Shown: in pieces, positions 1 to 64,000 of the stretch
Position numbering within the stretch: position 1 is the stretch's first letter
How the letters are laid out: each line of letters opens with the position of its first letter
Virus record (IMG/VR): IMGVR_UViG_3300044617_001934
Coordinates: 1,134-65,133 of that record
Reading direction: 5' to 3' (one strand)
DNA: 64,000 nt
From: a virus
Taxonomy: Duplodnaviria > Caudoviricetes
Position numbers and translations under genes: made by a program
The notes under the pieces: generated by a model
Seen by the model: the letters and a program-made list of their open reading frames with translations, nothing else
What the model was told of the DNA's origin: nothing
The model's database searches: none

Positions 1-76
1 ACTAGCAGCAGGTAAGCGATAGAGAGTTAAGTTAAGTTGCTTTAACTTTCTCTCCACATTTATAAATGTACACCAT

Positions 77-292
77 CTATTCTAACTTGTCAAGTGATTT
101 TGAAAAATTTTCTTGAAACCACTCCAAAGACTTACTGGATAAGACTTCCACGAAATTAACTAAGTCTGGATTGATAGTTTTTCCATAACTGCGGGCATAT
201 CCTATAGAAATTAGTTTTCTCGTTAAATTCTCTTTGCAAGTCTCGGTGCATCTGGCTTTTATCTCTGTTGTCCGGTTAAGCGATGGACGCAT
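77..292 (-). CDS. hypothetical protein
   Basis: 71-aa ORF, ATG start preceded by AAGGA; same strand as neighbours. Confidence 0.5.
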   Translation of the reverse strand: MRPSLNRTTEIKARCTETCKENLTRKLISIGYARSYGKTINPDLVNFVEVLSSKSLEWFQENFSKSLDKLE

Positions 293-462
293 GATTTTAT
301 CCTTTATAGCTGTACACCAATAACTATAACAGATGCTTTTGTCAATAGCTGTTATGCGAATGAGGAAATTATCATAAAAATAAAAATGCCAGGAAACTTA
401 ACGAAAACTCGTACAATTTCCCGGCATATTATGTTAAATTTTAGAGAACTGATGGCTTTGAC

Positions 463-1197
463 CTACCTACTAGTCCGCTTAACCTGTACCTTAGCGGTTT
501 CTTTCTTGACAGCCTTAGCCGCTTTCTTTTCTGCTAGGGCTTGTCTTTTGGCCTCTTTCTCAGCCTCTATCGCTTCAAAGACTCCCTCAAATTGTTGTAG
601 CAAAAGCATATCTGCTTCTGTTAAAGCCTCTTCATCTTCCTTAGCTTCAGAGCCACAAGCGATCGCGCACATTCCTACAACACTTTCAATTACACCATCA
701 GGCTCATCAAAAGAATCTATTTCTTCAGGTATTTGCCCAAATTTGAGTATTTCTGCACAAGGTACATCCCATTCGATTAATCCCTTTATTTTATTGATGT
801 CTTGTTCAAATGGTAGAGTTCCTGCCAGTTTAGACGCTAACGAGTCTAACCGTTTGCGATCAAACTTAGTGTAAGGCAACCAGGCAAATAATTCCTTTTT
901 ACCTATAGCTACTCTGAGACAGCACATCGGGGCAAATCTCCCATCCCACTCTACAAAGGCATCAAAAACTGAAACAACTATGACCGTGGCTGTTTCATCG
1001 TTCCCGATAACTAGAGGGATTAGAGACATATTGATAGTCTCTCTTTTGAAGTGCAGGTATTCACCTGCTTTTTTATCCCAAAGGATCTTAAAGCACCCTG
1101 GTAGACTTGACTCCTCCTGCTCTACCTTCCGAGTTGTTCCAAAGATAGATAATTCTTTATCTTCTTTTGCTAGTTGTCTTTGTTTACGGGTTGCCAT
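463..1197 (-). CDS. hypothetical phage protein with basic C-terminal tail
   Basis: 244-aa ORF, AGGT upstream, follows 1208-1513 closely. Confidence 0.75.
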   Translation of the reverse strand: MATRKQRQLAKEDKELSIFGTTRKVEQEESSLPGCFKILWDKKAGEYLHFKRETINMSLIPLVIGNDETATVIVVSVFDAFVEWDGRFAPMCCLRVAIGKKELFAWLPYTKFDRKRLDSLASKLAGTLPFEQDINKIKGLIEWDVPCAEILKFGQIPEEIDSFDEPDGVIESVVGMCAIACGSEAKEDEEALTEADMLLLQQFEGVFEAIEAEKEAKRQALAEKKAAKAVKKETAKVQVKRTSR

Positions 1198-1207
1198 GTT
1201 TTTTTAC

Positions 1208-1513
1208 CTATTTTACTGATGGATACTGTTTATCCAAATATTCAATCACAAGGTCATTAACGGCGTTTTGCCAATTCCTTTGACCTGAAGCAGCACAAAG
1301 TAACTGTTTCATCCTTTCAGGCATCTGGTAAGCATATTCTTTGTCAAATTCCATAGACCTAATCAGGTCTATGTCGTATTTACAGAACATCTCTAATGCT
1401 TTTTTGACTGCCTTAGAACTGGTGTTCTCCTTAAATAGCATTTTGAGATGTTCTACCATCTCAATGTCTACCTCAACACAAGTGAAAAGTTCTCTCCTCC
1501 CTTTTTTTGTCAT
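1208..1513 (-). CDS. putative ribbon-helix-helix-like DNA-binding protein
   Basis: 101 aa; two short beta-helix-helix-like segments (VEVDIEMVEHLK..SSKAVKKAL; AYQMPERMKQLL..WQNAVNDLV). Confidence 0.45.
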   Translation of the reverse strand: MTKKGRRELFTCVEVDIEMVEHLKMLFKENTSSKAVKKALEMFCKYDIDLIRSMEFDKEYAYQMPERMKQLLCAASGQRNWQNAVNDLVIEYLDKQYPSVK

Positions 1514-1539
1514 AAAAATGTTTTTTTAAGGACAATACA

Positions 1540-1568
1540 ATATTAAAACATTCTCCATAAAATGTCAA
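1540..1568 (-). promoter_or_regulatory. sigma70-type promoter TTGACA-17-TAATAT
   Basis: Read directly, just upstream of ORF 1208-1513. Confidence 0.65.
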
Positions 1569-1671
1569 GCTGTTTCATGGAATTTATTAAATTTAAGCAT
1601 AAGTGTATAATAAATTTTGAGTAGCTAATATAACAACAGATAAAAATGATCTAATTTTTGAATTTTAGTGT

Positions 1672-1740
1672 AAATTCCAGAACGGTGCAAAGTTTTCCAT
1701 AAACTTTTTAGACATCTAGGAAAAATTCCAGAACGGTGCA
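1672..1740. repeat. 18-bp direct repeat AAATTCCAGAACGGTGCA x2 (iteron-like)
   Basis: Copies at 1672-1689 and 1723-1740 in a long non-coding region. Confidence 0.8.
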
Positions 1741-1825
1741 GCTTTTTCCAGGACATAGGTAAACAGTGTAAAATCCTTATAACTATTGCTAGGTAAGGAT
1801 TACAGAGCTATCTAAGTATAGATAA

Positions 1826-1877
1826 CTGATCCAAAAATTGTAAGATTATATTATTTCTATTACAAACTTTGGATCAG
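1826..1877. repeat. inverted repeat CTGATCCAAA..TTTGGATCAG, candidate origin/priming hairpin
   Basis: Imperfect palindrome; right arm matches 36643-36661 at 18/19 nt. Confidence 0.6.
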
Positions 1878-2173
1878 AACCCTTGAAAAATAAATACTTT
1901 CAGGCTGAAAATACTATGAATCTTACCTTTATTCTGGAAAAGTAATATATTTAATCTTACGTAAATACTCAATATTTTAAATTTCTATAGTCGCCTAGAT
2001 TACATCAAAACTGTTTTAGTTAATATTTTTAGTAAATTTGTACTATTTTAACTATTTATAGACATGACAAATGTCTGAACATTAAGAAAACAAACTTTTT
2101 AATGTCCTGTCAAATATATTAAATTTTTAGGTAATCATAAGCATCTATAGCTTACGTCTACTGTTTCATTTGA

Positions 2174-2277
2174 CTTAGGAGACTTATTCCCCGCTAAGGG
2201 ACGAGAGCTTTTATTATCAAATCCTCACAGCTAGGAGGTTGCTTTCTCAGATTAATAAACCCCGCTAAAGGTTTATA
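2174..2277 (+). CRISPR. degenerate CRISPR-repeat-like pair with 33-nt spacer (tentative)
   Basis: CTTAGGAGACTTATTCCCCGCTAAGGGACGAGAGC and CTTTCTCAGATTAATAAACCCCGCTAAAGGTTTATA resemble cyanobacterial repeats of the CTTTC..CCCCGCAAGGGGAC.GAAAC type but are not identical to each other. Confidence 0.3.
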
Positions 2278-2309
2278 GGTTAGTGTCAAGCTATTTTTTA
2301 TAGGTGTTC

Positions 2310-2601
2310 TTTTTTTTTGTGCTTCTTAGGCGCGACTTGTAGCTTGTTTTATATCGTTCTGACAACTTTATTCAAGGAAGTTCCTTCTGTCAGACAGATA
2401 GCCTTAAAGACATAGTGACTTTTTCATTATAGGAGTTTCGCCTATAAAACCTCTTATCACGGAGTCCAGCCTATTTACCCTGTACTGCCGACTGGAGGCT
2501 ACTGTTTATCCCCAGTAGTGGGAAATAGCCAATCGCTTTTCTAATAATCTCCTAAGAGAACTAAGCACTGATCGAGGGAAGTGTACCTTATTATGCGGGC
2601 T
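2310..2601 (-). ncRNA. putative large structured non-coding RNA
   Basis: Perfect promoter at 2636-2608, no convincing ORF, long-range closing helix (2319-2336 with 2531-2568) enclosing several hairpins. Confidence 0.6.
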
Positions 2602-2607
2602 GTTTAT

Positions 2608-2636
2608 ATTATAGGCAAATATTTTATGAATGTCAA
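2608..2636 (-). promoter_or_regulatory. perfect consensus sigma70 promoter TTGACA-17-TATAAT
   Basis: Read directly on the minus strand. Confidence 0.8.
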
Positions 2637-2815
2637 GAAATAGCAGAAAAGCAAAAATCAGCAGAAGAAATAACTTCCACTGACTATTAGAGAACACAAT
2701 TTTTAAATATTAATCATTTTAGGACTGTTACCAGCAGTCCTTTTTATTTTAGCTATTTTATCTCAATTGTCAAGTTACAGCACGTAGTCAGTACAAGTAT
2801 AAAATAAACTTCCTA

Positions 2816-2884
2816 AAATTAAGTATAAATCTTAGAAAAAATCGCTTGACAATTTATCTAAGATAAAATATATTAGATTACATG
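2816..2884 (+). promoter_or_regulatory. duplicated early promoter copy 1 (TTGACA-17-TATATT with palindromic spacer TTTATCTWAGATAAA)
   Basis: -35 at 2846-2851, -10 at 2869-2874; near-identical to 4262-4330. Confidence 0.8.
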
Positions 2885-2958
2885 AGGCAAAAACACATTA
2901 TCCCAAAATAACCCGCAAGCCTCACGGGGTGCAGATGGTAGGGACTCTGCTTAGGAAA

Positions 2959-3732
2959 ATGGATAATTTAAATTTGACTATTGGTGGACGCAGCTTGGTG
3001 AGTTCTCGTTTTGCTAGAGGCAAGAGAAACTACATAAATTCATATTGTTATATTCAGGCAACAGCATCTTCCTCTCGAAGAGGAACTGTATCATACGGGA
3101 TTGCTATGTATGTGGAAGTGAAGGGTAAGTTTGAGGAAATTGTAACCCTGAGAGGGGTAGATGTAAAAGATATAGACCTTGAATATCTAAGGTATTCCTT
3201 GTTAAATCGGATATCAAAACTGGAGTTTCATTACTCCTACTACAAACCTCACGACCCAGAAGCCTTTGCATATCAAATGAATGTGTTGCGTTGGGTATTT
3301 TTAAATTGGAATACCCCAGTAGTAAAAGCTATCGTAAAAGCTGAGTACCCAGACGTAACTGGAGAATTTCTCAACTGGAAGAAACAAAATATAGAAAAAC
3401 CAGAGCCAAAACCAGAACCAAAACCAGAACCAAAACCAGAGCCAAAACCAGAGCCAAAACCAGAACCAGAACCAAAACCAGAACCAGAACCAGAACCAAA
3501 ACCAGAACCAAAACCAGAACCAAAACCAGAACCAAAACCAGAGCCAAAAGTAGAGCCAAAACCAGAGCCAAAACCAGAACCTACCCATCTTTATGACGCT
3601 TGCTACTGCAAGGTCATTGCAGAATGGGAAGATTTTGGGGATACCTGGGTTAAAATCCAGTATACCCGTGGTATGCAGCAGAAAGAAACAGTTTTAAAAG
3701 AGAAGTTTTTGGCTAAAGCCATGACTCTCTAA
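2959..3732 (+). CDS. hypothetical protein with long Pro-Glu/Pro-Lys linker
   Basis: ORF track 2929-3732; ATG 2959 preceded by AGGAAA; (PEPK)n tract. Confidence 0.75.
3397..3582 (+). repeat. coding 12-bp minisatellite (AAACCAGARCCA)n
   Basis: About 15 tandem units encoding KPEP. Confidence 0.95.
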
Positions 3733-3850
3733 ACCAAATGCTAAACCCGAATGCGGGGATTTTAAGCGAGAGCGAGATTAAGTCTCGCTTAATTTTAAAT
3801 CCTGAAAAAGTTTTTCTCCCGTCTTCCCTCTAAAGTAGCTATGGCTGCTT

Positions 3851-4186
3851 ATGAAGAGGGTAAAAAAGCGAATGTCATCTACTGAGGAAACTATTATGAT
3901 ATACGCAAACTGGAAATTGGACCGTCCAAAACGTTTCCAAGGTTCTCTTCCTAAAGGGGACTACGGAAACACAGGATATTCTCACAATCCTTACCTTTCC
4001 CCTTATGACTCCCTTAGTCATAAACAACAGCGTCACTTCCGACGCTATATCTTACACCTGTGTCAAGAGGTAAAACTTGGTAGCCTCCCCAAAATAGAGG
4101 CTATTAAGCTCATCCGATGCAAGCACCTCATCGGATTAAAAGATGGAATAGACTTATTTAACGAAGTTTATCAAACCATCAAATAA
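3851..4186 (+). CDS. protein with ribosomal L7/L12 C-terminal-like motif
   Basis: KIEAIKLIRCKHLIGLKDGIDL resembles the L7/L12 CTD motif KIxVIKxVRxxTGLGLKEAKDL. Confidence 0.55.
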   Translation: MKRVKKRMSSTEETIMIYANWKLDRPKRFQGSLPKGDYGNTGYSHNPYLSPYDSLSHKQQRHFRRYILHLCQEVKLGSLPKIEAIKLIRCKHLIGLKDGIDLFNEVYQTIK

Positions 4187-4190
4187 CAAC

Positions 4191-4220
4191 CGACTCCTGA
4201 CTCCTGGTTAGGAGTTTTTT
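4191..4220 (+). terminator. intrinsic terminator
   Basis: ACTCCTGAC..GTTAGGAGT stem followed by T-run. Confidence 0.7.
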
Positions 4221-4261
4221 ATTATCTGCTAGTCCCTTGCGAAGTATAAAATGACTTGAGA

Positions 4262-4330
4262 AAATTAAGTATAAATCTAAGAAAAAATTGCTTGACAATT
4301 TATCTTAGATAAAATATATTAGATTACATA
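4262..4330 (+). promoter_or_regulatory. duplicated early promoter copy 2
   Basis: -35 at 4292-4297, -10 at 4315-4320, same palindromic spacer. Confidence 0.8.
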
Positions 4331-4366
4331 AGGACGAAACAAAGAACAAAAACAGAGGTAAAGGTT

Positions 4367-4741
4367 ATGCCAGCTTTTTCAAATTCCCCTTGGTCAAATG
4401 GTGGTTCTGATTTCTTTAATCGTGTTCCTCATGTTGATCCTAATCATTCAGAGGGTCGACAAGAACAAGAACAAGAAGAAGAATCTCAATCTGCAATCAA
4501 TCAACAGGTTTATCAGGAATTAGTTTCTGATTCCAGTTTTGTCAAAGTGATAAAACTCAACGGATGTGATGTTGTTATTGGAAAAGGAAATTCTAGTGCG
4601 GCTATTTCTGTCTTCTACCATGATCAAAGAGAATGGGAATCCGTCTACAATGATTTGCCAGTGCCACATTCTTGGCGTGAGGAAGAATGGCATCGGTGGT
4701 TTGATATTCAAGTTTTTAATTTAGTTGCAAGCCGTGTTTAA
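4367..4741 (+). CDS. hypothetical protein
   Basis: 124 aa, GAGGT RBS, directly behind promoter. Confidence 0.75.
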   Translation: MPAFSNSPWSNGGSDFFNRVPHVDPNHSEGRQEQEQEEESQSAINQQVYQELVSDSSFVKVIKLNGCDVVIGKGNSSAAISVFYHDQREWESVYNDLPVPHSWREEEWHRWFDIQVFNLVASRV

Positions 4742-4893
4742 TTTTTGATTGCTTATCTGATTTTTTTTAGATAGGCAATCACTCAGATGCAATCAGCAAA
4801 AGTTCGTTGCATCTGAGTGGTTGACAACAATCAACCTATATGTACCCGGATCATTTATCAAATACACCATACCGGGATGGTTGTACAAAAAAT

Positions 4894-5202
4894 ATGCAAA
4901 TCAAAATTACACGCAAAGACTCTTTTTCTCTACTTGAAATTTTGGGCAACAACGGCGAACCCGCCAGCCCACAGAATCCCATTAATGAACAGGAAGAACT
5001 AGCTTCTGTTGAATTTTCTGAAGCTAATGGTCAGTTAGCGATTGTGTCCGGTATGCCGGCATCTGCGCTGGTGATGGTTGCGCTCAGATATAAGAATCAT
5101 TTTGCCGCAATAGCCGTTGCTAATCCCCGTCTTGGGGTTGCCCTGGTGGTTCATTCCACTACCAAAGCATATCCCTTTGGTTCTAGCGTCCCTTTGGGGT
5201 AA
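4894..5202 (+). CDS. csx3: Csx3/Crn3 ring-nuclease-like protein (candidate anti-type III CRISPR)
   Basis: 102 aa from ATG 4894; LAIVSGMP..LRYKNH..IAVANPRLGVALVVHST..GSSVP follows the Csx3 pattern GVVISGRGP..HKYAH..VAVYDPRLGAVVVQSH..GDVI. Confidence 0.7.
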   Translation: MQIKITRKDSFSLLEILGNNGEPASPQNPINEQEELASVEFSEANGQLAIVSGMPASALVMVALRYKNHFAAIAVANPRLGVALVVHSTTKAYPFGSSVPLG

Positions 5203-5385
5203 TCGACCTGTGGCAAAACAGGTCTACTACAAAACGTGGTAGACCCGCCACAGGTCAAGGTGAAACCAGGTACATTCCAGCAGAACTACTCCCTGAAGTA
5301 GACCACATGCTGGAAGATTACAAAAAAAAGAAAAAGTGAGATTATCCCCCAATTGAAGGGGGATTTTTATTAGGAGAAAACAACC

Positions 5386-5889
5386 ATGATTGAAACTTTA
5401 AAACTAACACTTCCATTAGAAAAATATGGCATCGGTCAAGCAAAACTTTTTGATCGCTTAATTGAGGAAATTGAACAGGGTGAGACTCAGATTATTTTTG
5501 CTGACAACCAACCAATCAGATTAATCCAAGTTGCCAGAATTTATATCTTCTGCAACAAAAAACAACTTGTAGAATCTAAGCAACTAATCAAAGGACAAGG
5601 AGAACGAATCAGAAATATTAGGTGTATTTCTGAGAAGTTTAAGCTGAATGAATCGGCTATAAATGCAGCTTGTAGAGGTATTAAGGAGGAACTAGGAATT
5701 TGCATCAATAGTTCTGATTTAGAGTTATTTGGCAAAAAATCAGAAGAAAAAGAAAGCCCAAGTTATCCCGGTTTGACCACACGCTATGCGTTTTATGATT
5801 TCCGGTGGGATATGCCGGAAGAATATTTTAATCCTGATGGTTATGTTGCCGATGAAGGCGACTGTGTGACTTATTTTGAGTGGAAATAG
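5386..5889 (+). CDS. NUDIX hydrolase-like protein
   Basis: Nudix-box variant EKFKLNESAINAACRGIKEELGI; AGGAG RBS. Confidence 0.75.
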   Translation: MIETLKLTLPLEKYGIGQAKLFDRLIEEIEQGETQIIFADNQPIRLIQVARIYIFCNKKQLVESKQLIKGQGERIRNIRCISEKFKLNESAINAACRGIKEELGICINSSDLELFGKKSEEKESPSYPGLTTRYAFYDFRWDMPEEYFNPDGYVADEGDCVTYFEWK

Positions 5890-5907
5890 AGACAAACCAT
5901 AAAATAT

Positions 5908-5942
5908 AAGCCTAGATACTTAATTGTTTCTAGGCTTTTTTC
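5908..5942. terminator. terminator hairpin with ACTTAATTG loop
   Basis: AAGCCTAGA..TCTAGGCTT plus T-run between convergent genes. Confidence 0.7.
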
Positions 5943-5946
5943 TTGT

Positions 5947-6216
5947 TCAAACACTAATGCTCGGAAAATAATATTGTTGATCAATTAATTCAATTTCCAG
6001 ACAGTGCCAACCAAATCGGCTAACTAATCTATCAGCTAGAACAGACAGACCTTCCTGCTCACAGACAGCTTCTAATCTTTGAGCAAAAGCGATGTGTCTA
6101 TCTTCCCACACCTGAATATCTGTAAAAGGCACATACGTCTTGGCTAATCCCGATTTGAGTTGCGCGATCGCCGCATCAATCAATAAAGTTTCCTGATCAA
6201 TATCCGGTTCCATCAT
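5947..6216 (-). CDS. hypothetical protein
   Basis: 89-aa ORF with AGGGA upstream. Confidence 0.55.
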   Translation of the reverse strand: MMEPDIDQETLLIDAAIAQLKSGLAKTYVPFTDIQVWEDRHIAFAQRLEAVCEQEGLSVLADRLVSRFGWHCLEIELIDQQYYFPSISV

Positions 6217-6420
6217 ATCCCTACACCTGAGTTTTATTCATATTACCAAAAAACCACCGTAAAACAGCACTTTTCAGGGTTCTTTAATTTTCCCATTTTA
6301 ATATTCTAGATAGAACAATAAAAGATAGAATCGCTGTAACCCGTACTGGTTATGACTTGCAGTTATTTTATTAACTTGATTTTTCATTTCTATTTGAGTG
6401 CTAAACAGAGATGGCAGCCA

Positions 6421-6508
6421 GAATAGTATGGTGCATAACCAGGATTTTAGTAATATGCGCTTATGTAAAATATACTTTTAAGCAGGGAATAGTATGGTGC
6501 AGAATAGT
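6421..6508. repeat. 15-bp direct repeat GAATAGTATGGTGCA x2 plus partial third copy
   Basis: 6421-6435, 6487-6501, partial 6502-6508. Confidence 0.75.
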
Positions 6509-6588
6509 GAAGCTAAAATTAAATATATTAATTGATTATTGGTAGGCACTAAAAAACCTCAGATATTGATATCTGAGGTCAGCTAGTT

Positions 6589-6867
6589 TTAATCTGAGTA
6601 AGCCAACGCTTTAATGAGTAAATCCCTTTGTTTACCTGTAACACATCGGCTTTTCTCAAAATATTGGATAATTCCAATAACCGATGGGTGTGTTATTTCC
6701 TCCTCCCCGATCTTGGTTTTTACTTTCTTGATGAGATCAGTTAAAGTGAGTTTGGAATACTCCCTGATTGACTTTTTAATTAACTCTAGCTTTGGCTTAT
6801 AATCACCGTCTTCATCAAATGCACAGGCATAGTACATTTCTCGGTGCATTTCTGAAATTTCACTCAT
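6589..6867 (-). CDS. hypothetical phage protein
   Basis: 92 aa, operon with 6870-7136. Confidence 0.7.
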   Translation of the reverse strand: MSEISEMHREMYYACAFDEDGDYKPKLELIKKSIREYSKLTLTDLIKKVKTKIGEEEITHPSVIGIIQYFEKSRCVTGKQRDLLIKALAYSD

Positions 6868-6869
6868 GG

Positions 6870-7136
6870 TTAAAACTCCATTTGTTTTAATTTTTTAATC
6901 TGTTTTTCAAGAGACTTTATCTTTTTATCTCTCATTATCTTGGCGAGTTCTTTCGCTTCACTTTCGGTTAGAAAGCAATCTTTACCTAAGTGGTACACGC
7001 TATAATTCTGATCCTGTAGAAATACATAGTTAGGATCTCCATCAGCTATATCTCTAACCACTCCTGAAAATAACCCAGTGGTCAAGGCATATTTAGTGAT
7101 CCAAACTCTTTTACCTATTATGTTTTCCATTATCAC
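6870..7136 (-). CDS. hypothetical phage protein
   Basis: 88 aa behind promoter TTGACA-17-TATAGT (7184-7156). Confidence 0.75.
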   Translation of the reverse strand: MIMENIIGKRVWITKYALTTGLFSGVVRDIADGDPNYVFLQDQNYSVYHLGKDCFLTESEAKELAKIMRDKKIKSLEKQIKKLKQMEF

Positions 7137-7215
7137 CTTCTGTTTACCTACTCACACTATAAAAACTATATAAAATATTGTCAAGCATTTTACTACTTAA
7201 ATTTAAAACAATATT

Positions 7216-8250
7216 TTATACAATTACTGCATCGCCATAATACTGACTATGCCAACCATTAGCTTTACGACGCTCAATATACTCTTGCCACTTTTGTGAT
7301 TTGTGGAAAGGACGTTTGTACCTTTGCTCACCAGATTTAACAGCTTTGGTTAATTTATTGATCTCCTGCTGTATACCTACACCATCATCAAACTCAGCAC
7401 AACTATTAAGAATCGTCTGGAATACCTTAGAGTTTTTAACTTTACAAACGTCAGGGTGAACTACGGAAGATAGCTTACGTCTGCCAGCCTTGCCATATTT
7501 CTGAAGAAACCTAAGACAAACCAATGTCATCTTATCTTCTGACTGATATCTAGGTAAATCTCGTTTGATAGCAGCGATCGCTCTCCTGAGTTTTTCCTCT
7601 TCTGGCAAACCAGTGTTACTCATAGTCGGTATGACTTTGATATCAACTTGTACAGATTCTAAAATTTGGATAGCTTCTTTTAGATAGCGCGATCGTTCTA
7701 CTAGCTCCTGAGAAAAGCTGGTTAATCCCCAAGGCAGATGATGTAATTTGCTGTATTCTTGTTGTAGTACACCATTTATAGTTGCACCTGATAGACAGTT
7801 ATAGTCATACTTTTGAGTAACACGCTGATTATTTTCTCTCAGATATTCCCTAACTTTATTCTGCAAAGTCTTTTTAGAATATCTTTTTAGTCCACAACCA
7901 ACCATTGCATCTGCTAGGAAACTGAGATCCCTAGTTTCTGTATCAGGTAATTTAATTTTCTTAATATTCTCAATATTGCCTAGTAGTTGATTTGTGTAGC
8001 TGATAAAATCCTGTAAATCTTTACCAGTAAGCTTTTCAGCTACCTTATCAATACTTTGCTGGGGGAATAATTGACCTGATAAGGATCTGATCAATATCTG
8101 TGCTACTTGGTATTGGTTGAAAGTCTGCTGACCTATTTTATCTCTGACCTTGGAATAAAGCAGCTTCATCTGTCTTTCAGAGTAGTTTTTACCACGTACT
8201 CCGAGTATTAAATTTTCTATTTCTTTTCTGCTGTATTGTTGTTTCATCAC
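7216..8250 (-). CDS. hypothetical basic protein
   Basis: 344-aa ORF with the conserved AAAACAAAGGAAACAGA leader. Confidence 0.75.
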   Translation of the reverse strand: MMKQQYSRKEIENLILGVRGKNYSERQMKLLYSKVRDKIGQQTFNQYQVAQILIRSLSGQLFPQQSIDKVAEKLTGKDLQDFISYTNQLLGNIENIKKIKLPDTETRDLSFLADAMVGCGLKRYSKKTLQNKVREYLRENNQRVTQKYDYNCLSGATINGVLQQEYSKLHHLPWGLTSFSQELVERSRYLKEAIQILESVQVDIKVIPTMSNTGLPEEEKLRRAIAAIKRDLPRYQSEDKMTLVCLRFLQKYGKAGRRKLSSVVHPDVCKVKNSKVFQTILNSCAEFDDGVGIQQEINKLTKAVKSGEQRYKRPFHKSQKWQEYIERRKANGWHSQYYGDAVIV

Positions 8251-8369
8251 TCTGTTTCCTTTGTTTTAGCTATTTTACAATATTTTATGGATTAAGTATT
8301 GCAATTATATTATAACTGAGTTATTATAATAAGGAAACACATAAAACAAAGGTAAATGAGGAAATAATC

Positions 8370-9047
8370 ATGGCTGATTTAGCAGTGTTCACTTCTCCTG
8401 AACAGGAAAACAAAGGTGTGGAGTTAGTTACTCCTACAGTACCCACTACTAAGAAAGGTGGTAGACGTAAAGGTGGTGATTTATCTACAGTTGGTAAAGC
8501 ACAAATTACCAGCGTCACATCTGCAAATTTTGACGATGCAACTATCCAAAAGGTAAACATAATTGCAGAGGTTTATGGTGCTGATCATCTTCCTCAGCTT
8601 TATGAAAGACTGATAGCAGAAGCAACTGGACAGAGACAGGTTTTTGATCAGACTCAAGCACTTGAGGAATCCTTAACTATCAGCCGTCACCTAAATGTTG
8701 AACGTGCTGAAAAATTAGGACGTGAAAAAGGTTCTAGACAGATGGAACTACGCCAACTGCTCAAATTTAAAGCGGACGCTGCTCAGTGGATGGACAACCA
8801 ATTTGAAGATATGGTAATTCATTACGCAACTGTTGGATTACCTTATCCTCAGATAGTTGCAACAATGATAACCCATGCAGCTAAGTTACACATTGAGTTA
8901 GTTAATTTCCAAATCAGTAAAGACGGTCAATGGGACTTTCCTGAATACAGATTTTTGCATGAAGATAAAATTGAATCATGTAAGAAACGTCTTGCTGAGT
9001 TAGGAGTAGAAACAGAAAAATTGCAAAAATTAGGAATTGAGGTGTAA
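8370..9047 (+). CDS. hypothetical protein, first gene of membrane-protein cluster
   Basis: 225 aa, GAGG RBS. Confidence 0.75.
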   Translation: MADLAVFTSPEQENKGVELVTPTVPTTKKGGRRKGGDLSTVGKAQITSVTSANFDDATIQKVNIIAEVYGADHLPQLYERLIAEATGQRQVFDQTQALEESLTISRHLNVERAEKLGREKGSRQMELRQLLKFKADAAQWMDNQFEDMVIHYATVGLPYPQIVATMITHAAKLHIELVNFQISKDGQWDFPEYRFLHEDKIESCKKRLAELGVETEKLQKLGIEV

Positions 9048-9049
9048 TC

Positions 9050-9220
9050 ATGCAACCGTCAAGAATTAAAGTTTATCGAGAAGCATTAGAGTTGTCTGGT
9101 GTAGATCCTAATCTAGCCAAGCAAGCTGCTGTTGTCTTAGCTAATGATTCTCTAGAATTGCCAAGATCAGAACGGGGGCAAAGGATTATAACAAAAGCCC
9201 ATCAACAAGCGAATTTATGA
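9050..9220 (+). CDS. small hypothetical protein (56 aa, MQPSRIKVYREALELSG..)
   Basis: Translated by hand; GAGGT RBS, fills operon gap. Confidence 0.6.
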   Translation: MQPSRIKVYREALELSGVDPNLAKQAAVVLANDSLELPRSERGQRIITKAHQQANL

Positions 9221-9348
9221 TTCCTCTGAAAGTCTTGGCTGTATTGCTCTTAATAGCTAGTATGTTCCATCTGATTACATCTAAAGACAAACTAGCTGTT
9301 CTTTCAGGTTTTGGTATTATTCTCTCAATTAGGCTTCTTATAGGTTAG
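9217..9348 (+). CDS. small two-TM membrane protein (43 aa, MIPLKVLAVLLLIAS..)
   Basis: Translated by hand; ATGA overlap with previous ORF. Confidence 0.55.
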   Translation: MIPLKVLAVLLLIASMFHLITSKDKLAVLSGFGIILSIRLLIG

Positions 9349-9356
9349 GAAAAGTC

Positions 9357-9701
9357 ATGAAAAAACGAGATCCTACTAGGCAATTACCAGCAGTTCCACA
9401 ATCTACTCTTGGAGATACTGATTTAACAGATTGGGAGCTAGATGCACTAAAAGCTGAACGTGAAAAAACACATTATTACCGTTTAGCTTTACTTGAACTC
9501 TCAATGGATTTACCAGGACTATTACTATTAGCAAAGGACAGAAAAATGCAAAGTTTCATCGGACAATTTGTGGATGGTAGCCTGTTAACCGGAGCATTAC
9601 TATTTTTTGGTGCTGGGCTACTAGGAGTAACTTTAACTCCTGCTTTAGTTGGGTTAACGTTTGTTGGTGGTGGGCTGATCAATTGTTGTAGTAATGACTA
9701 G
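9357..9701 (+). CDS. membrane protein with C-terminal hydrophobic hairpin
   Basis: 114 aa; LLTGALLFFGAGLLGVTLTPALVGLTFVGGGLI. Confidence 0.7.
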   Translation: MKKRDPTRQLPAVPQSTLGDTDLTDWELDALKAEREKTHYYRLALLELSMDLPGLLLLAKDRKMQSFIGQFVDGSLLTGALLFFGAGLLGVTLTPALVGLTFVGGGLINCCSND

Positions 9702-9712
9702 GAGACAAAACA

Positions 9713-9910
9713 ATGAAACTTTATAACATTTATTCAAGAACGGATCATGTGGAGGATGGATTTACACAATATAATTCACGTCCGCTATCAAAAGAACAAG
9801 CGGAATCATGGAAACAAATGTTTCAGAAAAAATACCCTAAAAGAAAGTTTTTTCTGAGAGAACATAGACGCAAATCTGCTTTAGCTTATGAGCAGGTAAG
9901 TGTATGTTAA
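9713..9910 (+). CDS. hypothetical protein
   Basis: 65 aa, AGGAG RBS. Confidence 0.6.
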   Translation: MKLYNIYSRTDHVEDGFTQYNSRPLSKEQAESWKQMFQKKYPKRKFFLREHRRKSALAYEQVSVC

Positions 9911-10335
9911 CTTATTCTGAACCTACTAGACAATTCCATCTGTCAGAAAAACTAAAACCAAAAACAGCTATTCTGGGGTCGGTTTTAGTCTTAGGAGTCC
10001 TATTCTACTCACAATCAATAAAACCTCCTAAAACCGTAGAGCTATCCACTAATAACCAATCACCCGAATATACTAAATGGGTTGAAAGATTAGCAGATAG
10101 CTACACTCAAATAGCAGAAGAAAGCGTTAAAAAACCAGGTGATTTTTGTTTTAAATTGACTATCACTGATTGCCTGGAACAACTAAGACCAGATCAACCT
10201 AGAAAGCTGAAATCTTTTCCACCAGCAACTGCTATTAGATCAGACTTAACTTTATTAGGTTATCAAGTTCGGATGGATGCAATTGACTTTGCAAAGGAAC
10301 GACTAAAAGATACTCAACAACCTAGCAGTCTTTGA
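9904..10335 (+). CDS. single-pass membrane protein
   Basis: 143 aa; N-terminal TM TAILGSVLVLGVLFY. Confidence 0.7.
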   Translation: MLTYSEPTRQFHLSEKLKPKTAILGSVLVLGVLFYSQSIKPPKTVELSTNNQSPEYTKWVERLADSYTQIAEESVKKPGDFCFKLTITDCLEQLRPDQPRKLKSFPPATAIRSDLTLLGYQVRMDAIDFAKERLKDTQQPSSL

Positions 10336-10345
10336 GGGTAAACAG

Positions 10346-10978
10346 GTGGGCAAATTTAGGCTAGAAGCAAAAACTATTTATACTGGTGTCCAGCAAATGA
10401 CTGGAATCTCTCAATCAACTTTGACTGCTGCGATGGCAGGTGATTTAGGCGCTGCTGACACAATCCTCAAATATAATGAGGAAACGGTAAAACGTGCTGA
10501 AATTGCTGATACTGTGATCACTTCTTTACAGGATGGAATTGAAGCACAAGGTAGAATTATTCAAGCTGAGGCTGCTTTCCTAAAACAAGCTAGTTCTACC
10601 ATCACAGCAGCAACAAAATTAACTTCTGAAATTAATCAAGCTGATCTGAAATTGCAGCATACAACCAAAGAAATAATGCTTGAGGATAAGCTAAAGCAGA
10701 CTCAATTGATACAGGATCACAAGCGTAAAATATGTTTGTTGCCCCAACAATATAAAACTGATGAAATAGTATCTGATATCAACTTTCAGCAGAAACGTTA
10801 TCAACTAACTCAAAGAGTAAATGAAGCTAGGGAAAGTGCAAATGCTGACAAGAAACAGTTGACTCCCAGACAACAGACAATGGAAAATCTGAGAGAGTTA
10901 ACAGGTACAACGGCTAAAGCTGGATCAGGTATTGGTGGGTTTTTTAGTAATGTATTTAAAGGATTTTTTAGAGCATAA
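10346..10978 (+). CDS. coiled-coil protein with amphipathic C-terminus
   Basis: 210 aa; ends GIGGFFSNVFKGFFRA. Confidence 0.7.
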   Translation: MGKFRLEAKTIYTGVQQMTGISQSTLTAAMAGDLGAADTILKYNEETVKRAEIADTVITSLQDGIEAQGRIIQAEAAFLKQASSTITAATKLTSEINQADLKLQHTTKEIMLEDKLKQTQLIQDHKRKICLLPQQYKTDEIVSDINFQQKRYQLTQRVNEARESANADKKQLTPRQQTMENLRELTGTTAKAGSGIGGFFSNVFKGFFRA

Positions 10979-10983
10979 AGATA

Positions 10984-11178
10984 ATGAACGAAGTGAGGGT
11001 TGGGCAAATTTGGAGAGACAACGACAAACGTAATTATACTAGACGGGTAGAGGTTGTCTCAATTGAAGGTGAAAAAGCCACAGTAATAAATCTGGAGACA
11101 AGAAAACAAACTAGAATTTCTCTGAAGAGATTTAAACCAAATGCCACAGGTTACGTATTAGTAAAGGACGTACAATGA
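10984..11178 (+). CDS. small beta-barrel phage protein
   Basis: 64 aa, VRVGQIWRDNDKR motif common in phage proteins. Confidence 0.7.
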   Translation: MNEVRVGQIWRDNDKRNYTRRVEVVSIEGEKATVINLETRKQTRISLKRFKPNATGYVLVKDVQ

Positions 11179-11417
11179 AAACATCGAAATTGGGATTTAA
11201 TTACACAATCTGTAAAGACGAGTGCGGGAGGGTAGCAATTAATGTTTATAGACTTCCAAAAAATTTAGGTGTAGCACTATTTAACTTGGAAGTTTCACCT
11301 CATACGAAACACACATTAGACTCAATACACAGACAGTTTAAAACTATCAGTAGTCAAGAAATTGCTACTTTGCACACAGCAGTCAGAAACATAATCAGAA
11401 AATATAGTGAGGCTTAA
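11175..11417 (+). CDS. hypothetical protein
   Basis: 80 aa, ATGA overlap. Confidence 0.6.
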   Translation: MKTSKLGFNYTICKDECGRVAINVYRLPKNLGVALFNLEVSPHTKHTLDSIHRQFKTISSQEIATLHTAVRNIIRKYSEA

Positions 11418-11958
11418 AATGTTATCAAACTATCAACCTTATCAAGATAATGAAGATCCTTATCTTCAGGAAAGATACGACAGTGAGCAAGTACAGAAAA
11501 GAATAGAACAATCAGACGCTTGGATTGCCACAGGGGTGGGTATTGCTCAAGGAACTATTTTATCTGGTGTTCAATTAGTGTCGGTTCAATATTTGTATGA
11601 TCAAGGACAAACAGGGTTGTACCCATTAGGTGTAGGAGCTATCCCTGTAGCAATTGCCTTTGGGATTGCCCTCAATACCGTAACTATTGATAACGGATTT
11701 TCTGTATCTGATCTGGGTAAATTTGGAGCAGGTCTAGCTTTATCTGGGATGCTGACCTGTAGCAGTGCTAAACTTTACTTAGATAACCAACGTGCTGAAT
11801 CCATAGCTAAGGAAGGGATTGCAACTATTAAGAAAGATTTAGATGTTTATGAAGGTCGGAAAGATAATAGCAACTTTTTGGGTTCAGGGTTTATGCTTTT
11901 GGTTGCTTTGGGTGTGGGAATTGCGATCGCATCTGCACTAAAAAACAGGAGAAAATAA
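11407..11958 (+). CDS. multi-pass membrane protein
   Basis: 183 aa with 3-4 hydrophobic Gly/Ala-rich segments. Confidence 0.7.
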   Translation: MRLKMLSNYQPYQDNEDPYLQERYDSEQVQKRIEQSDAWIATGVGIAQGTILSGVQLVSVQYLYDQGQTGLYPLGVGAIPVAIAFGIALNTVTIDNGFSVSDLGKFGAGLALSGMLTCSSAKLYLDNQRAESIAKEGIATIKKDLDVYEGRKDNSNFLGSGFMLLVALGVGIAIASALKNRRK

Positions 11959-12094
11959 TGAATTATTCAGATTATTTTTTTACTTTTGGTATCTTAAATA
12001 AAACAGACTCAAGACGGTTTAGCATCACCAAACATCCTGGTTATTTCGGGATTAGATTATATTTTCTTTATCTTAGATGGCAGGCAAAATAATT

Positions 12095-12128
12095 AAAAAA
12101 CCCTCTGACTTAACTAGCTAGAGGGTTT
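12095..12128. terminator. terminator hairpin with ACTTAACTAGC loop
   Basis: AAACCCTCT..AGAGGGTTT between convergent operons. Confidence 0.7.
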
Positions 12129-12133
12129 ACTTA

Positions 12134-12328
12134 TTAAATTCTTAGGTCATCTCTTTTAAATTCTTCCACCAGTTCTTTGATCTCTTCCATGCGTTCTTTA
12201 TTCTTCTTATTTTTCTTGATATATGCTAACAAAACAGATGAAATTTCATCTGCGAGTTCCAACATCTCTTGGAACTCCTCAATTGTTAGAACTTCATTGT
12301 AAACCTCAGCCCTCATTGTTCTACTCAT
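12134..12328 (-). CDS. hypothetical protein
   Basis: 64 aa, overlaps upstream gene. Confidence 0.6.
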   Translation of the reverse strand: MSRTMRAEVYNEVLTIEEFQEMLELADEISSVLLAYIKKNKKNKERMEEIKELVEEFKRDDLRI

Positions 12329-12518
12329 CTGTTTTACCTGCCTTAATTATTTCAGCCATTTTATCAAGTCCCCTACCAACCACACCGTCCCCTAACAGTT
12401 TTGCAAGTTCTACTGTTTCAGGTTTTAAAGGTATGGTGTGTTTCTTTGCACCATCTGTCCGCTTTGGACTCCCAAGTTTTAAATTTTCTTGGGAGTTTGG
12501 GTTTTCACCTTTAGGCAT
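12321..12518 (-). CDS. small DNA-binding protein (GxNPNS motif + RHH-like)
   Basis: 65 aa; resembles C-terminus of 37337-38059. Confidence 0.55.
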   Translation of the reverse strand: MPKGENPNSQENLKLGSPKRTDGAKKHTIPLKPETVELAKLLGDGVVGRGLDKMAEIIKAGKTDE

Positions 12519-12709
12519 TATATTTCTGTAATCGTTACCGCAGACTCTGATAAGTCTTCAATCTGAGATTCACTCTTAAATAGAGTGAATGCCTCTTTTT
12601 CATTCAGCACTAGATAATTCTTTCCTCTTAGGAAGGAGACAATCCCTCTGGAGGAAAGAATTTTGCAAAATTCTTTTGTTAGCATCACTTGATACAGTGT
12701 CAGTTTCAT
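12518..12709 (-). CDS. hypothetical protein
   Basis: 63 aa behind TTGACA-18-TATAGT (12771-12742) and GAGG RBS. Confidence 0.6.
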   Translation of the reverse strand: MKLTLYQVMLTKEFCKILSSRGIVSFLRGKNYLVLNEKEAFTLFKSESQIEDLSESAVTITEI

Positions 12710-12865
12710 CTGTTTCCTCTGTTTTGTCTTTGGCTCTCCCCACTATACGTCCACTGGAAAACATTTGTCAACACTTGAGATAAAATATTTTTTTTAATAG
12801 CTTCAAAAACTTACTACATAAGCATTTTAAAAATAGAATCAGTGGACTGATTCTATTTTGTTGTA

Positions 12866-13396
12866 TCAATATCCAAAATTCACCTTAATATATGTTCCCC
12901 ACAGATTATCAATAGGTTTATTTTTATAAGCAGCGTATTTAATACAGTTTGCAGTGCCACCCGCTTGACTACCATCATAAAGTGCAATCACACGGCTACA
13001 TTTGTCTACCATCCATCGGTTTCTAATCATCAGCTTTTTAGCCTCATAGCCACCATCACAAACAATCACGACTTGTTTAGCTTGTTGTAACACTTTGTAG
13101 TATAGATGTTTATCTTCTGCACTCCATAATCTTTCTTGACCCTTAAATGGAACAGCAGCAATCAATGGTATTTCCAATTTGATAGCTGCTATTGCTAAAG
13201 CAACATCCCAACCTAAAGCCATACCACTAATAACTTGATCTGGTAGTTTCTTTTCTAGATACCAGATAGCTAAATCAGTTAATCGTTCCCTCAGAATTGG
13301 ATTATAAGGATCAATCTTTCCTAAAGAAAGCCTATCAGGTCGGTGTCCCGTTCCGGCAACGGTATCTAGTTGTGGTTGCAGTAGGTTGAGTTGCAT
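12866..13396 (-). CDS. YspA/DUF1273-like SLOG family protein
   Basis: TGHRP, ISGMALGWD, RNRWMVD, GGTANCI motifs. Confidence 0.85.
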   Translation of the reverse strand: MQLNLLQPQLDTVAGTGHRPDRLSLGKIDPYNPILRERLTDLAIWYLEKKLPDQVISGMALGWDVALAIAAIKLEIPLIAAVPFKGQERLWSAEDKHLYYKVLQQAKQVVIVCDGGYEAKKLMIRNRWMVDKCSRVIALYDGSQAGGTANCIKYAAYKNKPIDNLWGTYIKVNFGY

Positions 13397-13426
13397 GGGT
13401 TTGGTTTTGAGATATTGGGAATTAGG

Positions 13427-13816
13427 TTAACACCTTCTTTGTTGTACTTTTTTGTAGTTATTTTGTAACATCCTAGTGAACTGTGCTGTGTTGTGATTTT
13501 TCCAGATCGGATCAGTTGGGTGAATTACCCAGTTTTTAGGATGGTGACAAATGTGCTGATGACAGCTTAAACAAACAGGAAAACAGTTAGAGCCAATCCT
13601 ATCACCCGATTTCCGATAGCTAGAATGGTGCAGTTGATCTGACTGCCTAGCCATGCAAACACAGCATAATCCATTAGTCTTTTGATGCGCTCTAGCACAT
13701 TGTTTCCTATACCTTACTGGATCACCATACCTATCACTATATTTTTCCTTCTCTAGCGGTCGGGACTTTAGGACTACAAACTTCTGAAAGTCCCTGAGTT
13801 TATGTGTGCGGGACAT
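13427..13816 (-). CDS. HNH endonuclease
   Basis: CCVC..LHH..N..VCLSCH zinc/HNH pattern. Confidence 0.75.
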   Translation of the reverse strand: MSRTHKLRDFQKFVVLKSRPLEKEKYSDRYGDPVRYRKQCARAHQKTNGLCCVCMARQSDQLHHSSYRKSGDRIGSNCFPVCLSCHQHICHHPKNWVIHPTDPIWKNHNTAQFTRMLQNNYKKVQQRRC

Positions 13817-13901
13817 TTCAAACCTCCTGGTATTTTACTTGATCTTTTCATTCTAACTAGAATATTATAATATAAACCATAAAACAAAGGAAACAGATAA
13901 A

Positions 13902-16070
13902 ATGAACTCGCAATTTGATCTGAAAGTGCAGACTTATAGCATCCCTAAGTTAACTCTGCTTAGTTGGGGATTATTAGCAGCAGCATTAGGCAGCGCGATC
14001 GCTTCCCACTATGGTAGTTATCCAAAGTCGGCAGATCTGTGTTTTTATCCTGTAGCTGCACAGAATAAGGATCATCAAATTAAGGAGCAACAAACCGAGA
14101 ATAGTTTGCTAAATGTGAATGACAGCCAACGCAACCTTAACAGTAAACTATCATTAGGTGCAAAGTTCTGTAATATCCGACGGGGTGATGTGGGTACTAT
14201 TCCTCAAAGCTATATAAATAAAGCACTCCACAGCAGTGTAAATGATCGCGCTAGTGATTTGGCTTTAGTCAGTCAAGGATTACGGGAAGGTTGGTTATAT
14301 CAGCTTCATGAAATACCTGCTGAAAATCCCCATAAAATCCTGTTTGGTTGGTTAACTTTTGGGTTTGGCAGTCTATCACTTTGGGCATTTAGATTTACTC
14401 AAGATCAGCTGTCTTTGTTGCGTCCTAAATATCGTGCCACCCATAGATTAGCTAGTATTCAATCTGGTTTTGCTTTAAGTTTTGCCGAAGCTGATTTAAA
14501 GATGTCAGCAGAATTGTTATTAGTCAAACTTCGCGGTTTACGTGAGGCTGATGCTAGAAAAGTGTTTTTAGCGAGTCTCACTGATGAACAGGCTTTTAGC
14601 TTGCTTAGTTCAATGGATGCCCAAGACTATACGGACTTCGGATATCTGATTGACGGTGGTGCTAGTTTTGGTAAATTCCTATCCCCTAGTGATAGTGCAG
14701 AAGCAACACTAGACAATAGTGCTGTTTATGAAACTGTAGGAGATATAGAAGATGAGGATTTACCCCAGGAAAGACCTCAGTATACTCGCACAGATAACCT
14801 GCCAAGAGAGGATAAATATGAACCTTTTAGACAGCAAGGTTTGAGTATTATTAAACAAGCCGGATCACCTGGTAAATGCAAGGCGTTGATCGCTCCTAGT
14901 CGTACTGGAAAAACCACAGTAGTCTATTTCATGATTGAGGAAACCATTAAACTGGTAGGTGAGGAAAACTTAACCTGTTATGTTTGGCAAGGTAAAGGTA
15001 TTGAACCTGTACACCCAAATATTCCTAGAAAAAACCACAATGGATTTACACTTAAAAACTTTGGGTTAGAAAGTTTAAATTTAGTGTGGGATGAATATGA
15101 AACTAGGCAGGAATTATTAGAGAAAGGTTATCGTGACTTTGCTCCCGTTTTACTAATCATCACTGACTGGCAATCTATCAAGGATCAATTAAGTTCTCAA
15201 GACAAGGAAACTTTCAAAGATGTTACAGCTAAAATCATGACTTTAGCTAATAATGGTGCTGCGTTGGGAACTACAGTTTGGTTAGATACTCAATCGCCTA
15301 ATGTGAATGATTGGGGTCTGGGATCTGCGAGTATCAGAGATAATTTTGATATCTTTGCTATTGCTAGAATTGGCAATGATTCCAATGGTCAAATCATTGG
15401 TGATACTAAATGTATTACAAAGGTTTTGCAGAATGATTATTTAGTACCGAGTGAGAGCGATCGCACCAAAGCAGTTGAACAATATAATTTTCTACTGGAA
15501 GGAATGCAGAATAAGAAGATCACAACTTCTGTTATTTTGTCTACTGCTGGTGTGGTTCGTTTAGGGATTACTCCTAAATTTGAGCGAAAAGCACTCCAGT
15601 TTGAGAATACAGTGGAAGCTAATAAACCCACAGAAAAACCTGCTGATATTTGGACTGAACCAACGGCAACTACAGAACCAACTAAACCTGTAGAACCACC
15701 AAAAGTTTCCTATGTTAAGTCAGAAACTAATGGTGAAATTCCAATGAAACAGAGAGTTCAGAAATTAGTCAAATCTGGCAAAAACTATAAACAGATTTGT
15801 TCTGAAATTTGGGGAGATAAACCTATTGAACAAATAGCACCAATGCTAGGTAGCTGCTGCCGTCTGGATAAAATAAACATCTTATCTGAATGTGCTAGTT
15901 TTCTACTGAATATCTTACGTGGTAACGGCTGGGTAGATATTTCCGGTGATTGGTTTATCAGTCAAGTAGTTGAGGAATTAGCTGATTTTCAAGTTAATGA
16001 TGGACTGCAAGAATTACTGCTTTTAGGCTATATCCAGGCTGATAATACCAATGTAAGAGCTTTATACTAA
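13902..16070 (+). CDS. membrane-anchored FtsK/HerA-superfamily ATPase (TraB/coupling-protein-like)
   Basis: Two N-terminal TM segments, Walker A APSRTGKTT, Walker B LLIITD, motif WLDTQSP and IRDNF, Pro-rich linker, C-terminal helical domain. Confidence 0.65.
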   Translation: MNSQFDLKVQTYSIPKLTLLSWGLLAAALGSAIASHYGSYPKSADLCFYPVAAQNKDHQIKEQQTENSLLNVNDSQRNLNSKLSLGAKFCNIRRGDVGTIPQSYINKALHSSVNDRASDLALVSQGLREGWLYQLHEIPAENPHKILFGWLTFGFGSLSLWAFRFTQDQLSLLRPKYRATHRLASIQSGFALSFAEADLKMSAELLLVKLRGLREADARKVFLASLTDEQAFSLLSSMDAQDYTDFGYLIDGGASFGKFLSPSDSAEATLDNSAVYETVGDIEDEDLPQERPQYTRTDNLPREDKYEPFRQQGLSIIKQAGSPGKCKALIAPSRTGKTTVVYFMIEETIKLVGEENLTCYVWQGKGIEPVHPNIPRKNHNGFTLKNFGLESLNLVWDEYETRQELLEKGYRDFAPVLLIITDWQSIKDQLSSQDKETFKDVTAKIMTLANNGAALGTTVWLDTQSPNVNDWGLGSASIRDNFDIFAIARIGNDSNGQIIGDTKCITKVLQNDYLVPSESDRTKAVEQYNFLLEGMQNKKITTSVILSTAGVVRLGITPKFERKALQFENTVEANKPTEKPADIWTEPTATTEPTKPVEPPKVSYVKSETNGEIPMKQRVQKLVKSGKNYKQICSEIWGDKPIEQIAPMLGSCCRLDKINILSECASFLLNILRGNGWVDISGDWFISQVVEELADFQVNDGLQELLLLGYIQADNTNVRALY

Positions 16071-16236
16071 ACCCGTGTACTATACTGATAATAGGTTTGT
16101 ATTGGTTTACTTTGAGACTTCATAATCATCTGCCTATTGTTGACAGATGATTTTTTTTATTTAATAAAATGTTTTACTATTTTGCTTGACAATATTTTAA
16201 TAGTTAGTTATAGTAGGTTACATAAAGGTAAACAGA

Positions 16237-16596
16237 GTGATAAAGATGTCTAAACACCAGATGTTGAAACAACCAGTTAAATTAATTTGTCCTGAATACC
16301 AAACAGCTTACTACCCCTTAAAGTGGTCTAAGGATAGCTGCTGGTATAATGCACCCATTCAGTCAAGTTTTGATGATTTACGTAATCCCCAAAATTGTTT
16401 TCATGTAAATATAGAAAAACTAAATAATGATAAATATCAAGTATTTACAATGGAACATGAACCAGAAGAAATTGAAAAACAACATGGTAAATCCATTTTC
16501 AATACCTTGAGAGAAGCAAAGGAATTTTTACAGCAGTGGGCAATACAATATACCTGGTTGGAAAACCAGATAGCAAAAGATCCCATGTGCGCTTAA
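16237..16596 (+). CDS. hypothetical protein
   Basis: 119 aa behind TTGACA-17-TATAGT (16186-16214). Confidence 0.7.
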   Translation: MIKMSKHQMLKQPVKLICPEYQTAYYPLKWSKDSCWYNAPIQSSFDDLRNPQNCFHVNIEKLNNDKYQVFTMEHEPEEIEKQHGKSIFNTLREAKEFLQQWAIQYTWLENQIAKDPMCA

Positions 16597-16891
16597 TTAA
16601 AATTAATACATAAATAAATCACTTTCTGGGTTCAGGAGGTGATTTTTGTTTTATGGTTAGTCTATGGCTTCCCTTCTATGTGGGGAAGTCTTTTTTATTT
16701 TATAAAATAACCTAGACATTATAATATAAATCCGTAAAATAGCGATAAAATTTTTTATAAAATTCTGATATTCTATAAAATTTTATGCTACATTGTTGAG
16801 ACAACCCGTCAAACAGATGAGACGCTGTGAACGCCTCAAATGTTTATTAACAACGGGAGTCACCTAAACAGTTTTAAGGAACTAGGCAACT

Positions 16892-17683
16892 ATGTCTATT
16901 TTACAGCACAACTACAAAAGCGTAGTAATTTCCCAAACAGCAGATGATACTCAGATAGGTAATTATAAAATCCCTAAAGGGTATGTCAATTTAACAGAGA
17001 TGTGTAAAACCAACCCTAAGAAAAGACTTGCTGACTATCTCAGACTATCCTCGACTAAAGAGTATATTTTAGAACTTGAAAACGATATGGGGATTCCCGC
17101 ATCGTCTATCATTATTGAGGTTGAAGGCTACGGTCACGTACAAGGTACTTGGGGTCACACTGAGATTGCTATAGATTTAGCTCGTTGGGTTAACACCCCA
17201 TTCAGAGTTTGGGCTAACCGTGTTTTGTCCTTAGTTGTCAATGGTGAGTTTGCAGCACTCACACCAGAAGCGGAAGCGGCTATGAAAAAGCTGACTAAAC
17301 TCTGGGAACAGATCCGGCAACATGGTAAAGAGACTCGCAGGACGCTGACAGATGCGATCGCTGCTTACATCAAAAGACATCCAGAACTTGATGAGAAATA
17401 TAATTCTGATGTTTGGTGGATGGCTACAAACGCTATGTATAACATCGTGTTTGGTTTAGACGCTACTGAATTAGAAAAGTTTTTAGATTGCAAACGGCAT
17501 AAGTCCAGAGACTTTCTAGATCAGAAATGTCTCATGGCTATTGACAGAGCAGAAGCCGGAATTTGTCAGCTAATAGATAACCGTGATATTGGACCATGTG
17601 ATGCTGTGTTTCAATACCGCGACTTCTTTGGAGTAAAGCAGATGTTCCCTAACAAAAAGTTGGAACAGGCTGATCTAAATTAA
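16892..17683 (+). CDS. KilA-N domain protein
   Basis: GYVNLTEMCK..KRLADYLRL..GTWGHTEIAIDLARWVN. Confidence 0.9.
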   Translation: MSILQHNYKSVVISQTADDTQIGNYKIPKGYVNLTEMCKTNPKKRLADYLRLSSTKEYILELENDMGIPASSIIIEVEGYGHVQGTWGHTEIAIDLARWVNTPFRVWANRVLSLVVNGEFAALTPEAEAAMKKLTKLWEQIRQHGKETRRTLTDAIAAYIKRHPELDEKYNSDVWWMATNAMYNIVFGLDATELEKFLDCKRHKSRDFLDQKCLMAIDRAEAGICQLIDNRDIGPCDAVFQYRDFFGVKQMFPNKKLEQADLN

Positions 17684-17688
17684 TATAC

Positions 17689-17721
17689 TAAAAAACCTCT
17701 AACACTTAGCTGCTAGAGGTT
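17689..17721. repeat. 33-bp terminator-like repeat, copy 1
   Basis: TAAAAAACCTCTAACACTTAGCTGCTAGAGGTT identical to 18207-18239. Confidence 0.9.
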
Positions 17722-17743
17722 AAATACTAAAATAGAGGTAAAG

Positions 17744-18205
17744 ATGATTTTAAAACTAGAAATAGCAGAAAGCCAAGAGTATTTAAACGAGCAGACTATT
17801 TATGGTAAGGTGTCTAGCTGTGTAGTCTCAGGAGAATGTAGAACCTACCAACTATCGAACCCTATAGCTCTATCTTTTAAAGCAGATTTTCAGGCAGCAC
17901 ATGATGTTTCGGTTTTGACCTTCGATGATGGAAAATCCTGGTCTTTATCTTTCAAAATCAAGTTAGGAAACCCTGATATAACTATTAGTGGAATACCAGT
18001 TAATGTGTCCTCAGTTAATGAATTTCCAGACTTTTTTGAGAAGGTTGATGTCTTCCTGGATATAACTAAACAGCTTTATAATGCACACCAAGAAGCTATA
18101 GGCTGGGTAGATCATAAAGGTTGTAATAATCCAAAGTTTGAAGATTTACCAGAAGCTACCAAGAATAATTGGAAACAGAAAATTCAAAAAGTTATTGACG
18201 TATAG
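17744..18205 (+). CDS. hypothetical protein flanked by identical 33-bp repeats
   Basis: 153 aa, GAGGT RBS. Confidence 0.7.
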   Translation: MILKLEIAESQEYLNEQTIYGKVSSCVVSGECRTYQLSNPIALSFKADFQAAHDVSVLTFDDGKSWSLSFKIKLGNPDITISGIPVNVSSVNEFPDFFEKVDVFLDITKQLYNAHQEAIGWVDHKGCNNPKFEDLPEATKNNWKQKIQKVIDV

Positions 18206-18206
18206 T

Positions 18207-18239
18207 TAAAAAACCTCTAACACTTAGCTGCTAGAGGTT
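18207..18239. repeat. 33-bp terminator-like repeat, copy 2 (bidirectional terminator)
   Basis: Identical to 17689-17721, A-run before and T-run after. Confidence 0.9.
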
Positions 18240-18245
18240 TTTTAA

Positions 18246-18530
18246 TTAAATTCCCATTACTGAGAAATAATACTGCGGAGCTTTCCTTACTCTATTTGGT
18301 TCGTGTTGTCTTGGATCACTGAGTTCCACCAATATGTGTGAGTCTGGGTTACTTCTGTAATGATATAAACCTTCATACTCAGTAGGTGTAAATAGTGCTA
18401 CAACTTCTGCACTGTTTTTGACTCTAATTCCTAGACTTTTACAGTGATTCTTAAACTGAGTGAAATTCATACCGTCGAACTGCCAAGGATTTGTGTCCAA
18501 AAGCTGTTTAACCTGATCCATTTTACCCAT
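18246..18530 (-). CDS. hypothetical protein
   Basis: 94 aa behind TTGACA-17-TATATT (18574-18546). Confidence 0.7.
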   Translation of the reverse strand: MGKMDQVKQLLDTNPWQFDGMNFTQFKNHCKSLGIRVKNSAEVVALFTPTEYEGLYHYRSNPDSHILVELSDPRQHEPNRVRKAPQYYFSVMGI

Positions 18531-18579
18531 CTCTTAACTCTCTATAATATAACTTACTATAAAAGTATTGTCAAGCATT

Positions 18580-18852
18580 TTATAAAATATTTTTTTCACT
18601 CAGAAACTGATCTAACCATTCCAAGGTTTCGGGACATAACCTAAACCATTCAGATTTACCTAAGATAGCTTTATTTTGCCATAGCATAGAGTGTAGTCGT
18701 TTTTCTAAGACTTTCTCATCCTTAACCTTATAAACTTTGTACAGATGCAACTTTTGACCATTGCCTGTTTGCAACTGTTTTAGTCGTCTTTCTGGACTAG
18801 CAGAAATACCAATTTTGTATAAATTTGGATCTGAATAAATTATGTATAACAT
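18580..18852 (-). CDS. T5orf172/MUG113-like GIY-YIG domain protein
   Basis: LYII..YKIGIS..PERRLKQLQTGN..EKRLH..EWF; likely start ATG 18852. Confidence 0.85.
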   Translation of the reverse strand: MLYIIYSDPNLYKIGISASPERRLKQLQTGNGQKLHLYKVYKVKDEKVLEKRLHSMLWQNKAILGKSEWFRLCPETLEWLDQFLSEKNIL

Positions 18853-18897
18853 TTTTAAAATAATCGCTTGCCTTGATAGTCTGACAAGCGATCGCAC

Positions 18898-19797
18898 CTA
18901 ACCCAAATAATTTAAAAGCATCTGAAAACAAGTCTTTCCCAGACTTTTTAACCTATAGCCGTCAAGACAATCATTATTTACACCAGCTATTTGTAAGCAA
19001 CATAACCCGAACATTTTATAAAACTTTTGTTCAGAAATAATCGAGTGATTTAATTTCAACTGTTGCTTAATCTTGGTTAGAGTATTGGAGGATTCACCAG
19101 CTAGATAAAAAACCTCATCAATTAGAAAATCAGCAGCAGATTGATATGTAGCACGGTGATCACTCTTAAAATCTAAATGAAAACCATTTATCCTATATTT
19201 TAGATTCCCACTCAGATTACATTGTTTGGTAATTTTTGGTTTAGTTGCCAGAAAAGTGTTAAACTTGCCGATTACTTGATTAACAATTACAACATTTTTA
19301 GGAACTGGTAAGTCACCTTTATTATCATAAATTTCACCGTATTTATCATCTAGATAATCAACAATTAAATTAAAACATTTCTCACCAACTACGGGTAAAA
19401 TATTTAATTTATCGTTGTATGACAGGTATGCAAGATAATTCTGATAAAGACATAAACCAATTAAACTAAAAAATTTAGTTTTAGTGACTGTTCCTAAATC
19501 ATCATAGAAAGATTGATTATGTAATTGTTCCCATAATTCAATCTTTCTTGATTTCTGCTGTGTGGGGTGTGATAACTCTAGATAAGTCAGTAATTGTTCA
19601 ATAAAATATGAACATTCTAGCCGGAGCATTTGATCTGATTCTGAGTAGGCAAAAGCAAACAAATCATAATCAAAATAGGTTCGACGTTTTACTAAATAAG
19701 TGTGTTTTATCAGAAGAATATTGTCACATGGCTTTTGGAATAATCTATCCTTTAGACATCCAAGAATAAATTGTGATTCAAGTTGAACATTTTGCAT
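18898..19797 (-). CDS. hypothetical protein
   Basis: 299-aa ORF coupled to upstream gene. Confidence 0.7.
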   Translation of the reverse strand: MQNVQLESQFILGCLKDRLFQKPCDNILLIKHTYLVKRRTYFDYDLFAFAYSESDQMLRLECSYFIEQLLTYLELSHPTQQKSRKIELWEQLHNQSFYDDLGTVTKTKFFSLIGLCLYQNYLAYLSYNDKLNILPVVGEKCFNLIVDYLDDKYGEIYDNKGDLPVPKNVVIVNQVIGKFNTFLATKPKITKQCNLSGNLKYRINGFHLDFKSDHRATYQSAADFLIDEVFYLAGESSNTLTKIKQQLKLNHSIISEQKFYKMFGLCCLQIAGVNNDCLDGYRLKSLGKTCFQMLLNYLG

Positions 19798-20333
19798 TAT
19801 TTCTTTCTCCGTGTTTTTGATATCATTGCTAACCTGGCATATTGAGCCAACATATAGCTTTCGGCTAAATTATCAGAAGCTTCTCTAGATCCATCTCTCT
19901 TGTTAGTCCAGGCATCCTCTGGGAAAACTAAGCCCATATTTAATGCAGTTAGGACTGATTTCCTTTTATTAGAATCTAATCCAAAAGGTTTTTTCCAGAC
20001 TTTTACATCTAAACTAGCAATTTCTATATTTGGTGCTGCTTGCATTTGTGCGATCAAATTTAAACAACTACCGAAAGTCTGTATACCCTTTGCTCCTTTA
20101 AACTTTGCATTATCTGAATTACTAGAACTTCTGACTTTTTCCGCAACCATAATGATTTTAGGAAACTTCTCTAGTTCCTTCATCACTTCACAAATATCAA
20201 TCATGCTGTTTCCGTAGTCTTTCAGCTTAATTAGTGGAAGTCTTAAAAGTAGTTCTGTACCACCATCACTATTCAAAATTACGATCCAACTATCATGGAC
20301 CTGACTATCAAACCCTCCGTAAAATGTGTTCAT
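19797..20333 (-). CDS. RuvC-like Holliday junction resolvase
   Basis: YGGFD, MVAEKV, WKKPFGL, DNLAESYMLA pattern of phage RuvC-like resolvases. Confidence 0.7.
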   Translation of the reverse strand: MNTFYGGFDSQVHDSWIVILNSDGGTELLLRLPLIKLKDYGNSMIDICEVMKELEKFPKIIMVAEKVRSSSNSDNAKFKGAKGIQTFGSCLNLIAQMQAAPNIEIASLDVKVWKKPFGLDSNKRKSVLTALNMGLVFPEDAWTNKRDGSREASDNLAESYMLAQYARLAMISKTRRKK

Positions 20334-20453
20334 AAAATACTCCTTATTTGTTAACAGAATAATAGCATAGTTAGAATATGAAATACAAACACAAAAAAAA
20401 CCACAAGCTGTTAACTTGTGGTCTAGTGACTATGGAATGGAAAGAAAAACTTT

Positions 20454-21545
20454 TTATGCAGTCGCTGGTTCAGCAGATTTTAAAGCAGGTGCATTAGCTG
20501 GTGCTTGTAGTTCAGCAGCTAACAACTGAGGAAGTCTAGCCTTAATATAGGCTTGACCAGCCACCAGATTACTAAATACTCTACCCTTGGGACTAATACC
20601 GTTTGCTACTTTTTCTAAAGCCTCTAAGGTGAGCAAAACGTGACCACCTTTACCCTTACCTGCTTGGTTTAGGACGGGGCTTATATTATCCCCTGTATTA
20701 GTGATTGACTTACCAAAGAATGATCCTTTAGAAGCATTCACATAGTAGATTGATTTATCTGTCAATGATACAGCTTTAAATCTCCAGTTTTGGATGCGGG
20801 CTTTCTCACCCGTATCTTTCTTGGTGATTTCCTTTTCTTCCCACTCAATCTCACTCACTTCGTAAGCACCTATGGGAAGTTCTTTTAATTGTGCGAACTG
20901 AAAAGCCTCACCTACTTTACCAACGTAGGGAGAATTAATCAAGGTTTCGTAAAGTTCCTCTAAGTCACCGGAGGCACTATTAAAAATATTGACAAGTTGC
21001 TCCCTACTGTCTTCAGGATCTCTAGCGAATGATAGGATAAAATCAAAAACCTTATTGCTGTCTTTCGCTCTTATCAATTTAGTAGAATCATTAGCACTTG
21101 GTTTTTCAGGGTTTAGATTGAAAGAAAAACCTGCAAATTGTTTGTTTGTTCCATCTGATTGAGGAACTGAAAACACTGCGAAATCAATTAAGAATTTTGC
21201 TTCCTTAATTACTGTCTGACAAGTAGTACCTAAATCTAACCGCCAATCACCCATTATAAAATAAAGCTCATTATCACCATCTTCATTTTTATCGAGTTTG
21301 AAAGAAGGTGATAGGCAGTATTTCACCTGCATTTCCTTATCCAAGGAAAATTTTAAAACTTCAACATCATCGGGAATACTAAAGATATCAGCCAATGCCA
21401 CAATCGTGGCAGCACCTAAACCTGGTGCTTTTCTTAATTCTGAAAGTTTTAAACCATATAAACCTGGTTTAAAATTTACGTAGTCAAAGTTTTCGCCTAA
21501 AAGAATAGTATCGTAAGCGCGGAAAGAATCTGAAGAAAATAACAT
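20454..21545 (-). CDS. hypothetical replication-module protein (possible ssDNA-binding)
   Basis: ORF track to 21617; ATG 21545 has AGGA RBS and own promoter 21657-21629; function inferred from context only. Confidence 0.6.
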   Translation of the reverse strand: MLFSSDSFRAYDTILLGENFDYVNFKPGLYGLKLSELRKAPGLGAATIVALADIFSIPDDVEVLKFSLDKEMQVKYCLSPSFKLDKNEDGDNELYFIMGDWRLDLGTTCQTVIKEAKFLIDFAVFSVPQSDGTNKQFAGFSFNLNPEKPSANDSTKLIRAKDSNKVFDFILSFARDPEDSREQLVNIFNSASGDLEELYETLINSPYVGKVGEAFQFAQLKELPIGAYEVSEIEWEEKEITKKDTGEKARIQNWRFKAVSLTDKSIYYVNASKGSFFGKSITNTGDNISPVLNQAGKGKGGHVLLTLEALEKVANGISPKGRVFSNLVAGQAYIKARLPQLLAAELQAPANAPALKSAEPATA

Positions 21546-21677
21546 AAGTTTGTCCTGATTTGAGAAAATGATTTTTGAGAACTGATTTGAGAAAATGATG
21601 TGTAGATGTTTTACCACCCCACAATAAAATATTAGCTTAGGTAAGATGTTTTGTCAAGTATTTGGTAAAACATTTTA

Positions 21678-23906
21678 TCAAGCTGCTTTACTAACTTTGC
21701 CGTGTTCTAAATTATACCTATCATTGAACTCTATACAGAAACTACCAAACTCGGCTGATAGTTCCTTATATACAGAGTCGTAGGACTTATGGTTTTTAGA
21801 GCATTGCAAAGATAGCTGGTGTCTGTATTTCAGATAGTTCCCATAGGTGGGGGTTTCTCCAAAAATAGCGTGGCGCTTCCAGTCTCTAGGGAATGTGACT
21901 TTATCTCCATAAAGTTCTTTGAGTGTATCTATGCCGTACATTTTTTGCATCTGCATATATGCCCAACCAGGGGCAAAGCCTTTAGCGAGTACGCCGATTT
22001 TTAATAAATTCCGATAAACTTCACGATGAGATAAACCACCACTACTGGAAATCTCAATAAATTTGATTCCCTCTGTTGACTGATTTTCCGCTTGTTGTCT
22101 AAGTTTCTTTAAAGCACGATCAGCAGCTTTGATAGTTTCACCATCTTGTAAAAAGTTGCGAGATAGTTTTTCAAATTCTTGAATCTCTTGCTCAGTATAA
22201 GGACTGTAAAGACTAAGAACGTCTGAAAGTTCTACCAGTTTATATGTTTGCAGTTGTAGTCTTTCAATAGGTAAAGGATCGTTCCTGAAAACAAAACCAC
22301 CAATAGCAGTTTTTAGGGAAGCTAAACACCTGTTAAGTTCTAGCAGATATTCTTGATCCTGTAATTTTAATTGATTACAAAGATTAGTAATTTTTAGATG
22401 CTGGTTTTGCAGCTTCTCCAGTAACTCATCATTGATATTAAAGTAACCTTCACTATTACCCCAATCAAGTAATTTTTGAGTAAGTTCATCTAGTTCTTCC
22501 TCAACTGTTTTTTCCTTAGCTTTTGGTAATTCCTCACCACACATATAGCAGCTTTTCATTCCCCTACCATTAACTGCACCACAATGCTCGCAGACTTTAC
22601 CATCTTTGGGAATAGGAATATTATTATCTTCTGAAATATTCCAATCTGTGATCATATCTGGTAGAGCATCCGCAAAATACGGATTACTGCACAGATCAAA
22701 AACATTACAGTGAGTTTTACCTGTTTTTTGGGATGGTCTTAATCCTCTACCAAATATTTGGATAAACAAAGCGTAGCCAGCCATGCTAAAGGTTCTTAGC
22801 AACACGATATTTTCAACACTTGGCTCATCAAAACCAATAGCTAAACAAGTTACTGTAAATAATAGTGCTTTACGCTCCCTGAACTTGCTAAAAGCAGCTA
22901 CCCTTTCAGATAACGGTGTGCTATCACAAACTAATAGTAGCTCACGATCAATACCTGCTTCTTTCATTTTTTCTCTAAAATAATCCATGTACTTTAGAGC
23001 GATCGCTTTCCTACCAAAAAAGAAAATAGTTTGACTATCAAAGACTGATTCTATTTGTTTACCACTATCTAAATGACTGCTTGGATTGTGTAAGTATTCC
23101 CAAGAATCAGCAGGGTTAAACATTTTATCTAATATTGCTAATTCTTCAGCCTCACTAAAATCTGTTGATCTTATTGCCTGTTTTTTCTCCATTACACCTA
23201 ATGGGTAATAGAAATAAGGACAATTAAAACCTTGTTCAATTAGTTCTTTAGTTGTTGCAACTTGATAATTTTTAATACCTTTGGAATATTCAGCACCATC
23301 ACCACGCCAAGGAGTAGCTGTATACAAAACTAAATTACTTTCAGAATAGTATTTGTATTCTTGTAATTTAGCTTGTAATTCACGTCTGAAATATGTTAAA
23401 TGCGACTCATCCAAGTGAATGATTTTAAAAGGTATTTCAGGAATACCTCTTGATTCAATTGTCTGAGCCATAGCCACAACTACTTTGATAGTTGAATAAT
23501 CTTTTGTAGTCGGTTTACCCCCAGCATAATAAGCTATCTCTGGTTTAGGAAACTTTGTTTTACAGTAATGTTCATAGAGTTCTCTTACTGATTGTATAAA
23601 TGGACTTTTGCCTTCTGGATCTTGAGCAATAACCATTTCATACATCTTTTTAGTCCCTCTAAAACCTCTACAAATTAGAGTGGTGACAAACTGATCTAAC
23701 AAAGAAGTGTATGGAACAATAATCAGACTATTAAAATTATTTTCATGCAGAAGCCAGCAAATTTGAGCAGCAATCACGGTTTTACCAGCACCACAACCAG
23801 CTACTAAGTTAACTGCTTTTTCTGGCATCTGACCCCAAAAAACCTCAGAGCAATGATCAATCGCTTTTTCTTGATATGGTCTTGGTGAAATTGTTAGTTG
23901 TTTCAT
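21678..23906 (-). CDS. superfamily 2 helicase with zinc ribbon (RadD-like)
   Basis: GCGAGKT, DESH, TATP, GFDEP, QIFGRGLR, CxxC..CxxC. Confidence 0.9.
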   Translation of the reverse strand: MKQLTISPRPYQEKAIDHCSEVFWGQMPEKAVNLVAGCGAGKTVIAAQICWLLHENNFNSLIIVPYTSLLDQFVTTLICRGFRGTKKMYEMVIAQDPEGKSPFIQSVRELYEHYCKTKFPKPEIAYYAGGKPTTKDYSTIKVVVAMAQTIESRGIPEIPFKIIHLDESHLTYFRRELQAKLQEYKYYSESNLVLYTATPWRGDGAEYSKGIKNYQVATTKELIEQGFNCPYFYYPLGVMEKKQAIRSTDFSEAEELAILDKMFNPADSWEYLHNPSSHLDSGKQIESVFDSQTIFFFGRKAIALKYMDYFREKMKEAGIDRELLLVCDSTPLSERVAAFSKFRERKALLFTVTCLAIGFDEPSVENIVLLRTFSMAGYALFIQIFGRGLRPSQKTGKTHCNVFDLCSNPYFADALPDMITDWNISEDNNIPIPKDGKVCEHCGAVNGRGMKSCYMCGEELPKAKEKTVEEELDELTQKLLDWGNSEGYFNINDELLEKLQNQHLKITNLCNQLKLQDQEYLLELNRCLASLKTAIGGFVFRNDPLPIERLQLQTYKLVELSDVLSLYSPYTEQEIQEFEKLSRNFLQDGETIKAADRALKKLRQQAENQSTEGIKFIEISSSGGLSHREVYRNLLKIGVLAKGFAPGWAYMQMQKMYGIDTLKELYGDKVTFPRDWKRHAIFGETPTYGNYLKYRHQLSLQCSKNHKSYDSVYKELSAEFGSFCIEFNDRYNLEHGKVSKAA

Positions 23907-24175
23907 TTTTTCATTCCTAAAATTACATAATCTTTATCTAATCCAAACTGACCACCTTCTAAAATGTAGGTAATAGTTCTTTGACAAGTTCTGCCAGTTG
24001 GTAAGTAATGTTTTAATCCAGCAATTATCAAGGGTTTATTTTCATCAACTTCTATCAAATTGAGAATATCCCCAATTTTATAATTACGATCATTCTTCCT
24101 TAATTCAAAAGTTTTATTTCCTGCTAAAACTTCTGTGAAATAGCAAGACCAGGTTTTTAAATCATGGGTTATCAT
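23903..24175 (-). CDS. ASCH/PUA-like DUF3850 protein
   Basis: HDLKTW..F..VLAGNKTFELRKNDRNYKIGDIL. Confidence 0.85.
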   Translation of the reverse strand: MITHDLKTWSCYFTEVLAGNKTFELRKNDRNYKIGDILNLIEVDENKPLIIAGLKHYLPTGRTCQRTITYILEGGQFGLDKDYVILGMKK

Positions 24176-24186
24176 TTTATTTTCTC

Positions 24187-25602
24187 CTAAAAAACATTAA
24201 TTCTATATCTCGCACGGCTATCAGCTACAAAATTAGTCCGGTTTCTTGCATCAAAATCACGCTTATTACAAGAGATGTCAGTCCAATTTTTGTAGATGGT
24301 ATCTACTGATTGTCCTTGAGATCCATACCCAGTGATCGCATAGCAATACCTTACTGGGTCTATTAATTGTTCAAATTTAGTCAGTCTAGTTAATGCCTTA
24401 AACCACTCAGAAGACCTATAACCATACTCTTCACTAGCTTTCTTAATACCATCTCGTAATTTATCCTGCTTATCCTGAAAAGCTATCCGTTGATCCTTGT
24501 CTATCAAATTGATTGAATTTTTTAAGCCTCTTTCCTCATCAGGATCAGCAACTACAGTCTCCCAAATTTTCCACTCTTGATCATCAGAATCTAAAACTGT
24601 TTTAAATCTGGAAGAGTAAACAACTAATTGAGTTGCCGTAGGGTAAATGATGACATCCTTACCTCTACCATCGGAGCGTTTAACAGAACCAGTTGTTACT
24701 AACAATTCTCCGGGTGTTACTGATTCTAGATCACCATAGGGAATTACAAGATTACGGACGATGTTATTGATTCTATCAACTTCTTTATTACGCCAACAAA
24801 TGCACCTTGTATAATCCCACTTTTGGGTTAGGATCATCCTCTCCACTTGCCTAGCAAAACTTTCTATTCCTGATTTTTCATCATATACAAAATAACCATG
24901 TCCATAATCGTTTTCAGGTACAGAATTAGAAAATTCTGCCAAAGGATTAAAATGTTTGTCTTTACTTTTAACAGCCTCTAAACTTGCAGATATTACTTTA
25001 TAAATAAAACTATCTTCAGAATATCTTTCAGTTTTGGTTAACTCTCTAAAGTTGTTGCCGACTAAATCTAGAGCATGAATCTTTTTTTCGCCTACTGGTG
25101 CTAATTGCCATTGATCCATCAAAACTAAAATTTTTGCACCATACCTAATCTCTGAATCTAATGACTCCCAGTTACTTTTTCCTACCATTGATCCCTCATC
25201 AACAATTACTAGATCATAAGATGATAGTGGTTTTTCTCTATCCTCAAAAATATCCCTATCCTTCTCACCGCCGACTATAAACTGTTGATGTCCATTAGCA
25301 TCAATAACAGGAGCTAGACCCAAAGCACTAGCAATAGTCTGGATATTTTTACTTCGCCCATCAAACGCTTTTTTTAAAGTCTTACAAGCTGAGTTTATAG
25401 GCGCTAATATACCGACTTTCTTAACTACACCCTCACGCATAAGACGATCTACAGCGTACTTAGCTGTAAATGTCTTACCAGTACCCGCAGTACCATAACC
25501 ACCTATAAAACGATTCTGTTGTCTCATAGCTGACAAAATAAAATCAACCATGCCCTGCTGCTGACTATTCAGCCTGACACCACGATCAGATGCAACAACC
25601 AT
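24187..25602 (-). CDS. superfamily 1 helicase (Dda/RecD-like)
   Basis: GTAGTGKT, VDEGSM, QLAPV, YAIT..SQGQS, SRAR. Confidence 0.9.
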   Translation of the reverse strand: MVVASDRGVRLNSQQQGMVDFILSAMRQQNRFIGGYGTAGTGKTFTAKYAVDRLMREGVVKKVGILAPINSACKTLKKAFDGRSKNIQTIASALGLAPVIDANGHQQFIVGGEKDRDIFEDREKPLSSYDLVIVDEGSMVGKSNWESLDSEIRYGAKILVLMDQWQLAPVGEKKIHALDLVGNNFRELTKTERYSEDSFIYKVISASLEAVKSKDKHFNPLAEFSNSVPENDYGHGYFVYDEKSGIESFARQVERMILTQKWDYTRCICWRNKEVDRINNIVRNLVIPYGDLESVTPGELLVTTGSVKRSDGRGKDVIIYPTATQLVVYSSRFKTVLDSDDQEWKIWETVVADPDEERGLKNSINLIDKDQRIAFQDKQDKLRDGIKKASEEYGYRSSEWFKALTRLTKFEQLIDPVRYCYAITGYGSQGQSVDTIYKNWTDISCNKRDFDARNRTNFVADSRARYRINVF

Positions 25603-25700
25603 CCCACACGCTCCTTAAAATATTTTGTGTATTCTATTGACTTTTACAGTATAACAGGAGTATGATAATATAGTCAAGGATAGAATAGGACAAATATTTT

Positions 25701-28322
25701 ATGGCATTCCAAGAGTTTATCAACAATAAAATTTCTGAGAAAGCAGCTATAGAAGCAGCTTTACTCCGTGTTACAGGAGAAATACAAGCAGCAACAACGG
25801 CAGCACCAGCCGTTGATCGGGTAGTTGGGGAAATATCTGCTTTGATGCAGATATTACAGACTGTTCCACAGTCTGTTGTAAGTGCTGCAAAATCGGCTAT
25901 CCAGGAAAGCTGTGGTGATATTTTTGCGCAACCTAAAGAGGTGGTGACTTTAGCTATTCCAAGATTTGTTACAGAAGTCGAGGCTACACCTGTAACTGCT
26001 GATATGGTAGGTATAACCAGTGATACTGTAGAAGCTAATGAGATTGTACCTCTTACCAGCATATCTGAGACTGACACTAATACGAAAACAACAGAATCAG
26101 AACAAACCAATGGTAAGCGAACTCGTAGGACTCAAGCTGGGTTTGGCAGGAAAGTCCAAGAATGGAACAAACAGCTAGATAATATCAATGCAGACAACTA
26201 CGAAGAAATCATACTCTCTGTGGATGATGATTACAAATTCTGGACGGCTGATAAAAAGTTTCTCAACTCGGATGTAGAGAAGAGATTAGAAGAACTAGTT
26301 GCTTACTGGTCTAATTTTGAGGTCAGCACTAATAAATATGATGTGGCAACAATCTCAGAAGAAACGACAGAAGCTTCTGAAGATTTATCTAGCTTTAAAG
26401 TCGCTGATCAACCTACGGAGATTGGCAAAATTGAGGAAACGGAAGAAACAGAAGACTTATCTAGTTTTGAAGTTGAGGAAACAGAAAATAATCCAGAAGC
26501 AAAAGCTACCACTAATGATATTACTGAACCTTTTGATATTTTAGCGTGTTCGCCAAACTCACAAAATTCTAATTGCCCAAGCATTATCAAAAGTGATCAA
26601 ATAGATAGTTGGATCTCTAGTTTAGAGGGGGATGAGGAGTTAAATAAAGCTAAAGAAGAGGAAGAAATAGCCAAGTTTTGGGAGCAAGCAGATACTTGGT
26701 TTGCTGAGTTAGATAGTTATGATACTAAGAATGCTGAATTAGTACAGAGTGAAAAAATTGATGACATTCTTAGTAAAATCACCAAAATTGAATATGAATA
26801 TAAATCTGCTTGGAGAGAACTGAAGATATCCTGTCCGCCTTTAGAAAGAAAATTGAAAGAAGCTAGAGATTATTGGGAGTCTGTACGTGCAAATCTTCCT
26901 CTAACGATAGCTACTGAAGACTTATCTAACTCCGAAGTTGAGGAAACAAAGGAATCAGATCACTTACAGCAATTTTTAGATCGTTTCAATAGTAATTTAA
27001 GTGAATCAGGATTAGCTGATTTACAGGAAGAAATCAGACAATTTTATGGTAGTCCCAGCAAAGTACCTCAAGAATTATTGGATGCCAATGAAGTAGCCTG
27101 GCAACGACTAAATGATGACAGTGAGTCAATTGATGATAGTGGTTCTGATGTTTCTGACAGTTCTAACAATGATGACTCAGAAGAATTAGAGATTTATGAT
27201 GGTGATGTGCCAGAAGAGGAGGAATTAAAGACAGATGAAATCGAGATTGACACTAACTCTGATCAGGACCTAGAAAGAATCTGTGATCTAATTGAAGAAT
27301 TAGACCAGCAAGAAGTAGACACAGTACAAATAAACAAAGAATGGCAACAAGCTATTTTAAATTGTGCTACTTTGGATGATCTTCAAAACTGGGATAAGTT
27401 CATAGCCGACACAATATCTAAAGAACCCGATAGTGTTGAACCTGAAACCTTCACGGCTTTAGAAACTGCAAGAGCAAAATTAGAAGCTGAAATTTTAATT
27501 GTTGATTGGACAAGCCGTGCTGAATTTGCCTTTGACAATAGTGAACTAACAAAAATTTATGAGGAAATCAGAGATTTTAACACCAGATATCCTGATAAGT
27601 TCGTTTACACCACAGAGTTACACAATACTTTAGAACTAGCAAAAAAACGTCTCCCTGCTCCTGTAGCAACCATAGAACCAACAGAATCAGAAGTTAATGC
27701 TGCTAAAGCTGATATTAGCAACGGTTGGGGAAATATTGAGACTGGGAAAGCTGAGGAAACTAAACCTGAAACCATTACACCTGTAGCTGAGGAAACTAAA
27801 ACAGAACCAGCAGCGCAAACACCAGTTAAACGATCTAAGTTTGGTGGTATTAAGGCTAATGTTGTGAGAAAAGAAACTGTAGAAGCTACTGCTGAAAGTG
27901 AGGCAAACAATGAAGGTTTCAGCATCTCTAATATTAACACTGGTGATGAGTTTGTTTTTCAAACTCTAGAGGGTGGAAGTGAAAGACATAAACGGTTTGA
28001 TGACAGATATATCTTAGATCCGGGGACTAAGCTATATGAGCCAGCCACAGGTCATGTTTTTGAAGTAGTAACCTGGGAAGAAATCAGAGCTAAAAGTCCT
28101 TTAATAGCTGAGAATCCCGGTAAATTACCTTTAGTTGCTAGGCACTTCTCTAATAATCCTTACCCAAAAGTTGCTGACAGGACTCAGGATTATGTGGTAG
28201 TTGATGAAACTCTAGCTAACAAGTTTATTACACAGTTTCAGCAAAATATTGAGGAATTAAAGAACCAAGTAGCTGAGTCAGCTAAAAATGGTAATCCCTC
28301 AGTGTTTTCAATAGGTGCTTAA
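25701..28322 (+). CDS. large, highly acidic hypothetical protein
   Basis: 873 aa, D/E-rich, AGGA RBS and TTGACT-18-TATGAT promoter. Confidence 0.8.
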   Translation: MAFQEFINNKISEKAAIEAALLRVTGEIQAATTAAPAVDRVVGEISALMQILQTVPQSVVSAAKSAIQESCGDIFAQPKEVVTLAIPRFVTEVEATPVTADMVGITSDTVEANEIVPLTSISETDTNTKTTESEQTNGKRTRRTQAGFGRKVQEWNKQLDNINADNYEEIILSVDDDYKFWTADKKFLNSDVEKRLEELVAYWSNFEVSTNKYDVATISEETTEASEDLSSFKVADQPTEIGKIEETEETEDLSSFEVEETENNPEAKATTNDITEPFDILACSPNSQNSNCPSIIKSDQIDSWISSLEGDEELNKAKEEEEIAKFWEQADTWFAELDSYDTKNAELVQSEKIDDILSKITKIEYEYKSAWRELKISCPPLERKLKEARDYWESVRANLPLTIATEDLSNSEVEETKESDHLQQFLDRFNSNLSESGLADLQEEIRQFYGSPSKVPQELLDANEVAWQRLNDDSESIDDSGSDVSDSSNNDDSEELEIYDGDVPEEEELKTDEIEIDTNSDQDLERICDLIEELDQQEVDTVQINKEWQQAILNCATLDDLQNWDKFIADTISKEPDSVEPETFTALETARAKLEAEILIVDWTSRAEFAFDNSELTKIYEEIRDFNTRYPDKFVYTTELHNTLELAKKRLPAPVATIEPTESEVNAAKADISNGWGNIETGKAEETKPETITPVAEETKTEPAAQTPVKRSKFGGIKANVVRKETVEATAESEANNEGFSISNINTGDEFVFQTLEGGSERHKRFDDRYILDPGTKLYEPATGHVFEVVTWEEIRAKSPLIAENPGKLPLVARHFSNNPYPKVADRTQDYVVVDETLANKFITQFQQNIEELKNQVAESAKNGNPSVFSIGA

Positions 28323-28437
28323 TGAAATAAGTACAAGCATCTAACACAAACAATTATTCACTAAAAGTATTGTATTAATCTTATAAACTTTTAGTGAATA
28401 GGTGATAAAATAACATAAGTAAAACAAAGGAAAAAAG

Positions 28438-28953
28438 ATGAACAACCATTATGGTATTCCTCAAACTAGAGACAGAAGTTATGGTGTTGCAGCTTGTTTG
28501 ACTTATTGGGTTTTTAAGTGTCGCGACAGGAAAAAAAGCCCAGCGATGGGAACTAAGACATGGACTTATTTGGAGTCCTCTATCAGAAATTGTGCAGAAA
28601 TAAGCACAACTTTAGAAGATTATTTACAGAAACTTTGTGATAAGTTGTTATCCCAATTACGCCCTGTTGAACTAACTAAAATCATTAATCCTACGCAACG
28701 GATTTTAAGGGTTAATGAAGACGCTACAGAGATCAAAGAACTTCCCATAGATCAACAATTAATATTTATGGGTTGGTTGGACTTACTGGACGATATTAGG
28801 CAGGATGGTTTTACCGAGTGGGATATTTTAGAACTACTTAGAACCAAAGCGGGAATTATTCAAGTTCTATGCAGATTACGCTTTGAAGAGGATAGAGCTT
28901 TAGGTGCAGATGAACCAGAAGAATTTATAGAAGTTGAGGCGACAAATGTTTGA
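28438..28953 (+). CDS. cas11: type IV-B CRISPR small subunit (Cas11-like), intact
   Basis: 171 aa, helical, W..L...IR..A....TLEDYL..LC.KL pattern; overlaps the start of a csf2 fragment. Confidence 0.6.
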   Translation: MNNHYGIPQTRDRSYGVAACLTYWVFKCRDRKKSPAMGTKTWTYLESSIRNCAEISTTLEDYLQKLCDKLLSQLRPVELTKIINPTQRILRVNEDATEIKELPIDQQLIFMGWLDLLDDIRQDGFTEWDILELLRTKAGIIQVLCRLRFEEDRALGADEPEEFIEVEATNV

Positions 28954-29094
28954 AAATTACGATATTTTTGACAGAGAAAGATTGACACTACACTGTGTTA
29001 TAACAACCCAGTCACCATTAAGTCATATTGGTGAAGTCTCTGGTAATGTTAGCAATTTAAAAACTTTAAAGTTGTTAGATTTTGAAGATCAGCC
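28946..29094 (+). pseudogene. csf2: 5' fragment of Csf2 (Cas7-like RAMP)
   Basis: MFENY..LTLHCVITTQSPLSHIGEVSGNVSNLKTLKLLD is a RAMP N-terminus; similarity stops after about 50 codons. Confidence 0.7.
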
Positions 29095-29376
29095 CATATT
29101 ATTCCTTGGGCATTAGAAGCCCAATCTAAAGATGTGTTCCCTATACAGTTTGAACTAGATACCATTTATATAGATCGTCGGTTTAAGGAATTTTTAGCAA
29201 TTTATGAACAGTTGTTAAAACTTGAGTTTAGTAAGACTGAAATTGATAGTGGTGATTACAGAAGTGATAGGTTAATGAAAGTTTTTGATCAGTATTGGGA
29301 TTTGGAAGAAAAAATAAAAATAATCAGAGGAACTAGATTAATGCAGCTAATTAGTTATGTTGCATTAAGTAAATAA
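29095..29376 (+). pseudogene. csf1: 3' fragment of Csf1 (type IV large-subunit-like)
   Basis: Frame HIIPWALEAQSKDVFPIQFELD..LLKLEFSKTEIDSGDY..RG begins at the junction, without the Cys-rich N-terminal half. Confidence 0.6.
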
Positions 29377-29379
29377 TAC

Positions 29380-29413
29380 AAAAACCCTGATAACTTAACT
29401 GCTATCAGGGTTT
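29380..29413. terminator. terminator hairpin with ACTTAACTGC loop
   Basis: AAACCCTGATA..TATCAGGGTTT between convergent genes. Confidence 0.7.
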
Positions 29414-29419
29414 CGCTTT

Positions 29420-29566
29420 TTAATCTTCTAACAAATCAAATTGTTCAAATAGATCGTCAGCGCGATCGCTTTTAGATTCTATCTTTTCCGGTTCTGTTTC
29501 CGTTGCACGTCGGGCAACATAAAACTGATTGCTTATTAGGTCAAATCCTATTCTGTGTGGCTTCAT
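29420..29566 (-). CDS. small hypothetical protein (48 aa, MKPHRIGFDLISNQFYV..)
   Basis: Translated by hand; follows 29570-29755. Confidence 0.45.
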   Translation of the reverse strand: MKPHRIGFDLISNQFYVARRATETEPEKIESKSDRADDLFEQFDLLED

Positions 29567-29569
29567 TAT

Positions 29570-29755
29570 TTATCGTCCTGGTACAAAGTTGATAGCTAGT
29601 TGGTTGATTATTGTGTACGCTTCATCAGGTAAGCCATAAGTTAAGTCATCTAACTCTAAACCTGATTCTATTGCTTCACCAATCCATCTGGCATTATCAA
29701 AACCACCAAGGATAGATGCGTTAGTTGTGCAAACGTCAATAGGAGAACGTTTCAT
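29570..29755 (-). CDS. small hypothetical protein
   Basis: 61 aa with conserved leader ACATAAAACAAAGGTAAAACAG-ATG. Confidence 0.65.
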   Translation of the reverse strand: MKRSPIDVCTTNASILGGFDNARWIGEAIESGLELDDLTYGLPDEAYTIINQLAINFVPGR

Positions 29756-29856
29756 CTGTTTTACCTTTGTTTTATGTCTCTATGTTTTGAATGATAAAAT
29801 AGATAAAATGAAAATTCAATAGTTAGAAATGCTTAATTTAATCTGGTAAGTTTGCA

Positions 29857-29906
29857 ATAAATTTAGTGATCAGCTTAGACCATAAATTTAGTGATCAGCT
29901 TAGACC
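29857..29906. repeat. perfect 25-bp tandem duplication ATAAATTTAGTGATCAGCTTAGACC
   Basis: 29857-29881 and 29882-29906. Confidence 0.9.
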
Positions 29907-30085
29907 GTGTGGTTTTCTGCTGTTTTGCATATTTTATTAGCTTGGTTAGTTGTTCCTCAGTTAACCGGACTCTCAAGATTGCTGTTTTGTTGGGCATGGG
30001 AATATTTTATTGATTTTGTGGTTACAATTCTAGTATATTATGGTATGATAGATAAAACAAGAGAAAACAGAGGTAAAACAGAAAT

Positions 30086-31483
30086 ATGGCTGTAATCTGT
30101 AGCAATGAAGAAAACTCAACGGGTATTTATCATTCGGGAGATTTTAGAATATTTCTAACTGACAACGAAGCGGAACTCTATAAAAAGAGTTGTTTTTTAT
30201 TTTTAAAAACTTTTGAGATTTTAGAAGACAAAGATACTTCCTTAGTAGATGGAAATACTGGCTGTCATACATGGTTAACAACTGGTATTCATGCCTTTGA
30301 TATAAATTACCCTCCATATCTAAAAAAGGCAGTAATAAAACATTACTGTGATCTATTAACAAACCCTGAGTCAAAACTGCCAACTTTGGGCTATGATCAT
30401 GATCCTTTGAAAGTTACTGCGGAAGCATTAGCACTTGCACCTTTATACTGGTTAGCAAAAGAAATTAAAAGACATCCTGATTGGTTGGAAGAAACCCATG
30501 TGTTTCCTTTACTTTGGCAAGTAGCTATTGATGTAGATGCTCTAGATAGAAAAGAGAATCATAAATATTATGGGTGGTCAAGTGCTGAAGAGCAAACAGA
30601 GTTTATGGAATCTCGATACCCTACAGATTTAGAAGATAACGACATTAACAAGTGGCAGAATTTATGCTATAGGGTATCTGACAGATTATTGAAGTCTTAT
30701 GACTCAGACTGGCAAATGTTTTTTCATAAAGCAGAAGTCTATGAGAACTATATTAAAGGGACAGACTTACTACCAATAGAGGAAATTAACAACCTAACTA
30801 AACCAATGACACAAACCACATTAGAACCACAACAAACAGACTCAGAAGACTCTGTATTTATTCCTAGTTTTTCCATTAAAAAACTTGGTAGAGTTTTATT
30901 AGGTGATCACCAAAATTTACCAGATTCCCCCGGTATCTACTTTGCAATTGATTCAGCCAACCGTGTTTGGTATGTTGGTATTTCTACTTCTAGCTTGAGA
31001 GAACGTCACGCTAAACATGAGAAGCTAGAGGATTTTAAAACTAATAAAGTTCAACATATAGCCTACTTTGTCTGGACTGATGAACAAGATTTACACGAAT
31101 GGGAACTAGGTTATATTCAGAAGTTTGATCCACCACTGAATATGAACCACACTAAGAAAGATTTACCACAAATTGACTTAGGGTATAGTGAGGAACATTT
31201 CATCAGCAGGTACAGGGAAATAAAGGATCAGATAAAGCTGTTGGAACAGGAAATGGAGGAACTGAAACCCAATCTTGTCACCCTTTTAGAAGCAAACGGT
31301 GGTAAACTTGCTGACAAGTCACTAGGATTTAGCGGATACACTCAAAGTAGAAAAACTTGGCAATATTCTCCAGACTTGGAAGCTAAGAAAGAAGCTATTA
31401 GAGAGTTACAGAAACATGAAGAGGAAACGGGTATTGCAACTGTGAAATCAATTACTACTTACCCTGTTTTCCGATTTAGATAA
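30086..31483 (+). CDS. multi-domain protein with GIY-YIG nuclease domain
   Basis: LPDSPGIYF..WYVGIS..LRER..E..YIQKFDPPLN in C-terminal half. Confidence 0.8.
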   Translation: MAVICSNEENSTGIYHSGDFRIFLTDNEAELYKKSCFLFLKTFEILEDKDTSLVDGNTGCHTWLTTGIHAFDINYPPYLKKAVIKHYCDLLTNPESKLPTLGYDHDPLKVTAEALALAPLYWLAKEIKRHPDWLEETHVFPLLWQVAIDVDALDRKENHKYYGWSSAEEQTEFMESRYPTDLEDNDINKWQNLCYRVSDRLLKSYDSDWQMFFHKAEVYENYIKGTDLLPIEEINNLTKPMTQTTLEPQQTDSEDSVFIPSFSIKKLGRVLLGDHQNLPDSPGIYFAIDSANRVWYVGISTSSLRERHAKHEKLEDFKTNKVQHIAYFVWTDEQDLHEWELGYIQKFDPPLNMNHTKKDLPQIDLGYSEEHFISRYREIKDQIKLLEQEMEELKPNLVTLLEANGGKLADKSLGFSGYTQSRKTWQYSPDLEAKKEAIRELQKHEEETGIATVKSITTYPVFRFR

Positions 31484-31912
31484 CTAGACTAAAAATAAAT
31501 AGTTCAATTTATGCCTGCTTAAACAAACTAGGCGGGTTTTTTGCTATCTACTAGCATCCTATAAAAAATCTTTACCAAAAAATCCTGAAATTTTTTAACC
31601 CTGTTGCATACTGGGTTTTTGACTTATGTAATATTCATTCACAGCGTACTACACACTGTTTTATAAAATATTCTACCAGCATAATTTTGTTTCTCGTGAT
31701 AGGGTGAAATAGTCCACCTCATTTTAAGTATTTTATAAAGCACTATGTTAAATATTTTCGTTTTATTACTTATTTTATCGTATTTTACCGACTTTATAAC
31801 CCGTCTAGGTAAAATTCTAGGAAATTCTCAAAAAAATACCACCCGTTTCTCGCTAACAGGTGGTATACTATATTTATCCAAAAATACTTTTACGAGATGA
31901 GAGTAGTATAAC

Positions 31913-34900
31913 ATGAAAATTGTTAATGAAACAAATTCTGATATAGAATTTTTAGACAATATAGAAATTTTATTTGGCTACCTATTTGGAATGCCCATTG
32001 AGGCATTCTGCCAAAAACATAATTTCATGCTACGGACGGGTAAGGGGTACTATACCTACGAAAAAGGCAAAAAAGTTTTTAAAGAGTCATACCATAACTA
32101 CTATTACCTTGCACCAGATGGTAACAAGGAAGTACAAGACTACTATTATGCAAAAGATTTAGCCGCTAGGGAAAAAGCACAGGCAGGTGCAGAAGAGGAA
32201 GCAAAAGCTAGTGGTAAGGTATTAAAGAAAAACCCAATAGAAAATGACAACTTTATAAAAGGCTTTGATCAACTAAAGCGGTGGCTACGTAATAAAAGAC
32301 ACGAAGGGTTGTTTGTTTACATCCTTCCTAACAGTGTTGATTCCGGTTGTGCTGCTAGTGAAATAGATAAATTTAACTCTAAATGCCGTGTAATGCGGAT
32401 TGAGAATGATGATTTAGCCCCGTTAGAAGTCAAGTCTGGGTATTTTGCCCAATTAGGATTACCTGAACCATCATTAAAAGTTTACTCTGGTGGTAAATCC
32501 CCCCACTTCCTATTTACTTTCCATGCTGAAAGTGAAAATGATGATTTACCAGGCTTTGAATGGGAACGATTAGCAGAACTCAATGCCCAACTACTCAGAC
32601 ACTCAGGGCATGATGGTTATCACAAAACTATTCAAACTTTAATTAATGAAGCAAAAACATTATTAATTCGCTTACCAGGATTTACACACCAAAAAACCCG
32701 TAGGGAATCCAGAATCTTAGAATACGGGAATATCTGGGATATTAATGAACTGGAAGCAGAAGTAAGTAAATTTCCTAAACTTGGTGACTACGATAAGACC
32801 TATACAAGCGGTGTACAACCATTTGAATTAATCCAGTCACCAGAGTGGAAACTCCGTTTTTTACCCTATAAGTCATACGCACAGGAACAAGCTGAGAGAG
32901 CAGCTAAGGAAGCTGAAAGACAAGCCAAATTAGAGGAAGGACGTAAAGCGCGGGAAAAGCAGTTAGCAGGACTTACACCACAAGAAATACAACGTAGAGC
33001 AGAATCTATCAATGGTGAGGAAATTTCCTTACTACGGCTTGTTTATCCCTCAGTGAAGGCACAAATTGAACATGGGACTCCTGATGGTGCAGGACGTTCT
33101 CACCAAGCAGCTACAGCAGTAGCCAAAAACCTAATAGAAGCTGAGTTATTGGTTAAAAACTCACCACTGAAAGCTATTGAGACTCCAGAGGACTTATTCC
33201 AACAGTGGGTTAACAGGACTTTCAGCAGCAATGAAGGTGATTTGATCAAAAAGGTTTGGCATACATTCAATAAACTACGTAGTGATAAGCATATAAGCCC
33301 AAAACCCAGACAAATTGACTTCTTTGAAAGTCTAATTACCAAAAAACAAGAGGTTAAAGTTGGTGAAGACGCGATCGCGCATCTATTTCATAACCGCACT
33401 ATCACAAATCTGATTGAAGAAACAGTCAGAGGACTAAAACAGAAGTCACAGAAAACTACCCTAGCTGATTTACCTGTACTTTATAATGCTAACGAGAACG
33501 GTTGGAATAATGCTCAGTTATTTCTCGATCAACACAAATCAATCTATATTACAACAGCACCTACCCACGCTTTAGAATTAATTGAAGCTGGTATACCTGG
33601 TGTGGTCTACGTTAATCCGGAAACACTAGCCATGAACCTACACTTACTAGCTGAAATGGCTTGTGAGAATGGTTACAGCTTTAACTTTACTCCTAATGCA
33701 CCAGGTACTGATAGAACTTTAGCTGAAAACCTACGTTCTGGATATTACAGTCAGCTAACCCGTAATGCGCTCAGAAAAAACAAGAAAGATACCAAAATCA
33801 AGGATTACAAACCAGAAGTAATTGTAATTTGTGAGAAGGGTATTGAGTGGTCTGCACACTATTACTGGACAAGGGCTAAACAGATTATTTCTCCTGAGAT
33901 GTTGGGTAATAAAAAAGATGACAAAGCATTAATCTGGGGATTTTCAGACAAGAAAAAATGGTTTAGTGAAGTAGTTGAGCAATGTGAGGAATTGGCCAAA
34001 ACCCGCAAGCTGATTGCAATGATCTCTGAGATGGGAACAGGTAAAACTGAGGTTATTGGAAGTCGTGTCAAAAGCTGGGGTAATGGTAAGATTCTTGCGA
34101 TCGCGCACAGAGAACAATTAACTAGACAAGCAGCTAAACGTCTAAACCTTGTGGACTACAAGGATAACAAATACGGAACTTCTGCTGATAAATACGAAGC
34201 TGCTAAACAGCAAGGTCTAGCAATCACAATCAATACTTTGTGTCAGGGTACAAGTGAGCAAGGTTATTTACCTGATTTTAAAATTGAACATTGGGAAAAT
34301 TGCACACTGGTAATTGATGAAGCAGAATCATTCATTAAATACCTTATTGAATCATCAACCATTGCTGAAAACCGTCAAAAAGCCATAGATGCGCTAATGA
34401 CTCTGATTCATGCAGTGTACAAAGGTGGTGGTAGGTTGATTATTGCAGACGCTAACTTACGTGCAGTAACTATCAATCTTTTTGAGAAATGGTTAGGTGG
34501 TGAAAAGTACCAACCAAATACTAAAGCGGGAGACTACAACGCTTACATTATTCTTAACTGCTACAACAAATTTAAAGAGGAAGGCAGAACTGCTATTTTT
34601 GCAGATGTCCGCGATGGTTTACTCTCAGAAGTTACTCGCAGAATAGAAGCACAAGGTAGTACGCACAAGGCTTTCTTCTTTACAGATGTAAAAAATGCCT
34701 CTGGTAAATATTCCTTTGGTACTCAGAGCTTTGGAACACTTGCTAGAGAACGTGGTTATGGTCGAATCATAGATGCTGACACTCGTTTATTTTCAGACGA
34801 TCCCGATCATCAAACAGTTGAAAAATTGCATGAATTAGTAAAGGTTTGCTGCAAAGGTATTATCTTTATCTCCCCAGTGATTGATTCCGGTACTGACTGG

Positions 34901-36322
34901 AATAATTTAGGTATTGACTGCGTGTACGGTGTTTATATGGGGATTATGGGGATTGACAATACCTTACAGCAGCTAGAGCGTGTCAGAGATAATGTTCCTA
35001 GATTTATTTGGGCTGCACGTCGTTCCTCTATGGGGATGACTAAAGGGGATATTCAAAACCTAGAAAAGAATTTTGAGGAAATTCGCCGCAGTTATGACAG
35101 TTCCAAAGTTGATCTGATTAAAACTTGGGAAGAAACTAAAGTAGTTCAGCATGATGAGATTGCCAACCGTATTTTAAGCCAATTTCCCCAGTTTAATCCT
35201 GACTTACTTGAATGGTGGCAACAGTCCTTAGATGAAAGTTTCTATGCTGCTCAGGAGTTCAGAATTAATCTGAAAGCCAGGATGCAAGAAAAAGGCTACA
35301 CCATTGATACTAAAGATTTTGAAGTTGATCAGGAATTTATTGATACTCTCAAAATTCATGGTGAGGCTCAGAAAGAACTCAAATACTATGAAATTGCTAA
35401 TGCTGATTTATCCCTGTTAGATAAGATTGATAAAAACGATGACACTATGCCAAAAGCCACAGCACGGGCTAAAGACTTAAAGAGTGTGATTTCTGCTTTA
35501 GGGATTAAACAAGACAGTGATTATGGTGTGGGATGCTACAAACCAGAAGAAATTTTAGAATTAGTTAAACGGACTCTCAACAAAAAAGCTAAAGTACGTC
35601 GGATGATGATCTACGGATTTGGTTTCCGTTGTGCTATGACAAATGATCAATTTGAAGTTGCTAAAGTTATCTTCATGGCTGAAGAGTTCAGGCACATGAT
35701 CAACTCCACTAGCAGGTCAGTCAAAGACACACCTATGTCAGTCCGTGCCGGAATTGACTTCATGCTCCAAAAAATGCAAATCAAAGAATTAGGTCAAGCA
35801 CTAATTAAAGAAGCTATTGATCGCGGTAAAGTTGATGATTCTGATAATCCTAGACCTGTAATGTTTTTCCACAACAGGATGCCAATTATTCTCAAAACTA
35901 ATAAGGTATTGGTTGAACACCGCAACTATGTTAAGAAAACTTTTGGTTTTGAAGTTGATATCCGTCCAGAAATGGCAGCTAGAAATATTGCTACTTTCTT
36001 TAGTCATATTGGTTTCAGTGTGGAAAAAGGCCGCAACCGTGAACAAGGTGAGGGTAAAGCAGCAGGGGGTAACGCTCCTTTAAATAACTACACAGTCAAG
36101 GAAGATCAATTAACCCTTAAAGTTTGGCAGGGTTGGGTTCACGCCTATGAAAGCACTGATGAAGCAATGTTTAGCTATTTCCATAATCCATCAGGTGACG
36201 AGGGTGGTGATAATCCCTGGAAAAATAGCTACGGTGTAAATCTTGAGGAAAAAGATAAACAGATTAGTAAAGAGGTTTTCCAACGACTCCACAGACAGCT
36301 AGAAATTCCTTTAAGAGTCTAG
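31913..36322 (+). CDS. replication protein: RepB-like primase fused to CyRepA1/origin-binding SF2-like helicase
   Basis: IENDD..LPEPSLKVYSGGKSPH..IRLPGF primase motifs; MGTGKT, IAHREQL, LVIDEAES, IADA, SPVIDSG, QQLERVR helicase motifs. Confidence 0.8.
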   Translation: MKIVNETNSDIEFLDNIEILFGYLFGMPIEAFCQKHNFMLRTGKGYYTYEKGKKVFKESYHNYYYLAPDGNKEVQDYYYAKDLAAREKAQAGAEEEAKASGKVLKKNPIENDNFIKGFDQLKRWLRNKRHEGLFVYILPNSVDSGCAASEIDKFNSKCRVMRIENDDLAPLEVKSGYFAQLGLPEPSLKVYSGGKSPHFLFTFHAESENDDLPGFEWERLAELNAQLLRHSGHDGYHKTIQTLINEAKTLLIRLPGFTHQKTRRESRILEYGNIWDINELEAEVSKFPKLGDYDKTYTSGVQPFELIQSPEWKLRFLPYKSYAQEQAERAAKEAERQAKLEEGRKAREKQLAGLTPQEIQRRAESINGEEISLLRLVYPSVKAQIEHGTPDGAGRSHQAATAVAKNLIEAELLVKNSPLKAIETPEDLFQQWVNRTFSSNEGDLIKKVWHTFNKLRSDKHISPKPRQIDFFESLITKKQEVKVGEDAIAHLFHNRTITNLIEETVRGLKQKSQKTTLADLPVLYNANENGWNNAQLFLDQHKSIYITTAPTHALELIEAGIPGVVYVNPETLAMNLHLLAEMACENGYSFNFTPNAPGTDRTLAENLRSGYYSQLTRNALRKNKKDTKIKDYKPEVIVICEKGIEWSAHYYWTRAKQIISPEMLGNKKDDKALIWGFSDKKKWFSEVVEQCEELAKTRKLIAMISEMGTGKTEVIGSRVKSWGNGKILAIAHREQLTRQAAKRLNLVDYKDNKYGTSADKYEAAKQQGLAITINTLCQGTSEQGYLPDFKIEHWENCTLVIDEAESFIKYLIESSTIAENRQKAIDALMTLIHAVYKGGGRLIIADANLRAVTINLFEKWLGGEKYQPNTKAGDYNAYIILNCYNKFKEEGRTAIFADVRDGLLSEVTRRIEAQGSTHKAFFFTDVKNASGKYSFGTQSFGTLARERGYGRIIDADTRLFSDDPDHQTVEKLHELVKVCCKGIIFISPVIDSGTDWNNLGIDCVYGVYMGIMGIDNTLQQLERVRDNVPRFIWAARRSSMGMTKGDIQNLEKNFEEIRRSYDSSKVDLIKTWEETKVVQHDEIANRILSQFPQFNPDLLEWWQQSLDESFYAAQEFRINLKARMQEKGYTIDTKDFEVDQEFIDTLKIHGEAQKELKYYEIANADLSLLDKIDKNDDTMPKATARAKDLKSVISALGIKQDSDYGVGCYKPEEILELVKRTLNKKAKVRRMMIYGFGFRCAMTNDQFEVAKVIFMAEEFRHMINSTSRSVKDTPMSVRAGIDFMLQKMQIKELGQALIKEAIDRGKVDDSDNPRPVMFFHNRMPIILKTNKVLVEHRNYVKKTFGFEVDIRPEMAARNIATFFSHIGFSVEKGRNREQGEGKAAGGNAPLNNYTVKEDQLTLKVWQGWVHAYESTDEAMFSYFHNPSGDEGGDNPWKNSYGVNLEEKDKQISKEVFQRLHRQLEIPLRV

Positions 36323-36610
36323 AAATTCTAAAAATAATTAAAGCATCAACCGAGCCTAGAAACTCGGTTATAGCCGTTTGTAGTTGCTCTCCTGTTTTTA
36401 GGGATTTTGGGGGAATTTATAGGTTATTTGCTAAAGCACATTTAAAATAATAGGTAATTATATTATTTAAGTTTAAATACTTTTAAGTAGTAATAGTAAT
36501 TCTGTACTCTTTTGAGTAAAGTTGGGTGAGTGCGATCGCTTCTCAAGCGCCTAAACTAAGTTTTCTTCGGATCTCTAAAATCTTGAAACCCTTGATATAT
36601 AAGACTTTTA

Positions 36611-36665
36611 AAGGTGATCCGAGGTTAGTAAAATTCTATAGCTATTACTAACTTTGGATCACCTT
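36611..36665. repeat. inverted repeat AAGGTGATCC..GGATCACCTT, candidate origin/priming hairpin
   Basis: 21-bp imperfect arms about 290 bp after the Rep gene; related to 1826-1877. Confidence 0.65.
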
Positions 36666-36857
36666 AGAATCTTTATATAGCAAGCACTCTGATTAATCAT
36701 GACCCCGGCGAATGCGGTGGTTTTGGAGAAAGTAACTTTGGACGATGCTAGGCTAAGTACAAGTATAAAAAATTATTTTTAATTTAAGTATTGACTTCTC
36801 TTTCTATATCCCCTAATATAGAGATATAGAGAACAAACAACACGGGAGACAAAACAG

Positions 36858-37337
36858 ATGGCTACTTCATACACCTTTCAAATCCGCGTAATCAAAAACC
36901 AAATAGCTGCTTGCTTACGGGAAATTGCTAAAGGTGTTAAGTATTTCGTTGATTCCCTAGTTGTTCTCGAAGATCAATTAGAAAAATTAGAAGTAAAACA
37001 GGAACGAAAAGTAATGAAAGTCCAAACTAAAACAGGCTCAGAATCTCATACCACCAACTGGAGATCCGCAACTGTCACAGTTAATGGTAAACCAATCTAT
37101 AAAGCCTTAAATCCTTTAGAAAAACCAGAATGGGAATTAGTGGGTAACAAAGGTAAACATGGTAAATGGTGTATTGCTGAGTATGTTCTGCCAGTAGGTG
37201 CAGTTGTTAAATTCGTAGCTAAAGCAAATGGTCAAACCCCTATTGAGTTTGAATTTGTTGTGGGTGCTGTTGATTCTGTAGATGTTGATGGCTACAACTA
37301 CAATAATGATACCTGTGGTTGGATTGTTTCAATCTAA
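36858..37337 (+). CDS. hypothetical protein
   Basis: 159 aa behind TTGACT-17-TAATAT (36791-36819), GGGAG RBS. Confidence 0.75.
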   Translation: MATSYTFQIRVIKNQIAACLREIAKGVKYFVDSLVVLEDQLEKLEVKQERKVMKVQTKTGSESHTTNWRSATVTVNGKPIYKALNPLEKPEWELVGNKGKHGKWCIAEYVLPVGAVVKFVAKANGQTPIEFEFVVGAVDSVDVDGYNYNNDTCGWIVSI

Positions 37338-38059
37338 TGCAACATAACCACGACCGGGACGGCTACCACAGTTTAATCAGCCGTCTCACCGGAACAAAAA
37401 GCAAAAACACCGCAGACATCAGGAAACTTAATTGTATTCCTGATGGACTGAAAAAGATTGATTTAAGACGGCTTGACGATTTAAAAGCCATTGTGGACTA
37501 TTTGGAACAGCAAAGTAATAAGGGAGACAAAAAGATGGTTAAGCACAGAACAGAAGTTTATACAAAATATCACGCTTGGACAAGTTATAATAACCTGTCT
37601 CTTGAGCAAACAAAAGCAATACAAGACAGTTGTTTTGTTTGCTATGATGAAATACCGGAACAGATAGAAACCCACCTTGGTATAGTAGAACTTTATAAAT
37701 TGGGGGAGTTCCTACCAATCATTGAAGCCTATGAAAACCCAGGTAAAATCTGGAGTCACAATAGAAAATCTGATTGGTATACTCATGTTGCTACAGGTGT
37801 AAAAGTTAAAAAAACCGTCGTAAAATCAAATAATTATGATAGACCGAAAGGTGAAAGTCATTGCACAACCACACTTACAGTAAAAATTCCCTTACCATCA
37901 GAACGTGGTAAAAACCCCAACTCTCACAATAACCGTGCTATTCCTGGATTAATTTCTAAAGATATCAACCTGACTGAAGATCAATGGCAGTTAGTCGATG
38001 CCTTAGGTAAAGGTAAGGGATATTCTCAAGGGATTAGAAATTTATTGGAGAAAGTTTGA
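37337..38059 (+). CDS. hypothetical protein with C-terminal RHH-like domain
   Basis: TAATG-coupled start 37337; ends GKNPNS..INLTEDQWQLVDALG..YSQGIRNLL. Confidence 0.65.
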   Translation: MQHNHDRDGYHSLISRLTGTKSKNTADIRKLNCIPDGLKKIDLRRLDDLKAIVDYLEQQSNKGDKKMVKHRTEVYTKYHAWTSYNNLSLEQTKAIQDSCFVCYDEIPEQIETHLGIVELYKLGEFLPIIEAYENPGKIWSHNRKSDWYTHVATGVKVKKTVVKSNNYDRPKGESHCTTTLTVKIPLPSERGKNPNSHNNRAIPGLISKDINLTEDQWQLVDALGKGKGYSQGIRNLLEKV

Positions 38060-38239
38060 TCCTATCATATAAAGCTAGTAACTTTTATTACTAGCTTCTT
38101 ATTTTTAAATTAAGTATTTTTTGTAAAATAGAGGACTTATGATCGTGGTGTTGCAATGTCTCAATATTTCTAAAATAGCTAAAATATCCTAAATTTCCTG
38201 TAGTATAATTAAACTACGGGAATTTTTATTTTATATACT

Positions 38240-41170
38240 ATGTTTACAATTACATCTAACCTTATAAACACATTTATATCTAATTATGCTTCCCAGGTAG
38301 AAGTAAGAACCGGAAACTTTTATAGATCACATCTAGCTACAATAGGCTTTGGTGAAGTCGAAGTCAGTACAACTCCAAATAGCTATGGAGTACAAATAAC
38401 TATGCCAGAAGGTACACAGCAAGTAGCTACCGTGGCAGTTAATGGTATTGTTTTGTCTTCTGCTATAAACCCACAAAATCCACAGCCGGGCGAGTTTATT
38501 TATAATCCCGATACAAATAAAGTGCAAATAACTATACCAGAAGGTATACAGCAAGTAGTTACCGTGGCGGCTAATGATGTCATTTTGTCTCCTGCTATAA
38601 ACCCACAAAATCCACAGCCTAATGAGTTTATATTTAACTATGACGTACCAATAATTTTGCCAGAAAGTACACAGCAAGTTATTGCAGTTGCAGCTAATGG
38701 TGTTATTTTGTCTCCTGCTGTTGACCCTCAAAATCTTCAGCCTAATGAGTTTATATTTAACCCCTATACAAAGCAGTTATTTGTTTATTCAAACGCAGCT
38801 AATGTCCAAATTTACAGCACTCGACAAGAGATCAAGATCAGTCCTCAGTTAATCACAAATTTACCTAACCTGTTCACACTATTACCTCTTGAGGGAGATA
38901 TTCAGATATCCCGATCATTTGAAAATCATCCTCAGATGAGTTTTACTTTCGAGACTAACTTCAGTAAAGATACAATTATCTCCACATTTGCACCTGGTAG
39001 GGAGGTTAATGTTGCTGGTGTTGGGTATAGGGTAAATAACTGTAATTGTGTAGAGATGCCAATATCAATTTATCCTGATGGACGCTGTAAAGTTTCTGTT
39101 AGCTTTGGGGGTAAATGGGAGAATTATTTAAACAATGCAATATTTTTACGGCCACAATGTTTAAGAACAGATGGTATAAAAAATTCAAATGATAGTGTGA
39201 TTGTCCCGCTTTCGCGGATGTTAAGACGAGCAAATATAGCATTACAAGGCAAATCCTTAAAAACCGTATTTATCCCTTGGGATTCCCCAGCCGATGCCGT
39301 AGTACAACCCGATCAATTAATTCAAGATAGATTAAGAGTAGCCGGAACTTTCGTAAGATATAGCAATAATCGGGCAATAGAAATTATTGATATTAATGGT
39401 TTAAATTCCCACTTCATTCCTGAAGATCAGATTGATGGAGAAATTTCTACTGATTATCAGGCTATATCCAAACCATCCAAAATTAAATTAAACTCAATAT
39501 CATTTAATCCTCAGCAACCAGATTTAAACAATTTCCCAAATACTATTACGCAACTTAATATTCAACTTACAGCAGAAGCTCGGACTAACTTAGGGTTTGA
39601 ATATCCCCTAACTGAATTAACCGGGGATCTTAAAGATATTCCTAGACCCAAGCCCGAAAAAACACAAGGGCAACAACCGAGGTATAAGAAAAGACCTAAG
39701 AACAGAGATGTTAGAATTGAAGGTAATGTAATTGCAGATGAATACCCTGAGGGTGTTGAGTTAATTCAGGTGATGTCTCTTTGTTTTGATTTGGGTGGCG
39801 AGCAGGAAACACGAACTTTTGTATACACAGAGAATGGTACTACTTATGAAACTGTTGAGGAAATTTGGGGATTTGCATTTACAGCAGCACAGATTTATGA
39901 TAAAGGCACGGGTAAGTTAATAGGAAGTCCCTCAGAACATTGGAAATTATTAAAACAGGTTACAACAGAATATATTTATGATGTTGATCCGTTAGATGAA
40001 AAACGTGGTACTGGATATCTTTTAAGAAAGATAGGTAGAGGATTTAACACAGCCAGATGGAAGTCTGAAAATGCAGGGTCCCCAGAAACATTAGAACTTA
40101 TAGGTGATACTTCTACAGAAGCAGCGAAAGAGAGAGAATTATATAGCTTTTTTAGAATACCAGTATATGAAAACTTTTCACAGGTACTTAAAATAATGCC
40201 TGAGAGAAATAGCGACGGTCTTTATGAAACAATACCAGATTGTTCCTTAAACGGTTCATCAGTTTTAATTAATCCTAACTTTGTACCTCCTTATTATGCA
40301 GAAGCACAGAGAACAGAAAAGATTAGTTTCGCTCGACGACCTAATCCAGAAAACGATGGTAAATCTCTAGAAGCAGGTGATATCTTTGTCCCTGATTTAA
40401 TAGTAGGTAGTGTTGAAATATACGAGTCTCATATTACAGGTTATACCCCTCCTTTATACGAGAAAAAGATAATAGGCTTCGTTGATGGTTATCCTGTTTC
40501 TCGAAATGGTGAGTTAATTGCACCTGCTAAGTGGTTCAAATATAATAAAAAATTCTCAGCTAGTGGACAAGCGATCGAAACGGCTATAGAAGATATTTCT
40601 GTAGAGCAAGGTGAGGGTAATCCACCTTTGGCAGAACCTAAACGTGCTGATTTATTTGTTCGAGAAGAGCCTGAAGCCAGTGGAGAAGATAGAATAACAT
40701 TTAATGATAAAGACTATCGTTATTTCATTTGGACTGATGGACACTCTAGAACAGATGCAATATCAGGTACAGAGTCTTTTTCAGAAGCCAAAACAGTCAA
40801 TGAAGCATTAACAGCAGTTAACACAAAATTAGCTATTGAAAATTGGAGAAATGGCTACTCAGAAACATTGACTTTAACGGACTACAGACAAGAGATCAAA
40901 GAAGGCGACAGAATTACATATTTCTGTAAAGGTCAATACAGGGTAAGAGTCGTTATTTCTGTTAACCATAATTTAAGTATTTTAGGAAATATAGGTGGTC
41001 AACCTATTGTGGTAGGCAAAACATCATTAACAGTTGGTAAGTATGTTACACCACAAGTTCAGTATGCTAAAGTAGAAGTACCACCACTGGTGGTACTCAA
41101 TATTGAACCACCGGAAGAAATTGGAAGTTTGTTAGGTAGAACAAATATTCGTTCAAGGAGAAACCCATAA
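38240..41170 (+). CDS. probable virion tail/baseplate protein with three N-terminal ~40-aa repeats
   Basis: 976 aa; C-terminal IKEGDRITY..RVVISVNH pattern of tail hub proteins; adjacent to tail genes. Confidence 0.55.
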   Translation: MFTITSNLINTFISNYASQVEVRTGNFYRSHLATIGFGEVEVSTTPNSYGVQITMPEGTQQVATVAVNGIVLSSAINPQNPQPGEFIYNPDTNKVQITIPEGIQQVVTVAANDVILSPAINPQNPQPNEFIFNYDVPIILPESTQQVIAVAANGVILSPAVDPQNLQPNEFIFNPYTKQLFVYSNAANVQIYSTRQEIKISPQLITNLPNLFTLLPLEGDIQISRSFENHPQMSFTFETNFSKDTIISTFAPGREVNVAGVGYRVNNCNCVEMPISIYPDGRCKVSVSFGGKWENYLNNAIFLRPQCLRTDGIKNSNDSVIVPLSRMLRRANIALQGKSLKTVFIPWDSPADAVVQPDQLIQDRLRVAGTFVRYSNNRAIEIIDINGLNSHFIPEDQIDGEISTDYQAISKPSKIKLNSISFNPQQPDLNNFPNTITQLNIQLTAEARTNLGFEYPLTELTGDLKDIPRPKPEKTQGQQPRYKKRPKNRDVRIEGNVIADEYPEGVELIQVMSLCFDLGGEQETRTFVYTENGTTYETVEEIWGFAFTAAQIYDKGTGKLIGSPSEHWKLLKQVTTEYIYDVDPLDEKRGTGYLLRKIGRGFNTARWKSENAGSPETLELIGDTSTEAAKERELYSFFRIPVYENFSQVLKIMPERNSDGLYETIPDCSLNGSSVLINPNFVPPYYAEAQRTEKISFARRPNPENDGKSLEAGDIFVPDLIVGSVEIYESHITGYTPPLYEKKIIGFVDGYPVSRNGELIAPAKWFKYNKKFSASGQAIETAIEDISVEQGEGNPPLAEPKRADLFVREEPEASGEDRITFNDKDYRYFIWTDGHSRTDAISGTESFSEAKTVNEALTAVNTKLAIENWRNGYSETLTLTDYRQEIKEGDRITYFCKGQYRVRVVISVNHNLSILGNIGGQPIVVGKTSLTVGKYVTPQVQYAKVEVPPLVVLNIEPPEEIGSLLGRTNIRSRRNP
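38390..38762 (+). repeat. three tandem coding repeats of about 120-130 bp
   Basis: QITxPEGxQQVxTVAxNxVILSPAINPQNPQPNEFIFN x3. Confidence 0.85.
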
Positions 41171-41346
41171 TGAGTATTACACAAGAACAAATTGTTAGAG
41201 AAATTAAAAAAATATTTCCTACAGCTACAGAAAAAGGGGATAAGGTGACTATTACTCTTAATGGAGTGACGCTGGAATTTAATAAAAATGTTTCTGCTAC
41301 TAAAGATAGAAAAATATCTAATGTTAACAATATTTCTTTTAGGTAG
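41170..41346 (+). CDS. small hypothetical protein (58 aa, MSITQEQIVREIKK..)
   Basis: Translated by hand; TAATG coupling and AGGAG RBS. Confidence 0.6.
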   Translation: MSITQEQIVREIKKIFPTATEKGDKVTITLNGVTLEFNKNVSATKDRKISNVNNISFR

Positions 41347-43969
41347 GATAATAACTGTGGGCAAATATCGTTAAAATTTCATTATTTTCTTCGTTTGGTT
41401 TTTTAAGTGGTACATAATCCACTTGAAAGACTTTATTATACTTAACATCTCCATTCTCTTTAATATCCCATTGTTCAACCCATGCTTTATTTTTATCTGT
41501 TTTAACAACAGAGAAAAATTTATTTCTAACTAAGTTATCAGATTCATATAATGACTGAAAGTTGATGTATCCACAGTACGATAAATACAAAGGTATTATG
41601 TAATTAGATAATCCTTGCACTGTTGTACTTAGTGGAGTGAAAGGCAGGATTTCTCTACTCAATATATCCGTAAATGCTTCTTCACGACGCACATCTTGAA
41701 GTAATATACCTATTAGTGGTTGATTGCCTAACACAATTGGGTTGTAATAAAGCCAAGAATAAACATTAATATTTTTTCGTAATAAATAACTAAATACTGA
41801 TCCAGTATTCATTACAAGTTTTTTGTGAAATGAGGATGGTGTATTTTTCTTGACTACATCAACAGCGCAAGTAATAGTTAAAGTAAAATTATCACTGTTG
41901 TATTCATGTTCACAAGTACCTCTAACGACGTAAGGTATTACTTTCCCTTCAACTGTCGTCTCCCATGCCAGAAGGAAATCACCTGTAAATCCAGCACCAG
42001 TAAATTCTGTCCTATTAATGTTGACAAGGTATTTTATAGTTTCATTAGTATAAGTGATGGTGAAGGTATCACCATTTTCTAGATTCGGCGATATTCCCGT
42101 CACAGTTACTTTATTAGAAGTCAAATCTAATAATCCAAAGCTACCTGTATTTAGCTCTTTTTCTACTTCACCATATTTAACTTTTATTATATTTTTTACT
42201 TCTCTTTTCTTCAAGAACATTGGTATTCTTTTATATCTTTTTTGTCCATTCCATATAAATCTATTAGTCGTGATTTCTTCTACATGAGCCTCTATTGTTG
42301 TCAATTCACCTATAAAGTCTTGTATTAGGTCTGTATTTGCTCCTGAAAAGACTACATTATTTTCTTCGACAGTATATTTAATTTCATCTCTTGTTGGCAC
42401 ATAAACCGGGTTCAAATAAGTTATAAATGGTTTGTATTTCTTCTGATTAACAGTATGCTCAAATATGGTGGTGTAATCAGAGAAAAAATAATCTAACGTT
42501 CTTGTGACCGTCATTTCATAATCTATAAATTCTGATCCCCAATTAACAGTTGCTGTTCTTTCATCAACAACGTATTCGTTACTAAAGTTAAATCTCTGAT
42601 CATCCAACCACTCTTCTTGATCTTCTTTTTCCTGGAATCTAGCTGCTTCAAAATAATACGTTGTAAGATAAACATTTTCAATATTAAGTCCGTCAAAGTT
42701 GAAAAGTACCCATTCACTATCGCGAACACCAAAAGGGTGATCAATACCCAAAAGATTATTAGCATTTACCAAGCTTGTAGTTACATAATTTTCTGCATCT
42801 GCTGAAGGGTTGTCTGGTGGTATTTCCCCAATAGGTAGCGTCGTTTGACTATTTAATGGAAAGGAAAAATCTACTTTTGCTAAGTGTAAATTCCAGGATA
42901 CGCCACCTTCCACATGAGTACCTCTTCTAAAATAATTTGAAGATATTGAGGCAGATGTTGTAAAAGTAAAGCTATAATGATTTGTCTCTTCAATATAAGT
43001 GGCTGTGCTGCTAGTGCTTCTATTATAGGTGTAGTCATTACCTCCTACCCGCTTAGGTCGAAATAAGTTAAAACCAGTCTCAAATTCTTTGACTTCTGAC
43101 TCAAAGCTTAAATATTTGTCTCTTAAAAACGGGTAATGTGTCTGGAATGTTACTGATGTTTCAGACGTTAATCTTGTTTTCACAACTTCACCAGCACTGT
43201 TTAGTGATGATGTCTCAAGTACAAGATCCTCTCTAAATAACTTACCATCTGGATAGTTTACATTTGTTTTAGATATTAATTTGGTATTATCTACCGTAAT
43301 TTCATTATCTTGATATATTACTTTTCTTTCGTTCTCGCCATAGAGGTAGCTATACTTTACATAAAAAGGATACCCCGGAAAAAAGAAACCATCAGCATCC
43401 ACATAGTTTCCTCTAAAAACAGTTTTATTCCATTCATCTTCAAGTGTTTTTTGTGCAGATTGGTTTACACTATTTTTATTAGCAAGAATGAAAAATGTGT
43501 TACTGGGCAGATTTCGATAATTAATATAAGAAAAAAACTTATTAGCACCTAGATTAAAAACATAAGCATACACCACACTCACATCATTTTTGATTAGATT
43601 TTCTACTTCTTTGCTAGTGCGATCGCCACCAAGATAAAAAGTAATTTTATCATCTGAAGTAATACCATATATAGTCTTAACAGGGTACTTATCAACTGGA
43701 TTAGGTCTAACCACCCTATAAATAATCTGCCTTCTATTTTCACCATTGCTAATATTGTCATTAGCAGACTCACCAATCACATACCAATTACCTTGATCCG
43801 TTTGAAAAGCAATACCATTTCCATTAACATTAGTCAGTGCTTGCGCTCTCACTGAGCCATAACCCAAGCTGACATTAACAGAATTACCTGCTGAAATATC
43901 GTTTAATTTAACAGGTGTGAAGCTACGCGCTTGGATGATTAGTTTTTTAATTTCCTCTGGTGTAGTCAT
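41339..43969 (-). CDS. probable virion structural/receptor-binding protein
   Basis: 876 aa, beta-rich, last gene of minus-strand structural operon. Confidence 0.6.
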   Translation of the reverse strand: MTTPEEIKKLIIQARSFTPVKLNDISAGNSVNVSLGYGSVRAQALTNVNGNGIAFQTDQGNWYVIGESANDNISNGENRRQIIYRVVRPNPVDKYPVKTIYGITSDDKITFYLGGDRTSKEVENLIKNDVSVVYAYVFNLGANKFFSYINYRNLPSNTFFILANKNSVNQSAQKTLEDEWNKTVFRGNYVDADGFFFPGYPFYVKYSYLYGENERKVIYQDNEITVDNTKLISKTNVNYPDGKLFREDLVLETSSLNSAGEVVKTRLTSETSVTFQTHYPFLRDKYLSFESEVKEFETGFNLFRPKRVGGNDYTYNRSTSSTATYIEETNHYSFTFTTSASISSNYFRRGTHVEGGVSWNLHLAKVDFSFPLNSQTTLPIGEIPPDNPSADAENYVTTSLVNANNLLGIDHPFGVRDSEWVLFNFDGLNIENVYLTTYYFEAARFQEKEDQEEWLDDQRFNFSNEYVVDERTATVNWGSEFIDYEMTVTRTLDYFFSDYTTIFEHTVNQKKYKPFITYLNPVYVPTRDEIKYTVEENNVVFSGANTDLIQDFIGELTTIEAHVEEITTNRFIWNGQKRYKRIPMFLKKREVKNIIKVKYGEVEKELNTGSFGLLDLTSNKVTVTGISPNLENGDTFTITYTNETIKYLVNINRTEFTGAGFTGDFLLAWETTVEGKVIPYVVRGTCEHEYNSDNFTLTITCAVDVVKKNTPSSFHKKLVMNTGSVFSYLLRKNINVYSWLYYNPIVLGNQPLIGILLQDVRREEAFTDILSREILPFTPLSTTVQGLSNYIIPLYLSYCGYINFQSLYESDNLVRNKFFSVVKTDKNKAWVEQWDIKENGDVKYNKVFQVDYVPLKKPNEENNEILTIFAHSYYPT

Positions 43970-43970
43970 G

Positions 43971-45704
43971 TTAGTAAATAGTTAAGTTCCACTCATTTTT
44001 AAAATATTGCCTAGCATCCGCTAATTCTTCGGTAGTGGGTGTGCGATTTATAATTGCTATTTCTGCTATATCACCATTAAACAATCTAAATCCACTAGAT
44101 TCAGCAGATCGTCCAATGTAAGGTGTTGCTGATACAGCCCAGGCAGGGTTTGATGTGAGCTTATTGCTTGTATTTCTATTTATTATGTAAGTGTTAGCTC
44201 CTACACCCGAAAAAACTTCTATCAAGGCTTGACCAGCAACAGAGATTTGATTTGCACCAGGAGTAGCCTCAAATCGGTTTGTTCTAAACTCTCCAAAATA
44301 AGAAGTGAATCCTAAGCCATTATTTGTACCCCAAAATTGTCCACTGCTATTACTGCCTGTGTGCATAGCTGAAAAATGTTGAGTTGTGTCTGTGAGATTA
44401 TAGAGAATAAACAAAGAAGCCTGTCCCCAGGAATCACTTAAACAATTTGGCATATTCATCCATCTTGAATTAAGCAATTTGGCTACAGGCAGTCCATTGA
44501 AGCCTACAGGATCATAAATTGGACATAAAGAAGAAGTTGATTGAGTTGCGTGATTATTATTACCGCTTCTATCAGTCCATTGGCTAATTCTATCTTCCCC
44601 GCTTACCACGCTTCTAATTACTGATTTGGCCGAATAATTTACAACTAAATCAGCACCAAAAATATCTAAAAGAGTCCTTGTACCAGGATTACCACCTTGA
44701 GGATTTAAAAATGTATCTGTTTCTGGGTTGTATGCCGTCGTGTATCTACAAACATCTTTTGTGATTCTAGTCGAATCCATATAGCCGTTCAGAAAATGCC
44801 CAAAACCTGCAAAATTTATTCCTCCAACTTTTAGTAAATTTGATGTGTATGGAATGGTAAAGCCGGTGCAATCAACACTGAAAACAGCCCCATTTAAGAA
44901 AAAATAACCTATATTTCCGTTTTGACAAAATCCAATATGATTCAACTGCTGGTTGGGTATATTAATAGTTTTTCCTATGTAAGTAGACCCATTGATCTCA
45001 ATCCCAAGTTCTAATCCTGTTTGGGTTGTATTCCCTAACGTATAAAAAGCCCACCCTGTTGCTGGTGCAGAATTTGGGTATGTATTTAAACAAGAAAAAT
45101 GCCTACTACCAGAAACATTAGGTAAACTCGGCGCGTCTATCCAAATCCAAGTTTCTAAGGTAAAAATCCTGCTAGTAAAGTTGTAATCCCCATTATTAGG
45201 AATTGTTAAAATATCTGCGCCATTACCGTTGTTGTCACCATTTCCAGGAAAATAAATTGAACTACCTCCGTATTTACTTTGATTAGTGCTAAGAGTGGGG
45301 TCGCCTACGGCGGTAATAGGCTTATTTAAAGGTGAACTATCTAGAATTGATAATGCAATACTCGCACCGGAACTAATCACAGTCCCGGTAACGACGTTAT
45401 CATTTCCTCCGCAATTTCTAACAGTTAATTGTGTTCCATTTGGTATTGCTGTAATAATGTAATTTCCTGCACCATTGCTTATCCTGATCGCTCTATTTGC
45501 AGCAGCCCAATCACTACTACCAACATTTATTGTGACCGTTGAATTAATAGCAGGAACGGTAAAATTAGCTGTAGTAGTGGTGTTTGTGACTAAAGAATTT
45601 TGATCCGCTCTTAGAAATAAAACGACATTATTAGCGTGCGGGTCAGGATTACCCCCTCCACCTTGATTAATTGGATTCCAAAAACCGACAGGATAAGTGA
45701 ACAT
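43971..45704 (-). CDS. tail fibre/receptor-binding protein with two LamG/ConA-like domains
   Basis: DPHANNVVLFL..SKYGGSSIYF..FTLETWI..GYMDSTRITK; ISQWTDRSGNNNHATQ..FNGDIAEIAI. Confidence 0.8.
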   Translation of the reverse strand: MFTYPVGFWNPINQGGGGNPDPHANNVVLFLRADQNSLVTNTTTTANFTVPAINSTVTINVGSSDWAAANRAIRISNGAGNYIITAIPNGTQLTVRNCGGNDNVVTGTVISSGASIALSILDSSPLNKPITAVGDPTLSTNQSKYGGSSIYFPGNGDNNGNGADILTIPNNGDYNFTSRIFTLETWIWIDAPSLPNVSGSRHFSCLNTYPNSAPATGWAFYTLGNTTQTGLELGIEINGSTYIGKTINIPNQQLNHIGFCQNGNIGYFFLNGAVFSVDCTGFTIPYTSNLLKVGGINFAGFGHFLNGYMDSTRITKDVCRYTTAYNPETDTFLNPQGGNPGTRTLLDIFGADLVVNYSAKSVIRSVVSGEDRISQWTDRSGNNNHATQSTSSLCPIYDPVGFNGLPVAKLLNSRWMNMPNCLSDSWGQASLFILYNLTDTTQHFSAMHTGSNSSGQFWGTNNGLGFTSYFGEFRTNRFEATPGANQISVAGQALIEVFSGVGANTYIINRNTSNKLTSNPAWAVSATPYIGRSAESSGFRLFNGDIAEIAIINRTPTTEELADARQYFKNEWNLTIY

Positions 45705-45706
45705 AA

Positions 45707-48700
45707 TTAAACCTCAACTGCTATAGGTGATAAAGTAATTGCACTCTCTGATCTTGCTATTCCAGTAATCATATTAACTCTATTTGCTGCTGTATTAAAT
45801 GTAGTTGTATCACCAACTAATCGTTTAAAAATTGAATTTAAAGTAATAGTTGCACCACCTGTAGCATCTTCAATTAAGTAAATGATATAAGTTGCTCCAA
45901 CTTGAATATTATTCATTGTTAAATCAGTAATATTTCCAGTCAAAGTTAGGATAAAAACATTACTAGCACTACCATCTAAAGTTACTGTTCCACTTGCAGA
46001 ATTATTAACAACAGGCGTTGCAAATTGTGTTTTAGTATATGCTTGTAATCTATCTGTTCCTGCTATTGTTATTTCCGCACCATTACTCTCTAATTTGAAT
46101 TTTAAATTATTATTCTGATTATAAAGTTTTAGCTGATCTGCTGCTGTTGCTGGTGCTGAACCTTCCTCTGTAATTACTAATTCAGATACAGCAGAAACAG
46201 AGCCTGTCGCTCCCGCTTCACCTCTAATTCCACCGGGTGAAACGTTACTACTAGCGTTTACTGAACTTCCAGCGATCGCATTTTCTGGGTAGCCTAAATT
46301 TAGAATTTGAATAGACGTACTACCAGGAACATCAACAACTTGATATGAACCACCAGTATAAATAAAAATTACTTGCCCAATAGATACCCAGCTACTATTA
46401 CCTACTGAGATAGTTACAGTATTCCCTACATTGGGTTGTGAAAAAGTAGCTGTCGTTGTTGTAAAGGCATTTTGCCCTGCTGCTCCTGTTGTACCTGTCG
46501 CTCCAGTAGCCCCGGTCGCACCAGTAGTTCCTGTAGCTCCTTTAGCACCACCAGAACTGATTATTACACCGGAACTAATCACTGTGGCTGGTGCGGCATT
46601 AGCAGATTCCCCTAAATTTTTTAACTCTACTTGTGTACTACTAGGTTTAGACATCACCTCATAGTAACCAGCATTACCGCCTATAAAAGTGATCAATCCC
46701 ACTGGCATCCAGTTAGAGTCAACCACGTTAACAGTAACATTTGCATTAATGCTAGGTACTGTGAACTGTGCAGTGGTTGTTGTATATCCCGACGTTCCAG
46801 CTAGACCTGTTGCTCCGCCTGGCGCGATCGCTCTACCAGTCGCAATCACTGTAGCAGGAGCAGCGTTACCCTGATTACCACTATTTTTAACCGTTATTTG
46901 TGTACTACTAGGTTTGTCGATTACCTCATAACTACCAGCATCTTGGATAAAAATAATTTGCCCTGGCACAGTCCAGTCGCTATTACCTACAGTTATAGTG
47001 ACATTAGCCCCAATATTAGGGACTGTAAACTGTGCAGTCGTAGTTGTGTAGGCATTTTGCCCTGCTGCACCATCAACTCCTTGAGGAATGCTAAAGCTTA
47101 AAATCGCTTGGTTGCCTGTTCCTGTGTTAACTACAGTAGCGGCATTACCAGCAGGTAAGGTTGTGGTTGCATCAATAGTTATTGAAGGTGGTTGAAAGTC
47201 TCCACCCCATTCATATATGCAAGGTGGTGAAGCGTGACTAATATCTGTAACCTGATCACCGTCATAAACAAAGGAATAACAAATCCTGTAACTGGTAGCA
47301 GGGAAAACACCCCCTACATCTGCTGTTAAAGTTGCTGTTAGTGGTTCAAACAGCCCAAACTCAGCCGAAGGTAAAGCAGTATTATAAACAGTACCATCAT
47401 TCCAGTTAGTTATGAAAAACTCTTGTGTTACACCAGGAATTACTAAATTTCCTGTGAATCTTCTGACTTCTAAAGTATCCTGTCTTTGGATATAAAAATT
47501 AACTGTAATAGGATTAAAACTTCCTTTATTATTTTCTGCTACGACATCAGGATAATTAGTTCTAATAGTTCCCAGTCCATCAGCATCACAGGGATAATTT
47601 ACTTCAATTATAAAACTACTTGTACCACCATTAGCAACATAAGCAGAATAAGTACCAACTTTACTTTCACCAGCTACAGTAGAAACTATTGCTCTTAATG
47701 CTTCGCTGCTTAGGATTGTATAACTACTAGGTGCTGCAAAAACAGAAGCGTTACCATTAATAACTATTTTTTGATTAGCAACATTTGAAAGTAATCCTCC
47801 AAAACTGCGAGTAGGCTTAACGGGAAAACTGTAACTTTTTACTAAAGCACAACCAGATAAAACTTTAAATCCTAAACTAATGTCTGGTACTACTCTATAT
47901 TTATCAGCTAAATTAGGAATAATACTGCCATCATTTAATAAAAAGCCTAATGGATTATAGTCTCCAGACTCAGTTCTTATAGAGGGGCGTACAGAGATAA
48001 TATCCCCGTCATTCATTCCTGTAGTACCATTTCTGTCATCATTAAAAAATGATAATTCAGCAGCACTAAAAAACGGTTTTACACCAATTAAAATAGACTC
48101 ACCTGGTAGCAAATCATCTGGACATAAGAAGTTAGTAGTTAACTTGGGTGTCCACAAAACATATCCACCAATATTATTAAATTCTGTGTTGTCACTAGTT
48201 TTAGTAGTTCTTAGAGTTCCATTAGACTGCACATATCCAAAAAATTTAACCATAAATAGTCCCGATAATAGATCAGGACTGCTGCGATTATTATAATCTA
48301 ATTCAATACCAAACTCTGTTCCTTCTGGTAAGTTGGCATTAGTGTCATTATAGATAAAATATTTACTTTCCCACGTCGGTAAAGTTTTTTCTAAAGTTCC
48401 ATTGCCAGGATAAGGAGGTGTAGGTATTATTGATGTGGGTTGAATGCTCACTAGTGGATAATCACTACCACCAGCACTGGAAGAATTGGCCACATAAGTT
48501 GATGGGCTTTGAACTCGTACCCATTGACCGACATCAGTAGCAATAGTATTTGAATCAAGTGGTAAATCTGAATCAGCACGGTATTCAAAAAACTTTGATT
48601 CTGAAGTTACCCACCTCACCATACCATTAAGTCTATTATCTCCAGTTGGTAATGCGGCTAAATCTGCAACTGTAGAAGCTAAAGCAATATGGGAATCTCT

Positions 48701-49066
48701 GGATAACTCAATAGTTGTGGGTAGTGTTGAAGGTATTGTCTGAGGATCAATTCCTACCCCAAAATCAAAACCAGCGTAACGTGCGATCGCAACATGAGTT
48801 GATGGATCATTAGTTGCACCAGCAGAAATTACAAAATAGTGAATATCCCAGCCGTCTTTTCTAACTGTGTTAGGAATAGTAATTTGTATTTTTTGTCCGG
48901 CTGAATAATTGACAGCAGCACTTACACTAGGGGCATTGAACCCAGCACGGTTTTGTAATTGGAAGCTAAAATATAAAGTTCCCGATCCTGTTAAGCTCCC
49001 ACCTGAAGTGACAGAAACAGAAAAACTAGGACAAACACTACCAACGCCGGCATATCTTGATAACAT
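45707..49066 (-). CDS. tail fibre protein with collagen-like GxT repeats
   Basis: 1119 aa; GAKGATGTTGATG, three TTTTAQFTVP modules, C-terminal YIIYLIEDATGG domain. Confidence 0.8.
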   Translation of the reverse strand: MLSRYAGVGSVCPSFSVSVTSGGSLTGSGTLYFSFQLQNRAGFNAPSVSAAVNYSAGQKIQITIPNTVRKDGWDIHYFVISAGATNDPSTHVAIARYAGFDFGVGIDPQTIPSTLPTTIELSRDSHIALASTVADLAALPTGDNRLNGMVRWVTSESKFFEYRADSDLPLDSNTIATDVGQWVRVQSPSTYVANSSSAGGSDYPLVSIQPTSIIPTPPYPGNGTLEKTLPTWESKYFIYNDTNANLPEGTEFGIELDYNNRSSPDLLSGLFMVKFFGYVQSNGTLRTTKTSDNTEFNNIGGYVLWTPKLTTNFLCPDDLLPGESILIGVKPFFSAAELSFFNDDRNGTTGMNDGDIISVRPSIRTESGDYNPLGFLLNDGSIIPNLADKYRVVPDISLGFKVLSGCALVKSYSFPVKPTRSFGGLLSNVANQKIVINGNASVFAAPSSYTILSSEALRAIVSTVAGESKVGTYSAYVANGGTSSFIIEVNYPCDADGLGTIRTNYPDVVAENNKGSFNPITVNFYIQRQDTLEVRRFTGNLVIPGVTQEFFITNWNDGTVYNTALPSAEFGLFEPLTATLTADVGGVFPATSYRICYSFVYDGDQVTDISHASPPCIYEWGGDFQPPSITIDATTTLPAGNAATVVNTGTGNQAILSFSIPQGVDGAAGQNAYTTTTAQFTVPNIGANVTITVGNSDWTVPGQIIFIQDAGSYEVIDKPSSTQITVKNSGNQGNAAPATVIATGRAIAPGGATGLAGTSGYTTTTAQFTVPSINANVTVNVVDSNWMPVGLITFIGGNAGYYEVMSKPSSTQVELKNLGESANAAPATVISSGVIISSGGAKGATGTTGATGATGATGTTGAAGQNAFTTTTATFSQPNVGNTVTISVGNSSWVSIGQVIFIYTGGSYQVVDVPGSTSIQILNLGYPENAIAGSSVNASSNVSPGGIRGEAGATGSVSAVSELVITEEGSAPATAADQLKLYNQNNNLKFKLESNGAEITIAGTDRLQAYTKTQFATPVVNNSASGTVTLDGSASNVFILTLTGNITDLTMNNIQVGATYIIYLIEDATGGATITLNSIFKRLVGDTTTFNTAANRVNMITGIARSESAITLSPIAVEV

Positions 49067-49145
49067 ATTTTATAAAATAAGAGCTATCCTAACTCCTTAT
49101 AGAATAGCATAAAATATATCAAATCAAGTGATCACGCTTTTATTG

Positions 49146-49586
49146 TTATGAATTAATGTATAACTCCTCAATCTCATTAACTAAAACAACACCAAACCCT
49201 GCTAATTCAGCAGGTGATAAATAAATTTCATTCTGATAATCAGGGTCGGGTTGTGTTCTTTGAAGTAAAGCTAAGATAGCATCAAAGCTGGTTTGAGATA
49301 ATTTCCCGCCCCGTCTTAAAACATTTAAATTGTTAATTACCCAATCAGGTCTGTTTTGCTGGATAGCATCAAGGATTTTTCCGTAAACTGGACTTTCAGC
49401 AATCTGCAATACCTCACTATCATCAAGTAAAGCAGACACTTCCTCAAGCGTGGGATATAAAGGAATTTGTCGCTGGGGTTCAGGATTATTAATTACTACC
49501 TTGTCGTTAAGTTTTGAAGCTAATTCCCTAGCAGATAGTTCAGGAAATTGTGCAATTTGAGTAAGCAGCCACTGTTGTTTTGTCAT
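49146..49586 (-). CDS. hypothetical protein (possible fibre chaperone)
   Basis: 146 aa within tail cluster. Confidence 0.65.
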   Translation of the reverse strand: MTKQQWLLTQIAQFPELSARELASKLNDKVVINNPEPQRQIPLYPTLEEVSALLDDSEVLQIAESPVYGKILDAIQQNRPDWVINNLNVLRRGGKLSQTSFDAILALLQRTQPDPDYQNEIYLSPAELAGFGVVLVNEIEELYINS

Positions 49587-49594
49587 AATTAGTC

Positions 49595-50689
49595 CTATAA
49601 TTTATTATCAAAAGCAGAATGTGTCCTGGACATGGGAAGAGACACGCTTAAAGGCAGTCCATAAATTCTTGCTGTAGCTGAAGTAAAAGGAACACAAAAC
49701 ACCCTTCCATCAGGTAAAAGCACCCCTCCAACAAACGCAGCACCACCAGGATAAGTACCTGATGGAGTCGTCAATGTATCAGTAATAGGATTGTAAATTC
49801 TTGCTGTAGTTGAACTGTGGGGAACACAAAACACCCTTCCATCAGGTAAAAGCACCCCTCCATAAAACGCAGTACCACCAGGATAAGTACCTGATGGAGT
49901 CGTCAATGTATCAGTAATAGGATTGTAAATTCTTGCTGTAGTTGAAAGGTAGGGAACACAAAACACCCTTCCATCAGGTAAAAGCACCCCTCCACCAAAC
50001 GCACCACTAGGATAAGTACCTGATGGAGTTGTTAGGGTATCAGTAATAGGATCGTAAATTCTTGCTGTAGTTGAACTGTAGGGAACACAAAACACCCTAC
50101 CATCAGGTAAAAGCACTCCTCCAATAAACGCAGACCCACCACCAGGATAAGTACCTGATGGAGTCGTCAATGTATCAGTAATAGGATTGTAAATTCTTGC
50201 TGTAGCTGAAGTAAAAGGAACACAAAACACCCTTCCATCAGGTAAAAGCACTCCTCCAGCAAACGCACCACTAGGATAAGTACCTGATGGAGTTGTTAGG
50301 GTGTCAGTAATAGGATTGTAAATTCTTGCTGTAGTTGAACTGTAGGGAACACAAAACACCCTACCATCAGGTAAAAGCACCCCTCCAACAAACGCAGCAC
50401 TAGGATAAGTACCTGATGGAGTTGTTAGGGTATCAGTAATAGGATCGTAAATTCTTGCTGTAGTTGAAAGGTAGGGAACACAAAACACCCTTCCATCAGG
50501 TAAAAGCACCCCTCCATAAAACGCATTACCACCAGGATAAGTACCTGATGGAGTTGTTAGGGTGTCAGACAAAGTTCCGTAATTGTAATTACGGGCTGCC
50601 ATAAAATTGGCAACAGGTTCAAGAGGAAAATAGTAGTTTGGGAAAGGATAGCTCTTATTCAAAACTACAATTCTAGTAGAAGGTCTCAT
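49595..50689 (-). CDS. seven-repeat Kelch-like beta-propeller protein
   Basis: 7 x 42-44 aa GGVLLPDGRVFCVP..TARIYNPITDTLTTPSGTYP. Confidence 0.85.
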   Translation of the reverse strand: MRPSTRIVVLNKSYPFPNYYFPLEPVANFMAARNYNYGTLSDTLTTPSGTYPGGNAFYGGVLLPDGRVFCVPYLSTTARIYDPITDTLTTPSGTYPSAAFVGGVLLPDGRVFCVPYSSTTARIYNPITDTLTTPSGTYPSGAFAGGVLLPDGRVFCVPFTSATARIYNPITDTLTTPSGTYPGGGSAFIGGVLLPDGRVFCVPYSSTTARIYDPITDTLTTPSGTYPSGAFGGGVLLPDGRVFCVPYLSTTARIYNPITDTLTTPSGTYPGGTAFYGGVLLPDGRVFCVPHSSTTARIYNPITDTLTTPSGTYPGGAAFVGGVLLPDGRVFCVPFTSATARIYGLPLSVSLPMSRTHSAFDNKL

Positions 50690-51969
50690 GGTGCAAAACT
50701 CCTTGCGCGTATGGTTGCTGTTTCACTGTTTGCAGCGGGTGTAAAAGCACCTAAAGTTACCAGATACCCCCACAATGAGGTGCTGCCAGGTGCTAACTTA
50801 AATAGTTGGTTGATGCTGAAACTTTCCGCTACTACACTACCACCTCCTCTAGCAAGAGAAGCAAATAAGTTAAAGCCGTTTGGATTAAGGATACTAGATC
50901 TATCTCCACTATTTAAAGAGTATGGTAAATTATCAGTGATTGCGCTTGGTGGTGGACTTGAGTATAGGTAAATTGCAAAGCTACCCATACCACTAGGCAA
51001 TGATGTGATATTGAAAATAATATCTAGTGAGTTTAAGAAAATAAATCCACCACTAGCACCTATATTCGTTAATTCAAAGGCAGACCCATAAACATCATTA
51101 GCTGTGTAAGGTGTAGTATTAGCTGCACGGGTGATAGTTGTTGTTGATAAGTAAGCTAATCCTGCTGGAGCGACAGCCATACTCACAGGTTGTGTAACAC
51201 CACTTCCATCTACCAATAGCCTAGTTGCACTTACAGTTAAATTACTAGGTAGCTTATTATTAATGCTTGTTAAGTTTCCTCCAGACTCAAGAGCTAGTGC
51301 TGAAGTATTTAGATTAGTGCCAGCATTAGCTGTGAAGCTGGTATTAGTAAAAGTGAGGCTTGGTGCAGTACCTATGTTTACAGTAGGTGTAGTTGCAAAC
51401 GCTGGTAAAGTACCACTAATACCTACAGAAGTTGGTGGAGTGAGTGCTGTAATTTGTGTAGCAGGTAAAACAACTGGCGTACTGGCAGAAGCCAAAGCTT
51501 GACCTAATGCCGGGGTTTTTGTGTCTATATTTGCTAATGAAGTGTTGCTAGTGGACTGTAAAGCTGAAGTAGCAGCACCGCTTGGTAATGGTAAAGAAGT
51601 AGCACTTACAGGCTGCGTAGCTTGCCAAAATGTTCCACTAACAGGTATAGGATTACCAACATCATTGGAAATTTCTAGATTTGCATTATCAACCGTGACA
51701 TTCAAACTAGCCACATCAACAGGTATTTTTCCGCCAACTAAGGTTGGTAGCCTGTCAGTGATTAGTTTCCAAATAGCTGATAACCAGCCTAGATTACCTT
51801 CACCACCCGTAGGTATGGTTGCATCGTCTATTTTAGTGCCAAAATTGACACTAACTGTATCCATTGGCGTACTTGTAGATAGAAACCCATCAGAATTAAC
51901 TCGGATGGTTTTTAATTCTCCGTTTTCATCAATACCACTTATAGGTTGTGATCTACTATAATTTGTCAT
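50686..51969 (-). CDS. Thr/Ser/Ala-rich virion fibre-like protein
   Basis: 427 aa; VSGTFWQATQPVSATSLPLPSGAATS and TRAANTTPYTANDV motifs seen in phage fibres. Confidence 0.65.
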   Translation of the reverse strand: MTNYSRSQPISGIDENGELKTIRVNSDGFLSTSTPMDTVSVNFGTKIDDATIPTGGEGNLGWLSAIWKLITDRLPTLVGGKIPVDVASLNVTVDNANLEISNDVGNPIPVSGTFWQATQPVSATSLPLPSGAATSALQSTSNTSLANIDTKTPALGQALASASTPVVLPATQITALTPPTSVGISGTLPAFATTPTVNIGTAPSLTFTNTSFTANAGTNLNTSALALESGGNLTSINNKLPSNLTVSATRLLVDGSGVTQPVSMAVAPAGLAYLSTTTITRAANTTPYTANDVYGSAFELTNIGASGGFIFLNSLDIIFNITSLPSGMGSFAIYLYSSPPPSAITDNLPYSLNSGDRSSILNPNGFNLFASLARGGGSVVAESFSINQLFKLAPGSTSLWGYLVTLGAFTPAANSETATIRARSFAP

Positions 51970-52562
51970 ATATTAATCCCTTTTTTTTGTAATTTTTCTA
52001 AAGTTTCTGGATTATTTAAAAATTCTAAATCTCTTTTTGTTTTTAGTTCGTTTATATGTTCTTCCCCTCTTGATCTATCACTGATTTGTTTTATTAATTT
52101 TGATAAGTAAATTGGTGATTTAGATTTACATAACCATTCTATATGTCTTGTATCTGGTAATAGTAGTAGTTCGGCTAAAATGTCTATTTCAAAATTTCCA
52201 GAACTTACTATTATGTCTTCTGAGTCTTGTTTTGTTTCTACAAAATCATAACCCATTATTTTTTCTAGACCAGATAACCAATTATTTCCTTTTTGCTCAC
52301 TTGCAATAAAAAATGAGTGTCTAGCTTCTGGTACAAGATTATCTATATCTATTTTTAATAAATCTCCTAAATTTTTATAGTACGGATATAAATTTTCAAA
52401 TAATAAAGTATCTGAACTCGGTAAATAGTAATAAGGTAAAGACTTAACTCTGTTTAGTAGTTCCACATGATAAGCTCTTACTTTATTACTAATTAAAAAA
52501 ACAGGGGATTCTATTAAAATAAAGTCCCCATTTTCATAATCTAGTCGCCAAAAATCTAACAT
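51966..52562 (-). CDS. putative tail assembly chaperone
   Basis: Position directly after tail tube gene only. Confidence 0.45.
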   Translation of the reverse strand: MLDFWRLDYENGDFILIESPVFLISNKVRAYHVELLNRVKSLPYYYLPSSDTLLFENLYPYYKNLGDLLKIDIDNLVPEARHSFFIASEQKGNNWLSGLEKIMGYDFVETKQDSEDIIVSSGNFEIDILAELLLLPDTRHIEWLCKSKSPIYLSKLIKQISDRSRGEEHINELKTKRDLEFLNNPETLEKLQKKGINI

Positions 52563-53374
52563 ACAACAGATAGATTTGTATAAAGCATTTGGAAGCCTAA
52601 ACCAGTACCATCATTAGGGTCAGGCAGGATTCTGATATTTGCCTGTCTCTCTGGTTGTTGTGTAATGTCACCACCTGCTAAACGTGAGCAGTTTCTAGCT
52701 CTAAAGAAAGCTGCTTTTCCTCTGAAGTCAATCCCCATCGCTTTAACTTCAAAAGTTTCTAATAGATTACTTGTTGCTAGGGTGACGTTTGCGAAAGTTT
52801 GAGGTAGCCAACCTTCAATTTTTGACCCAGTTGCTGCTAGTTCAGGACTGAGCGTGATTGCTAGATTTTCACCTATTATCATCTGATCCCCTACAGGCGT
52901 AGCTGCAACAATCTCGATAGTTTTTGCTAATTTTGTAGCAGGATCAATATAGTAAATTTCAGGATTAGCATTAGCCGCTTGCGCCGTCACACCAAACCCT
53001 GTTTGTCCTGAGGTTCTAGCAGGGAAAGTGGTTTTATTCGCAACTATCTCAAAGTAGGTAAACCCTGTAGTGTATGCCGAGACAGTATTAACTAAACGAC
53101 CATGAGTAAAGGTATCAAATTCAGGAGCAGCTACAGAGAAAGTAAGGTTTATCTCAGGGTTAATTTCTTCCTGATAAGTGAACTCTGTTACGATCTGTCC
53201 AGTACAGTTCCTACCTTTGAGTTCTGGTAGGTTTTCATTCATTTTAATAGCTAAACTACCAGGAGCAGTTATAATAGGCATCGGAATTTTAACAATAGCC
53301 GCTCCTACTACTGCATATCTAGAAATACCAAGTCTGGAGAAAGTTCTTAGACCATATTGAGCATTAACAACCAT
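52556..53374 (-). CDS. putative major tail tube protein
   Basis: 272 aa, beta-rich, follows gp37-like gene. Confidence 0.6.
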   Translation of the reverse strand: MVVNAQYGLRTFSRLGISRYAVVGAAIVKIPMPIITAPGSLAIKMNENLPELKGRNCTGQIVTEFTYQEEINPEINLTFSVAAPEFDTFTHGRLVNTVSAYTTGFTYFEIVANKTTFPARTSGQTGFGVTAQAANANPEIYYIDPATKLAKTIEIVAATPVGDQMIIGENLAITLSPELAATGSKIEGWLPQTFANVTLATSNLLETFEVKAMGIDFRGKAAFFRARNCSRLAGGDITQQPERQANIRILPDPNDGTGLGFQMLYTNLSVVC

Positions 53375-53378
53375 AAAA

Positions 53379-53795
53379 TCACCTCTTTAAAAGAAAGCAT
53401 AAAACAGCAATACTTATAACGTAATAATAAATTCCGTTTTGATTTCTCACGAACCTATCACTTTGTAGATAAAATTCACCTGTTGCACCATCTACACAAG
53501 GACAAAAACCAATTAGCAAATGTTCGACATTTTCTAGAAGTTCTACAGTCTTAGTCTCATTCCTTAAATCTTTTATTTCTATGGAGACTTCAAAAGATTT
53601 ATTTCCTGTTTGTAATGAAACCATTTCTGTAGTTGGTGGTTGATCAAACTGACCTCCAGAATAACCAACTCTAATTACATAATCTGAAGTTATTTTAGGG
53701 TTAGCTTCTCCATCGGTGTCATCACCAATTATCTTGGCTTGATCATTTAATGGGCTTAGTCTCTGAATGATTGCTTGTCTTAGTTCGTTGATCAT
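53379..53795 (-). CDS. Mu gp37-like tail terminator
   Basis: MINELRQAIIQRL..VGYSG..LLENVEHLLIGFCP..YYYVI. Confidence 0.7.
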   Translation of the reverse strand: MINELRQAIIQRLSPLNDQAKIIGDDTDGEANPKITSDYVIRVGYSGGQFDQPPTTEMVSLQTGNKSFEVSIEIKDLRNETKTVELLENVEHLLIGFCPCVDGATGEFYLQSDRFVRNQNGIYYYVISIAVLCFLLKR

Positions 53796-53801
53796 AACTG
53801 T

Positions 53802-54272
53802 TTAATACAAACTTAAATTAGACTTCGTAAAAACAGCATCACCACCGGGTGCATAAACTGATGTCCAATCATCTAGAGTTTGACCACGATCATCAATAAG
53901 TTGGTTTGTAGTAGGTCTTTGTGCAATAACAACACCAAGATCATCCACTAGAAGCATTTGCCCTTTTTCAATATCTTTTAACCTAGCGATTGCATTGTTA
54001 TATCTGGTAGCAAATTGTTCAGGAGCATTGTTTTGAGCCAATCTGTACCAGGCAATATCAATACAGTAGGTTTTAAGAATGTGAGGAATTGGAGAAACAG
54101 GTATAGAGTATCTAGTAGCAAGGTATGAGTTAATTTCGCCTGTTGCTGCTGATAATGTTTTTTCTAACCTAGTAGTGTTAACAGTTGTTGCACTTGGATT
54201 ATCTAGATTTGTTAGTTGTACAGTTTCTTCTGTACCTATTTCTTCCTTAAACTCAGCAGCAGTGGCGTACAT
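53802..54272 (-). CDS. Mu gp36-like (DUF1320) head-tail adaptor
   Basis: MYAT..ATGEINSYLATRYSIP..CIDIAWYRL..RYNNAIARLKDI.KG. Confidence 0.9.
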   Translation of the reverse strand: MYATAAEFKEEIGTEETVQLTNLDNPSATTVNTTRLEKTLSAATGEINSYLATRYSIPVSPIPHILKTYCIDIAWYRLAQNNAPEQFATRYNNAIARLKDIEKGQMLLVDDLGVVIAQRPTTNQLIDDRGQTLDDWTSVYAPGGDAVFTKSNLSLY

Positions 54273-54541
54273 TATGCTTCTACCTCTTCCTCTGTCTCAG
54301 TTTCTACCTGTTGTCTTCTCCGACGTGGTGTGTGGGTTGTGGGAGTAACGCTAGGAGGTATTTCTCTCTGTGTTTGTGATAGAACTGTTGATTCTTGTGG
54401 TGCTACATCTTCTACAAGAACAGCCACACCTATAGAAACTAGAGAAGTAATAACTGCTTCACTGGCAGATAATATTTCTCCGTTTCTATAATCCCTTCCA
54501 AGATGCTGCACAGGTTCAGCTATGATTTTGCATTTAGCCAT
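54272..54541 (-). CDS. small head-associated protein (Mu gp35-like position)
   Basis: PVQHLGRDYRNGE..LVSIGVA; between capsid and gp36-like genes. Confidence 0.65.
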   Translation of the reverse strand: MAKCKIIAEPVQHLGRDYRNGEILSASEAVITSLVSIGVAVLVEDVAPQESTVLSQTQREIPPSVTPTTHTPRRRRQQVETETEEEVEA

Positions 54542-54553
54542 TTTGTTTAGCTC

Positions 54554-55546
54554 CTATGCAACAGCAGATTTAATTAAGTAACCAGAGATGATCAAGCCAG
54601 AACCATCATCAACCCCAGTATTCACAACTTCACGGTCAAAGTCTAATTTATAGAAGGTATAACCTTTTTCTTCATTGCGACCGGGATCGTACATCAGGGG
54701 ATTATTGCGGTAAACGTAAGTGTACCCGAAGCTAGGCTGCATGATGTTAATAGCACCAGTTGGACGGTAGGGGAGACGATCAGCATCTAAAGCATCTGGG
54801 TTAGTGTAAGCTAACACCATATCTTTAGCCATAATTTTGGTACGAGAACCATTAACCTTACGAATAGCATTACAGACTCTTACCCTCCGCATTCCAAAGA
54901 TACTAGCTAGAATATCCTCTGTTAGTTGCTGTCTTAATCCTGAAGGTGAGTTATCAGTAAAATTTCTAGAGTATTTAACAGCAAGTGCGTCAAATACGTC
55001 ACGTCCCAAAATCATTACGTTAGGATCAACACCTACCTGAGAGGAAATAGCTGATTTAGCACCACGAATAACGGGATCAGGATCTACGTTAGCTTCGTTA
55101 AACTGAGAACCAGCGGTTAATGTTATGCGGTTAGTTGTGGCATAAGCGTTTACTGTGGTGGCTAGAGTAGCGCACTGGATTTCGTGCATTAAGCCAGCGC
55201 GGTTCATTACAGCTTTTGCAGCCATATCACCCCAGTTAACTCTGAGGTTTGTCATTTGTTCCCGTTTTTTATCGGGTAATTTGTATTTAATCCCTTTGGT
55301 TTTTATTGTGAAAGGTTTACCGTTGAAGGTATCCTCAATTTCTGGGTAGTCAGAACCATCTGCTCTGTTATCATCAATCTCATCATAGGCTGAATCATCA
55401 AATGATACAATCTGACCGCCGTAATCATTAACTTCAGCCAAAGGATATAGTAATTTCATTACATAATCGGGCTGGACAAACCCCTGAGCTAGTTGTGTCA
55501 AGGGTAAGTTAATATTCAGCCGAGAATCGTATAAAGAAGTAGGCAT
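54554..55546 (-). CDS. major capsid protein
   Basis: 330 aa; LTQLAQGF..LYP..GVDPNVMILG..PSFGYTY..GYLIKSA; after protease and decoration genes. Confidence 0.85.
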   Translation of the reverse strand: MPTSLYDSRLNINLPLTQLAQGFVQPDYVMKLLYPLAEVNDYGGQIVSFDDSAYDEIDDNRADGSDYPEIEDTFNGKPFTIKTKGIKYKLPDKKREQMTNLRVNWGDMAAKAVMNRAGLMHEIQCATLATTVNAYATTNRITLTAGSQFNEANVDPDPVIRGAKSAISSQVGVDPNVMILGRDVFDALAVKYSRNFTDNSPSGLRQQLTEDILASIFGMRRVRVCNAIRKVNGSRTKIMAKDMVLAYTNPDALDADRLPYRPTGAINIMQPSFGYTYVYRNNPLMYDPGRNEEKGYTFYKLDFDREVVNTGVDDGSGLIISGYLIKSAVA

Positions 55547-55568
55547 TTTAGAATTTCTCCTTTAAAAA

Positions 55569-55934
55569 TTAAGCTACTGCACTAGATAGAGAACGTGGAT
55601 AGACCTCTACAAACTGTCCTGCTGTTGAGGCTGTTTGACCAGGTTTGAGAATAGCTGCTACAACATTAGTAGCTGTCCAGGGAATTAACCGACCCTGAGC
55701 ATCCGTCATTAAACGTTGCTCAGATCCGTTAATTGCCGCTCCGGCTTCGGCGATCGCTGTTTCACCTAAAACAACCCGTCCAGATGTTCCGGCTAAAATA
55801 TCTTCATCGGCGATTCCAAGAATCACAGAATTTGCTCCGGCTTGAGCGTGTGCCATAGTGACAGCACGTTTGGCTGTGATATTTGCTGATGGTGTAACAG
55901 TGACAACTCTAGTGGCAATCTGTTGTTTAGACAT
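55569..55934 (-). CDS. capsid cement/decoration protein (DUF2190-like)
   Basis: LGIA..AIAEAGAAI..LMTDAQGR..AGQFVEV. Confidence 0.8.
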   Translation of the reverse strand: MSKQQIATRVVTVTPSANITAKRAVTMAHAQAGANSVILGIADEDILAGTSGRVVLGETAIAEAGAAINGSEQRLMTDAQGRLIPWTATNVVAAILKPGQTASTAGQFVEVYPRSLSSAVA

Positions 55935-55950
55935 AGGTAGTTTCCTTTAA

Positions 55951-57432
55951 TTAGTAACTAATATTGAGTGCAAGCATAGCCTTTGAATAATCAGCAGCTT
56001 TTGTGTGATCTTTGTTGTGTTGTTTACACCAACCAACGATAGCTTGATGCTGTTGTACAGATTGAGAATTTGTACCTTTAGGAACTTCTGAGAAATCAGG
56101 ATTAACCGGATCTTGCTCATCCTTAACGATGGTTTCATTAAAGTTCCAAGCGGGGCGATCTTCTAAATCTTCCATCAATACTTGACGCGGTGTTTTTAAA
56201 CCGATAGCATCGGAAAATTCCACTTCTGAATTATTTGGGGTATTTAGAATAAGGGTAATTGTGTCAGCTTTTTTAGAAGCTTTCACTTTGCCTTCCGATA
56301 CTAAACCCTCAACAAAACTGGAGACTTCTCGGTATTCTAAAGCACGTTCTCTGGCAAAAACAGCGTCTTCTCGTTCTTTAAGCTCCTGTTCTTTCTCTGT
56401 GAGAAGTTCAGACATTTCCACATTCTTCATAGCCATTTTTAGATAGCCATCAAGTTGTTTACGCTGCTCTTTAGTTGGTTCTGTTTCACCTGACAAGATG
56501 GATTCAACATCAGCCTCATCCATACCTAAAGCATCAGCAGCATCAGCAGCAGTTAACCCTGCCATTTTCATTTTTGATTTGTAATCTTTCATTTCTTCAT
56601 AAGAGTAAGGTTTATATTCTTCATCTTCATCGTCTTCTGATTTGGAATAGCTTAACTGCATTCCCAATTCAGAAATTTGACTTTGAAGATCAAAGATTTG
56701 TTGCTGTTTAGCATTATCCAGATCAGACATCATACGGAGTTCATTAATTTTGTCTGATGGTAAAACGCGATCAGCAGTTTCTAAATCCTCTTTTTCAATT
56801 AGATATTCTCTATAATTTTGAAAAAGATCAGCTACGGTTAACCAGGGTGACATTCCCATAATTTTTCTTCCATAATTTTTAGTTTTACAACCACAAGTAA
56901 AATCGGCTATACCCACCTCTTCACTAAATTCTAGATTTATCGGATATTCACTAAATTCTGACCAGTTAGAGGGTGGCTCAGGTAATGGTGCTAATCCTTT
57001 ACAAGCTGGTGGTGTAGAGCCTAATCCGGCAATGTGTCTAAGTGACCATTTCCCTGGATAGGGATTGTTGGGGCTGTTAGGTAGATAGAAACTAGAAGAA
57101 ACAGAATGTATCTGCTTATTTCTCACCCATTCAGCGAAGTTTTTAGAGAGTTTGTCAAATTGAGCATATAACCTGTTCCCTACTCTCTTTAATTTCTTAG
57201 GTATTCCATGACAAAGCTCTTTAGATTTAGAAACTGTACTATCTGTATAGTTTCCAATGTCATGTCCTAAATTCTCACTAACTAATAAAGGAGCGCGAAA
57301 ATAACCAGGATTATATGTTTCTACAACCTGCTGTAAATCTTCCTGCGTGATTGTAGTCATCATGCCGTTAGCTGCGGGTCTAGTCCCTGCCAAAAATATT
57401 TCTATTTCATATAAGTCATTTTTCACTTTCAC
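55951..57432 (-). CDS. Mu-like prohead protease/scaffold with internal XRE-like HTH
   Basis: EIFLAG..APLL..GH..VSSSFY..LRHIAGLGSTPPACKGL; coiled-coil scaffold; GLTAADAADALGMDEADVESILSGETEP. Confidence 0.85.
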   Translation of the reverse strand: MKVKNDLYEIEIFLAGTRPAANGMMTTITQEDLQQVVETYNPGYFRAPLLVSENLGHDIGNYTDSTVSKSKELCHGIPKKLKRVGNRLYAQFDKLSKNFAEWVRNKQIHSVSSSFYLPNSPNNPYPGKWSLRHIAGLGSTPPACKGLAPLPEPPSNWSEFSEYPINLEFSEEVGIADFTCGCKTKNYGRKIMGMSPWLTVADLFQNYREYLIEKEDLETADRVLPSDKINELRMMSDLDNAKQQQIFDLQSQISELGMQLSYSKSEDDEDEEYKPYSYEEMKDYKSKMKMAGLTAADAADALGMDEADVESILSGETEPTKEQRKQLDGYLKMAMKNVEMSELLTEKEQELKEREDAVFARERALEYREVSSFVEGLVSEGKVKASKKADTITLILNTPNNSEVEFSDAIGLKTPRQVLMEDLEDRPAWNFNETIVKDEQDPVNPDFSEVPKGTNSQSVQQHQAIVGWCKQHNKDHTKAADYSKAMLALNISY

Positions 57433-57547
57433 TAAATAAGAGTAAATATCGTTTTATACAAAATAACATTAAATATTTTAGATATGTGTTATTATTATTA
57501 AGGATATCCTACGATATCCTTAAAATATTTTATAATCCATTGGCAAA

Positions 57548-57778
57548 ATGACTACCTATAAACCACCAACTTATACGCCCTGTGAGAACCTTAGAAAAAT
57601 AAGAGAAGAAAAAGGACTAACACAAACTCAGTTGAGTAGACTGTTAATCCTTGCTGGTTACAATATTTCTGCCAGTTATATTAGTCGGTTTGAGCTAGGT
57701 TACACAAAACCTTGGGCAAATGCTAAAAAAGGAATATCTGAGGTTTTAGAGACAGATGAAAAAATATTATTTGGGTAG
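57548..57778 (+). CDS. XRE-family HTH transcriptional regulator
   Basis: LRKIREEKGLTQTQLS..ISASYISRFELGYTKP. Confidence 0.85.
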   Translation: MTTYKPPTYTPCENLRKIREEKGLTQTQLSRLLILAGYNISASYISRFELGYTKPWANAKKGISEVLETDEKILFG

Positions 57779-57802
57779 ATAAAATTATTTTTTCTAAAAC
57801 AC

Positions 57803-57831
57803 TTGACATTACCGGTATCCTGGGATATATT
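57803..57831 (+). promoter_or_regulatory. sigma70-type promoter TTGACA-17-TATATT
   Basis: Read directly upstream of 57851-58123. Confidence 0.65.
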
Positions 57832-57850
57832 ATAAAAAGCAAGAAAAAAA

Positions 57851-58123
57851 ATGAAAGAAAGGAGAAAGACGATGTTCGTAACTTTTGAAACAGAGACAAC
57901 TTTTATAACAATAAACATATCAAAAGTAGATACTTTTGATACAGAAGCCCTTGTAAGGTTTGCTGCTAACCAGTTAGGTGTAGATTATTTAGACTTTTTT
58001 AAGCCTGGCGCTGTTGCCAGGACTAAAATTAGTAACGTAGATTGGCAACCTCTTGTAAACAAATACAGGAGGGAGAATGTCATAATGAAACGATCTCCTA
58101 GAAAGTTTGCTTTTGTTATGTAA
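57851..58123 (+). CDS. hypothetical protein
   Basis: 90-aa ORF; probable start 57872 after AGGAG. Confidence 0.65.
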   Translation: MKERRKTMFVTFETETTFITINISKVDTFDTEALVRFAANQLGVDYLDFFKPGAVARTKISNVDWQPLVNKYRRENVIMKRSPRKFAFVM

Positions 58124-58187
58124 TCCAAATAACACATGGTTTTATAAAACCATGTGTTAACTTATTATAAAGCACTACTAAAAAGTG

Positions 58188-59018
58188 CTATTTCTTATTT
58201 TTAATATCATTAATTGCTTCATAAATTGCTGTCTGAACAGGAGTAGGACTTTTAATATCCTTATAAAATCTGTGAATGTGTCCCTTATGTTTCACCAACG
58301 CTTTAGGATCATTCTCCTTAGCAAATTTAATTAGGTCTAATGCTAAATCTTGTACTTGCTTTTTAAAGTTAAGAGTTGGATACTTTTCCTCTATCTCTTT
58401 AGTGTTTATTTTATGTTGATCAATTATATCCTCTGACCCTAATTCTCTGTCAAGGAGATCAACTCTTTTGTCTTTTAGTAACCTAGAAGCACTACTTAGT
58501 CTTACTCCAATCTGTGTCTCATTGCTTGGCAACGAATCATCAAATGTAATGATTGTCCCTAATTTGTCCAGGGCTTCTAAGTTTTCGGGGGTCAGTCTAG
58601 GTAAATTACCAAACGCATTTTGTGTTTTATCCACTTTGTTGACAGATATTTCAGATTTCTTTTTAGCTTGTAGCTCTAAAAACTCAGCATAAGTTTTAGC
58701 CTGACCTTCTATCGGATTTTTACAAGGCTTATCTTGATTTCGACACACAGCACCACAAGGGTAAGTCTTACTAGGGTTGCAAGTAATTGTTCTATTCTTT
58801 TGTTGTACTCTCAATCCTGGTTTTATAACATTGGACATCTTAGCAAAAGAGGCACTATCATCAAAATTCAATAATTCCTGAAAGCTGCTAAAAAATAGCT
58901 CTGATTCATTTTCTCTAAGTTCCGATATCCTAGCAAAAGGTATAATTTCTTCTGTAAAATCCACACCCTGATCAGCAATAGTATATTCTCTCAAGTTGGT
59001 AAATAAAGTTGAAAGCAT
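58188..59018 (-). CDS. leader+Cys4 family protein 3, unknown C-terminal domain
   Basis: LFTNLREY..DFTE..CNPSKTYPCGAVCRNQDKPC..GQAKTYAEFLELQAK. Confidence 0.75.
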   Translation of the reverse strand: MLSTLFTNLREYTIADQGVDFTEEIIPFARISELRENESELFFSSFQELLNFDDSASFAKMSNVIKPGLRVQQKNRTITCNPSKTYPCGAVCRNQDKPCKNPIEGQAKTYAEFLELQAKKKSEISVNKVDKTQNAFGNLPRLTPENLEALDKLGTIITFDDSLPSNETQIGVRLSSASRLLKDKRVDLLDRELGSEDIIDQHKINTKEIEEKYPTLNFKKQVQDLALDLIKFAKENDPKALVKHKGHIHRFYKDIKSPTPVQTAIYEAINDIKNKK

Positions 59019-59080
59019 TTAGCAATTCTCCTAAATCTATAAATAAAATCAGCCAAGAACAAACTTAGCTGATAGAGTAA

Positions 59081-59404
59081 TTAATTTTTTTCTGCCTGTT
59101 CCCGTCGTAGTGCTTCACGGTCAACAGGACGGTACTCTAAGTTAAAATTACCACCAGAAGATGTGATTTTAAACCTAAACTCTCTAGCTCTTGATCCTAT
59201 TTTTCGATCAACAAATACGCCGGAAGTAATAGATCCTGGTGCGGGATCATCATCTTCTCTCACATCATCAGCTTTATCAGTGTAAGTCTGATTAATGAGA
59301 TTGATTAAACCAGCTTTGCGGAATTGTTTTTGCTGCTCAGGATTCAGAGACTCGAAATATTCTTGGTACTGATCAACTGTGGGATTTTTTGGTAGTGTTT
59401 TCAT
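59081..59404 (-). CDS. stand-alone copy of a domain also found inside 62115-63602
   Basis: LINQTYTD..SGVFVD..REFRFKIT vs IIEESYTD..SGIFFD..KRYQFEVT. Confidence 0.7.
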   Translation of the reverse strand: MKTLPKNPTVDQYQEYFESLNPEQQKQFRKAGLINLINQTYTDKADDVREDDDPAPGSITSGVFVDRKIGSRAREFRFKITSSGGNFNLEYRPVDREALRREQAEKN

Positions 59405-59435
59405 GCTTTTTAATATCCTTAATTATTTGAGTGTA

Positions 59436-59729
59436 CTAAGTATTTACATCTTCTGGTAAATTGGATGGTTCTATTTCCCGGTCAATAGATACAAAATCAA
59501 AATATTCTAATTTTCTCGCAGCAGCCGCTAAATCTAAGTTAGTTGTAGACTCAATATCTATGAGATGCCCAAATATACCAGAAGAGTCATTTAACTCGTT
59601 TATTAATAACTCTCTTAGATCTGGGTTATCTGCATCAATAATAGGCTTGACGGTTTCATCAGGATCAAAACCTTCTGTACTAATAGTGGCTTGTACTCCT
59701 GTAGCTTTATGGTTTAAGGTTATTAACAT
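59436..59729 (-). CDS. small acidic protein, candidate partner/immunity of upstream peptidase
   Basis: 97 aa overlapping the 3' end of 59707-61080. Confidence 0.65.
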   Translation of the reverse strand: MLITLNHKATGVQATISTEGFDPDETVKPIIDADNPDLRELLINELNDSSGIFGHLIDIESTTNLDLAAAARKLEYFDFVSIDREIEPSNLPEDVNT

Positions 59730-61080
59730 AAGCTAGAACTCCTAAAATATAATGAAAATGCTCCGGGTCTTGATCTCTAAATTTTTTCATCGCTTCCGGT
59801 GTGGAAAATCTTTCTAATCCCATAGATATGACTTCGGTTGAACCATCCTTATATATTTTACCCACATAAGGGTTTATGAAACTGTCTGTTAATGCAACTT
59901 CATTAGCCTTATATGCTTGGTTTCCTGTGATTTTTCTTAGTGTTTCCTTTTGACCTGTACTTCGTTTTTGAAGAAAAGCATTAGCAGATTCTTTTAATTC
60001 TGGGTTGGAATACTCTAAATGATGCCCTACTTCGTGAAAAATAACCGCTTTTTGTTCACTCTTACCTACATTAATAACACCCGCCCCTTTATTAGCATAG
60101 GCTCTTGGTTTATCATAAATCACCGACCGTAAAGTAGGGATGTTTCCCCCAGTTAACTGATAGGCATCTTTTAGGGCTTGATCTGATTTTTTGACTTTTG
60201 CAGTACGTTTTCCTAAAGAATCTAACCAAGTATTTGCATCCGCTTCTGATTTGCCACCAGCAGTCACTAAGTTCTTGTATATATCTGAAAGACCTGTCAG
60301 GTCTTTATCTATACCTCTTTTTCTTCTAAAAAATTCATTTTCCTTAGCCATAAAGTCAGAGAATATTCTGTTTTTCTCATCCTCTAATTCCCGATCACTT
60401 AAATTCTTTAAAGCAATACTTTTCCCCTGCATAGCCAAGGAAACTTCAATCTTAGCCGACTGATATTCACTTTCAGCGTCTTTAAAAGCTATATACTCCT
60501 CTAAAGGTACTCCAGATTTAGCCGCTTGTAATTTTGTAATCAAATCGCCATTTAAATCTGAAAGCTGTATAAGTCTTTTTTCTAGTTCAAAATACACCTT
60601 CTCATTTTCAAGATTATTGTTCATCTTGCTTAAAATTAAGTCTACTTCTTTATTCAGTTCTTCTAGCTGCTTTTCTATTTCTATGGCATCCTCTTCATAG
60701 AGATTTTTACCATATTTATTTGCTATTTTTTCACCTAATCTCTTAACAGATTCAAAATCAGCTAAATTAACAACTATTTCTGGTGTTGGTTCAGGTTCTA
60801 CTATTTTAACCTGTTCAGGTTTTCTAGTCTTAGCTTTTGCCTGTAATTCTAACCATTGAGCATAAGTCTTAGCTTGCCCAGTAAGAGGATCTTTGCAACT
60901 ATATCCCTTATTTATGCAAGATTTACGACAAGGGTATCCCTTTTTGCATTTTCTCTGTTTAGGTACACCTGTAAAATCTAGAGATTCCAGCGCAGTAGTT
61001 ATATCACTTTCTGAAAAGCTAAGATTATTCCCCTTTTTTATGTAGTTGTCTAGATTTAAAAACAGTTGGGTAATACTCAT
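59707..61080 (-). CDS. leader+Cys4 family protein 2 with C-terminal HExxH metallopeptidase
   Basis: LFLNLDNY..SFSES..CKKGYPCRKSCINKGYSC; RAYA..FHEVGHHLE..PYVGKIY..TEVISMGLE. Confidence 0.8.
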   Translation of the reverse strand: MSITQLFLNLDNYIKKGNNLSFSESDITTALESLDFTGVPKQRKCKKGYPCRKSCINKGYSCKDPLTGQAKTYAQWLELQAKAKTRKPEQVKIVEPEPTPEIVVNLADFESVKRLGEKIANKYGKNLYEEDAIEIEKQLEELNKEVDLILSKMNNNLENEKVYFELEKRLIQLSDLNGDLITKLQAAKSGVPLEEYIAFKDAESEYQSAKIEVSLAMQGKSIALKNLSDRELEDEKNRIFSDFMAKENEFFRRKRGIDKDLTGLSDIYKNLVTAGGKSEADANTWLDSLGKRTAKVKKSDQALKDAYQLTGGNIPTLRSVIYDKPRAYANKGAGVINVGKSEQKAVIFHEVGHHLEYSNPELKESANAFLQKRSTGQKETLRKITGNQAYKANEVALTDSFINPYVGKIYKDGSTEVISMGLERFSTPEAMKKFRDQDPEHFHYILGVLAYVNNLKP

Positions 61081-61907
61081 TTAATTCTATCCCTTACCTG
61101 TAAAATATACTTTTCTATGTTATCTAATTGTATCTGGTTTTTAGTAGATACAAAATCAATGAATCTTTGTTTCAACACATTAGCGTTACCTTTAGTGTCT
61201 AATTTATAATCATCAACTAATTCCTTAATCTGCTTAGGAGATAAAGATAATATTTGTTTCTTAATATCTTTTCTAATCTCAGGCTGCCTAGTTGGTTCTG
61301 TAGGTATATTAGAAAATGTAAGACTACATAAGCAGTTAACCATACAAGCACATTTAGTTTTTGGAAGAATAACATTCTCTAACCTGACAGCACCTAAAGC
61401 AGCATAATTTAGACAATCTTGGCAATGTTCTGCATCAGCCAATATTCGTGTAGCAGCATTAAAACCACTGTTTTTAGCCGCTTGCACTTCACCAGCATAG
61501 AAACTAATCTGAGATGCTTTTGCGTATAAATTAACTCTGTTTCTAAACTGTGGTTGTGAGACTTTACCTTGAGTAAGTTCTGTAGCAAAATTTTGTAAAT
61601 ATTGGTACTGCTCAAACAGAATATCAGAAATTGTTTTATAATCCCGATCCTTTATTTGAGAATCGCCACCAACGCCTAATAAAAATTGTTGAGTGTGGAG
61701 AATTTTTAGAGATTCTGCAAATTGTTGTTGCCATTGTCTGAGGGTGCTTTCTCCTGTTATCAGAGAATCACCCAGCTTTTGTAAATCTTCAGTTACTTGT
61801 TTTATTCGGAGTAAAGTAAGATCCGCGACCGTTTTACGAGATAGAAACCTACCTGTAGAGCGATCGCGGTAACGTCTTACTGATGACTCCCATTTATAGG
61901 TTGTCAT
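61077..61907 (-). CDS. MuF-like head morphogenesis (minor head) protein with C-terminal SAP-like motif
   Basis: RYRDRSTGRFLS, AEHCQDC, CMVNCLC; LSPKQIKELVDDYKLDTKGNANVLKQRF. Confidence 0.7.
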   Translation of the reverse strand: MTTYKWESSVRRYRDRSTGRFLSRKTVADLTLLRIKQVTEDLQKLGDSLITGESTLRQWQQQFAESLKILHTQQFLLGVGGDSQIKDRDYKTISDILFEQYQYLQNFATELTQGKVSQPQFRNRVNLYAKASQISFYAGEVQAAKNSGFNAATRILADAEHCQDCLNYAALGAVRLENVILPKTKCACMVNCLCSLTFSNIPTEPTRQPEIRKDIKKQILSLSPKQIKELVDDYKLDTKGNANVLKQRFIDFVSTKNQIQLDNIEKYILQVRDRIK

Positions 61908-61936
61908 ACTGATTGTTTGATAAGATGTTGCTTTTC

Positions 61937-62113
61937 TTAGTATATAGGGAAGTCATCAACATCATCTTCCATCTTTTGACTTTTAATAAATAGACTGTGT
62001 GCTTCTTTTGAGTATTTTTTGAAACTCTCTAAATCCCCTATGTCTTTAGCTCTTCTAGCCTTTTTCATTAATTGATTTCTCTCATACAAGATAGTCCTTT
62101 TAGATTCTGCCAT
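61937..62113 (-). CDS. small protein (58 aa, MAESKRTILYERNQLMKKARRAK..), candidate kinase partner/immunity
   Basis: Translated by hand; AGGAG RBS, starts 1 nt after kinase stop. Confidence 0.6.
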   Translation of the reverse strand: MAESKRTILYERNQLMKKARRAKDIGDLESFKKYSKEAHSLFIKSQKMEDDVDDFPIY

Positions 62114-62114
62114 T

Positions 62115-63602
62115 CTATTTATCTCCTAATTTCTTATTAAGTTTATCGTACAAAGATTTAACATCCTTAAAGTTCTCTTTCACTGCTTCAATTCTCTGTT
62201 CCTCCATGTCTTGAGGTACAGGAGCATCTTTCGGGGCTAAATCATGTAATCTCCTAAAATCATTCAAAATCTTGTCAGGATTTTGGTTGTCCAGTAAATC
62301 TTTTAGTGTTTCTCTAACGGTTTTTAGGTTGGTTACTTGATCTTTTGTTAATGATTCTATATCTAATTTATCAATATCGTCACTGACAGTTTTATATCTC
62401 CTACTCTCTATAATGCCAGAATAATCACGGGTATCTTTGATATAAAAGCTACCCTCATTATCTATAGGTGCATACCTACCGTCTGGGGTTCTAATGAGAT
62501 TACCACCATGTCTATCAGCATTACCTGTAAATATGTCAGCAGCAAATATTTTAGCTAAATCGGGGTGGGCTAATGAGTTTTTTAGACTTCCTTCAACATC
62601 TAAGAGTAAACCGTTTTCGTTAAAATCATCAGAAACCTTACCTTTTAGTTCTTTTGGTAACTGTTTATGAATATCAACCCCTTCTATTTTTGATGAGAAC
62701 ATTCTATCCCCATCAAACTTTATCACTGGGGCAGGTAATCCTAGCTGTCTTAAAATGGCAGATCCTACAACATCACTAGCACCATCATAGGTACTGTCAC
62801 CTGTCATAGACCCAGCGCGTTTTCTAAAGTATTGCGTACCATTTTTATCCTGTACCAATTTGATACCGGGAATATTAATGCCACTATTTTGTATTTCAGT
62901 AAAGTCAGAATCCTTAGCTACAGCTTCTTTAACCACATCTTTTTCTTTCTTAGGGGTTACAGTGGTTCTTTTATTGCTATCCTCAATCCTTTTCTGTTTA
63001 TCTTCTATAGTGTTCTTATCATTCTTGGCAACCTTAGTATTTTTAGGTTGTTTTGGTGGTTTAGCTACCTTATCTTGTACTTTTTTAACGCTACCTTTAG
63101 GTTGTTTTGGTACTTTTGATGGTTTTTCTAAGAGTCCTTTAACTTTTTTCTTACTAGCCGATGAGTTCTCACTAGAGCATTTTTTATCTTTATTAATACA
63201 AGTACCACCACAAGAAGTACCTTTAACACAGTTTTTCTTTTTAGGTTGTGTTTTAGTTTCGGTAGTTGCTGCAAACTCTAATTCATCAAAATCAGCACCA
63301 TCTAAATCTTCAGGATTAAGTAATTTATAACTGACTTGATCCTCTGTCACCTCAAACTGGTAACGTTTTGTCAACCCAGATGAAACCTTATCAAAGAAAA
63401 TACCAGAGATAGTAGTACCATCATTTTCTACATTCTCAAAACCATCTATTCCATCTGTATATGATTCTTCAATAATCTGTTTTAGGACTAAACCAGATTC
63501 CTCATATTCTAGATAAAACAGAGATTCTAGTAAACTTTCACTAAAATTTACAGGAGTACCAGAGTAATCAGAAATGTTATTAAATAGTTCCAATAAAATC
63601 AT
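62115..63602 (-). CDS. leader+Cys4 family protein 1 with C-terminal HipA/PI3K-like kinase
   Basis: LFNNISDY..NFSES..CVKGTSCGGTCINKDKKC; YFRK..DVVGSAILRQLGLPAP..DIFTGNADRHGGNLI..PIDNE. Confidence 0.8.
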   Translation of the reverse strand: MILLELFNNISDYSGTPVNFSESLLESLFYLEYEESGLVLKQIIEESYTDGIDGFENVENDGTTISGIFFDKVSSGLTKRYQFEVTEDQVSYKLLNPEDLDGADFDELEFAATTETKTQPKKKNCVKGTSCGGTCINKDKKCSSENSSASKKKVKGLLEKPSKVPKQPKGSVKKVQDKVAKPPKQPKNTKVAKNDKNTIEDKQKRIEDSNKRTTVTPKKEKDVVKEAVAKDSDFTEIQNSGINIPGIKLVQDKNGTQYFRKRAGSMTGDSTYDGASDVVGSAILRQLGLPAPVIKFDGDRMFSSKIEGVDIHKQLPKELKGKVSDDFNENGLLLDVEGSLKNSLAHPDLAKIFAADIFTGNADRHGGNLIRTPDGRYAPIDNEGSFYIKDTRDYSGIIESRRYKTVSDDIDKLDIESLTKDQVTNLKTVRETLKDLLDNQNPDKILNDFRRLHDLAPKDAPVPQDMEEQRIEAVKENFKDVKSLYDKLNKKLGDK

Positions 63603-64000
63603 TTATTTTTCCTCTTGTATTTCTTCAGTTCTTAACAAATTTTCATAATGACCTTTTAGATCATCACCCCAGTCTGCCATTGCTTCCTGCACTGTTTCCT
63701 CATCTACAGTAGAAATTTCCTTTAATTCTTCTGTAGTAATTATATCACCAGTAACCTGTAAAGGTACACTAAATTCAGCTACTTTATCTGACAATTCGGC
63801 TACCTGTTCCCTGATAATCTCTAAATCTGCTTTTATATTAGTCTCCGGTTGTTTGATGGTTAACTCGGTAAACTCCTGCACTGTTTCCTCATCTACAGTA
63901 GAAATTTCCTTTAATTCTTCTGTAGTAATTATATCACCAGTAACCTGTAAAGGTACACTAAATTCAGCTACTTTATCTGACAATTCGGCTACCTGTTCCC
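63603..64000 (-). CDS. 3' end of a gene entering from beyond the window (portal by position)
   Basis: Open frame runs to window edge; acidic repeat C-terminus; upstream of MuF/protease cluster. Confidence 0.45.
   Translation of the reverse strand, partial: EQVAELSDKVAEFSVPLQVTGDIITTEELKEISTVDEETVQEFTELTIKQPETNIKADLEIIREQVAELSDKVAEFSVPLQVTGDIITTEELKEISTVDEETVQEAMADWGDDLKGHYENLLRTEEIQEEK
63685..64000. repeat. 189-bp-period duplication, at least 127 bp identical
   Basis: 63685-63811 identical to 63874-64000. Confidence 0.9.

What the first reader, a model, noticed from the sequence alone, without database searches (positions are those of the whole stretch)
2120..2636. Large structured non-coding RNA behind a perfect sigma70 promoter
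Seen: TTGACA-17-TATAAT on the minus strand (2636-2608) fires into an ORF-poor, GC-richer stretch with nested complementarity. Outer helix: GTGCTT/AAGCAC (2319/2563), TCTTAGG/CCTAAGA (2324/2551), GCGA/TCGC (2332/2533). Inner elements: TCTGACA/TGTCAGA (2358/2388), AAGGAA/TTCCTT, TAGCCT/AGGCTA (2399/2496), TTATAGG/CCTATAA (2427/2441), TCCAG/CTGGA (2465/2492), CTACTG/CAGTAG (2499/2513). Further hairpins continue to about 2120, and several mismatches resolve as G-U pairs on the minus strand. I do not recognise it as tRNA, tmRNA, RNase P, 6S or an intron. Inference: an unannotated 290-480 nt phage RNA; it could be a decoy/scaffold, a Cas-binding RNA, or a replication primer since it points towards the repeats and palindrome at 1672-1877.
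Basis: partly seen in the sequence, partly recalled or inferred. Interest (0 to 1): 0.75.

Follow-up and report, generated by a model that had tools for sequence, protein, structure and literature searches.

The report
Orphan non-coding RNA in a cyanophage
A phage of filamentous cyanobacteria carries, behind a textbook promoter, a gene-free stretch that turns up as a discrete RNA in two environmental RNA libraries, but its fold is unproven, it has no known relatives, and its job is unknown.

Summary
The sequence facts hold. TTGACA-17-TATAAT at 2636-2608(-) is the only perfect match in the window. All 8 helix string pairs sit where stated. The stretch has no ATG ORF of 20 aa or more and is GC-richer than its flanks.

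The fold is weak evidence. The 250-nt core gives z -1.8 to -2.1, the opposite strand does as well, and the 350-490-nt versions are no better than shuffles. No Rfam family, tRNA or tmRNA matches.

The new evidence is from RNA libraries. Of window 1000-4000, two RNA libraries from different studies hold only 2232-2581 and 2336-2577, apart from low-complexity matches. These contigs stop 20-24 nt below the predicted start, while DNA runs continue.

No homologue was found in phage, viral, metagenome or genome collections, nor in the related Nodularia phages. Covariation is therefore untestable.

Best reading (0.45): a host-RNA-polymerase-made, stable, orphan phage RNA of at least 335 nt. Rivals: an origin or primer transcript, an operon leader, or chance. 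A Cas-binding role has no support.

The parts
2608..2636 (-). Consensus sigma70-type promoter TTGACA-17-TATAAT. The predicted start is near A2601.
   Evidence: One search gives 12 of 12 matches. One search shows it is the only perfect match in 64 kb. The start site is inferred from the usual spacing of about 7 nt after the -10 box and has not been measured.
2232..2581 (-). Stretch held as whole contigs in RNA libraries. X20 holds a 335-nt contig covering 2232-2581. X24 holds a 243-nt contig covering 2336-2577.
   Evidence: table 8, records 9 and 12. Both have 0 other letters. No loose end was listed at 2577/2581 among the loose ends shown (122 more not shown). DNA run X5 continues across 2540-2692. 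The strand is inferred from the promoter, because contigs carry no strand.
2319..2568 (-). Candidate closed multi-helix core.
   Evidence: All strings were confirmed. Pairing probabilities are 0.9-1.0 for the UCUGACA and UCCAG helices, about 0.58 for UUAUAGG and about 0.4 for the outer helix. The core gives z -1.8 to -2.1.
2304..2318 (-). A-rich linker (A9 plus GAACAC) that varies between strains.
   Evidence: table 4: 15 nt are left out in the X20 contig and 1 nt is left out at 2310 in DNA run X5. The deletion leaves the predicted fold and its energy unchanged.
2184..2275 (-). 3' part. It holds two hairpins with near-identical loop and stem words (CCUUUAGCGGGG at 2271-2260 and CCCUUAGCGGGG at 2200-2189), the hairpin CCUC..GAGG at 2238-2223, and the 3' arm (2194-2184) of an 11-bp helix with 2557-2547.
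   Evidence: Direct-repeat family D10. The 11-bp helix appears in the minimum-energy and centroid folds and. The 3' end of the RNA is not determined, and no intrinsic terminator was found on this strand between 2600 and 1500.
2063..2120 (-). Conserved block AATAT..ACAGGACATTAA..TTAATGTTCAGACATTTGT.ATG. It is an inverted repeat with a loop of variable length, and is probably a protein-binding DNA site.
   Evidence: Exact 12-nt and 17-nt matches to the Nodularia phages. It is one of only two significant blastn matches between the two intergenic regions. The neighbouring protein is only 42% identical.
1655..1877 (.). AT-rich origin-like or operator-like region. It has two 45-nt direct repeats (1655-1750) and an 18-nt-arm palindrome (1826-1877).
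   Evidence: families D1 and I6. A local fold of 1900-1781 gives z -4.35. GC is 0.23-0.30. A role as an origin is inference.
2645..2773 (-). Separate small-RNA candidate directly upstream. It consists of the promoter TTGACA-16-TAAAAT (2773-2746), a 5' hairpin, an AU-rich spacer and a terminator hairpin with a U-run (2685-2646).
   Evidence: One search finds the promoter (11 of 12) and the terminator. One search gives z -3.56, with 1 of 200 shuffles as good. No RNA-library contig was seen for it.

Best explanation
This is a real, orphan, phage-encoded non-coding RNA gene.

Proposed working:
1. The host's primary-sigma RNA polymerase starts at about 2601 on the minus strand, from the strongest promoter in the window.
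2. It makes a transcript of at least 335 nt (2581 to 2232 or beyond, possibly to about 2184) that carries no ORF.
3. The 5' 250 nt can close into a multi-hairpin domain. It is joined by a dispensable A-rich linker to a 3' part with two look-alike hairpins.
4. The RNA accumulates as a discrete, stable species.
5. It then most likely acts in trans as a protein-binding RNA, a scaffold or decoy for a host or phage protein early in infection, and not by antisense pairing.

Shown: the promoter, the lack of ORFs, the complementary segments, the presence in RNA libraries with concordant 5' boundaries, and the absence of known-family matches.

Inferred: the strand, the start site, stability, the fold, and the whole mode of action.
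For: - Promoter: 12 of 12 matches and unique in the window.
- Consensus-like promoters are enriched in this phage: 7 sites against 1.05 expected. This fits early transcription by host RNA polymerase.
- No ATG ORF of 20 aa or more.
- GC of 0.40-0.44 within flanks of 0.23-0.30.
-, RNA libraries X20 and X24, which one search lists under different studies. Of window 1000-4000 they hold only 2232-2581 (depth 13.7) and 2336-2577 (depth 36.4), plus mismatched low-complexity pieces at 3400-3570.
- Both contigs have 0 mismatches and stop at 2581 and 2577, which is 20-24 nt below the predicted start. No loose end is listed there among the loose ends shown (122 more not shown). DNA run X5 runs on across 2540-2692.
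- DNA runs X5 and X10 cover 25 and 22 of 30 bins at depths of 2-10.
- The 15-nt linker deletion in X20 leaves the predicted fold intact.
- No complementarity of 13 nt or more to the rest of the window. There are 7 matches of 12 nt, which is about chance. This argues against an antisense mode.
Against: - The read-laying tool itself warns that presence in an RNA library does not show transcription, and that concordant contig ends are only a weak hint. Contigs give no strand, ends or levels.
- One of the two runs (X24) is only guessed to be RNA.
- Folding energy is marginal for the core and nil for the longer transcript. The opposite strand folds as well.
- The outer helix has a pairing probability of only about 0.4 and has competing alternatives.
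- No terminator defines a 3' end.
- No homologue was found anywhere that was searched, so there is no covariation and no evidence of selection on the RNA.
- The positional counterpart in Nodularia phages shows no sequence similarity and no excess structure: z +1.31, with 19 of 20 shuffles as good.
- No partner protein is identified.
Confidence: 0.45

Rival explanations
1. Origin-activating or primer transcript. Transcription from the strong promoter runs toward the conserved block (2120-2063) and the AT-rich repeats and palindrome (2060-1650). There it opens the duplex or forms an R-loop whose processed 3' end primes leading-strand synthesis. The upstream fold governs hybrid formation, as recalled for ColE1 RNA II, the T4 oriF/oriG R-loops and the T7 primary origin.
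For: - The promoter points at an AT-rich region (GC 0.23-0.30) with iteron-like direct repeats and a palindrome.
- A block conserved with Nodularia phages lies between them.
- No terminator lies between 2600 and 1500 on this strand.
- In Nodularia phages the leftward genes lie two genes from a gene annotated as a DNA polymerase processivity factor.
- The window encodes two helicases.
Against: - The origin is not mapped. The repeats could equally be operators.
- The RNA-library contigs laid end at 2232 and 2336, upstream of the putative origin.
- A primer precursor is not expected to accumulate as a discrete abundant species (recalled knowledge).
- The conserved block lies 58 nt from the end of the Nodularia records. 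It could therefore be a packaging or other site.
Confidence: 0.2
2. Long 5' leader of the leftward operon (the 101-aa gene at 1513-1208 and the 244-aa gene at 1197-463). It would carry cis-acting elements, with the two look-alike hairpins and the alternative CUUAGG pairings acting in antitermination, attenuation or mRNA stabilisation. The species seen in RNA libraries would be its stable processed 5' fragment. P4 CI RNA and P1 C4 RNA are recalled precedents.
For: - No terminator lies between the promoter and the operon.
- The word CCUAAG occurs twice (2330-2325 and 2189-2184) and competes for one CUUAGG (2555-2550).
- The hairpin word is repeated as UUAGCGGGG (D10).
- The A-rich linker could be an RNase E-type cut site (inference).
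Against: - The operon has its own promoter, TTGACA-17-TAATAT at 1568-1540, with 10 of 12 matches.
- A 1.09-kb leader is unusually long.
- No ligand-sensing or antitermination family matched in Rfam.
Confidence: 0.15
3. No functional RNA. The complementary segments are chance. The promoter gives an incidental transcript, or the pieces in the RNA libraries are carried-over DNA or an assembly quirk.
For: - Fold z-scores are within or near the shuffle range, and the wrong strand does as well.
- There are no homologues and no covariation.
- The tool warns about DNA in RNA libraries, and X24 is only guessed to be RNA.
Against: - A unique 12 of 12 promoter.
- A GC-rich island without ORFs in an AT-rich spacer.
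- Two libraries, listed under different studies, hold the same 240-350 nt at depths of 14 and 36, with ends 4 nt apart, and nothing else of the 3 kb apart from low-complexity matches. DNA runs at depths of 2-10 cover most bins.
Confidence: 0.15
4. Guide or scaffold RNA of a Cas, TnpB or IscB-type nuclease, or an RNA anti-CRISPR.
For: - Relatives carry IS200/IS605 tnpA and tnpB near the counterpart locus.
- Another cyanophage, CL131, is reported to carry a CRISPR array next to a TnpB (PMC6293099, passages read).
Against: - None of the 20 largest of 42 direct-repeat families in the window is CRISPR-like.
- None of the 25 proteins scanned matched a Cas, TnpB, IscB or reverse-transcriptase family.
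- No Rfam match reached a gathering score.
- Only about 47% of the genome is in hand.
Confidence: 0.03

Closest known systems
GOLLD and ROOL, large ornate phage- and prophage-associated RNAs. Properties are recalled. The abstract of PMC12286853 was seen in the listing.
   Same: A long non-coding RNA carried by a phage, with no ORF, no known function and detection in environmental data.
   Different: No Rfam family reached its gathering score. This RNA is shorter, at about 335-420 nt. It has no homologues and no covariation support. Its fold is not statistically distinguishable from shuffles beyond the 250-nt core.
ColE1 RNA II, the T4 oriF/oriG R-loop transcripts and the T7 origin promoters (recalled).
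   Same: A strong promoter lies a few hundred nt upstream of an AT-rich, repeat-bearing region. A foldable transcript is aimed at that region.
   Different: No origin is mapped here and no RNA-DNA junction is known. The species seen in RNA libraries ends upstream of the repeats.
P4 CI RNA and P1/P7 C4 RNA, stable regulatory RNAs processed from operon leaders (recalled).
   Same: The RNA is transcribed from an early promoter ahead of an operon. Internal repeated and complementary words (CCUAAG twice against one CUUAGG) could pair in alternative ways.
   Different: Those RNAs are about 70-80 nt long and have defined antisense targets. Here the species is at least 335 nt and no target of 13 nt or more exists in the window.
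T4 stable RNAs, species 1 and 2 (RNA C and RNA D), small phage RNAs of unknown function (recalled).
   Same: A phage-encoded, abundant, non-coding RNA that is not a tRNA and has no assigned role.
   Different: The T4 RNAs are 120-140 nt and are part of the tRNA cluster. No tRNA genes occur in this window.
The positional counterpart in Nodularia phages 2AV2, kac65 and kac68 (record positions about 1-716, minus strand).
   Same: The layout is the same: a TTGACA promoter at about 716, then roughly 700 nt with inconsistent small-ORF annotation, then the conserved ACAGGACATTAA..TGTTCAGACATTTGT block, then an AT-rich spacer, then the gp111 homologue.
   Different: There is no sequence similarity to the RNA here. 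It shows no excess folding, with z +1.31. The record break falls inside it, so continuity across the ends is assumed.

Membership tests
Any Rfam 15 family. From memory these include 6S, tmRNA, RNase P, group I and II introns, GOLLD, ROOL, HEARO, tracrRNA and phi29 pRNA. | The covariance-model score reaches the family's gathering threshold. | tested here: not met
   0 of 4227 families matched over the whole window. In 1500-3000 at E up to 10 there were 8 matches, all far below threshold; the highest-scoring reached 23.1 of the 60 bits needed. In 2180-2610 there was 1 match, CyaR, at 18.6 of 47 bits.
tRNA and tmRNA | A cloverleaf or tRNA-like domain found by ARAGORN. | tested here: not met
   0 genes in the window.
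Structured non-coding RNA in the strict sense | Folding energy beyond dinucleotide shuffles, specific to the transcribed strand. | tested here: inconclusive
   The core gives z -2.11 (5 of 200 shuffles) and -1.79 (11 of 300). The opposite strand gives -2.46. Longer spans give -0.78 to +0.18.
Structured non-coding RNA in the strict sense | Compensatory base changes among homologues. | not testable with these tools
   No homologue was found. The environmental copies that were laid are identical apart from indels in the linker.
Independent RNA gene (promoter plus terminator unit) | Its own promoter. | tested here: met
   A 12 of 12 consensus promoter, unique in the window.
Independent RNA gene (promoter plus terminator unit) | An intrinsic terminator or a defined 3' end. 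| tested here: not met
   No terminator-like site lies on the minus strand between 2600 and 1500. The RNA contigs end at 2232 and 2336, inside predicted structure.
Expressed RNA | Found in RNA libraries as a discrete species. | tested here: inconclusive
   Two libraries hold just this stretch, with 5' boundaries 4 nt apart. However, contigs carry no strand or ends, DNA carry-over cannot be excluded, and X24 is only guessed to be RNA.
Origin primer transcript (ColE1 RNA II type) | The 3' end or an RNA-DNA junction lies at a mapped origin, with RNase H-type processing. | not testable with these tools
   Only the geometry is seen: the promoter points at AT-rich repeats and a conserved block.
CRISPR, TnpB or IscB guide RNA | An adjacent effector gene and a repeat, guide or transposon end. 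| tested here: not met
   No such protein family matched among the 25 proteins scanned. No CRISPR-like repeat family was seen among the 20 shown of 42. Only about 47% of the genome was available.
Antisense regulatory RNA | Extended complementarity to a target transcript. | tested here: not met
   The longest matches to either strand of the window are 12 nt. There are 7 of them, which is about the chance number. Host transcripts and the missing half of the phage were not tested.

The most novel reading that the evidence does not exclude
This is the founding member of a new class of very stable, protein-free or protein-binding structured RNAs of Nostocales cyanophages. It would be made in such amounts early in infection that it survives in lake and even wastewater RNA pools. 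It would act as a decoy against a host defence or RNA-processing factor, or as an architectural RNA at the replication and packaging control region, next to a second small RNA gene.
Probability: 0.15. Interest if true: 0.75.

Novelty: new member of a known kind. Interest (0 to 1): 0.5.

Why it matters
Phages of bloom-forming filamentous cyanobacteria are barely characterised. In my three literature searches no paper described a non-coding RNA of the Nodularia phage group.

A phage RNA that accumulates enough to be assembled from environmental RNA libraries would be a handle on early infection control or replication in this group. It would also be a candidate new RNA family.

If it proves to be only a leader or an origin transcript, it still marks the early control region and probable origin of a poorly known phage lineage.

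Tried and rejected
Homologue searches that found nothing:
- blastn of 2100-2700 against 50,697 phage records gave no match at 1e-5. At E up to 10 there were 21 records, each covering 7% of the query or less and none a cyanophage.
- The own contig holds a single copy.
- Three whole Nodularia phage genomes gave only 13-24-nt matches, best E 0.1.
- An 18-mer from the large hairpin loop gave 0 hits in viral contigs.
- The same 18-mer gave 3 hits in genome contigs (two Chitinophaga, one Paenibacillus). An overlapping 18-mer gave 22 hits in metagenome contigs.
- None of these 25 loci shares anything beyond a 21-nt match in one locus.

Relatives sought through proteins:
- The 244-aa and 101-aa neighbours and the capsid protein gave none in viral contigs.
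- Alignment-based scans returned only the kac68 phage and one 3.2-kb contig.
- Nothing was found in metagenome contigs.
- The 16-mer of the conserved block hit 19 viral loci, of which only 1 (kac68) is a true match.

Other points:
- The Nodularia positional counterpart is not alignable and not stably folded.
- Local 120-nt windows across the RNA show no marked stability.
- In one search neither RNA run covers the flanking genes, the small-RNA candidate or the origin-like region.
Host genomes could therefore not be searched beyond the one 18-mer.
- No covariance model was built. With a single sequence and an ambiguous fold it would add little to BLAST.
- Paper supplements were not consulted.

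Full report
CONTEXT

The window is nearly all of a 65,133-base IMG/VR virus record that CheckV rates as about 47% complete. Its major head protein is 57-58% identical to those of 9 Nodularia phage records (2AV2, kac65 and kac68 types, genus Ravarandavirus). The next hits are at most 29% identical, out of 40 matching records. PHROG matches identify a head protease, a major head protein and two helicases. The phage is therefore a distant relative of siphoviruses that infect filamentous, nitrogen-fixing cyanobacteria. That the host is a freshwater member of Nostocales is my inference from this kinship and from the lake-water runs that hold the sequence.

WHAT THE SEQUENCE SHOWS

- The promoter TTGACA-17-TATAAT at 2636-2608(-) is real. 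It is the only perfect match in the window. Seven sites have at most one mismatch, against 1.05 +/- 0.97 expected, and 0 of 100 shuffles reach 7.
- No ATG-initiated ORF of 20 aa or more overlaps 2100-2650. There are 5 TTG or GTG frames, and the longest runs across the promoter.
- GC is 0.405-0.435 in 2301-2600 and 0.23-0.30 on either side.
- The locus lies in a 1.4-kb spacer between a leftward operon (101-aa and 244-aa genes) and rightward genes. The spacer has several consensus-like promoters and an 88-nt promoter cassette that recurs at 4254-4341.

IS THE FOLD MORE THAN CHANCE?

Only marginally.
- 2310-2575(-) folds to -68.1 kcal/mol, z -2.11, with 5 of 200 shuffles as good.
- The 250-nt core 2319-2568 gives z -1.79 (11 of 300). 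The opposite strand gives -2.46 (5 of 300), so there is no minus-strand advantage.
- 2232-2581 gives -0.53 and 2215-2601 gives +0.18. 2120-2610 gives -0.78.
- In the 387-nt context the UCUGACA/UGUCAGA and UCCAG/CUGGA hairpins are robust, with pairing probabilities of 0.9-1.0. The outer helix reaches about 0.4, UAGCCU/AGGCUA about 0.23 and CUACUG/CAGUAG about 0.07.
- An 11-bp helix between 2557-2547 and 2194-2184 appears in both the minimum-energy and the centroid folds. It competes with the outer helix for the same CUUAGG word.

The fold is therefore a hypothesis, not a finding.

KNOWN FAMILIES

- No Rfam family reaches its gathering score anywhere in the window: 0 of 4227.
- Permissive scans of 1500-3000 and 2180-2610 give only far sub-threshold matches.
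- ARAGORN finds no tRNA or tmRNA.

EXPRESSION EVIDENCE

All 24 runs listed hold part of 1500-3000. One is on record as RNA and one is guessed to be RNA. I laid window 1000-4000 on both of these and on two DNA runs.
- The metatranscriptome X20 holds one 335-nt contig that maps end to end on 2232-2581. It has 0 substitutions and a 15-nt deletion at 2304-2318, at depth 13.7.
- X24 holds one 243-nt contig on 2336-2577 with 0 substitutions, at depth 36.4.
- Their only other pieces are mismatched fragments on the proline/glutamate/lysine-coding repeat at 3400-3570, which many organisms share.
- The two contigs stop at 2581 and 2577, 20-24 nt below the predicted start at 2601. No loose end is listed there among the loose ends shown (122 more not shown). 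DNA run X5 carries on across 2540-2692.
- DNA runs X5 and X10 cover 25 and 22 of 30 bins at depths of about 2-10.

The tool's own caution applies. Contigs show presence, not strand, ends or level. DNA can sit in RNA libraries. Concordant stops in two studies are a weak hint. Even so, two unrelated libraries that each hold just this ORF-free stretch at depths above those of the DNA runs are best explained by an abundant RNA. The strand is inferred from the promoter. I found no plus-strand promoter upstream of 2232.

VARIATION

- The copies laid are identical in the RNA. The exceptions are the linker: 15 nt (A9 plus GAACAC) are absent in X20 and 1 nt is absent at 2310 in X5.
- The deletion does not change the predicted fold or its energy. 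The linker therefore looks dispensable.
- With no substitutions, covariation cannot be assessed.

HOMOLOGUES

None was found.
- blastn against phage records found nothing relevant.
- The own contig holds a single copy.
- The three whole Nodularia phage genomes gave nothing.
- Loop 18-mers gave 0 viral hits. Of the 25 genome and metagenome loci they did hit, none shares anything beyond a 21-nt match in one locus.
- Protein-anchored scans for related phages returned only the kac68 phage and one 3.2-kb contig.

COMPARISON WITH THE NODULARIA PHAGES

- The 101-aa gene is 42% identical to the 103-aa ORF of 2AV2, which occupies the same position as kac65 gp111. The 244-aa gene weakly matches gp112. 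Two genes further on lies a gene annotated as a DNA polymerase processivity factor.
- Upstream of gp111 only one block is conserved with this window: AATAT..ACAGGACATTAA..TTAATGTTCAGACATTTGT at window 2120-2063. It shows exact 12-nt and 17-nt matches.
- The block is an inverted repeat whose loop length differs between the phages. It lies 58 nt from the right end of all three records.
- Beyond it, assuming the records are circularly continuous (they have no terminal repeat), lie about 700 nt with inconsistent small-ORF annotation and a TTGACA promoter near 716. The layout is therefore the same.
- That stretch is neither similar in sequence nor stably folded: z +1.31. I treat it as a positional analogue only.

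MECHANISM

The best-supported reading (0.45) is an independent, early, host-polymerase-driven non-coding RNA that accumulates as a stable species and acts in trans, most likely by binding protein.
- Antisense action on the phage is unlikely. No complementarity of 13 nt or more exists in the window.
- The main rival (0.2) is an origin-activating or primer transcript. The promoter points, with no terminator between, at the conserved block, an AT-rich stretch, two 45-nt direct repeats and an 18-nt-arm palindrome.
- A leader of the leftward operon (0.15) is weakened because that operon has its own promoter at 1568-1540.
- Chance or artefact (0.15) is kept alive by the weak fold statistics and the limits of contig data.
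- A Cas, TnpB or IscB guide (0.03) has no support.

LITERATURE

- Searches for the 2AV2 phage name, for cyanophage plus non-coding RNA plus Nodularia, and for large phage-encoded structured RNAs found no description of such an RNA (listings seen).
- Passages of PMC6293099 and of bioRxiv 10.64898/2026.02.14.705889 were read. Neither bears on this locus.
- Supplements were not consulted.
- The comparisons with ColE1 RNA II, the T4 and T7 origins, P4 CI, P1 C4, the T4 stable RNAs and the properties of GOLLD and ROOL rest on my own recall.

VERDICT

The words 'large structured' are not established. The RNA is an orphan and its function is open. Interest is moderate (0.5).

Noticed in passing
window 2645-2773 (-): A tidy small-RNA gene candidate lies directly upstream of the big-RNA promoter. 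It has the promoter TTGACA-16-TAAAAT (11 of 12 matches), a 7-bp 5' hairpin, a 31-nt AU-rich spacer, and a 12-bp terminator hairpin with a U-run. The fold gives z -3.56, with 1 of 200 shuffles as good. It matches no Rfam family; the nearest, SpF39, scores 23 of the 60 bits needed.
   Followed up: partly
window 2063-2120; Nodularia phage records, 58 nt from their right ends (L025-L027): A block of about 55 nt, ACAGGACATTAA..TTAATGTTCAGACATTTGT, is conserved almost exactly between phages whose neighbouring protein is only 42% identical. It is an inverted repeat with a loop of variable length. Extra GGACAT and AGACAT copies lie nearby, for example at 1749-1757 on the plus strand. It is probably a binding site for a replication, packaging or regulatory protein.
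   Followed up: partly
window 2808-2895 and 4254-4341: An 88-nt promoter cassette is repeated at 89% identity. It contains GCTTGACA, a palindromic ATCTTAGA..TCTAAGAT element and TATATT. The extended GCTTGACA word also occurs at 1575-1563(-) and, without a usable -10 box, inside the RNA at 2296-2284(-).
   Followed up: no
contig ends: L063 1-225 against 1460-1684; window 63685-63811 against 63874-64000: Both ends of the contig lie in repeats. The left 225 nt repeat an internal stretch at 97.8% identity. A 127-nt unit is duplicated exactly at the right end (D5). These may be assembly artefacts or real tandem duplications.
   Followed up: no
window 2929-3732 (+): A 267-aa ORF contains a long (K/E)P repeat, PEPK many times over, encoded by a 12-nt tandem repeat. 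This repeat attracts many unrelated contigs in all four runs laid and should be masked in any read-based work.
   Followed up: no
L003/L028 1003-2705 (Nodularia phages kac65 and 2AV2), absent from kac68 (L024): An IS200/IS605 element (tnpA and tnpB) sits next to the positional counterpart of this locus in two of the three Nodularia phages. Among these phages the first 120 nt or so after the counterpart's promoter (record positions about 570-690) vary strongly, while positions 1-430 are almost invariant.
   Followed up: partly
window 49613-50582: Six to seven tandem copies of a unit of about 130 nt lie inside the 364-aa ORF at 49595-50689(-), next to tail-region genes (D1 and D3). This is a repeat-domain structural protein.
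   Followed up: no
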